A stretch of 38,267 nt of DNA from a virus. Taxonomy: Duplodnaviria; Caudoviricetes. Under the pieces are notes generated by a model, which did not search any database, was not told the origin of the DNA, and saw only the letters and a list, made by a program, of their open reading frames with translations. The position numbers and the translations under genes are program-made. Location of the stretch: IMG/VR virus record IMGVR_UViG_3300020042_005441, positions 1 to 38,267 of that record; one strand, written 5' to 3'. Shown here in pieces: positions 1-38,267 of the stretch; within the stretch, counting starts at the first letter, position 1, and the number at the start of each line of letters is the position of its first letter.

Positions 1-816
1 ACCTATGTAAATGATGTTCACAAACTTGAAAAAGAAGAACTACAACTAAAAGTAGAAGTCGAAAAGATGAAAACAATTATTTCAAACATTAAAAAAGAAA
101 TGATTATCACAGAAGAAAAGATTGATAAATATAAAAAGAACGAAGAAACATTCAATAAAGCAACAGAGTTAAGAATTGATAAGGCACAGAAAGAAAAAGA
201 ACTTAAACTGTTAGAGGAAGATTTCAAAAAGATTAACGAAGCAGTTACCAAATCTCATATGAAAATTGGTTCTCTAACTGAAAAAGTAGCTACCCTTCAA
301 GTAGCTAAAAAAGAATTAGAAAATTATAGAAATCAATTTGCTGCTTATGATTATTTTATGAAAGCAACAAGTTCAAATGGAATTTCCTATGAGATTATCA
401 AGAAGAAACTTCCAATAATTAACGAAGAGATTTCAGCAATTCTTTCTAACATTGTAGACTTTCAAGTTTATTTTGAGGATGATGGATCTAAACTAAATAT
501 TATGATTGAGCATCAAAACTCAGAACCAAGACCAATCGAAATGGGTTCGGGTGCAGAGAAATCAATTGCTGCTATGGCTATTAGACTTTCTATGCTTCAA
601 GTATCCAATCTTCCTAAGTCAAATCTATTCATACTTGACGAGCCAGGAACTGCTCTTGATAATGAAAACATGGAAGGATTTATTAGAATACTAGATATGA
701 TTAAAAATTATTACGATACTGTTCTTCTTATTTCACACATGGATGCTTTGAAAGATGTTGCAGATCAAATTATTACAATTGATAATATTGATGGATTTGC
801 AAAGATTACTATTTAG
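1..816 (+). CDS. gp46: gp46/SbcC/Rad50-like recombination exonuclease ATPase subunit, C-terminal part (5' truncated by window)
   Basis: Frame is open from base 1; coiled coil followed by signature-like MGSGAEK, Walker B/D-loop LFILDEPGTALD and H-loop LISH. Confidence 0.9.
   Translation, partial: TYVNDVHKLEKEELQLKVEVEKMKTIISNIKKEMIITEEKIDKYKKNEETFNKATELRIDKAQKEKELKLLEEDFKKINEAVTKSHMKIGSLTEKVATLQVAKKELENYRNQFAAYDYFMKATSSNGISYEIIKKKLPIINEEISAILSNIVDFQVYFEDDGSKLNIMIEHQNSEPRPIEMGSGAEKSIAAMAIRLSMLQVSNLPKSNLFILDEPGTALDNENMEGFIRILDMIKNYYDTVLLISHMDALKDVADQIITIDNIDGFAKITI
808..815 (+). promoter_or_regulatory. Candidate late promoter ACTATTTA
   Basis: Same octamer recurs upstream of many structural genes; here 4 nt before ATG 820. 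Confidence 0.45.
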
Positions 817-819
817 TAT

Positions 820-1188
820 ATGGCTTTTATATTACAACATTGGAAATTAATAGCAGGTATAGCATACACAATTGCTATACCTGCTTATTTTAGTATTAAA
901 TCTGATAATGCAGTTAAAAATATGGAATCTGCTTTAGATACTTCACAACAATCTAATCAAAAACAAATAAAAGTTTTGCAAGATGCTGTAAAGGATCAAA
1001 GAGAAGCATATGACAAAATGTTCAAAGATTATCAAGATAAAGTTAAAAAACTTGAAGAAGACTACCAAAAAGATTTAAAACAAGTTAAAGAGAAACAAGT
1101 AAAACAACAAAAAGATTTGCAAGAAAGATTTACTGATCCAAAAGTTGTTGATAAAGAATTAGAAGAAAGGTTTGGACTTAAAAAATGA
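820..1188 (+). CDS. N-terminally anchored coiled-coil membrane protein, i-spanin (Rz)-like
   Basis: Hydrophobic N-terminus (WKLIAGIAYTIAIPAYF) then Q/K/E-rich heptads; ATGA overlap with next gene. Confidence 0.5.
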   Translation: MAFILQHWKLIAGIAYTIAIPAYFSIKSDNAVKNMESALDTSQQSNQKQIKVLQDAVKDQREAYDKMFKDYQDKVKKLEEDYQKDLKQVKEKQVKQQKDLQERFTDPKVVDKELEERFGLKK

Positions 1189-1598
1189 TTACATTACTAC
1201 TGTTAACAAAACTAGCATTTGCACAAGACTATGCGCCAATTAAAAAAGGTGAAATAGCACCATTGTCTGGTACTATTCTCGCTCCTTCTGGTATGGCAAC
1301 TATTATTGCTAAATGTGATGCAGATACTGCCGAAGCAAAACTAAAAGGCAAGTACGATTTAGATAAGCTACAAACTGAATGTGACTTAAACGAAGAAAAG
1401 TTACAATATGATTTAGATTTACAAATTAAAACTAGTGAAGAAATACTTGCAATAAAAGACAAAGAATTAGAAAAAACATATGAGATAATAAAATCAACAA
1501 GCAAAAAAAATACATCACTTTGGATTGGTGTGGGGTTTGTAGCTGGTATTGCTACGTCCTTTGGGACTATTTATATTCATAATCAAATTGAGGATTAA
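1185..1598 (+). CDS. Exported coiled-coil protein with C-terminal TM helix, possible spanin partner
   Basis: Signal-like MITLLLLTKLAFA|Q, two Cys in coiled coil, C-terminal LWIGVGFVAGIATSFGTIYI. Confidence 0.45.
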   Translation: MITLLLLTKLAFAQDYAPIKKGEIAPLSGTILAPSGMATIIAKCDADTAEAKLKGKYDLDKLQTECDLNEEKLQYDLDLQIKTSEEILAIKDKELEKTYEIIKSTSKKNTSLWIGVGFVAGIATSFGTIYIHNQIED

Positions 1599-2255
1599 AT
1601 GAGTTTTTTAATTGCTAACATACCACCAGTTGAAATATTTATAAGAAAAGAATTTTTATATGATTTTGAAAAAAAAGATAATAAATTAGTTGGTTTTGGA
1701 GAATTTGAATCAGCACACTGGATAACTGTAAAGTCTATTCCAAACCAAGCATTATATTTTGAATCTTTTGTTCATGAATATGGTGCTTTATATGATAAAC
1801 TTCCGATTCATGCTTATGTTTGGAAAAAAGACATAAAAGAGGAAGAACAATACCCGTTAGACTGGCTTCAGCTATGGGATTGTTTTTCTTACAATATTTC
1901 AGTTATTAAAAAACAAAGGTTAAGGAATGCAAGATGCGAAGTAGTAATGAAAGATAAGTCTTTAGCGTTAGGAACATATTTATTTACTATTGATTCTTGT
2001 TCTTCAGATCCAAATGAGGTTGATGTTTCCTGGTCTGAGACACCAAACGAGCATAAATCTTTTAATATTATTAAGTTAGATAATGGTCAATTTGCAGCAC
2101 AACCTAATAATAGAATTTTATGGAAGCATCAGTCAATGACGCCATCAGATAAATTAAAAGTACCTTATTTTAAATTTTCTACAAAACAGTGGATTTGTGA
2201 AAATAAAGATAGATGGTCTTCTTCAAAAGCAACCAAATTTAACTATGATGAATAA
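1599..2255 (+). CDS. Hypothetical protein of a type common in T4-like aquatic phages
   Basis: 218-aa ORF; motifs ANIPP..IRKEFLYD, LYDKLPIHA, LQLWDCFSY, GQFAAQPNNR recognised from memory. Confidence 0.65.
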   Translation: MSFLIANIPPVEIFIRKEFLYDFEKKDNKLVGFGEFESAHWITVKSIPNQALYFESFVHEYGALYDKLPIHAYVWKKDIKEEEQYPLDWLQLWDCFSYNISVIKKQRLRNARCEVVMKDKSLALGTYLFTIDSCSSDPNEVDVSWSETPNEHKSFNIIKLDNGQFAAQPNNRILWKHQSMTPSDKLKVPYFKFSTKQWICENKDRWSSSKATKFNYDE

Positions 2256-2257
2256 AA

Positions 2258-2650
2258 ATGAAAGATCCAAATGAAATTGTAAAAATAGAAAAAGCCATAG
2301 CACAAAAGTATGGTGAAGATACAATAGCAAATCCAAAACATTATTGGAATGAAGAAAAAGAAAAAGAATATGTAGAGCAATTAAAAGAATTATCAGCAAT
2401 ACAAACAAAACAAGAAGAAAAAGACCAAAAAATAAATATTGATGGTATTTTTATTTCTAAAAAACTACTTAATAAAGATAGCAAAAGAACTTGTCCTATT
2501 TGTTCTGTTTATTCATTTAGCAGCAAAGACGATCTATATATGAATAGATATGAATGTTGTTACAAGTGTTATATTCAATGGGTAGAAGGAAGAGAAGAAA
2601 GATGGAAAACAGGTTGGAGGCCAAATGAAAGTAACGTTAACAAGAAGTGA
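2258..2650 (+). CDS. Hypothetical protein with probable Zn-binding Cys cluster
   Basis: CPIC...CCYKC followed by WVEGREERWKTGWRP. Confidence 0.65.
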   Translation: MKDPNEIVKIEKAIAQKYGEDTIANPKHYWNEEKEKEYVEQLKELSAIQTKQEEKDQKINIDGIFISKKLLNKDSKRTCPICSVYSFSSKDDLYMNRYECCYKCYIQWVEGREERWKTGWRPNESNVNKK

Positions 2651-2945
2651 ACTAAAACAAATAATTCAAGAAGAATGGAACAGAGCAGAAGCTTTGGAAC
2701 AAGGTTCTCCAACTGACGGATATGACGAAACAGTCGAGGGACAAGATCAAGAATTAGATTATGAAGGTTACATGACAAAAAGCCAACTTTTTAAAATTGG
2801 TGAATATGCTTTAAAACTTCACGATATGATTAACGACGGCGATAATCTACCAGAGTGGATGCAATCAAAAGTTTCACAAATGGAAAAAGATATTGGCTCT
2901 GTTTACCACGCACTTGAATATGATATAAAAAGAGGAACTATATAA
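2625..2945 (+). CDS. Probable internal head protein
   Basis: SD GGAGG upstream; leader TRSELKQIIQEEW; helical domain EGYMTKSQL...LPEWMQSKV. Confidence 0.6.
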   Translation: MKVTLTRSELKQIIQEEWNRAEALEQGSPTDGYDETVEGQDQELDYEGYMTKSQLFKIGEYALKLHDMINDGDNLPEWMQSKVSQMEKDIGSVYHALEYDIKRGTI

Positions 2946-3514
2946 TGGCTACAACCCTTGAAATAATCCAAGGCATCTCACAAGCTGCCGCAAACGCATA
3001 CGACGGCTCACATATGGCAAAATATAATGCTGATGGTGAGGAAAGAAAGATCGGACTTCGTAGAGAAGACGGTGATCCAATATTGGACTCAAGAGTTATT
3101 GATGGTTTTAAAGTTAAGTTCAAAGGCAACAAACTTTGTATTACTTACCAAAGTGAAATTTCTATGAAAGAAGTTCATAAAGGTCCAAAGTTTGAAAATG
3201 AAATGGAACAAGTTATGGCTGACATTGTTAAGTTCTTAAAGAAAGAATATAAGACAATTACAAAAAATAGTTTATCCCTAAAAGCAATTGGAGAAGTTGA
3301 TATTTTTGTTCAACCAATTTCAAGAACCAGAACAGACCTTAGAATGTATCAAGAGTTTGAAATTTCTTCATTAGATAAGAAAGCAGTTATTTCCGTAGGG
3401 CTTCCAAGTGAAGATATTGTAAATGACGTAACAAGAAAATTTCTTGCTATGGGAAGAGAGAAAGCCAAGAAACCTTCAAATATAACAAGACCAGACGAAA
3501 AGAAAAAAGAATAA
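2945..3514 (+). CDS. Hypothetical protein immediately upstream of terminase
   Basis: 189-aa ORF, TAATG coupling with previous gene. Confidence 0.7.
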   Translation: MATTLEIIQGISQAAANAYDGSHMAKYNADGEERKIGLRREDGDPILDSRVIDGFKVKFKGNKLCITYQSEISMKEVHKGPKFENEMEQVMADIVKFLKKEYKTITKNSLSLKAIGEVDIFVQPISRTRTDLRMYQEFEISSLDKKAVISVGLPSEDIVNDVTRKFLAMGREKAKKPSNITRPDEKKKE

Positions 3515-3522
3515 AATGAAAA

Positions 3523-5112
3523 ATGTCTACAGCATACAAATTAACAAAAGAACAAGTTAAGTCCGAAATTGTAAAGTGTGCTAAAGATCCAATTTATTTT
3601 CTAAACACATACGCAAGAATATCGGACACACAAAAAGGTCCAATACCTTTTAGAACTTATAGTTTTCAAGACGAAGTTCTAAAAGATATGAAGGACTATC
3701 GTTTTAACGTAGTTCTAAAAGCCCGTCAGTTAGGTCTTTCAACAATCGTAGCAGGTTATATAGCTTGGCTAATGTTGTTCCACAGAGATAAGAATGTTCT
3801 TATCTTAGCAACTAAATTACTTTCAGCAGCAAACATGGTTAAGAAAGTTAAGTATATTATTAAAAGTTTACCAGATTGGTTAATGATTGCTGATGTATCA
3901 ATCGACAATAGAAACTCATTTGAACTTACAAACGGTTCACAAATTAAAGCTTCCGCTACGTCTGGTGATGCTGGACGTTCGGAGGCTCTTTCTTTACTTG
4001 TTCTGGACGAAGCTGCGTTCATTGAGAACATGAAAGACTTGTGGACAGGTGTATATCCTACGCTTGCTACTGGTGGTCGTTGTATTGGTATCTCAACTCC
4101 AAATGGTGTAGGTAATTGGTTTCATCAAACTTACTTAGATGCTGAGACAGGCACAAATGAATTTCATCCAGTAAGATTACATTGGTCAGTCCATCCAGAT
4201 AGAGATCAAGCTTGGTTTGAAAGAGAAACCAAGAATATGTCTAAAAGAGAAATTGCACAAGAATATGAATGTTCTTTTAATGCTTCTGGTGAAACCGTAG
4301 TTGGTGCAGAAGAATTAGAATATATAGAAAAGAATTGTAGCGAACCAAAATTTAGAATTCACATAGATAGAAATCTTTGGGTATGGAAAGGATATAATCC
4401 AAACCATTCGTATGTTCTTGTAGCAGATACAGCAAGAGGCGATGGAAAAGATAATTCAGTATTCCATCTTCTTAATCTTGATACTATGGAAATAGTAGCA
4501 GAATATCAAGGAAAAATAACAACAGAAGATTTTGCTGATCTTGTTATCACAACAGGAAAAGAATATAATAATTGTATGGTAGTTATAGAAAACAATAATC
4601 TTGGGTTTTCAGTCTTAGAAAAGATTGTTGATAAAGGATATCCAAATGTTTATTATTCTACAAAAGGTTCTGCTGAATATATAGATCAAATCTCAGCAGA
4701 GGGAACAACAAACACAGTTCCGGGCTTTACTACTTCACATAAATCAAGACCTCTTATAGTAGCAAAGATGGAAGAATTTGTTAGAAATAAAAGTGTTAAA
4801 ATAAATTCTATAAGAACCTTCCACGAACTAAGCACATTTATATGGGTATTAGGAAGACCACAAGCGATGCAAGGATACAACGACGATTTAGTTATGTCCT
4901 TAGCAATTGCTTGTTGGGTCAAGGATACGGTGTTCCAAACCAATCAAAGGGAACTGGAATATAAGAAAGCTATATTGACAGGCTTTACAAAAAGTAATAC
5001 TATATTTGATACTAAAATTTCGGGGATGCAAGGATATAATAGAGACTTGTCTGTATCCTTGGAAAGAGCGAAACAAGAACACGCACAATATTTTTGGATA
5101 TATAAAGGATGA
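3523..5112 (+). CDS. gp17: Terminase large subunit (T4 gp17-like)
   Basis: KCAKDPIYF, Walker A LKARQLGLST, Walker B LLVLDEAAF, STPNG, QEYEC, nuclease ADTARGDGKD and DDLVMS. Confidence 0.97.
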   Translation: MSTAYKLTKEQVKSEIVKCAKDPIYFLNTYARISDTQKGPIPFRTYSFQDEVLKDMKDYRFNVVLKARQLGLSTIVAGYIAWLMLFHRDKNVLILATKLLSAANMVKKVKYIIKSLPDWLMIADVSIDNRNSFELTNGSQIKASATSGDAGRSEALSLLVLDEAAFIENMKDLWTGVYPTLATGGRCIGISTPNGVGNWFHQTYLDAETGTNEFHPVRLHWSVHPDRDQAWFERETKNMSKREIAQEYECSFNASGETVVGAEELEYIEKNCSEPKFRIHIDRNLWVWKGYNPNHSYVLVADTARGDGKDNSVFHLLNLDTMEIVAEYQGKITTEDFADLVITTGKEYNNCMVVIENNNLGFSVLEKIVDKGYPNVYYSTKGSAEYIDQISAEGTTNTVPGFTTSHKSRPLIVAKMEEFVRNKSVKINSIRTFHELSTFIWVLGRPQAMQGYNDDLVMSLAIACWVKDTVFQTNQRELEYKKAILTGFTKSNTIFDTKISGMQGYNRDLSVSLERAKQEHAQYFWIYKG

Positions 5113-5115
5113 TAA

Positions 5116-7125
5116 ATGGCAGATCAAAATAAGAATAATACTAAAAACATAGACTCAGCTTTATTTAAAAGACTAACAAAGCTTTTGTCTGGTCCTATAG
5201 TAAATTATAATCAACCAGTTCAAAGTAGATATAGACGTAACCAAATGGATAAACTTGGTTCAAAGTTTACTTCTGCTTCTGGTTTAGAGTTTAAGAAAAC
5301 TGCTTATAATCCTTATGAGAATTTCTCTTCCAAACTTATGACAAATCAAAATCGTGCCGAAAGGTATATAGATTTTGACCAAATGGAATACATGCCAGAG
5401 ATAGCATCTGCCTTAGATATTTACGCAGATGAAATGACTACATCAAACGAACTTACTCCCTTAATGAGTATCAAATGTCCTAACGAAGAAATCAAAACAA
5501 TTCTTCAAACACTTTATATTAAAACACTTAATTTAGACGCTAACTTGTTTAATTGGTGTAGAAATATGTGTAAGTATGGAGATCACTTTGTTTATCTTGA
5601 TATTGATGAACATTTAGGTATTAAATCTGCTATTGGTCTTCCATCTAATCAAGTTGAAAGAATGGAAGGTAAAGATCCAACCAATCCAAATTACGTTCAA
5701 TTTCAATGGAACTCCGCTGGTATGACGTTTGAGAATTGGCAAGTAGCACATTTCCGTATTCTTGGAAACGATAAACATTCTCCATATGGAACTTCTGTTT
5801 TAGACTCGTCAAGAAGAATTTGGAGACAACTTACTTTACTTGAAGACGCTATGATGGCTTATCGTATTACAAGATCTCCAGAACGTAAAGTATTTTATAT
5901 TGACGTTGGAAATATTCCTCCACAAGAAATCGAACAGTTCATGCAAAGAGCCATGACTACGATGAAAAGAAATCAAATTTTAGACGCTACAACTGGTCGT
6001 GTTGATCTTCGCTATAATCCTATGTCCGTTGACGAGGATTATTTTATTCCTGTTCGTGGTGGAGTAAATAATAATAAAATCGAAGCACTTCCCGGTGGTC
6101 AATTTGCTTCTGCTATTGAGGACGTAAAATATTTAAGAGATAAATTATTTGCTGCTCTTAAAGTTCCTATGTCTTATCTTATTAGAGGAGATGGAGCAAG
6201 TGAAGATAAAGCAACATTAGCACAAAAAGATGTTCGCTTTGCAAGAACTGTTCAAAGATTACAAAGAGTAGTTGTTGGAGAATTAGAAAAGATTGGTATA
6301 GTCCATTTGTTTACACTTGGATACAGAGGATCAGATTTAATTTCATTTAAACTTTCTCTTAACAATCCATCAAAGATTGCAGCACTACAAGAGCTTGAAC
6401 ATTGGAAAACTAAATTTGATGTTGCTGGTGCAGCTACCGAAGGGTATTTCTCTAAACGTTGGATTGCTCACAATATATTTGGTATCTCCGATGAAGAATT
6501 CCTCCGTATCCAAAGAGAACAATTCTATGATCGTAAATTCACAGCCACACTTGAAGCAGCAGGAGCACAACCACAAGGAGGTGGAGGTGGAGGTGGAGGA
6601 GGTGGCCTTGGAGGCGGCTTAGGTGGTGGACCAGAAGAAATGCCACCAGATACAAGCCCAGAAGGAGGCCCACCAGAAGCCCCAGAAGGTGGAGGAGCAC
6701 CAGAAGGTGGAGCAGGAGGAGCAGAAGCCCCAGAAGCCCCACCAGCAGCAGGAGATGAGGGAGGAAGCACATTATTAGCAGCACCCCCCGGTAAAAGAAG
6801 AGATACGGCAGGAAAAGTAATAACAACAACTTTAGCTTCAAAAGGTAAACTATATTCACCAGTAGCTAACAGAGGTGGGGATAAACGAGATGTAGGAGCA
6901 AGAGCCAGAGGATTTAAAGCTTCTGGTGGAGGTTTCACAGCAAGTCCAAGTGTTAAAAATATTTTCCCCGGTCTACAAGATATTAAATCTTTAGCAAATG
7001 CAGCAGGTATTAGTGAAACTTCGCAAGAAAGATACACAGATGAAGAATACGAACTATTTACATTAGAAAAAGAAACTAGAGTTCTTTTAGAAAGTTTGGA
7101 GATAAAAAAGAATGCAAAAGCTTAA
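5116..7125 (+). CDS. gp20: Portal protein (T4 gp20-like) with long Gly/Pro/Glu-rich C-terminal extension
   Basis: PEIASALDIYADE, LLEDAMMAYRITRSPERKVFYIDVGN, EDYFIPVRG, LPGG, DVKYLRDKLFAALKVP; follows terminase. Confidence 0.96.
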   Translation: MADQNKNNTKNIDSALFKRLTKLLSGPIVNYNQPVQSRYRRNQMDKLGSKFTSASGLEFKKTAYNPYENFSSKLMTNQNRAERYIDFDQMEYMPEIASALDIYADEMTTSNELTPLMSIKCPNEEIKTILQTLYIKTLNLDANLFNWCRNMCKYGDHFVYLDIDEHLGIKSAIGLPSNQVERMEGKDPTNPNYVQFQWNSAGMTFENWQVAHFRILGNDKHSPYGTSVLDSSRRIWRQLTLLEDAMMAYRITRSPERKVFYIDVGNIPPQEIEQFMQRAMTTMKRNQILDATTGRVDLRYNPMSVDEDYFIPVRGGVNNNKIEALPGGQFASAIEDVKYLRDKLFAALKVPMSYLIRGDGASEDKATLAQKDVRFARTVQRLQRVVVGELEKIGIVHLFTLGYRGSDLISFKLSLNNPSKIAALQELEHWKTKFDVAGAATEGYFSKRWIAHNIFGISDEEFLRIQREQFYDRKFTATLEAAGAQPQGGGGGGGGGGLGGGLGGGPEEMPPDTSPEGGPPEAPEGGGAPEGGAGGAEAPEAPPAAGDEGGSTLLAAPPGKRRDTAGKVITTTLASKGKLYSPVANRGGDKRDVGARARGFKASGGGFTASPSVKNIFPGLQDIKSLANAAGISETSQERYTDEEYELFTLEKETRVLLESLEIKKNAKA

Positions 7126-7915
7126 ACTCAAACACAATAAGAAAAGAAACACAGCTTTTCTTTTTGAGTCATTAACAAAAGAATTAACAAAGGCAATCGT
7201 AAATAAAGACGAGAAAACAAAACAAATTATTTTGTCTGTTATTAAAGAACATTTTAAAAAAGGTTCAATACTATCAAAAGAATTAGATGTTTATAAATCT
7301 CTTTATGAAACAAGAGGTCTTAATAAAGATACAGCCAATAGAATGTTGAATGAAGCAAAAAGAATGTATGCTACTTTTATGCCTCAAGATATTTTTAATC
7401 AACAAACCAGAATTATAAATGATGTAAATAAAAAAGTAAATGCTTCTGTCTTTACAAACTTTATGTCTAACTACAAAGACCTAGCAACAATAGCTCAAAT
7501 CTTTGATAATGAAATTCCTATGAAGACAAGAGTTATTTTAGAACAATATTTGATTGATAGATTATCTACAGAAGACAACCCACAAAATAACCTTAAACCA
7601 ATTGATAGTCTTGTTTATAAAGAATTCGTAAAGAAATTCAACGACAAGTATGGAACCTCTTTGATGGAAGAACAAAAAGAACTTCTTACCAAATACATTG
7701 CTTCTTATTCAAATGACGATATTGATTTTAAAATGTATCTTAACGAAGAGATTGGAAGAATAAGACAAGTAGTTTTATCATCTAAACAAATCACGGAGAG
7801 TAAAGAAAAAGAAGGATTACTAAATATTCTTGAAGCTTTTAAAACAACACAAGTAACTCCAGCCATGATTGAAAAAGTTTTGAAACTACAACAATTAGTT
7901 AAGGAACTTGTTTAA
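7112..7915 (+). CDS. Hypothetical helical head-module protein
   Basis: 267-aa ORF between portal and protease, starts KHNKKRNTAFLFESL. Confidence 0.7.
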   Translation: MQKLKLKHNKKRNTAFLFESLTKELTKAIVNKDEKTKQIILSVIKEHFKKGSILSKELDVYKSLYETRGLNKDTANRMLNEAKRMYATFMPQDIFNQQTRIINDVNKKVNASVFTNFMSNYKDLATIAQIFDNEIPMKTRVILEQYLIDRLSTEDNPQNNLKPIDSLVYKEFVKKFNDKYGTSLMEEQKELLTKYIASYSNDDIDFKMYLNEEIGRIRQVVLSSKQITESKEKEGLLNILEAFKTTQVTPAMIEKVLKLQQLVKELV

Positions 7916-8490
7916 TGTCAATAAAGATTAAAGTTAAAGACGATAGTATGGAAGGAATTGGGGAACCAGAAATCCCCAAGACCAAAGTTCGTCTTGATAT
8001 AAGAAAAACCTTGGATGGTAATTTTATCATCCAAGATCATCCTTATATTGATATTATAATATCTCCATCAAAAAATAAGATTTTAGCTTTATCTACTATT
8101 GCGATGGATGATAAAGTATATTATACTCAAAATAAATATTTTGACTTTCTTTACAAGCGTGGAGTAATAGATCCATCAACAATTCAAGCTGGAAATATTT
8201 ATGCTTCAATGGAAGCTGCTATCCCTCAAACAACAGAGAAAGTAGATCCTATTGAAGTTATTATATTTTCAACTGCTTTGTTTATAGATAAAGAAAGACC
8301 TTCGTTTGAATATGAGAAGGCTATGAGAAAAATGCAAGACGATTATCTTACTGACCCAAGTGATCAAGATACAACTGAACTTGGAGAAGTGCCACAGAAA
8401 GCTCGTCAAGGTTCAATTGGAACTGCTGCTTACTCTCTTAATAAACATTACAATATCGCTTATCTTGGAGAGCGTAAAGAGAAAAAATAA
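7915..8490 (+). CDS. Hypothetical protein
   Basis: 191-aa ORF, TAATG coupled at both ends. Confidence 0.7.
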   Translation: MSIKIKVKDDSMEGIGEPEIPKTKVRLDIRKTLDGNFIIQDHPYIDIIISPSKNKILALSTIAMDDKVYYTQNKYFDFLYKRGVIDPSTIQAGNIYASMEAAIPQTTEKVDPIEVIIFSTALFIDKERPSFEYEKAMRKMQDDYLTDPSDQDTTELGEVPQKARQGSIGTAAYSLNKHYNIAYLGERKEKK

Positions 8491-8801
8491 TGTTCCTCCC
8501 ATACTTCATACTAATTTGTTATGGTTTAACCAATATCCTTGTTTATGGTTCTATATTTAATTGTATAAGACCAAAACAAGGATTATGGGGAGAACTATTC
8601 AAATGTCCTATGTGTATGGGATTTCATGTTGGATATATAATTGCTCTATTATTAAATGCTTCTGATCTATTTAGTATATCAATCAACATAATCGATATGT
8701 TTATGTTGGCTTGTCTTTCATCGGGGACTTCTTATGTTCTTTGTTCATTATTCACGGATTTTGGAATTAATTTCAATATCAACAAGCAAGATAACAAATA
8801 A
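8490..8801 (+). CDS. Small membrane protein with CPxC motif (DUF1360-like)
   Basis: About three hydrophobic segments; ELFKCPMCMGFHVG. Confidence 0.6.
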   Translation: MFLPYFILICYGLTNILVYGSIFNCIRPKQGLWGELFKCPMCMGFHVGYIIALLLNASDLFSISINIIDMFMLACLSSGTSYVLCSLFTDFGINFNINKQDNK

Positions 8802-8830
8802 GTAAACTAATTAAAATAGTCGGAGATATT

Positions 8831-8920
8831 ATGAAAGTTAATTTAACACAAGGCTTTTGGACTCGTAAATGGGCTCTACAACCAGTTCGTCTGTGTTGCA
8901 GGGGCAAGCCGAAAGGTTAG
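8831..8920 (+). CDS. 29-aa peptide MKVNLTQGFWTRKWALQPVRLCCRGKPKG (absent from ORF track)
   Basis: GGAG at 8822-8825, ATG 8831, TAG 8918-8920; fills the gap before the protease; ACTAATTA at 8806-8813. Confidence 0.65.
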   Translation: MKVNLTQGFWTRKWALQPVRLCCRGKPKG

Positions 8921-8932
8921 GAAAACATATAA

Positions 8933-9526
8933 ATGAATAAAACGTTATTAAGAGAATTTTTTGAATTATGCCCCGATGGAATCTGCGAAGACATACTTAC
9001 AGAGTCCGATAAACACTTTATTAAAAGTGGTGGTATGATGTTGTCTGGTGTAATCCAAAGAGCAGATGCGAGAAATGGAAATGGAAGAATTTATCCTCAT
9101 TCTGTTTTATCGAGAGAAATGGATACATACAAACAACTTGTTCAAGAAAGAAGAGCACTTGGAGAATTAGATCATCCAGATCAATCAGTAATTAATCTTA
9201 AAAACGTTTCACATCTTGTAGTAGAAGTTTGGTGGAATGGAAAAGATGTAATGGGAAAGATCCAAGTTCTTAACACACCATCTGGTCAAGTATTAAGAGA
9301 GTTAGTTAACGCTAATGTTAAAATTGGTATATCTTCAAGAGGTACAGGTTCTGTTAGAGAAAACAGAGGCGAAACTATTGTTGAAGATGATTTCCAATTA
9401 ATTTGTTTTGATATTGTTTCGGAGCCTTCTACTCATGGAGCATTTATGTTCCAAGAGAGAAAAGGAAATGTAAACGAAAATAAACAAGCAAGAGTTTCAA
9501 ATCTTATCAAAGATATTTTAAAATAA
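8933..9526 (+). CDS. gp21: Prohead protease (T4 gp21-like)
   Basis: NGNGRIYP, catalytic His in GELDHP, catalytic Ser in GISSRGTGS, DIVSEPST. Confidence 0.95.
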   Translation: MNKTLLREFFELCPDGICEDILTESDKHFIKSGGMMLSGVIQRADARNGNGRIYPHSVLSREMDTYKQLVQERRALGELDHPDQSVINLKNVSHLVVEVWWNGKDVMGKIQVLNTPSGQVLRELVNANVKIGISSRGTGSVRENRGETIVEDDFQLICFDIVSEPSTHGAFMFQERKGNVNENKQARVSNLIKDILK

Positions 9527-9540
9527 AAGGAGTTTTATAA

Positions 9541-9861
9541 ATGCAACTTACAACACAACGTCTCAAGCAAATCATCAAAGAAGAACTTGAAGCAATCGTA
9601 TCAGAATTGGAACCAGAGGAAGAAGTGCTTTCCCCAGAAGAAGAAAGAGTAGCTTCACTTGAACAACAACTTGCAGAAGCCAAAAAGAAAGTTGAAATGA
9701 AAGGCAAAGAAAAGAAAGGCGGCACAAAAGCTGCTATGAAAGGTAAAAGCGCACCAGTAGGTAAAAGAGGAACAGTAGCCCCCGCTGCCGCACCTATGAA
9801 AGCAAATAATGTTGGCAACCTTTATGGCAAGGGTCCAACAAAAATGCCTACAAAAAAGTGA
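9541..9861 (+). CDS. Probable internal head protein with acidic N-half and Lys/Ala/Pro-rich basic tail
   Basis: SD AAGGAG; leader LTTQRLKQIIKEEL. Confidence 0.65.
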   Translation: MQLTTQRLKQIIKEELEAIVSELEPEEEVLSPEEERVASLEQQLAEAKKKVEMKGKEKKGGTKAAMKGKSAPVGKRGTVAPAAAPMKANNVGNLYGKGPTKMPTKK

Positions 9862-9869
9862 AATAAATT

Positions 9870-9930
9870 AAACCTTAATTGAGGTTTTTGAATATGAGGT
9901 GGTGTATTTACTTACATCACCTCTATTTAT
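9870..9930 (+). terminator. Two tandem hairpins, probable intrinsic terminator(s), overlapping a CTATTTAT promoter candidate
   Basis: AAACCTT-aatt-GAGGTTT (9870-9887) and GAGGTGGTGTA-tttact-TACATCACCTC (9896-9923) followed by T-rich tract. Confidence 0.6.
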
Positions 9931-9951
9931 ATTTGAAAGGAAATCTTGTTT

Positions 9952-10770
9952 ATGAATATTAATGAAAATAAAGTTAGACAAATAATCAAAGAAGAACTAA
10001 AACAATATTTAATTGAAGAAGGTTTTTTTGATACCATAAAAAGTTTTGGTAAAAAAGTATTTGGTGGAGAAAAGAAAGAAACTCCAAGTTCTTTAAATGG
10101 ATCAGATCCAGAACGGATGGGTACAAAAGGCAGAGACGAAACTGACAGACCAAATCCAGAACAAGGACAATCAGTTAGAACAAAGTACGCGAATGACGTT
10201 CAAAGTTATAAATATGGATTTCCTATAAAAGCTTTACCAGATTTGGAAAAAGCGTTAACCTATTATAGAACATTATCAAAACGTAATGAAGCTGGTGCTG
10301 TTGAAGCTGTAGCAAAAATTATGACGCATCTTCAAAGAAGTTTGGCTAAGAAAAAATCTTTGAATGATTTGGCTACTGGAGAAATTCAATCATACCAAAC
10401 ATTTATAAAAGATATCGAGGATCATTTAACACAAGAACAAGAACCAATTTATGTAAATGAAAATCTTTTTTCCGATAAATCTATTGATACTGCACTTGTA
10501 ATACCAAATAATATTGTTTCAAAAGTATTAGTACAATTACAAGATTTTATATTTGATGAGTTATCAGATAAATATGACTTTAATGAAATATTTAAGAAAG
10601 AACGAGTAAGACAAGAATTTCAAGCATTAAAAAATGTAGTTAGTAGTTCTGCCCCAAAAAAGCAACAACAAAAAAACTCAGCTTCTGTATCAGATCCAGT
10701 TGAAAAATTTACAGATACTTATTTAGAAGAAATTAGACGTAAGAGAGCGAAATGGATAAAAATGATTTAA
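9952..10770 (+). CDS. Probable internal head protein (start moved to ATG 9952)
   Basis: GAAAGG upstream; leader INENKVRQIIKEEL...LIEE|GFFDTIK. Confidence 0.65.
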   Translation: MNINENKVRQIIKEELKQYLIEEGFFDTIKSFGKKVFGGEKKETPSSLNGSDPERMGTKGRDETDRPNPEQGQSVRTKYANDVQSYKYGFPIKALPDLEKALTYYRTLSKRNEAGAVEAVAKIMTHLQRSLAKKKSLNDLATGEIQSYQTFIKDIEDHLTQEQEPIYVNENLFSDKSIDTALVIPNNIVSKVLVQLQDFIFDELSDKYDFNEIFKKERVRQEFQALKNVVSSSAPKKQQQKNSASVSDPVEKFTDTYLEEIRRKRAKWIKMI

Positions 10771-11174
10771 AGAAAATTTTAAAACCTCTTGTTAAAGCCT
10801 TAGTAAAAGAAGCGATGCAAGAGGAATTATCCACGGTAATAAGTGAGATAATAAAACAAACAGCAGGATCATCACAGATAGTTGAAAGAAAACAACCAAC
10901 TATCGATCCAAGACTACAACAAGAAAGAACGATTGCTAAACAACAAGCACAAAGCGAAAGAAAGAAGATGCTTGAAGAATTAAGCAAAAAATCTTATGGT
11001 GGTATAAATATATTTGAAGGAACAACTCCATTAGGAAAAGGTGGAGAAATAAGCGAAAGCAGATCGTTAACACCATCAGCAGGAGAACCCTTGTCTGGTG
11101 TAGACCCACATGATCCCGGTGTTGATATTGGTGGTCTTCTTAAACTTACAGGTGGTTGGAAACAAATTAAATGA
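10752..11174 (+). CDS. Hypothetical head-module protein
   Basis: Leader-like KNDLKKILKPLVKALVKEAMQEEL; C-terminal GVDPHDPGVDI. Confidence 0.65.
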   Translation: MDKNDLKKILKPLVKALVKEAMQEELSTVISEIIKQTAGSSQIVERKQPTIDPRLQQERTIAKQQAQSERKKMLEELSKKSYGGINIFEGTTPLGKGGEISESRSLTPSAGEPLSGVDPHDPGVDIGGLLKLTGGWKQIK

Positions 11175-12163
11175 AATATATAACAGAGCAACAAATTAGA
11201 AAAGTTATAAGAGAAGAAATTAAATCTTATCTTTTGGAACAAGAAGAACCAAAAAAAGATGATAAACCAAAATCTAAATTTAGAAAAATTCTAACTTCTA
11301 CAGCAGTTGCTTTGTTAGGATTTTTTGCTGGAACTTCCTATAACCCAGAAGTGCAAGCAGTAATACCAGAACCAATAGAAGACATTGGTAGTGATGATGC
11401 TAGTGGTGGAGGTGGTAGTGGTGGAGGTGGTAGTGGTCTGGAGGAACTATCAAATCTTATTGAAGATACTACGAAAGAATTAATAAAGTTAGGCGCAACA
11501 GAACAATACGCACAAAGTTTAATTTCTAGAACTGTTGAGTATGGAAATATAGAATTTGAAATTCGCGCTAAAGGTATTAAAGATGAAAATAGAGGAGCAG
11601 AATATGTATCATTTATGTTATCTAGATTTTCTGCTTTACAAAATCCAGAAGCACTTTCAAAGGTAGCAGCACAAGATTTCTTACAACGAGCACAATCAGT
11701 TGGTACACATCGCATTATGGCTGCACAGATAAACCCAGAAACTGGAGAAACGACGGTTGGAACACCTATTCCATCTTATTCTTTACAAGTTGCTTTTGCT
11801 TATGAAATGTTAACTATTGTTGAAGAAGAAGATAAATTACCAGAAGAAACACCAAAGGTATACACTCAAATGATTGTTGATTCTTTTAATAAAGAAACAA
11901 ATTCTTATGTAATAATACCAACTATTCTTCCATTTTTCCAACAAGTAGCAAAAGAGGGTTCTCCATTCGAAAAAGCCATATTAGATGTAATACCACAAGT
12001 AAAAGTCGATGCTTCTACATTTGAAGAAGAACAAAATAATAATGTTATGGAAAAAATAAACAAAGGAGTAGGTGCTACAGTTAGAAATAAAGAATCAGTA
12101 GAAGAAAATAAAGTTAATAAATTAAGACAAAAAATAAACGAATTGAGAGGTGTTTATGTCTAA
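11171..12163 (+). CDS. Probable internal head protein with hydrophobic segment and (G4S)2 linker
   Basis: Leader ITEQQIRKVIREEI...LLE; KFRKILTSTAVALLGFFAG; SGGGGSGGGGSG. Confidence 0.65.
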   Translation: MKYITEQQIRKVIREEIKSYLLEQEEPKKDDKPKSKFRKILTSTAVALLGFFAGTSYNPEVQAVIPEPIEDIGSDDASGGGGSGGGGSGLEELSNLIEDTTKELIKLGATEQYAQSLISRTVEYGNIEFEIRAKGIKDENRGAEYVSFMLSRFSALQNPEALSKVAAQDFLQRAQSVGTHRIMAAQINPETGETTVGTPIPSYSLQVAFAYEMLTIVEEEDKLPEETPKVYTQMIVDSFNKETNSYVIIPTILPFFQQVAKEGSPFEKAILDVIPQVKVDASTFEEEQNNNVMEKINKGVGATVRNKESVEENKVNKLRQKINELRGVYV

Positions 12164-12437
12164 AAGTAAGAATCTTCACGCAAAAGTAATCCCAAAGAAG
12201 GGAGAACCTTTTGAAAGAATGGTGAAGAGATTTTTAAAGAAAGTAAAAAAAGAACAAGTTATAGAACAAGTTAAAGATAGAAGATATTATGAAAAACCAT
12301 CTGTTACCAAAAAGAAAGAAAAACTTGCTGGAATTGCTAGATGGAAAAAGTTTGAAGCAGATAAAAAAAAGAAAGAAACATTAAAAGAAGCTAATTATAA
12401 TAAACGTGTAGATAACAATAAAAGAAGGGAAGATTAA
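12156..12437 (+). CDS. rpsU: Phage-encoded 30S ribosomal protein bS21
   Basis: KKGEPFERMVKRFLKKVKKEQVIEQVKDRRYYEKPSVTKK matches the bS21 pattern E.fE.alkRFk+k....i...+.R.yyeKPS; SD GAGAGG before ATG 12156. Confidence 0.9.
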   Translation: MSKSKNLHAKVIPKKGEPFERMVKRFLKKVKKEQVIEQVKDRRYYEKPSVTKKKEKLAGIARWKKFEADKKKKETLKEANYNKRVDNNKRRED

Positions 12438-12439
12438 AA

Positions 12440-12871
12440 ATGTCACAACAATATGCTTATGGTGTTGGATTACAAAATGTAGGTTCTTATCAAGTATCTG
12501 GTATACCATATGCTACTTCAAGTATAGCAGCACCATCAAACGCTGGAACTCCAACAGAAGTTTCTTTCCCAGATGTAACACAAAGAATTGTAGTATCAAA
12601 TGTTAATACTGCTTCTGCTTTAAGAGTTGGATTTTCAGCAAATGGTACAAAGGGAACAAATTACTTTATTATTCCTGCTGCTTCAAGTTCAGTAGTTCAT
12701 CCTACACAAGAATTTAGAGTTAAAGTATCATCAATATTTTTACTTTCTCATACAACAACTCCAACAAGTGCTTCTGTATTAGCTGAACTTACAAATATAG
12801 AAACTAATTTATTATTGCGATCTGGTCCAACTGGTTTACCAAATTGGTCTGGTTCAGTAGGGGTAGGATAA
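12440..12871 (+). CDS. Ser/Thr-rich beta-strand virion structural protein
   Basis: GLQNVGSYQVSGIPY start; composition and position among structural genes. Confidence 0.6.
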   Translation: MSQQYAYGVGLQNVGSYQVSGIPYATSSIAAPSNAGTPTEVSFPDVTQRIVVSNVNTASALRVGFSANGTKGTNYFIIPAASSSVVHPTQEFRVKVSSIFLLSHTTTPTSASVLAELTNIETNLLLRSGPTGLPNWSGSVGVG

Positions 12872-12872
12872 A

Positions 12873-14078
12873 ATGAGTAGATTTGGTTGGGCTTATGTTA
12901 ATGATGTTATAACTGGCTCTGGTGGAACACCCGGAGGATCTGATAAAGCAATTCAATTTGCTTCTGGTTCTACCTTTAGCGGCTCAACCAATTTTACTTT
13001 TGATTATACAACAAACACAGTAAGATTAACTGGAACTTTACATGCTGATAATTTAATTGTATCTTCATCAACAATCTTTAAATCTGGTTCAACTAAATTT
13101 GGTGATGATCCAACAGATACACACCAATTTACTGGAAGTATATATAACACAGCTTTGGTTAGTGGAACTATTGCTACTTTTACTACGATAACTGGTTCAA
13201 CCATAACTTCTAATTTAATTACTGGTTCCTCACTTATAGTTTCTGCTTCAGTAATTTCTGCTTCAACTTATTTAGGTATAAGTGTACCAACAGCAAGCGG
13301 AGGAAATAAAGCAATTCAATTTGCTTCTGGTTCTACCTTTAGCGGCTCAACCAATTTTACTTTTGATTATACAAAGAACGTTTTATCATTAGTTGGAACA
13401 GCATCGGCCTCAACAGTATCGGCTTCTTTATTTACTGGCGACCCATTTGGTGGTTTTAATATGCTTGGAAAGCGTGTGTTGTATCTTCAAGCAAATGATA
13501 CATCTTCAAACTTTCCTATGGTAATGCCCGGAGGTAGTGCAATTACAAGTAACGGTATGACTACTTCTTTTAGTGATACAAACTACTTTATGAAAATGAC
13601 AACAACCGCTGTAATAGGCAACTCTTCAAGAGCGATTACCCAAGGTGGATGGTGTAGAACTGGTCATACTGGTAAGGTTCGCGGCGCATTTACAACAGGA
13701 ATAGTCACATCATCACAAACAATTAGTTTTGGACTTTCAACAGATGATACATACAGTTATAACTCTGGTGGACAAGCAATATTGTTGACATATGATACAG
13801 CTACAAGTGGAAACTTTGTTTTATACACAAGAGATGCAGCAGGTAATACTGGTTCAATTAATACAGGTATACCATTTAATCCAGCATCTAATTATGAGTT
13901 TGAGTTAGATTTCAATACTTTAACTGCTTCTTGTAATTTAAATGGAACAACAGTATATGCTTCAAGTTCATTACCAACAGCAAGCGTTGATTTAAGAGCA
14001 AGATTTGGAATTAGAGCAGCAATCGCAAGTGCAGTAGATATGAGCGTTAAATACTTCAGTTTAGCAACAGGTACATAA
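12873..14078 (+). CDS. Fibre-like virion protein with duplicated module and probable C-terminal lectin-like beta domain
   Basis: KAIQFASGSTFSGSTNFTFDYT twice; GSTKFGDDPTDTHQFTGS; TGS/SAS shaft-like repeats. Confidence 0.65.
   Translation: MSRFGWAYVNDVITGSGGTPGGSDKAIQFASGSTFSGSTNFTFDYTTNTVRLTGTLHADNLIVSSSTIFKSGSTKFGDDPTDTHQFTGSIYNTALVSGTIATFTTITGSTITSNLITGSSLIVSASVISASTYLGISVPTASGGNKAIQFASGSTFSGSTNFTFDYTKNVLSLVGTASASTVSASLFTGDPFGGFNMLGKRVLYLQANDTSSNFPMVMPGGSAITSNGMTTSFSDTNYFMKMTTTAVIGNSSRAITQGGWCRTGHTGKVRGAFTTGIVTSSQTISFGLSTDDTYSYNSGGQAILLTYDTATSGNFVLYTRDAAGNTGSINTGIPFNPASNYEFELDFNTLTASCNLNGTTVYASSSLPTASVDLRARFGIRAAIASAVDMSVKYFSLATGT
12943..13374 (+). repeat. Perfect 69-bp direct repeat (12943-13011 and 13306-13374)
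   Basis: ataaagcaattcaatttgcttctggttctacctttagcggctcaaccaattttacttttgattatacaa twice, 363 bp apart, in frame. Confidence 0.92.
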
Positions 14079-14087
14079 GTATAAGTA

Positions 14088-15134
14088 ATGGCAAGACCTA
14101 GAAAGAAAAAAGAAGAAACTGCTTGGACGCAGCCCGCTCAACCTCCTCCTCCCTTATTTACAGGGGAGAAGGAGCGTAACCTTGTTAAGCAAGTTAATGA
14201 CGAACTTATTGAAAGAGTTATTGGTCAGCAAATTGCTTATTTTTCTATTGATATTGATCGTTCTAACTTTCATCCTCTTTATGGGGAAGCAATAGAAAAA
14301 ACTTATCTTCCTCCAATAAGAGTATATGCTTTGGTTAAATGGGAAGGTCAAACACAATCCTTCACACAAAATATTGGTATTGATAAAGCAACATCAATAG
14401 AAATTCACTTTCACAAAAAACGTCTAACAGAAGATCAAGATGTTTTTGTTCGTGAAGGTGATTTTGTTTTATATGGCGATAGATATTATGAAATTGTTAA
14501 ACTTGATGAACCAAAACAATTATTCGGACAGATAGAAAATAAATTTGAAATTGTAGCAAAAGGTATAAGAGCAAGAGAAGGATTATTTAATCCACAATTT
14601 ATTGCTAATACTGTTCCAACCACAAGAGTTACAACTTCAACTTCAACTGGCTCATCAGCACAAGGTAATTACTCAAACAACTATTCATTTAATAATCTAA
14701 CAGTTGTAAATGATTTAACTGTTGGAGGAAATTCTTATTTAGGTAATGGAGCAAATGATAGTGTAATAATAACTGGTTCTGTTTATATTAGTGGAAGTTT
14801 ATTATTAAATGGTAATACTCTCGCACTTTCAAGTTCTAATATATCTTTTAATACGAGAACAATAACATCAAGTTATACAGTAGTAAATGATGATTATTTT
14901 ATTGGCGTAGATACAAATTACTCTGGTATTGTTATTACTCTTCCTACATTGGCTTCAACAAACAATGGAAAAGTTTTAGTAATTAAAGATGTTGCTGGCG
15001 TTGGAGCAACTAATATGATTACAATATCAGCTTCTTCTGGTCAGTTGATAGATTTAGATCCATTTACAACATTAGATATAGACTTTGCTTCTATATCTGC
15101 TTACAAAGATACAACAGGATGGTTCGTATTCTAA
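14088..15134 (+). CDS. Neck/head-closure protein (T4 gp14-like) fused to a fibre-type C-terminal domain
   Basis: HPLYGEA, IHFHKKRL, VREGDFVLYGDRYYEI; Ser/Thr linker; C-terminal DYFIGVD..ITLP..GKVLVIKD..ID..GWFVF. Confidence 0.6.
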   Translation: MARPRKKKEETAWTQPAQPPPPLFTGEKERNLVKQVNDELIERVIGQQIAYFSIDIDRSNFHPLYGEAIEKTYLPPIRVYALVKWEGQTQSFTQNIGIDKATSIEIHFHKKRLTEDQDVFVREGDFVLYGDRYYEIVKLDEPKQLFGQIENKFEIVAKGIRAREGLFNPQFIANTVPTTRVTTSTSTGSSAQGNYSNNYSFNNLTVVNDLTVGGNSYLGNGANDSVIITGSVYISGSLLLNGNTLALSSSNISFNTRTITSSYTVVNDDYFIGVDTNYSGIVITLPTLASTNNGKVLVIKDVAGVGATNMITISASSGQLIDLDPFTTLDIDFASISAYKDTTGWFVF

Positions 15135-15544
15135 TGTCTTACAAATATAGCAAAGCAAGAGCCTTAACTTTAGGAACGGAAACAATAACAAATCAAGTAT
15201 CTACTGGATTACTTACTGCTTCGGTTATATCTGCTCAATCAACAATCTTAAATAGAGTTTCTATATCTTCTTCTTATCAATTAAATTATTCTCATTATTT
15301 TGTTGGTGTTAATACTTTAGCAGCAACAAGCTCAATTACCTTATCATTACCAAATGCTTCTGGTTCTATATCTGGTAGATCTTACGTTATTAAAGATGAA
15401 ACAGGTGGAGCAGAAACAAATAATATAATTTTAAATGCTATAAGTGGAAATACTATTGATGGTGAAACTTCAATAATTATTGAGTCACCTTATGCTTCAT
15501 TAAATATTTATACAGATGGATCTAACAAATGGTTTATCTACTAA
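15134..15544 (+). CDS. Small virion protein, paralogue of neighbouring C-terminal domains (start likely 15134)
   Basis: TAATG coupling; HYFVGV..LSLP..GRSYVIKD..TIDG..IESPYASLNIY..KWFIY. Confidence 0.65.
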   Translation: MSYKYSKARALTLGTETITNQVSTGLLTASVISAQSTILNRVSISSSYQLNYSHYFVGVNTLAATSSITLSLPNASGSISGRSYVIKDETGGAETNNIILNAISGNTIDGETSIIIESPYASLNIYTDGSNKWFIY

Positions 15545-15601
15545 CAACATTTTTTAATCTGTCAAGTGCTTTTGGAAAATAAGTTCACTAATTACTTTTA
15601 C

Positions 15602-15648
15602 GACACATAGTCTAATCGTTTCGACTTTTAAACTATGTGTCTTTTTTT
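15602..15648 (+). terminator. Stem-loop plus T7 tract in the leader of the 15668 gene
   Basis: GACACATAGT (15602-15611) pairs with ACTATGTGTC (15632-15641), then TTTTTTT and SD AGGAG. Confidence 0.55.
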
Positions 15649-15667
15649 ATTAGGAGATAAAAATAAT

Positions 15668-16747
15668 ATGGCATATAAATTTCAAAGAGGTCCTGCAACA
15701 GCTTCTGGTTCATTTCAAGCAGAAGAAGGTTTAGTATCTAGCACAACCGTCGAAGCTAAAGGTGGTAATATTTCTGGTTCTGCTGCTTTACAAATCGGCA
15801 CATCAGCAACAATCGGTAATGGTCTTACTGTTACTACTGGCACATCAGCACTTCAAGCTGTAACAGCTACAACCGTTAGCGGTACAACATCACAATTTAC
15901 AATTCTTTCAGCATCTAATCTTGGTGGCGCAGCAGTATCCGCTGTTTCAATGAGTTTTCTTCCTTCTTGGGATAGTGGTCTTGGTAGATTTGAAAACTCA
16001 TTTGTTTCAAGAAACGGATTAAGTGGTCAAACCATAGTTTCTGGTTCTGGTGGTCTTGTTGTAACTGGCTCAGTTTCTGGTTCTGGTGCTTTCCAAGGTG
16101 GTTCAACTGCTACCTTTGCTAACACTGTTACTGTAAGTGCTGGTGGTCTTATCGTTTCTTCTGGTGATTCATCCGTACAAAAACTTACCGTTAATGGTGA
16201 TTTGATTGTATTAGGTGATACATTCTCAGCTTCAGTAGGTACTCTATTGATTCAAGATGCAGCAATAGTAATTGGTGATGGTCGAACTTCATTTGATATA
16301 AACTATGGTATTCTCTTTGGTTCCGGTTCCGGTGCCGGTTCCGGTTCCGGTTGCTGGGCAACTTTATTAACAGCACAAGCTAATATTGATGGTCTTGTTA
16401 ACGATGAGAATGTTCTTTCTTCATCACTAGCAATAAAAGCCCCAGCATTTGCTGGTACTTTGTATGGTACATTATCAACAGCAGTACAGTTAGTAAGTGA
16501 TGGTATAACACTAAACAATGGTGTTAACTTCTTTAATGATCTTTCTGCTAATGCTACTGTAACATTACCACCAACACCAACTGCTGGTGATACAGTACAA
16601 GTTAAATGTAGGAATCTTACTAATGCTCAAGTGACGATTAATCGTTCAGGTGTCAATATTGACGGTGAAGGATTTATCATTCTTGAATCACCATACGCAG
16701 CAGTTACTTTAATTTATGTTGGATCAAACGATTGGAGAGTATTCTAA
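15668..16747 (+). CDS. Fibre/decoration-like virion protein (start likely 15668)
   Basis: SD AGGAG; SGS/TGS-rich shaft, LTVNGDLIVLG; C-terminal VTLP..GDTVQVK..NIDG..LESPYAAVTLIY..WRVF. Confidence 0.65.
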   Translation: MAYKFQRGPATASGSFQAEEGLVSSTTVEAKGGNISGSAALQIGTSATIGNGLTVTTGTSALQAVTATTVSGTTSQFTILSASNLGGAAVSAVSMSFLPSWDSGLGRFENSFVSRNGLSGQTIVSGSGGLVVTGSVSGSGAFQGGSTATFANTVTVSAGGLIVSSGDSSVQKLTVNGDLIVLGDTFSASVGTLLIQDAAIVIGDGRTSFDINYGILFGSGSGAGSGSGCWATLLTAQANIDGLVNDENVLSSSLAIKAPAFAGTLYGTLSTAVQLVSDGITLNNGVNFFNDLSANATVTLPPTPTAGDTVQVKCRNLTNAQVTINRSGVNIDGEGFIILESPYAAVTLIYVGSNDWRVF

Positions 16748-16788
16748 TCCTTATACTTTTGTATTTGGTTTAGTCTCAAACAAAATGT

Positions 16789-16823
16789 GGTGGCATCTTC
16801 TTCGGGGGGTGCCACCCTTTTTA
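16789..16823 (+). terminator. Intrinsic terminator with cUUCGg tetraloop
   Basis: GGTGGCATCTTC-TTCG-GGGGGTGCCACC followed by CTTTTTA. Confidence 0.85.
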
Positions 16824-16833
16824 TTTGTTTAAT

Positions 16834-16842
16834 ACTATTTAT
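16834..16842 (+). promoter_or_regulatory. Candidate late promoter ACTATTTAT
   Basis: Directly after terminator and just before ATG 16847. Confidence 0.55.
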
Positions 16843-16846
16843 TTTC

Positions 16847-18076
16847 ATGGCATTCAAATTTAATAAAGGTTCACAAGTTATTGGCGATTTAATATCAGCC
16901 GACGATCCACAAAGAAATACTAAAATTGATTTTGGTGATGATCAAATCAATTTTGTTGTAAGTGGAACAATAGTCGCTTCAATAACTTCAAATCAATTTA
17001 GTGCTTCTTACTTTGCTGGCGATGGTTCTTCTTTAACTGGTATTTCTGGTGGAGGTGGTGGAGATATAACTTCCGTAACTGCTGGAACTAATTTAACTGG
17101 TGGAGGAATAAGCGGAGCAGTAACATTAAATTTAGCAGAAAGCATTTCCTTAACAACAATAACAGCTTCTAATTGGGTTGGATTACCAGCTTCTATATCC
17201 AGTGATTTCTTTGGAGGACAATTTGGTGATGGTAGTGATGGTGATTTAACTGTTGTTGGAACTTATACCGCTGCTAAAGAACTGCATTTTAATAATCTTA
17301 CAATTCCAACAGGCACAGCATTTAAGCCAAACGGTCATAAAGTCTTTGTATCAAACACACTTACTATTGGATCTGATGCTTCCTTAAATGACGATGGGAA
17401 TAATGCTACAAATCAAGCTGCTGGTTTGGCTTTAGCGAGTAGAAATTACTTAATAGCAAATTCTTCTCAAGGTGGAAACGGAGTTGCTTTAACTGCACTT
17501 AACTGGTCGAATGGCTCTAACGCTAATACTATTAGTAATGCTTCTCCAAACAATTCTGGACAATCACCAACAGGAGGAAAAGGTGGAAACGTAACCCTTC
17601 GTGCAAATACAGGTGGTAATGGTGGCACAGTAACAGTCCTTGCTCAAAAATGGAATGGAGCTTGGCAAACAGGAAGATATTCTGCTAACGGATTTAATGG
17701 AGGCTCTGGTGGTGGTGGTGGCGCAATTAATATAACTGCTTATACCTCTGGTATTTTTTCTTCTGGTGGTGGAGGAAGTGGTGGTGGAGCAGTTTGGGTA
17801 TCTGCTAAAAACATTGATAATCAAGGAAGAATTTCTGCTAATGGCGGAAAAGGTGCTGATGGAATTTTAGCAACTGGAACTGCTGAATGTGCTGGTGGTG
17901 GAGGTGGTGGAGGCGGAAATACTTGTGTTATCACAAAGACCGCTTTAGCATCATTAGGAACCATTCAAGCTAATGGTGGGGTTGGTGGAACTTCTGCTTT
18001 TAATACAGGAACAGGGGTTGGAACAAATGGAACTACAGGTAATGCTGGTTCTCTTTGTATTATTGTATTATCTTAA
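16847..18076 (+). CDS. Glycine-rich fibre/spike protein (start likely 16847)
   Basis: FAGDGSSLTGI, GDITSVTAGTNLTGGG, FGDGSDG, GGGSGGG..ISANGG..GGGGGGG; track start 16787 runs through the terminator. Confidence 0.7.
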   Translation: MAFKFNKGSQVIGDLISADDPQRNTKIDFGDDQINFVVSGTIVASITSNQFSASYFAGDGSSLTGISGGGGGDITSVTAGTNLTGGGISGAVTLNLAESISLTTITASNWVGLPASISSDFFGGQFGDGSDGDLTVVGTYTAAKELHFNNLTIPTGTAFKPNGHKVFVSNTLTIGSDASLNDDGNNATNQAAGLALASRNYLIANSSQGGNGVALTALNWSNGSNANTISNASPNNSGQSPTGGKGGNVTLRANTGGNGGTVTVLAQKWNGAWQTGRYSANGFNGGSGGGGGAINITAYTSGIFSSGGGGSGGGAVWVSAKNIDNQGRISANGGKGADGILATGTAECAGGGGGGGGNTCVITKTALASLGTIQANGGVGGTSAFNTGTGVGTNGTTGNAGSLCIIVLS

Positions 18077-18097
18077 TATTATACAGGAATTATAAAA

Positions 18098-18292
18098 ATG
18101 AAAGTTGAAACAACTATTAAAACTCTATTAGCACCTAACTTAACACACGAAGAAGCAAAAATAATAGCAGAGCAAGAAGGCTGTTCTGGTTATTATTTAA
18201 TCATCCCTCCTTCTATGCAGGGTAGTATAACAGAAGAAACAATATACCCTTTTGTTGTTTCTCAAACTTTTGAAGAGATAATAGGTGAGTAA
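18098..18292 (+). CDS. Small hypothetical protein, possible fibre chaperone
   Basis: 64-aa ORF with AGGA upstream, directly after Gly-rich fibre gene. Confidence 0.5.
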   Translation: MKVETTIKTLLAPNLTHEEAKIIAEQEGCSGYYLIIPPSMQGSITEETIYPFVVSQTFEEIIGE

Positions 18293-18325
18293 TTTAATTA
18301 AATTAGGGTTTTTCTAAACTTAGAC

Positions 18326-18334
18326 ACTATTTAT
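18326..18334 (+). promoter_or_regulatory. Candidate late promoter ACTATTTAT of scaffold-capsid operon
   Basis: Intergenic, about 30 nt upstream of ATG 18365. Confidence 0.55.
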
Positions 18335-18364
18335 TTTTGATTATATATATTGGAGAACTCCTTA

Positions 18365-19393
18365 ATGTCTTCTTTGTTAGAACAAGCAATTATAGATGCT
18401 ACAGCATTAAAAGAAGCTGCACTTAAGAATGCAGAAGCACAAGTATTAGAAAGATATTCAACTGAAGTAAAAGACGCAATAAAAACCTTATTAGAACAAG
18501 ACGAAGGCTTTAATTCACCAGCAGCATCAGAAGGTTCAACCTCTGGTATTAATGGTGGAAGTGTTGGAGATCAAATGACCCAATCTTATAAAGACGGACA
18601 AAAGATGTGTGCTTGTCCAGAAGATGGGGATCAAATTACAATTGATTTAACAGTTGGTGATGTTGATGGAATAGCCAAAGAAGCTAATATTGATCTTTCT
18701 GGTAATAATGGTTCTGCTATGTCTCGTGACGACTTTCTTCAATCACAAGCATCACAACTTCAAGAAGGCGAAGAATATGAGATTGATAAAGGCGAACTTT
18801 TAGATCTCTATGAAAAACTTACAGTAGATGCAAGAGTAGTTCCATATGGTAATATTGAATATCCAGCAAACACACTTGAAGTAGAATATGCAAAAGATAT
18901 TGCAGCAGCCAAAAGAATTCAACTTCAAGCAGAAGAAGAAGTTGAAGTTAAGGTTGAAGAAAACAAAAAGCTTACAAGACAAAATAAAAATTTACAAGTT
19001 GAATATAAAAAACTTGAAAAGATTACTGAAGCACTCGCAAATAAAGTAGAAAATTACGAGAGCAAGATATCACAACTTAAAGAGAGGTTTGATCGTTTGA
19101 GTTTATCAAATGCTAAACTTCTTTTCACAAATCGCGTATTAAATAGTAACTCCTTGAATGAGCGACAAAAAGATAAAATTGTCGAAGCACTATCAAACGC
19201 AAAATCAGCAGATGAAGCAAAGACAATTTACGAAACACTTCAAAGCACCGTGCAGGGCAATAACAAAGTTAATGCTCCAAAATCACTTAGCGAAGCAATA
19301 AGTAGATCTTCTTCAACTGTAGTTCAAACAAAGCAAAATGATACAGCAACTCCAGAAGTGGAAAGAATGCGTCGTTTAGCAGGTATTAAATAA
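18365..19393 (+). CDS. Prohead scaffold/core protein (T4 gp22-like; start likely 18365)
   Basis: Acidic coiled coil immediately before MCP; many [LIV]xE sites; NAKLLFTN, ends RMRRLAGIK. Confidence 0.8.
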   Translation: MSSLLEQAIIDATALKEAALKNAEAQVLERYSTEVKDAIKTLLEQDEGFNSPAASEGSTSGINGGSVGDQMTQSYKDGQKMCACPEDGDQITIDLTVGDVDGIAKEANIDLSGNNGSAMSRDDFLQSQASQLQEGEEYEIDKGELLDLYEKLTVDARVVPYGNIEYPANTLEVEYAKDIAAAKRIQLQAEEEVEVKVEENKKLTRQNKNLQVEYKKLEKITEALANKVENYESKISQLKERFDRLSLSNAKLLFTNRVLNSNSLNERQKDKIVEALSNAKSADEAKTIYETLQSTVQGNNKVNAPKSLSEAISRSSSTVVQTKQNDTATPEVERMRRLAGIK

Positions 19394-19418
19394 ATAAACA
19401 TTTAAGGAGTTTATAATT

Positions 19419-21191
19419 ATGTCTATTATAGAAAAGTTAACAGAGGGCATGGTTCACCGTGACCTCGCAAGAGAAGGAACAGCCCTTCTTAAGAAATGGG
19501 AAAAAACAGGTCTTCTTGAAGGTATTCGTACAGAAAGATCACAACACACAATGGCTCGTCTTCTTGAGAACCAAGCAAAAGAGCTTCTTCGTGAGTCAAA
19601 CTCAATGGCTGGTGGCGATGTAGAAGGTTTTGCAGCAGTTGCGTTCCCAATAGTTCGCAGAGTATTCGCTGGCCTTATCGCCAACGATTTAGTTTCAGTT
19701 CAACCAATGTCACTTCCATCCGGTCTTATCTTCTTCCTTGACTTCAAAGTTTCGGACAGCAACGGTGCTCCAAGATTGGGTTATGGCGTAAATGATTCAC
19801 TTTATGGTGGTGGCGTTCTTGGTCAACAAATCACTGGTGGTGTTTCACTAACTGGTGTAAATGCTGACAAGGGTTTCTACAATATGAATAATGGTTATTC
19901 ATCACCAACAGGTTCAGTAGCAATTGCAACTCTAATAGTTGCTTCTGGTACTATACAAGATGGTGGTATTCCATTGTTCGGTGGTGGTACTGCTGCTTAT
20001 ACATCTCTTTCAAGTCTTCTTCGTTACGACGCAGATCTCGTAAGTGGTTCAGCATTTGCAGTTGCAACTGTTCCTCTTGCAACATTTAAAACAACAGCAC
20101 AGTTTAGTGATAGAAATCTCGTAGCCATTTCTTTCGCCGCAGTAAACACAGGTGCTTCAACAATTACTGATGGTCGTTTGGTTCGTCGTCTTACAAGAAT
20201 TGACCCAACAAACGCAGCAAATGTTCTCTTCGTTGTTGAAGCCTCTGGTGGTGTTGGTGGTGAAACCTCAGTTCTACTTTCTTCATCACTTGATGCTGTA
20301 TCAACTTGCACCTTCCCAATTACTGATGCCTTCGGTATATCAGTAGCCGCTGGTTCAACCAACGCTCTTGGTGCAATTGCTGGTCAAAATACTTGGGGTC
20401 TTGAAGGAAACTCAAACATTCCAGAAATTGATATAAAAATTGACTCAGTATCAATTACTGCTGTCACCAAGAAAATGAAAGCAAAATGGACACCAGAACT
20501 TGGTCAAGACCTTAATGCTTATCACAATCTTGATGCAGAAGTTGAACTTACTTCAATTCTTTCGGAACAAATCGGTCTTGAAATCGACCGTGAAATTCTT
20601 GAAGACCTTATCAAAGGTGCAACCGCTGGTTCGTTCTACTGGTCAAGATCACCCGGTTTATTCGTAAATCGTATAACTGGTGTTGAAGTTGGTGCAGCAA
20701 CCAAAGCTCCAGACTTCACTGGTACTGTGTCACAATGGTATGAAACACTCATTGAAACAATCAATGATGTATCAGCACAAATCCACAGAAAGACACTTCG
20801 CGGTGGTGCAAACTTCATCGTATGTGGTCCAGAAACTGCAAACGTTCTTGAGTTTACTTCTGGTTTTAGAGCCAAAGTAACTCACGAAGACGAGAAGGGT
20901 GAAATTGGAGCAGTTAACGTTGGTTCAATCTCCAAGAAGTTTGACGTTTACGTTGATCCATACTTCCTTCGTAACGTAATCCTCGTTGGTCGTAAGGGTA
21001 GCTCATTCCTTGAGTCTGGCTATGTATACGCACCATACGTTCCATTACAAGTAACTCCTACCATCTTTGGTACTGACGATTTCGTCCCACGCAAAGGTGT
21101 TATGACACGTTACGCTAAGAAAATGGTTAAGCCAGATATGTACGGCTTGGTCATTATTCGTGGTCTTCTTGGCGAAAGCGGCGGCTCATGA
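19419..21191 (+). CDS. gp23: Major capsid protein (T4 gp23-like)
   Basis: LLENQ, PIVRRVF..LIANDLVSVQPMSLPSGLIFFLDF, KAKWTPELGQDLNAYHNLDAEVEL, EIDREI, YAPYVPL, PRKGVMTRY. Confidence 0.97.
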   Translation: MSIIEKLTEGMVHRDLAREGTALLKKWEKTGLLEGIRTERSQHTMARLLENQAKELLRESNSMAGGDVEGFAAVAFPIVRRVFAGLIANDLVSVQPMSLPSGLIFFLDFKVSDSNGAPRLGYGVNDSLYGGGVLGQQITGGVSLTGVNADKGFYNMNNGYSSPTGSVAIATLIVASGTIQDGGIPLFGGGTAAYTSLSSLLRYDADLVSGSAFAVATVPLATFKTTAQFSDRNLVAISFAAVNTGASTITDGRLVRRLTRIDPTNAANVLFVVEASGGVGGETSVLLSSSLDAVSTCTFPITDAFGISVAAGSTNALGAIAGQNTWGLEGNSNIPEIDIKIDSVSITAVTKKMKAKWTPELGQDLNAYHNLDAEVELTSILSEQIGLEIDREILEDLIKGATAGSFYWSRSPGLFVNRITGVEVGAATKAPDFTGTVSQWYETLIETINDVSAQIHRKTLRGGANFIVCGPETANVLEFTSGFRAKVTHEDEKGEIGAVNVGSISKKFDVYVDPYFLRNVILVGRKGSSFLESGYVYAPYVPLQVTPTIFGTDDFVPRKGVMTRYAKKMVKPDMYGLVIIRGLLGESGGS

Positions 21192-21210
21192 TAGTATAGC
21201 CTAATTAGGC

Positions 21211-21256
21211 AAAGAAGCCCTCCATCCCGAAAGGTTTGGGGGGTTTTCTTTTATTT
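21211..21256 (+). terminator. Intrinsic terminator after MCP
   Basis: AAAGAAGCCCTCCA..cc-GAAA-gg..TGGGGGGTTTTCTTT then T-rich tract. Confidence 0.8.
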
Positions 21257-21259
21257 GTA

Positions 21260-21267
21260 ACTATTTA
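21260..21267 (+). promoter_or_regulatory. Candidate late promoter ACTATTTA
   Basis: Between terminator and SD GAGGAG of next gene. Confidence 0.55.
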
Positions 21268-21290
21268 ATTTATTGAGGAGTATTTATTTA

Positions 21291-22580
21291 ATGGCAGTCC
21301 CTACGCTAACTCCAGCTTCTACGCTAAGTGCTATTGTATTACCATCAGCAGGAAATCTGGTAGATGTAGCAGCAACTTTACCCTTTGGTATATATGCTTC
21401 CTCACAAGCGTTTCTAACGGGTGCAGTTGACCAAGTAGGATATGTATATAAAAAGCTTGGCGGTGATATATTAGATATTGAAATAACAACAGGAAATGTA
21501 TACGCTGCTTATGAAGAAGCTGTATTAGAATATTCTTATATTGTTAACTTACATCAAGCAATTAACGCTATGCCAACTTTTCTTGGAGCAGCAACAGGAA
21601 CTTTTAATAGTGACGGAGAATTTACTTCTGGCTCAGCACTAGCAGGTCAAAAACCTCAATTAGCTTATCCAAGATATAACTTAGATTACTTTTCAAGATA
21701 TGGTGATGCTTTTTCACTTGAAGCTGGTATAGGTTCAACACAACAAATTTATTCTGCTTCCTTCAGTGTAACTCCAAGTATTCAAGATTATGATTTACAA
21801 ACTATTATTGAATCATCTTCTTTAAGTAACGTGGACCAAGCAAGTGGTGGTCCTGTTCCTTATTCTGGTTCAGTTGGAAATAAAAGAGTAATAATAAGAA
21901 AAGTATTTTATAAAACTCCAAATTCAATGTGGAGATTTTTTGGTTACTATGGTGGTTTAAATGCTATCGGTAATTTATCTTCATACGGTCAATACGCAGA
22001 TGATAGCACATTTGAAGTAATCCCAACATGGCACAATAAATTACAGGCTATGGCTTATGAAACAGCAATCTATACAAGAAATTCTCACTTCTCTTATGAG
22101 ATTAAAAATAATAAAGTTAGATTATTCCCATGCCCAAGTGATATAGGTGTAGATCATATGTGGGTTGAATTTAGTATATCAAACGAATCAAACCCTTGGG
22201 AAACAACTTCAAATTCAAGTGACTCACAAACTGCTGGAGTTAATAACATTAATACACTTCCCTTCTCCAATATACCATATGAAAATATAAACGCAATAGG
22301 CAAACAATGGATAAGAAGATATGCTTTAGCAGTATGTAAAGAAATGTTAGCACAAGTAAGATCTAAATTCTCAACACTTCCAATTCCGGGTGATTCAGTT
22401 ACCTTAAATGGTCCTGCTCTTATGACCGAAGCAAAAGAAGAAAAGAAAGAATTGAAAGAAGAATTAAATAAGATTCTTGATCAAGTAACTTATCATAAGA
22501 TTGCTGAAACAGAAGCTAAAATGTCTGACGATGTTCAAAAGGTTTCTCAAAAGATTCCTGTTCTTATATATACAGGATGA
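21291..22580 (+). CDS. Neck/head-tail adaptor (T4 gp13-like; start likely 21291)
   Basis: KKLGGDILDIEIT, WIRRYALAVCKEMLAQVRSKF, PGDSVTLNG..L..EA. Confidence 0.8.
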   Translation: MAVPTLTPASTLSAIVLPSAGNLVDVAATLPFGIYASSQAFLTGAVDQVGYVYKKLGGDILDIEITTGNVYAAYEEAVLEYSYIVNLHQAINAMPTFLGAATGTFNSDGEFTSGSALAGQKPQLAYPRYNLDYFSRYGDAFSLEAGIGSTQQIYSASFSVTPSIQDYDLQTIIESSSLSNVDQASGGPVPYSGSVGNKRVIIRKVFYKTPNSMWRFFGYYGGLNAIGNLSSYGQYADDSTFEVIPTWHNKLQAMAYETAIYTRNSHFSYEIKNNKVRLFPCPSDIGVDHMWVEFSISNESNPWETTSNSSDSQTAGVNNINTLPFSNIPYENINAIGKQWIRRYALAVCKEMLAQVRSKFSTLPIPGDSVTLNGPALMTEAKEEKKELKEELNKILDQVTYHKIAETEAKMSDDVQKVSQKIPVLIYTG

Positions 22581-22585
22581 TATAA

Positions 22586-23458
22586 ATGAGCCAAATATTA
22601 CAAGAAATAACATTCCAATCTTCTACTCTTGAAACAATTGACTTTGCTTTTTATAATTGGTTAAATGAAAAGATAAATGTTTATTCAACAACTAGCGAAG
22701 GATGGATGAAAGTTCCAGTAACTTGGATATCTGCTGAACGTTCACATCAAATTAAGAACAATAAAGATATTCGTGACTCATCTGGTATGATTAAATATCC
22801 TATTATAACTATTGATAGAAAATCAATAAATAAAGATCCACAAAAGACAGGTTCAATACCAGCAAATCTTAGACCCGTTCAAGATGAAAAGGGTGGAACA
22901 ATAACAATAGCAAGAAGAATACAACAAGAGAAAACTTCTAACTTTCAAAATGCTGATAACGCAAGAAGTCCAGTTAATAGAAGAGGACAAAAAGTTTATC
23001 CATTAGGCGCAAAAGGATACACTAGAAACGATAAAGTTGTTTATGAAACAATAACTATTCCTATACCAGTTCACGTTGCTGTTACTTATCAAATAAATAT
23101 TAAAACAGATTATCTACAACAACTAAATGAAATAACAACCGTATTCTTTACTAAAAATGGTAATACAAAATATATTCAATTAGGAAACGAACACCATAAA
23201 TATGATGCTTTTATTAAAGGTGATTTTACTTTTGAAGATAATTCTTCAAGCTTAAATGAAGATAGAAAAACATACGCAGCATCAATTTCAATAGAAGTTA
23301 TTGGATATCTTATAGGTAGTGGTAACAATCAAGATAATCCAAAAATGGTTATAAGAGAAAACGCAGTAGAAGTTAAGTTCCCAAGAGAAAAAGTAATCAT
23401 TGGAGAGATACCAGATTATTTAAATTCAAATAAAAACAAAACATCTTATAGAGAATAA
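22586..23458 (+). CDS. Tail terminator/completion protein (T4 gp15-like)
   Basis: ETIDFA, KVPV, YPIITIDR, PVHVAVTYQINIKT; position between neck and sheath. Confidence 0.6.
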   Translation: MSQILQEITFQSSTLETIDFAFYNWLNEKINVYSTTSEGWMKVPVTWISAERSHQIKNNKDIRDSSGMIKYPIITIDRKSINKDPQKTGSIPANLRPVQDEKGGTITIARRIQQEKTSNFQNADNARSPVNRRGQKVYPLGAKGYTRNDKVVYETITIPIPVHVAVTYQINIKTDYLQQLNEITTVFFTKNGNTKYIQLGNEHHKYDAFIKGDFTFEDNSSSLNEDRKTYAASISIEVIGYLIGSGNNQDNPKMVIRENAVEVKFPREKVIIGEIPDYLNSNKNKTSYRE

Positions 23459-23487
23459 AGCTTTTTGCTTTATTTACTACTATTTAT
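23454..23487 (+). promoter_or_regulatory. Short hairpin followed by candidate late promoter ACTATTTAT (23479-23487)
   Basis: AATAAAGC-ttttt-GCTTTATT then motif; SD AGGAG before sheath ATG. Confidence 0.5.
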
Positions 23488-23527
23488 TATTGATTAATTC
23501 TAATAATAAGCAGGAGTATTAAAGCAA

Positions 23528-26329
23528 ATGGCTATTTCATCTTATCGTTTCGTATCTCCCGGTGTTCAAGTCCAAGAGATCGATAACTCCCAACTTCCAG
23601 CAATTTCAACGTTAACTGGTCCAACCGTAATTGGTAGATTTGAAAAAGGTCCAAGTATGCGACCAGTATATATTACTTCGTTCTCACAATTTGTTGAAAC
23701 ATTTGGTAATCCAATTCCCGGCAAATCTGGTGAGGATGTATGGCGTGACGGAAACTACATAGGCACTACTTACGCTGCTTATGCCGCTCAAGCTTGGTTA
23801 AAGAATACACCAGCTTTAAATGTAGTTAGATTAGTTGGTAAACAAAATGCTTCTCCTACTGCTGCTGGGTATGCTGGATGGAAAACTGATAACAATTTTG
23901 CTGCTGGGAATACTGGTGGTGGAGCTTATGGTTTATTTGTAATTCCTTCTTCTTCTGCTGCTTCTACTGTAACTGGCACTCTTGCTGCTATTTGGTATAT
24001 CCAAAGTGGCTCAATACAATTAACTGGAAATGTTGCTTCAACTTCAACACCAGTTCAAGGTACAAACGTTTTAATTTCTTCTGTTGCTAATAATGCAGAA
24101 TTTAGAGCAGTATTTATAGGCCCCTCTGGTAACTACACCTCTAATTTTAACTTTGATGCAGACTCCGATTTTTATATTAGAAAAGTATTTAATACTAATC
24201 CAATTCTTACTAACTCGGATATAACCTCCGATTCAACAATCGAAAATTATTGGCTTGGTGAGTCATACGAAAGATCATTACAAGAGTTAGTAAATATTTC
24301 TACAACAACTTACGGGTTTATAGCCCCTCTTGGTAATGCCACTGTTAAATGTAATAACTTCTTAATGGACTCAAAAGAATCAAAAACAGGTTGGGTAATA
24401 GGACAAGACTTAACCAACAACACAGGCTCTTACGTTGCTTCCGCACAACAAAAATTATTCCGTATTGCTACATTAGATAGTGGAGAATACGAACAAAAGA
24501 ATTATAAAATTTCTATTAGTGATGTAAGAGCACCATTAACAGACTTTGATGATTATGGAACATTTACACTTTTAGTTAGAAGAGCTACCGATAGTGATAA
24601 TACACCACAAATTGTAGAAATATATGGAAATGTAAATCTCAACCCAGCTTCACCAGATTATATTGCCGCAAGAATAGGTGATAAGTTTACTACTTGGGAT
24701 GAAACAAACAGAAGACTTGTAGAATATGGAACTTATAACAACTTGTCTAATATAATAAGAGTTGAAATGAATGACGATGTTGATGCTGGTAACGTAGACC
24801 CAACTTATCTACCATTTGGTTTCTTTGGTGCTTCACGCTTCAATACCTTTACCGTAACATCTGGTTCTTCTACAGTTGCTCCTTCTGCTTCACCTGTTTC
24901 TGGTGGATTTGGTAACCCTTATAGTGCTGGTAACTTCTTGTTCACAGCAGTAAATTTAACAGCATCAATTCAATTCCCATCAATTCCACTTCGCATCTCT
25001 TCTTCAGCAGGAGGATTAGGAGATCCACGCAACGCTTACTTTGGTATTACTGTTGGTGAAAGCGTTTCTACAACCACCTTTGACCCAACTTATTATGATT
25101 TTACTAGAGCTTTACCAGCAGATGTGGCAGGAGCAGCTTATGATTCTTCTGGTTCTTTTACCTCAACTTCCTTTGTATTCTCACTTGATAATTTATCATC
25201 CTCAGCGGGCGGAACAGGACTTGACTATAAAGATGGTTCAAGAGCAGCAGGAACTTCTTATAACGGAACAAGTGGATATAGAACAGTAATAAATGCTGGT
25301 TATAATAAATTTACAATGCCTCTCTATGGTGGCTTTGATGGTTTTGATATAACAGAAGCAGAACCATTAAGAAACTCCTTAATGTCTGTTTCCTCAACAG
25401 AAAAGAATTCATCAGTATATAATACATACAGCAGAGCAATTGATATATGTGCTGATCCAGAAAGTTTGGTTACAGATATTATAACTGTTCCCGGTTTAAC
25501 ACTTGCAGGATTAACTAACAAACTTATTGAAACTTGTGAGAATAGAGCAGATGCACTTGCTATAATTGACCTTCCAAATATTTACATACCAGAACAAGAA
25601 GCAAAAGTTACTTCAAGAACAAGTAGATATGTTGGTGATGTTAGTAATGTTGCGTTAACATTAAAGACTAGAGGATTAAATTCAAGCTACGCAGCTACAT
25701 ATTATCCTTGGGTTCAAATCCGCGATACACTAAGCAATAGAAGCATCTTTGTTCCTCCTTCAGTTGTAGCCCTTGGAGCTATGTCTTATGGACAATCTTC
25801 ACAAGAACTTTGGTTTGCCCCAGCAGGGTTTACCAGAGGTGGTTTAACAGAAGGTCGTGGTGGTGTTCCAGTTATTAATGTATCACAAAAACTTTCATCA
25901 AAAGAAAGAGATACACTTTATGAAAACAACATTAATCCTATCGCACAATTCCCAGCAGAAGGTATCGTAATCTTTGGTCAAAAGACACTTCAAGTTACTC
26001 CATCTGCTCTTGACAGAATTAACGTTCGTAGAATGATGATCTTCGTTAAACGCGAGATTTCAAAGATTGCATCAAGACTTCTCTTCGATCAAAATGTTCA
26101 AGTAACTTGGTCAAGATTTACAGGTCAAGTAAACCCATTCCTTGGAACTGTTAAATCAAGATTGGGTCTTACTGATTATCGTGTAATACTTGACAGCACA
26201 ACAACTACACCAGATCTTGTTGATAGAAACATAATGTATGCCAAGATATTCTTGAAGCCAGCTAGAGCAATTGAATTTATCGCAATTGATTTTACAATTA
26301 CCGATAGCGGTGCGTCATTTGCTGATTAA
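23528..26329 (+). CDS. gp18: Contractile tail sheath protein (T4 gp18-like)
   Basis: FVSPGVQVQEID, FVETFG, YYPWV, WFAPAGFTRG, RDTLYENNINPI, GQKTLQ, LDRINVRR, KPARAIEFIAIDF. Confidence 0.96.
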   Translation: MAISSYRFVSPGVQVQEIDNSQLPAISTLTGPTVIGRFEKGPSMRPVYITSFSQFVETFGNPIPGKSGEDVWRDGNYIGTTYAAYAAQAWLKNTPALNVVRLVGKQNASPTAAGYAGWKTDNNFAAGNTGGGAYGLFVIPSSSAASTVTGTLAAIWYIQSGSIQLTGNVASTSTPVQGTNVLISSVANNAEFRAVFIGPSGNYTSNFNFDADSDFYIRKVFNTNPILTNSDITSDSTIENYWLGESYERSLQELVNISTTTYGFIAPLGNATVKCNNFLMDSKESKTGWVIGQDLTNNTGSYVASAQQKLFRIATLDSGEYEQKNYKISISDVRAPLTDFDDYGTFTLLVRRATDSDNTPQIVEIYGNVNLNPASPDYIAARIGDKFTTWDETNRRLVEYGTYNNLSNIIRVEMNDDVDAGNVDPTYLPFGFFGASRFNTFTVTSGSSTVAPSASPVSGGFGNPYSAGNFLFTAVNLTASIQFPSIPLRISSSAGGLGDPRNAYFGITVGESVSTTTFDPTYYDFTRALPADVAGAAYDSSGSFTSTSFVFSLDNLSSSAGGTGLDYKDGSRAAGTSYNGTSGYRTVINAGYNKFTMPLYGGFDGFDITEAEPLRNSLMSVSSTEKNSSVYNTYSRAIDICADPESLVTDIITVPGLTLAGLTNKLIETCENRADALAIIDLPNIYIPEQEAKVTSRTSRYVGDVSNVALTLKTRGLNSSYAATYYPWVQIRDTLSNRSIFVPPSVVALGAMSYGQSSQELWFAPAGFTRGGLTEGRGGVPVINVSQKLSSKERDTLYENNINPIAQFPAEGIVIFGQKTLQVTPSALDRINVRRMMIFVKREISKIASRLLFDQNVQVTWSRFTGQVNPFLGTVKSRLGLTDYRVILDSTTTTPDLVDRNIMYAKIFLKPARAIEFIAIDFTITDSGASFAD

Positions 26330-26331
26330 TA

Positions 26332-26339
26332 ACTACTTA
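26332..26339 (+). promoter_or_regulatory. Candidate late promoter variant ACTACTTA
   Basis: Between sheath stop and SD GGAGG of tube gene. Confidence 0.45.
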
Positions 26340-26366
26340 ATATATAAAGGTTGGAGGACATAATAA

Positions 26367-26990
26367 ATGGCATTCTGGAACGAAGCAGCATTAGAACCAA
26401 AGAGAAAGTTTAAATTCTTAGTAAGATTTGGAGCAGCATCCGATAAACTACCAAGTTTTATTGCTAAAAAAGCTGATAAACCATCATTTGATGTATCGGA
26501 AACAAAGCACGACTTTCTTGGACACGCTTTCTATTATCCCGGTAGAGTATCATGGAAAGAAGTAACTGTAACTATCATTGACCCTGCTGGTGGTGGAGTA
26601 CCTTCTGCTGACGATGCCAACGCTAGCACACTTAGAGCAGCAGCAAACGATGTAACTGACGCTTTATATAATGTTCTTCTTTCTGCTGGTTATCAATCTC
26701 CAACTTCGGCTGGTGCTGCTATAACAGGTGGCTCAGCCCTTTCAACTTTAAGAACAATGGCTAAAGGATCTGCAACAGCACAATTTTCACAAATTGAAAT
26801 AATTCAAATTGATGCAAATGGTAATGCTCTTGAAACTTGGACACTTAATAATGCTTGGATTAAAACCGTTAACTTTGGTTCACTTGAATATGGATCAGAT
26901 GATATAAGTGATGTTACAATATCCTTCCGTTACGATTGGGCTGATGTGAAAATTAAAACCACAGGTTTTGATTCATCACTTGAGCCATAA
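26367..26990 (+). CDS. gp19: Tail tube protein (T4 gp19-like)
   Basis: EPKRKFKF, KPSF, YYPGRVSWKEVTVT, ETWTLNNAWIKTVNFGSLEY, RYDWA; follows sheath. Confidence 0.88.
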   Translation: MAFWNEAALEPKRKFKFLVRFGAASDKLPSFIAKKADKPSFDVSETKHDFLGHAFYYPGRVSWKEVTVTIIDPAGGGVPSADDANASTLRAAANDVTDALYNVLLSAGYQSPTSAGAAITGGSALSTLRTMAKGSATAQFSQIEIIQIDANGNALETWTLNNAWIKTVNFGSLEYGSDDISDVTISFRYDWADVKIKTTGFDSSLEP

Positions 26991-27001
26991 TAGGAATATA
27001 A

Positions 27002-27712
27002 ATGTTCTGGGCAAATCAAGATAAAAGTCAAATAGTAGAACTTAAAAAGAAAAATCTTTTTATTGCTAGATTTTCAAATACACAAGGTTTTAATTGGTCT
27101 GGTAATAATAAGGAAGGTAATATTTCTTTATTAGTTAAGAAAGTTAATTTACCATCATTAAATGTTCCTTTTGAAAGATTACATGGTAACCAGTTTGTTC
27201 ATTATTATCATGTAGGCGAAATAAATTGGGAGCCAATAACAATAACATTTGTTGATACAATGGAGCACCCAACTGATAATAATGTCCCAAAGTGGAGACA
27301 GATGTTTTTTGATTATTTAAATCAAAATTTAATAACAGAAGATAACAGAACAAGTATGCTAGATTTAGCAACATTTTGTGAAAGCATAAAGTTAACAAGT
27401 TATTCAACTTTTGTAGATTATACAAAACGTTATAAAAATGATGGAACTTTAATTGATGCAAAAACAGTTAATTTTAAAGAAGTAACAGATTTTAACGGAA
27501 AATTGCAGAAAACAGATGATAGACTTGATGTAACGGATACTTTTATTATTAAAAGACCAAAAATTACTAAAATAGATTTTGGTTCATTAGATTATGGATC
27601 TGATGAAGCTAATGAAATAACTGTCACGTTCTTACCAGAGTGGTGTTATTGGGACAACTTTGAAGATGTTTTAAAAGAAGCTGAAGCTGCTATTACTATG
27701 ACTAGAAATTAA
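27002..27712 (+). CDS. Second tail-tube-fold protein
   Basis: MFW start, KKVNLPS, WEPITITFVD, ITKIDFGSLDYGSD align with the preceding tube protein. Confidence 0.75.
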   Translation: MFWANQDKSQIVELKKKNLFIARFSNTQGFNWSGNNKEGNISLLVKKVNLPSLNVPFERLHGNQFVHYYHVGEINWEPITITFVDTMEHPTDNNVPKWRQMFFDYLNQNLITEDNRTSMLDLATFCESIKLTSYSTFVDYTKRYKNDGTLIDAKTVNFKEVTDFNGKLQKTDDRLDVTDTFIIKRPKITKIDFGSLDYGSDEANEITVTFLPEWCYWDNFEDVLKEAEAAITMTRN

Positions 27713-27729
27713 TTAACAACGAGTGATAT

Positions 27730-28581
27730 ATGAGAAACAACCTAGATAGACTAGGGTTAGATACAAAAAAACCCCAACAAGATGATATAGCAGGAGCTAC
27801 AGGATTGTCCTTTGTAACTCCAATTGAGATTGTAGATTTACCATCAAGAGGTGTATTCTATCCAGAAGGACACCCACTACATAATAAAGATACAATTGAA
27901 ATTAAATACATGACAGCCAAAGATGAAGATACTTTATCAAATCAATCCCTACTCAAAAAAGGTATGGCATTAGAAAAAGTATTACAAGATATTGTTGTAG
28001 ATAAATCAATTAATATGGATACCTTATTAGTTGGTGATAAAAACGCAGTAATTGTTGCTGCTCGTAAATCTGCTTATGGTGCAGATTATCAAACAAAAGT
28101 AACTTGTCCTTCTTGTGGCAAAGTTCAAGGATATGAATTTGATCTTAATATTTGTAATGTTAAAGATCCAATAAGCGATGAAGAATTGGAAGAAGAAGGA
28201 ATAATAAGAACAGAAGATAATACATTTGTTATTCAAATTCCAATATACAAAGTTCCAGTTGAATTAAAGTTATTAACAAGTAAAGATGAAAACTTCATAA
28301 GTTCAAAAGTAAGAGAAGCACAATTAGCAAAGAAAGAAATGGATTCAATTCTATCTCTACAATTAAGATTAATGATAAAATCAATAAATGGTTTATCAGA
28401 TCCTAAAATATTAAATGAAGTTGTATCTACACTTCCAGCAAAAGACTCAAAAGCAATTAGACAAGCATATGTTAAGATTGCTCCAAATATGGATTTATCA
28501 CACGATTTTGAATGTCGCTCTTGTTCATATGAAACAAGGCTGGAGGTTCCGTTTACATCGGACTTTTTTTGGCCTAAGTGA
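27730..28581 (+). CDS. Tail/baseplate-hub assembly chaperone (gp26-like, lambda gpG analogue)
   Basis: VDLPSRG..Y, KYMTAKDED, LLVGDKNA..AR..AYG, CPSC and CRSC, ends DFFWPK. Confidence 0.8.
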   Translation: MRNNLDRLGLDTKKPQQDDIAGATGLSFVTPIEIVDLPSRGVFYPEGHPLHNKDTIEIKYMTAKDEDTLSNQSLLKKGMALEKVLQDIVVDKSINMDTLLVGDKNAVIVAARKSAYGADYQTKVTCPSCGKVQGYEFDLNICNVKDPISDEELEEEGIIRTEDNTFVIQIPIYKVPVELKLLTSKDENFISSKVREAQLAKKEMDSILSLQLRLMIKSINGLSDPKILNEVVSTLPAKDSKAIRQAYVKIAPNMDLSHDFECRSCSYETRLEVPFTSDFFWPK

Positions 28582-28756
28582 TGAATACCAGAAACAAGTA
28601 TATGAACAATTCTTTATCCTAAAGTATCATGGAGGATGGTCGTTTATCGAAGCGTATAGCCTTCCAGTAGGACTTAGAATGTGGTTTGTAGAAAGACTTG
28701 CTAAACAGATACAAGACGAAGCAGAGGCTATGGAGAAGGCTTCTAAAAAGAAATAG
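28562..28756 (+). CDS. Frameshift-accessed C-terminal extension of the chaperone (gpT/gp51-like)
   Basis: FFGLSDEYQKQVYEQFFILKYHGGWSFIEAYSLPVGLRMWFVERL in the +1 frame; no nearby in-frame start; begins at T7 run. Confidence 0.7.
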   Translation, partial: TFFGLSDEYQKQVYEQFFILKYHGGWSFIEAYSLPVGLRMWFVERLAKQIQDEAEAMEKASKKK

Positions 28757-28757
28757 T

Positions 28758-28782
28758 AAAAGGGATCTAAATGATCCCTTTT
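28758..28782 (+). terminator. Intrinsic (possibly bidirectional) terminator
   Basis: AAAAGGGATC-taaat-GATCCCTTTT. Confidence 0.8.
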
Positions 28783-28793
28783 GTTATATTTAT

Positions 28794-28802
28794 ACTATTT
28801 AT
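28794..28802 (+). promoter_or_regulatory. Candidate late promoter ACTATTTAT
   Basis: After terminator, 20 nt before ATG 28823. Confidence 0.55.
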
Positions 28803-28822
28803 TTAAAAAGGAAACAACAATA

Positions 28823-30568
28823 ATGTCTGATAGATTAAGAGAAGGTAGAGTAACTGATATGTTTAAAAGTGCTGCTTCTGGTCTTGGAAATGCTTTTTTT
28901 GGAAAACCAAACAAAGCTGAAGAACCAAGTGAGCAAGGTAGCTCTACTACAACCCAACCTTCAACCCAACCTTCAACCCAACCTTCAAATCAAAGTGATA
29001 CAACAACGGCTTCCAAACAAGCTAAAGGAACTAGTGCTGATAAAGGTGGAGGAAGAGTTCAGCCAAAAGCTGGTATAGTAGACGTAAGAAGAGCTACATA
29101 TGGTAAAATGATGTTAGCACTTCAAACTGCTGGTGTAACCGATCAACAACAACAAAAAGAATATGCAGAACAAATAATAACAAACATTATTATTCCTTTT
29201 TTAACCGTTCATTTAAATGCAAGAGGATTAAACGTTACAGATTTAAGAAGTAAAAAATCTTCTTTATCTCAAAATTCAACAAAAGACCAATCTGGAAATC
29301 CAAGAGTTATAACATTATCTGAAGCTAAAGCTTCTTCTAGAAAAATAAATCAATCAAATAATACTAAACAAACGCCAGAGCAAAAAGCAAAAAGCGAAAA
29401 GCAAAAAGAATTTAGAAGAGCAAGAGATCAAGAAAGAGTAGCAGCTAAGGAAGCTCTTTCGACAAACGATAATAGTTCAAAGGATGCAGACGAAAATGTA
29501 GAAGATCCACCAACTAATCCCGGTCAAGAAACAGAAAGTTTAAAAAATTATAGTAATCAATTAGATAAAATAGATAAAAAAGTATTTCCAAAAGAGCTAG
29601 GCAAAAATCCAGTTTTAATTCTTTCTAAGTTGTTTGCAGCAAATCCACAATTAGCAAAAGAATTTGGATTTAAGCAAGAAATTAAAGAAGCTATAGATAA
29701 CGAAATACAAAAAAACTATAAAGGTGATCAAATAAATGATCAACCAGTTAAATTATTAAAAGCTTTAGAAAAACAAAATATAAAGATTAATCTTGTACAA
29801 GCTAAAAGTCTTGCTCAAAGTATAATATCTTTAAATCCACAACAAGTAAAAACAGCAAAACAAGTTAATAGAACTAGTAGTAATCTATCTCAACAACAAG
29901 CTGCTCCTGTTGAGACTGATGAGAAAAAGCTTAAGGATGTAAAAGATTATATGGTGTCTAAAACTGATGCAATATCTCAAGCTACAACTTTTGCTTCTAT
30001 ATATAAAATTATTTATGATATGCCCGAGACTATTGCTCTTAAAAAACAATATCGTGATAAGATAAGAATAGTAATGGATAATCCAGCTGTGGCTAATAGC
30101 ACTACTTTTACAGAATTATTTACAAATGGAGGAGGCTTTCGTAATAAAGTTATTGAACTTGCAAAAATACAAGCAGCAAAAAAACAACCTCAAGCACAAC
30201 CAGCAGCACAAGCACAACCTCAAGCACAACCAGCAGCACAAGCACCAGTTGCTTTAATTCCACAAACGCCAGAAGCACAAGCAATAGTAAAAACTAAAAT
30301 TGATATAAACCAACCAATTCCTTTATTTACTGGTCATGCTAATCTATTACAAAGAATAAATAGTTCTATAAAAAGTAGAGCTAAAAGTGTCAATGTAAAT
30401 GATCCAAATATTCAAAATCAATTTAAACAAATAATTAAAGACTTAGTTGATCAATTAAAAATTAATGGTATCACTAATAAACAAATTCAAGAAAATTTTG
30501 ACTTTACACAAGAACTATTAAACGAAACAATAGTTAATCGTTGGAAAGTTTTAGCTAACATTAAATAA
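28823..30568 (+). CDS. Large Gln/Lys-rich protein, probable internal head/ejection protein (start likely 28823)
   Basis: LRE|G at N-terminus, internal LSE, IKE, IQE, LNE sites, C-terminal RWKVLANIK resembling the scaffold end. Confidence 0.6.
   Translation: MSDRLREGRVTDMFKSAASGLGNAFFGKPNKAEEPSEQGSSTTTQPSTQPSTQPSNQSDTTTASKQAKGTSADKGGGRVQPKAGIVDVRRATYGKMMLALQTAGVTDQQQQKEYAEQIITNIIIPFLTVHLNARGLNVTDLRSKKSSLSQNSTKDQSGNPRVITLSEAKASSRKINQSNNTKQTPEQKAKSEKQKEFRRARDQERVAAKEALSTNDNSSKDADENVEDPPTNPGQETESLKNYSNQLDKIDKKVFPKELGKNPVLILSKLFAANPQLAKEFGFKQEIKEAIDNEIQKNYKGDQINDQPVKLLKALEKQNIKINLVQAKSLAQSIISLNPQQVKTAKQVNRTSSNLSQQQAAPVETDEKKLKDVKDYMVSKTDAISQATTFASIYKIIYDMPETIALKKQYRDKIRIVMDNPAVANSTTFTELFTNGGGFRNKVIELAKIQAAKKQPQAQPAAQAQPQAQPAAQAPVALIPQTPEAQAIVKTKIDINQPIPLFTGHANLLQRINSSIKSRAKSVNVNDPNIQNQFKQIIKDLVDQLKINGITNKQIQENFDFTQELLNETIVNRWKVLANIK
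28950..28988 (+). repeat. 12-bp tandem repeat x3 (TQPS)
   Basis: caacccaacctt x3 + caa. Confidence 0.9.
30184..30245 (+). repeat. 30-bp tandem repeat x2 (QPQAQPAAQA)
   Basis: acaacctcaagcacaaccagcagcacaagc x2. Confidence 0.9.
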
Positions 30569-30579
30569 TAAAGATAGAT

Positions 30580-30587
30580 ACTATTTA
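30580..30587 (+). promoter_or_regulatory. Candidate late promoter ACTATTTA
   Basis: Intergenic, before SD GAGG and ATG 30603. Confidence 0.5.
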
Positions 30588-30602
30588 CTTTGAGGTTTAT
30601 AT

Positions 30603-30929
30603 ATGTCCAAAGAAATAGTATCTATACACATTGATTTGTCAAATACAAAACAATTAAATGAATCATTCTTAGAAATGTTTGGTTCAACTATAAAACTTAT
30701 TCTTCAGCGTATGTTTGGTCAAGATGTATTCTTACCACCTGTTTCCGTTACAGGAGATCGTAATCAAGTTGAAACATTTGCTAAAGTTTTAGCTGGAGAA
30801 AGAAGATATTTTGATTCATATGTAAATTATGGTCTTAATGATCCAAGAACATATAGAAATAAATATGAATTAGAATCTGCTGTATCTAATTTTGAAAGAG
30901 CTACTAATATCAAGTGGCCGTTTAAATAA
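30603..30929 (+). CDS. Hypothetical protein upstream of tape measure
   Basis: 108-aa ORF with SD GAGG; LNE|SFLEMFG; YGLNDPRTY; ends KWPFK. Confidence 0.7.
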   Translation: MSKEIVSIHIDLSNTKQLNESFLEMFGSTIKLILQRMFGQDVFLPPVSVTGDRNQVETFAKVLAGERRYFDSYVNYGLNDPRTYRNKYELESAVSNFERATNIKWPFK

Positions 30930-30945
30930 GGAACTATTATAGCTT

Positions 30946-33354
30946 ATGGATCTTAAACAACAAGAAGCAGCATTAAAATCTGAAATTTCTAGATTAGAAA
31001 CTTTAGAGAAACAGAAAAGTATAACTTCTGAACAGATAAATTTGTTAAATACACTTAAAATAAGTTTACAACAAGTTAATGATTTACAACAAAAATCTGC
31101 TGATTATCAACAACAAAGATTAAAAGATCTTGAGTTAGAAAAACAATTATTAGAAGCTAATGCTAAGTTTCTTGATTCTAAACAAGAAAATCTTGATGCA
31201 TTTGTAAGACTTCAACAAATAGAAATTGACGGATTACAAATTAATTTACAAATAAAAAAAGAAGAATTAAAGGTTGAGTTACAAGTAGCAGGTTTAACAG
31301 AAGAAGATAGAAGAGTAAAATTAGAAGCTTATCTTATTGAAGAAAAGAAATTATTAAACCTAAAAGAACAACTTGAAATATCTGGTAAGTTAGGTCAACA
31401 AACAAAAGATATTATTTCAGCTACTATGGGTATTTCTGCTCGTTGGAAAGAAACTTTCTTTGGCAAGTTATTAGATAAAGATGGTGATAGTGTAAAAAAT
31501 ATGAAGGCAATTTCTGCTTCTATTAAAGATACTGTTAATATACAAAACCTTGTTGGCTCTACTTTGATGAAAATTCAAGAAGCTACTGTTCAAGCTTTTT
31601 TTGCTTATGATAGTGCCGCTACAAATTTAGCAAAAGTAGCAGGGGCAAACGAACAACTACAAGGTGTTTTAGCAAGCACCGCAAGAGGAGCAACTGCTTA
31701 TGGTATTTCTTTTGAGCAATCAGGTAGAGCAGTTGTAGGCTTATATTCAAACTTAAATACATTCACTAATCTTAATGCTGGTGCTGCACAACAACTAACT
31801 ATTTCTGCTGCTAAACTTGATAGATTAGGAATAGCTGGTCAAGAAAGTGCAAAACAAATTGGAACCCTAACACAAATTATGGGAATGTCCGAAGTTCAAG
31901 CAGGAAAAACAAGTGAAGAGTTGGCTGGTTTTGCTTTAGCAATTGGTAAATCTCCACAACAAGTAGCACAAGATTTTGCTGGTGCTTCTAATCAATTAGC
32001 AGCTTATGGCAACAATATGGTAAATGTATTCAAAGATCTTGAAATACAATCAAAAGCTACTGGTGTTGCTGTAAATGATTTAATCTCAATAGCAGAGAAA
32101 TTCCAAACATTTGAAGGTGCCGCAACAGCCGCTGGTAAACTTAATGCTGCTCTTGGTGGTGGATTTATTAATGCTATGGAATTATTAGAAGCATCAGCAG
32201 AAAACCCAGCAAAAGCAATTGATTTGTTGAGAACAAGATTAGATGATGCTGGTTTAGCTTTTAACCAAATGTCTTTCTACGAACAGAAAATGATTGCTGA
32301 TGCTGCTGGCTTTAAGACAATTGAAGAAGCAAGTCGTGTTCTTTCTATGTCTAATGCGGAAGCAGAAAAAGCAGCAAGAGCAGATGCTGAAAGAGCAGAT
32401 GAGCAAAAATTATTAAATGATGCAGTTCAAAGATCAATACCTATTCAAGAAAAATTACAATTATTAATGGCTAATTTTGCTGTAACAATGCAAAAACCAG
32501 TTGAAATAATATCTGCCTTTATTACTTCAATAACTTGGCTAATTGATAATATTCCTTTTCTTAGTACCATATTAGGAGTTTTAATTGGATTGTTTGTTAC
32601 ACTAAAGATTATTGGAACTATCGCAACTATGTTTAAAACTGTTGCTGGTGCATTTACAATGTTTAATACTGCTGCTACTGTTACTGCCCCTGCTGCTGGT
32701 GCTGCTTCTACTAGTATTACAACTTTAGGAGCAGCAGGCGGCGCAGCAGCACCCGGAATTGCTGCTTTTGGTGGCTCCTTATTCACTGTTCTTGGACCAA
32801 TTGCTTTAGTTGCCGCAGCTATAGGACTTATGTATGCTGGTATAGGTTATTTAGTTAAGAGCCTTGTAGAATTATTTAAGGTATTAGCAAACACAGATAG
32901 TATTGGTGACTCACTTCTTACTCTTGCTTTAGCTATGGGATCTGTAAGTTTGATCTTTACTAATCCAATTGTAATGGTTGGTTTATTAGTATTTAGTACA
33001 GCTTTGGCAGGTATAGTTTCTACTCTAAATAAATTAGATAAAGATAAATCTTTTAATTTTGCAGCTATAACTAAAAATATAGCAGAACTAAATGTTAAAA
33101 CAACTACTGGTCCAAATAATGCTATTAAACAAACTGGTGAATTAATAACCGCTATAAACAGTTTTAGTTTAAGTAAGGACAATACTGCTGGATTAGAGAG
33201 AATATTAAAAGCTGCTATGCCCAAACAACAACAAGCTGGTTCAACATATTCTCCAACCATAATAGTTAAGATAGGTGATAAACAATTAAAAAATCTTGTG
33301 GTCGAAGTAGTTGAACCTATAATGGGTAATACAGCAACAGCATATGCTGGTTAA
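30946..33354 (+). CDS. Tape measure protein
   Basis: 802 aa, N-terminal coiled coil, Ala/Gly-rich helical core, hydrophobic C-terminal segments; between chaperone and baseplate genes. Confidence 0.85.
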   Translation: MDLKQQEAALKSEISRLETLEKQKSITSEQINLLNTLKISLQQVNDLQQKSADYQQQRLKDLELEKQLLEANAKFLDSKQENLDAFVRLQQIEIDGLQINLQIKKEELKVELQVAGLTEEDRRVKLEAYLIEEKKLLNLKEQLEISGKLGQQTKDIISATMGISARWKETFFGKLLDKDGDSVKNMKAISASIKDTVNIQNLVGSTLMKIQEATVQAFFAYDSAATNLAKVAGANEQLQGVLASTARGATAYGISFEQSGRAVVGLYSNLNTFTNLNAGAAQQLTISAAKLDRLGIAGQESAKQIGTLTQIMGMSEVQAGKTSEELAGFALAIGKSPQQVAQDFAGASNQLAAYGNNMVNVFKDLEIQSKATGVAVNDLISIAEKFQTFEGAATAAGKLNAALGGGFINAMELLEASAENPAKAIDLLRTRLDDAGLAFNQMSFYEQKMIADAAGFKTIEEASRVLSMSNAEAEKAARADAERADEQKLLNDAVQRSIPIQEKLQLLMANFAVTMQKPVEIISAFITSITWLIDNIPFLSTILGVLIGLFVTLKIIGTIATMFKTVAGAFTMFNTAATVTAPAAGAASTSITTLGAAGGAAAPGIAAFGGSLFTVLGPIALVAAAIGLMYAGIGYLVKSLVELFKVLANTDSIGDSLLTLALAMGSVSLIFTNPIVMVGLLVFSTALAGIVSTLNKLDKDKSFNFAAITKNIAELNVKTTTGPNNAIKQTGELITAINSFSLSKDNTAGLERILKAAMPKQQQAGSTYSPTIIVKIGDKQLKNLVVEVVEPIMGNTATAYAG

Positions 33355-33384
33355 TAACATATCAACAGTATAGTAGGAGTATGA

Positions 33385-34203
33385 ATGGCTCAAAGTAAGA
33401 ACGCAGCAGGTCAAATAAGAGAAGTATACCCAGATTTAAAATATCTTAAGGGTATTGATGATTACTTATTGTTTAATATTAAAAGTATTACCTATGGTGT
33501 ATATTTTAAGTTTCTTCCTTATGATGTTAAAATAACAGAAAGTTTAACACCAGAATGGAATAAAGAAACTGTTATTGGTAGAATGGACCCTATTTCTACT
33601 TTTAAAAGAATGGGAAGAACAATGAACGCTACCTTTAAAGTAAAAGCTAGATATGGTAGTAAAGTAGTAGGTAGTGGAGATGATGCTATTCTACCTGTTG
33701 ATGAACTATTACATGCGATGGACCATTTAAAAAGAGTATTATATCCAAGATACGATAAAAATCAAGTTATGACTTCTCCTCCTCTTTTCCGTATTAAATA
33801 TGGAAACTTAATACATGCTGGAGTAGATACAATGGGCGGTGAAAGTAATGGTGTTCTTTGTACAATAGATAGTTATTCTGGTAATCCTATTTTTTCTCCA
33901 AATTCTATAATGACAAAAACTCAAAAAGGAAGCACTAACTATGGTGGAATAGGTAATAAAAGTGTTGGGTTCTATCCAAATGGTTTTGATATAAACATTG
34001 GCTTTACAGTCTTCAATGAAAAATTAGCAAATCAAACTGATAGTGGAAAAGGAATATTGATTGAAAAATATTTCTATGATTATGTTGAGTCAATACACAA
34101 CACAGAAACAGTAACTTCTAACGTTTTTTTTGATGATGATACTGTTAAACCTGTTGAACCTGTTGAACAAGCAACCCAAGAAAGAATAACAGGAGGACCA
34201 TAA
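33385..34203 (+). CDS. Baseplate/tube initiator-like protein
   Basis: PEWNKETVIGRMDPISTFK, LYPRY, PPLFRIKYGNLI; follows tape measure. Confidence 0.6.
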   Translation: MAQSKNAAGQIREVYPDLKYLKGIDDYLLFNIKSITYGVYFKFLPYDVKITESLTPEWNKETVIGRMDPISTFKRMGRTMNATFKVKARYGSKVVGSGDDAILPVDELLHAMDHLKRVLYPRYDKNQVMTSPPLFRIKYGNLIHAGVDTMGGESNGVLCTIDSYSGNPIFSPNSIMTKTQKGSTNYGGIGNKSVGFYPNGFDINIGFTVFNEKLANQTDSGKGILIEKYFYDYVESIHNTETVTSNVFFDDDTVKPVEPVEQATQERITGGP

Positions 34204-34206
34204 CAA

Positions 34207-34548
34207 ATGGCTACTCGTTATAGTGGAAACCAACCAAGAGATACAAGCATTTTTAACAATGATAGTTTAAGAGAAGTTATAGAAGAACGAGATGTAAAAT
34301 CTATTAATCATTATAGCATTAATTCATTAAAGTATCCAACGGTTAGTCAAATAAAAAGTTTATCTATTATATCTCATACTTGGAGTTCAAAAGATAAGTA
34401 TTGGAAATTATCCGAGACTTATTATGGAGATACTAAATATTGGTGGGTTATTGCTTGGTTTAATAAAAAACCAATTGAAGCAACTATACAATATGGAGAC
34501 ACAATTTTGATCCCACAACCATTATCTAATCTTCTTGGAATGTTATAA
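34207..34548 (+). CDS. LysM-like baseplate wedge protein (gp53/gpX-like)
   Basis: HTWSSKDKYWKLSETYYGDTKYWWVIAWFN...GDTILIP. Confidence 0.8.
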   Translation: MATRYSGNQPRDTSIFNNDSLREVIEERDVKSINHYSINSLKYPTVSQIKSLSIISHTWSSKDKYWKLSETYYGDTKYWWVIAWFNKKPIEATIQYGDTILIPQPLSNLLGML

Positions 34549-37334
34549 TGGCTTCACAAGAAGATACCAAATTTGATCATCAAGCATTTTTAGCTTCTCA
34601 CATAGATGATATTAGTCAAAATATAATTAATAACTTTGAGTACATAAGCACAATTGATACTCAAAATAAATCTTTATCCGAGACATTTGCTTTACTTACT
34701 GGTAAGACAGAAGAATTTTCTTTTACAAAACTTAAATCACATCAATATTCTGCTCTATTACCAAAAGTAAGATTATTTAGAGTTGACTCTAATGAAAATG
34801 GTGATAAAGAATATGAATTTGTTTTTAGAAAAGATACAAGTTATAATGAAAATGTATTAGGACAAAATCTTATTAGGGATAATAGTGCTGGTATTAAAAG
34901 CATAAATTGGACCTTAGCAGGAACCAACCCAACAACAGCACAAAAGTCTATTGAATGTTCTGTTGAGTTTTATTTCAGTTCAATCAATGCTTTCTCTGGT
35001 GGTGATTATGATAAAATGTTGGAGTTTTGGAATAGTGATCCTAAAAAAGACTTTACTAAATCTGGATTTGATGATGGTTTCACAACAAGAAATTATTGGG
35101 CTTTATTATTTCATCCTACATTACCAAAAGAGGGCTATGAAACAACAAAATTTAGAATAAAAGCAGTTATAGGATGGGAAAGCATTGGAAACAATATTAA
35201 ACAAGAATTATTTATGGGTATGGATAAAATAGAAGATGAATTACAAGACTCAAATTTATCTATGTATCTAAACTTGGTTAGACACGAATTTTCTTTTAAC
35301 GAAGATGGTTCAATCAAAATTAAAGCAGATTACATTGGATCACTTGAAAATGCTATGTTTAATTATAATTATGATTTGTTTAGAGGATTAAAAAAACAAA
35401 TAAATGATTTCAATTCAAAACCACTTCAAAATGAGATATATACTGGTGGTGGTGATGAATTTAGTGGTCCTGCTACAGCAACAGAAACAGTTAATTTATC
35501 ACAACAACAAAAGAAACTCAAGCTTTTAAGTGATTTAAGAAGTGGAGGTTTAAATACAGAAGGATGTAATGATTCCCAACAAATAGCTTTAATAGAAAAA
35601 TTAAGAAAAGTACCACCAGAGACATATAATGATTATATAACGAAAGAACAAGAAGAATTAACAAGAATAGAAAAAATTTATAAAGAAGCAGAAGTAAAAA
35701 TAAAGAATACATTTTATGGTTCATTAGTAGCAAGATTATTAGATAAAGAAGAAGGTGCAAAGGTAAAACTCTATCTTATTAGTTTAGACGCTACCCAGAT
35801 TACTGAATGGATCAATTGGAAAAATAAAGAAGTGGATACTACCACAACCGAACAACCTCCGTCAAAAGTTCCCGATATTAATTTTGGAACAATAGGTTTT
35901 AGTGATCCGGTAAGTGATGTACAAAATAAACTTAATAATTTATCAGTGGGTACTACAACTACACCAGAATCAGAAGCAAGTGTAATATCACAAGATATCT
36001 ATTATACCACAGTTGGAAATTTGTTAGATGCAGCACACTCTATTATCGAAAAAGGGTCTATTAAGGAGGATGTTCCATCTGCGGACGGTGGACCATTAGA
36101 ACCAAACTTATTAAAAGAATTCAAAAGAAACAAGATTGTTTTTTCTTGCCTAGATAGTGATAGCAAAGTTAATATAGCAAATATTCCAATAGCATTCAAT
36201 AGTTTATTAGAGTTTTTCTTGGAAAAAATATATAAACCACAAAAAACAGAATACTCATTGTATCAGTTTATAAAAGATGTTATAACTGCTTTGGTAGAAC
36301 CAGCAATTAATTTAAGAAGTGTAGCAAATTCTGGTATTAACCAATATTCAAATACATCATTAGCAACTAATATAATAACACTTAAGAATAAAATTAAAGA
36401 TAAAGCACCATTAGATGGTTTTATCGAACAACCAAAGGGCATAGGAAACAGTAATAATAACAATATTGTTTTAGATAAAATAACAAAAAAAAATATAAAA
36501 CCATATTATCCTTCAAATAGTCAAGAAGGAAATTATTATTTTTATTATTTTATATATGATATTTATCTAAAAGATTTTGGTGGAAAAGGTGATTCAGTAG
36601 AAGATGCAAAAAGAGGAATATATCATTATACAATAGGACAAGATTATGGGTTAATTAAATCAATTAACTTTAAGAAAAGCGATCAACCGTACCTTCGTGA
36701 GTCAAAATCAATAGGTAAAAAAACAATTTATTTAGGTCAATTTAGAGATATATACCAAGCAAGCGTAAATATGGTAGGAAACAATATTTATACACCCGGA
36801 ATGATTTTATTATTAAAACCTTCTGTTGAATTTGGAAATGTTATAGGGTCAGTAGACGAGAATTCTAAACCATCTTTTTCTCAAATAACTGGTGTTGGAG
36901 GTTATTATAGTGTTATAAAAGCTTCTAATACTATAGATGAGAATGGATTTTCTACATCGTTAGAATGTTTATTTCATTCTAATGCACCAAAAGCAAAAAA
37001 AGTAGCAAAAGAAAAAGCTTGTGAACAGGAGTTAGTTGATATTCTGAATGATCCAGAATTTCTTAAACTTCTTGAAGAAGTTAAAGAGGTTGTGAAGGAA
37101 GAAGAAGCAAAGATAGCAGCCGTGGAAGCATTTAAGAAACAATTTGCGGCATCGGCAATGAGTGAAATGGATAATATACCCATCGTAGACGAAACCCTTG
37201 GTGCGCTCCTTGGCACAGTTAAAGGATTAGCGACAGGAACAGCAGCAGGGGTCGCCACCTATTTTGGAACTAAGAACACAGATACTATTAATATAGAGAC
37301 ATTTGAAAAAGAAGAAAAAGCTGACAAAGAATAA
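34548..37334 (+). CDS. Large baseplate hub-like protein
   Basis: Position; PKVRLF, GIKSINW, FSFNEDGSI, C-terminal VNMVGNNIYTPGM..GYYSVIKASNTI...FSTSLEC typical of hub folds. Confidence 0.6.
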   Translation: MASQEDTKFDHQAFLASHIDDISQNIINNFEYISTIDTQNKSLSETFALLTGKTEEFSFTKLKSHQYSALLPKVRLFRVDSNENGDKEYEFVFRKDTSYNENVLGQNLIRDNSAGIKSINWTLAGTNPTTAQKSIECSVEFYFSSINAFSGGDYDKMLEFWNSDPKKDFTKSGFDDGFTTRNYWALLFHPTLPKEGYETTKFRIKAVIGWESIGNNIKQELFMGMDKIEDELQDSNLSMYLNLVRHEFSFNEDGSIKIKADYIGSLENAMFNYNYDLFRGLKKQINDFNSKPLQNEIYTGGGDEFSGPATATETVNLSQQQKKLKLLSDLRSGGLNTEGCNDSQQIALIEKLRKVPPETYNDYITKEQEELTRIEKIYKEAEVKIKNTFYGSLVARLLDKEEGAKVKLYLISLDATQITEWINWKNKEVDTTTTEQPPSKVPDINFGTIGFSDPVSDVQNKLNNLSVGTTTTPESEASVISQDIYYTTVGNLLDAAHSIIEKGSIKEDVPSADGGPLEPNLLKEFKRNKIVFSCLDSDSKVNIANIPIAFNSLLEFFLEKIYKPQKTEYSLYQFIKDVITALVEPAINLRSVANSGINQYSNTSLATNIITLKNKIKDKAPLDGFIEQPKGIGNSNNNNIVLDKITKKNIKPYYPSNSQEGNYYFYYFIYDIYLKDFGGKGDSVEDAKRGIYHYTIGQDYGLIKSINFKKSDQPYLRESKSIGKKTIYLGQFRDIYQASVNMVGNNIYTPGMILLLKPSVEFGNVIGSVDENSKPSFSQITGVGGYYSVIKASNTIDENGFSTSLECLFHSNAPKAKKVAKEKACEQELVDILNDPEFLKLLEEVKEVVKEEEAKIAAVEAFKKQFAASAMSEMDNIPIVDETLGALLGTVKGLATGTAAGVATYFGTKNTDTINIETFEKEEKADKE

Positions 37335-37359
37335 CTTATAGGATGAATAAAACTTTATA

Positions 37360-38267
37360 ATGGAACCAAAAGCAAAAAATGATATAAAATCAAATAAGTT
37401 ATATGAATATAGAAAATTCTATGATAAAGTATTTTTTCCAAAAGGTATAGATAACTTAATAAACTTATGGAACAGATCACAACTTTATGGAAGAGTTAAT
37501 AAAGAGTTAGAAACAATCATTCTTAATACAAGTAAATTAAAGAATGTTCCAGACACAACAGAAAAACTTTTTATAAATGAAGTTGTAGCATTAGCTTATA
37601 AAGAATTTAATGATGAATATAGAAAAGCAGATTTTATAAAGATAATACCAAAGAGCAACTTAAATCCATTAAAAGTAAAGAAAACTATAGTAGAACCAAA
37701 CAAAGAATATTTACAACATATTGACTCTATTTTAAATGTTGTTATTGATAATAATCAAAATATATTTAAAAATCAAACAAATTCATTAGAAGAATTTATT
37801 AATAATCTTTGTTCTTTTATTGTCTTTGTAAAACCAATCTTAACAAAGACAAAGTTTATAAATTCAAATTTAACTTCTGTTGCGTCAACTGGTCTTTCAT
37901 TAGAATTCTCTACATTAGAACACGGAAATGATATTCCAAAAGCAAGCAAATTTATAAACGATCAAAACTTTACATTCTTTACAAACACAGCAGAAAAATA
38001 TTCATTCTACATAGATAAAAATGCTCCTTGGAGAATAATCTTTAATGTGAATACTGCTTACGCAAGTTTAAAATTTAATCAGTTAGGTTATACTAGTTTG
38101 GAAGATTTCTTCGATAAGTCTTACACAAAAACTTATCTAGAAGATTACTCTACTATTAGAGATATTATTAAACAAAAATATGCTTCTTTATATGAATCAA
38201 AACCAAAAACTCAAATTTATTCTTATTCTCACGAACAACAAAAAGTTGAGTTAGATACTCTATATAA
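37360..38267 (+). CDS. Baseplate-region protein, 3' truncated by window, with degenerate peptidase M15-like motifs (absent from ORF track)
   Basis: ATG 37360, open for 302 codons to window end: MEPKAKNDIKSNKLYEYRKF...SVASTGLSLEF...NTAEKYSFYIDKNAPWRIIF. Confidence 0.8.
   Translation, partial: MEPKAKNDIKSNKLYEYRKFYDKVFFPKGIDNLINLWNRSQLYGRVNKELETIILNTSKLKNVPDTTEKLFINEVVALAYKEFNDEYRKADFIKIIPKSNLNPLKVKKTIVEPNKEYLQHIDSILNVVIDNNQNIFKNQTNSLEEFINNLCSFIVFVKPILTKTKFINSNLTSVASTGLSLEFSTLEHGNDIPKASKFINDQNFTFFTNTAEKYSFYIDKNAPWRIIFNVNTAYASLKFNQLGYTSLEDFFDKSYTKTYLEDYSTIRDIIKQKYASLYESKPKTQIYSYSHEQQKVELDTLY

What the first reader, a model, noticed from the sequence alone, without database searches (positions are those of the whole stretch)
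2625..12163. Shared N-terminal leader on unrelated proteins: candidate capsid-cargo addressing signal
Seen: four otherwise dissimilar ORFs start with the same motif: 2625 LTRSELKQIIQEEW, 9541 LTTQRLKQIIKEEL, 9952 INENKVRQIIKEEL, 11171 ITEQQIRKVIREEI, with a looser copy at 10752 (KNDLKKILKPLVK..MQEEL). Each is followed within about 10 residues by an xxE site (ALE, VSE, LIE, LLE). Four of the five sit right behind the prohead protease. Known: T4 internal proteins use a short N-terminal capsid targeting sequence removed by gp21 at [LI]xE. Inference: a portable amphipathic helix that loads diverse cargo into the prohead, is cleaved, and leaves the cargo for ejection. Its sequence is unlike the T4 one.
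Basis: partly seen in the sequence, partly recalled or inferred. Interest (0 to 1): 0.8.

Follow-up and report, generated by a model that had tools for sequence, protein, structure and literature searches.

The report
Portable head-loading tag on phage proteins
Four unrelated proteins of this uncultured T4-like phage, and thousands of protein families in its relatives, start with the same short helical peptide, which likely loads them into the forming virus head and is likely clipped off by the head protease, as phage T4 does with a tag of different sequence; neither loading nor clipping has been observed.

Summary
The leader (consensus MKITKxQLKQIIKEEL) is clade-wide: 8,828 protein clusters at 50% identity match it. 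Its exact 15-residue form hits 0 of 185,579 prokaryote genomes but 140 viral stretches. An [LIVM]xE site follows it in 68-74% of copies (31-49% in shuffles) and precedes 60% of internal copies (17%). This is the motif at the capsid protein's T4-equivalent cut site. Tagged genes tend to lie behind the same upstream motif as structural genes. Some also carry a copy of the scaffold's C-terminal peptide. Best reading (0.65): a T4-CTS-like address-and-clip tag of unrelated sequence; packaging, cutting and ejection are all inferred. Against: the cut site is not universal (47 of 114 in the 2625 family), cargo is nearly all unannotated, and no binding partner was tested. This scan reported the same idea before on other DNA (356 notes); I found no paper on this motif. 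Cultured Flavobacterium phage immuto carries it, so it is testable.

The parts
2625..2945 (+). Tagged ORF, 106 aa: leader A, variable acidic linker, conserved helical hairpin (residues 52-103)
   Evidence: (I13, I14, E16, E17 invariant in 44 sequences)
2625..2699 (+). Leader A, residues 1-25 to the ALE site; predicted helix 7-25
8933..9526 (+). Prohead protease (Peptidase_S77), His/Ser/Asp motifs aligned with T4 gp21
9541..9861 (+). Tagged ORF, 106 aa: leader A (9541-9606, VSE site), acidic stretch, Lys/Gly/Ala/Pro-rich basic tail (body charge +7)
9923..9929 (+). CTATTTA, late-promoter-like motif ahead of 9952; the same motif precedes scaffold, neck, sheath and 28823
   Evidence: 7 intergenic copies against 0.26 expected
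9952..10770 (+). Tagged ORF, 272 aa: leader A (9952-10020, LIE/IEE site); orphan body; gene absent from close relative L001
10021..10065 (+). Gly-started amphipathic cationic 15-mer right after the predicted cut (moment 0.51, charge +2); identical in homologues whose bodies are 33-35% alike
10752..11174 (+). Conserved 140-aa gene behind the protease; helical N-terminus, LEEG site in most relatives; match to leader A not above chance
11171..12163 (+). Tagged ORF, 330 aa: leader A (11171-11239, LLE site), basic then hydrophobic segment (11288-11332), helical domain 88-300 of no known fold, C-terminal peptide behind an [LIVM]xE-NK site in 17 of 17 aligned
18365..19393 (+). Scaffold-like protein (by position before the capsid gene, coiled coil, conserved LxE sites); C-terminal tag C R[MW]xxLAGI at 19364-19393
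19419..21191 (+). Major capsid protein (Gp23); LRE 57-59 aligns with the T4 gp23 cut site LTE-65
28823..30568 (+). 581-aa orphan in the tail cluster ending in a copy of scaffold tag C (30539-30568) after LNE; CTATTTA upstream at 28795

Best explanation
A 16-23-residue peptide (a short strand, a predicted amphipathic helix, then usually an [LIVM]xE site) starts four unrelated proteins here and likely works as an address tag that draws them into the assembling prohead, where the phage's S77 protease likely cuts after the glutamate and leaves the body in the head. Shown: motif, conservation at protein level, position, flanking sites, intact protease motifs, the same site type in the capsid protein, a shared upstream DNA motif, and co-occurrence with the scaffold's tail peptide. 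Inferred: late expression, binding to the core, cleavage. Internal copies flanked by sites on both sides would let one gene release several pieces. Whether bodies are ejected into the host or only fill and shape the core is open and probably differs by protein.
For: (1) 126 of 135 matrix hits in 1,340 ORFs of the window plus 80 relatives are N-terminal, 0 in shuffles; 128 tagged ORFs fall into 55 body clusters; in loci picked by the motif, 267 fall into 189 clusters. (2) [LIVM]xE within 14 residues after the core: 74% of 103 (same-residue shuffles 49%, untagged control 25% of 445); 68% of 268 (31%); replicated 171 of 252 (37%; control 22% of 285); peak at +6. (3) Internal copies: 60% of 159 have such a site in the 10 residues before them (17% in shuffles), and 101 of 180 non-N-terminal copies keep the Met. 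(4) All 19 clade capsid proteins have LRE/LKE where T4 gp23 is cut at LTE-65; protease triad motifs are intact. (5) CTATTTA: 7 intergenic copies against 0.26 expected in the window; in G001, 9 of 11 tagged genes (A or B) lie in a cluster behind it against 41 of 214 others, including an island next to the DNA polymerase. (6) The scaffold's C-terminal peptide recurs on non-scaffold proteins; 5 carry leader A plus it, 1 leader B plus it. (7) 1,003 of 3,175 identical residues in within-locus copies use different codons. (8) 0 exact matches in prokaryote genomes. (9) Precedent: T4 CTS (PMC5694885, PMC3012670, passages) and P1 DarB's unrelated 30-residue signal (PMC9024508, abstract and passages).
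Against: No virion, cleavage or binding data. The downstream site is present in only 47 of 114 tagged members of the 2625 family. Part of the +6 signal may just be the helix continuing (Leu at i+4, then Glu). In G002 only 5 of 10 tagged genes lie behind the upstream motif against 52 of 225 (p 0.07; a six-frame scan found further tags that this count lacks). Only 33 of 139 motif-picked loci have a head gene in the fetched flank (many loci are short). Cultured relatives Mel-JY01 and RM378 have no match. Cargo is almost all unannotated: 2 of 124 and about 4 of 71 have a Pfam family, so nothing shows a function after ejection. No sequence link to the T4 CTS.
Confidence: 0.65

Rival explanations
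1. The peptide is a self-association or scaffold-binding helix that builds the prohead core itself; tagged proteins are gp67/gp68-like core or filler proteins that are mostly degraded, and multi-copy proteins are cross-linkers, not deliveries.
For: Bodies are short (median 123 aa), richer in E/D/A/G/P and poorer in aromatics than untagged ORFs, and turn over between close relatives. The top 150 matches carry 2-4 copies. Several carry the scaffold's tail peptide.
Against: Some bodies are folded enzymes or domains: L,D-transpeptidase, FliG-C, pentapeptide repeat with leader A; kinase and 5'-nucleotidase with leader B. The 11171 body folds as a helical domain. A core filler does not explain 189 unrelated bodies.
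Confidence: 0.18
2. The helix binds something outside the head (a phage chaperonin, a membrane assembly site or a tail part), and the Glu-rich ends are not cut.
For: G001 encodes a GroEL; many tagged islands lie far from head genes; the site is missing in many members.
Against: Sites flank internal copies on both sides, match the capsid protein's cut motif and co-occur with the scaffold tail. No tail or baseplate gene of the window or G001 carries the leader.
Confidence: 0.11
3. The shared start is a DNA-level feature: a recombination anchor or a favourable translation start reused when genes are swapped, with no protein function.
For: Tandem arrays of tagged genes; gene turnover at fixed slots; identical ends around divergent middles in 9952 homologues.
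Against: 32% of identical residues use different codons within one locus; conservative swaps (I/L/V, K/R) keep the helix face; internal copies persist with flanking sites. It may add to, but cannot replace, a protein role.
Confidence: 0.06

Closest known systems
Phage T4 capsid targeting sequence (CTS) of IPI-III and Alt, removed by gp21 (PMC5694885, PMC3012670: passages read; Mullaney and Black 1996 seen only as cited there)
   Same: Short conserved N-terminal peptide on diverse, fast-changing bodies; ends in an [IL]xE site; T4-type portal, protease and capsid protein in the same phage.
   Different: No sequence likeness (T4 IPII/IPIII start MKTYQEFIAE, score -5.5); about twice as long; also internal and C-terminal, up to 4 per protein; thousands of families; runs beside two other tags (B and scaffold-tail C); untested.
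Propeptides of SPN3US/phiKZ-type giant phage head proteins (PMC5694885, PMC10052503: passages read)
   Same: Many inner head proteins cut after Glu by the prohead protease; paralogues gp53/gp54 share an identical 15-residue start; mature gp47 begins with a transmembrane segment, like the segment after the cut in 11171.
   Different: Those propeptides are mostly over 100 residues, with AXE/SXE motifs, in a different phage lineage; no shared motif across unrelated bodies is described in the passages read.
Phage P1 DarB N-terminal capsid targeting signal (PMC9024508: abstract and passages read)
   Same: A 30-residue N-terminal signal unrelated to T4's is enough to package a reporter.
   Different: One protein only; the authors found no consensus among Dar proteins.
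bS21-encoding freshwater phages (bioRxiv 10.1101/2021.10.11.463225: passages read)
   Same: bS21 beside terminase, portal, protease and capsid genes; protease co-transcribed with its downstream hypothetical gene late in infection.
   Different: bS21 is on the opposite strand there and on the same strand here; the word 'motif' does not occur in that text.

Membership tests
T4-type capsid targeting sequence | Short conserved N-terminal peptide shared by otherwise unrelated proteins | tested here: met
T4-type capsid targeting sequence | Sequence similarity to the T4 CTS | tested here: not met
   T4 IPI-III, Alt, gp21-24, gp67, gp68 score at most 5.2, threshold 16
T4-type capsid targeting sequence | Ends in the prohead protease motif [ILV]xE | tested here: met
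   68-74% of copies against 31-49% in shuffles; not universal, 47 of 114 in the 2625 family
T4-type capsid targeting sequence | Phage encodes a gp21-type protease with intact triad and a gp23-type capsid protein with the matching site | tested here: met
T4-type capsid targeting sequence | Tagged proteins are in the head and are cut | not testable with these tools
   no virion proteome found for this clade
T4-type capsid targeting sequence | Peptide binds the scaffold core and suffices to package a foreign protein | not tested
   complex prediction could not be run: the queue was full; sufficiency needs a bench test
SPN3US/phiKZ-type long propeptides | Propeptide over 100 residues with AXE/SXE site | tested here: not met
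   sites peak 6 residues after a 16-residue core; P3 mostly L/I/V/M by the pattern used
bS21 phage clades of bioRxiv 2021.10.11.463225 | bS21 on the strand opposite to the head genes | tested here: not met
   bS21 at 12150-12437 on + like the head genes
Any catalogued domain | Match to Pfam, PHROGs, NCBIfam or a solved structure | tested here: not met
   best E 0.19; 4 of 55 members at E 0.005-0.01 to unnamed families

The most novel reading that the evidence does not exclude
A large aquatic myovirus clade runs a multi-tag protein delivery system: three tags (leader A, leader B, a copy of the scaffold tail) load thousands of unrelated proteins, multi-tag genes act as polyproteins cut into several cargoes, and for a subset the cut unmasks a Gly-started amphipathic or hydrophobic helix (as in 9952 and 11171) that engages the host membrane on ejection, alongside injected enzymes such as an L,D-transpeptidase and kinases.
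Probability: 0.22. Interest if true: 0.8.

Novelty: new variant of a known kind. Interest (0 to 1): 0.52.

Why it matters
If right, one short motif marks the hidden head proteome of a large, mostly uncultured phage clade: 8,828 or more protein clusters now called hypothetical become candidates for virion-borne proteins, a pool where counter-defence and host-takeover factors are expected by analogy with T4 IPI. It also addresses how T4-like heads select what they carry, and offers a second packaging tag for engineering. The principle is known from T4 and P1; the sequence, the scale, the internal copies and the parallel tags are what differ. A cultured phage carries it, so one proteomics run can test it.

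Tried and rejected
10752 as a fifth copy: not above chance. Leader derived from the protease's C-terminal helix, the scaffold or T4 gp67: looks alike by eye, no profile match. Read-through joining 9541 and 9952: a database holds a 409-aa form (P0301), but it needs five TGA codons read as Trp across the intergenic stretch, all 13 homologues are separate 254-283-aa proteins and the frame is not kept in relatives; taken as a gene-calling artefact. Whole-window CTATTTA count is not enriched (14 against 14.3); only its intergenic placement is. Fold searches of the 2625 and 11171 models: nothing at E<=0.001. ESM Atlas: no usable hit for 9952 or 11171. tblastn of a two-copy protein against annotated phages: no match. 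RNA-library contigs cover parts of 2625, 8933-9775, 9952 and 10752, but contigs cannot show level, strand or timing, so they are not used as support. A/B swaps on related bodies: only 2 pairs, both partial matches; weak. Scaffold-leader complex prediction: not run, the queue was full; binding partner untested. Literature searches found no paper on this motif; the library lacks most subscription journals, and I read no supplements (those of the bS21 preprint are closed and could list these families).
Full report
Setting. The window is a 38-kb fragment and is all that is held of this genome. It is the head and tail module of a T4-like myovirus: terminase 3523, Portal_T4 5116, Peptidase_S77 8933, ribosomal protein bS21 12150, Gp23 capsid protein 19419, sheath 23528, tube 26367. 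The 342-aa gene before the capsid gene is taken as the scaffold by position and build (inference). The nearest cultured phages by capsid protein are Flavobacterium phage immuto, Microcystis phage Mel-JY01 and Rhodothermus RM378, all under 60% identical. The host is not shown.

Observation. The five starts are as quoted. A strict pattern hits 5 of 40 ORFs, all at the N-terminus, against 0.014 in shuffles. The bodies are unrelated and none has a Pfam, PHROGs or NCBIfam family. Profile comparison confirms 2625, 9541, 9952 and 11171 (93-97%) but not 10752 (18%, level with chance). AlphaFold2 gives the 2625 leader as a helix over residues 7-25, pLDDT about 78, followed by a disordered linker; the same stretch in 11171 is helical at low confidence.

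Scale. In 80 loci fetched by the protease, a matrix seeded on the four leaders and iterated on the same ORFs finds 135 hits in 1,340 ORFs, 126 N-terminal, none in three shuffles; 128 tagged ORFs make 55 body clusters. A 33-position profile matches 8,828 of 1.84 billion representatives at E<=0.001. The best 150 all carry 2-4 copies, as the scoring favours, and 101 of 180 non-N-terminal copies keep the Met, which points to gene fusion. The exact 15-residue consensus has 0 matches in 185,579 prokaryote genomes and 140 stretches in half of the viral collection (a strict pattern, so looser cellular copies are not excluded). In 139 of those loci, 275 of 929 ORFs are tagged and 267 N-led ones make 189 clusters. 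Whole-record searches give 24 matches in 484-kb phage LR756508, 23 within 143-244 kb around the capsid gene at 172 kb, 3 in immuto, 1 weak in LR756511, and none in Mel-JY01 or RM378. Conservation acts on the protein: 1,003 of 3,175 identical residues in within-locus copies use different codons.

Cut sites. An [LIVM]xE site lies within 14 residues after the core in 74% of 103 distinct copies from the protease loci (same-residue shuffles 49%, max 62%; untagged control 25% of 445), 68% of 268 in the representatives (31%), and 171 of 252 in the motif-picked loci (37%; control 22% of 285). It peaks at +6 and Gly is the commonest next residue. Some of this may be the helix running on. The better test is upstream of internal copies, where no helix precedes: 60% of 159 have an [LIVMF]xE site in the last 10 residues against 17%, peaking three residues before the Met position. 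All 19 clade capsid proteins read LRE or LKE where T4 gp23 is cut at LTE-65, and the protease keeps the His, Ser and Asp motifs (the 65-residue T4 propeptide from PMC5694885, passages). Against: in the 2625 family only 47 of 114 tagged members have the downstream site, though 29 of 29 in the 11171 and 13 of 13 in the 9952 family do. The core itself contains I-x-E.

Head and late context. CTATTTA is not enriched overall, but 7 copies lie between genes against 0.26 expected: ahead of 9952, 16844, scaffold, neck, sheath, 28823 and 30603. In complete genome G001, 9 of 11 tagged genes lie in a cluster behind it against 41 of 214 others, including three leader-A genes just after the DNA polymerase; 7 of 14 structural and 2 of 14 replication genes do. 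In G002 it is 5 of 10 against 52 of 225, p 0.07 (one search found more tags than that ORF set held). That it is a late promoter is inference. Of 106 G001 proteins of 135 aa or more sent to PHROGs (most head and tail genes already identified by BLAST were left out), 33 have a named function by my count; none has leader A and one, a 5'-nucleotidase, has leader B. Two more tags exist: leader B (consensus MKLLFENWRKYLNE) and the scaffold's C-terminal R[MW]xxLAGI, which also ends window protein 28823 and starts immuto gp083; 5 proteins carry A plus C and one B plus C, from about three independent families. Slots on both sides of the protease change their tagged genes between close relatives.

Cargo. 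Almost all orphan: 2 of 124 scanned (of 125 picked; one cut by a contig end was dropped) have a Pfam family, an L,D-transpeptidase and a FliG C-terminal domain. In another 71: a pentapeptide repeat and DUF5661 with A, two kinases with B, plus two sub-cutoff hits. After the predicted cut, 14 of 78 and 12 of 180 distinct 15-mers start Gly/Ala-hydrophobic-hydrophobic against about 1 expected, with a raised hydrophobic moment. In 9952 this segment is identical in homologues whose middles are 33-35% alike. Its likeness to membrane-active peptides is recalled, not tested. 11171 has a hydrophobic segment after the leader and a conserved C-terminal peptide behind an [LIVM]xE-NK site in 17 of 17 sequences; the last residues overlap the bS21 start, which explains part of that conservation.

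Mechanism. Most likely (0.65) the helix docks on the prohead core, the protease cuts after the Glu, and the body stays in the head; multi-copy proteins would be released in pieces. Shown: the sequence features and their statistics. Inferred: timing, docking, cutting, ejection. Rivals: core-building or filler helix (0.18), a partner outside the head (0.11), a DNA-level anchor (0.06). The complex prediction that could have separated the first two was not run because the queue was full.

Comparison. It works like the T4 CTS (PMC5694885, PMC3012670, passages) but fails the sequence test, so it is not filed as a member. P1 DarB shows that unrelated signals exist (PMC9024508, abstract and passages). 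SPN3US uses long propeptides (PMC5694885, PMC10052503, passages). PMC13326640 and PMC11348598 (passages) added nothing. Ten searches found no paper on this motif; supplements were not read. This scan has noted the same idea on other DNA many times (356 notes). These are unchecked and not counted as support. I had found tags B and C and the upstream motif before seeing the notes that mention them; one note is marked as partly fallen on later checking.

Verdict. Real, widespread, a new variant of a known kind; interest 0.52. It is testable at once in phage immuto.

Noticed in passing
window 28823-30568: 581-aa Gln/Ala/Pro-rich orphan in the tail cluster ends in a copy of the scaffold's C-terminal peptide and has its own CTATTTA motif.
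   Followed up: partly
window 12150-12437: Ribosomal protein bS21 directly behind the tagged cluster, on the same strand as the head genes, unlike the published bS21 clades.
   Followed up: partly
L151:7764-8564 (-): L,D-transpeptidase (YkuD) domain fused to leader A: a cell-wall enzyme as candidate virion cargo.
   Followed up: no
L114:117-494 (+): FliG C-terminal domain fused to leader A in a phage gene upstream of the terminase.
   Followed up: no
L081:8069-9106; L096:16666-17682 (-); L081:10152-10784: Protein kinases and a 5'-3' deoxyribonucleotidase carrying leader B in complete genomes G001 and G002.
   Followed up: no
window 10752-11174: Conserved 140-aa gene behind the protease in many relatives, with a long helical N-terminus and an LEEG site; candidate core protein or receptor for the tags.
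   Followed up: partly
window 9470-9526: The protease has a C-terminal extension behind xxE-NK/SK sites ending in an amphipathic helix, kept across the relatives printed; candidate self-cleaved tail.
   Followed up: partly
window 8802-8932: 131-nt gap before the protease holds a possible short ATG ORF with two Cys near its end; not examined.
   Followed up: no
window 9859-9951: Five in-frame TGA codons between 9541 and 9952 led a database to call a fused 409-aa protein; taken as an artefact.
   Followed up: yes
L106 (LR756508.1 151949-193517): 484-kb phage with dense arrays of leader-A genes on both sides of its protease and capsid genes.
   Followed up: partly
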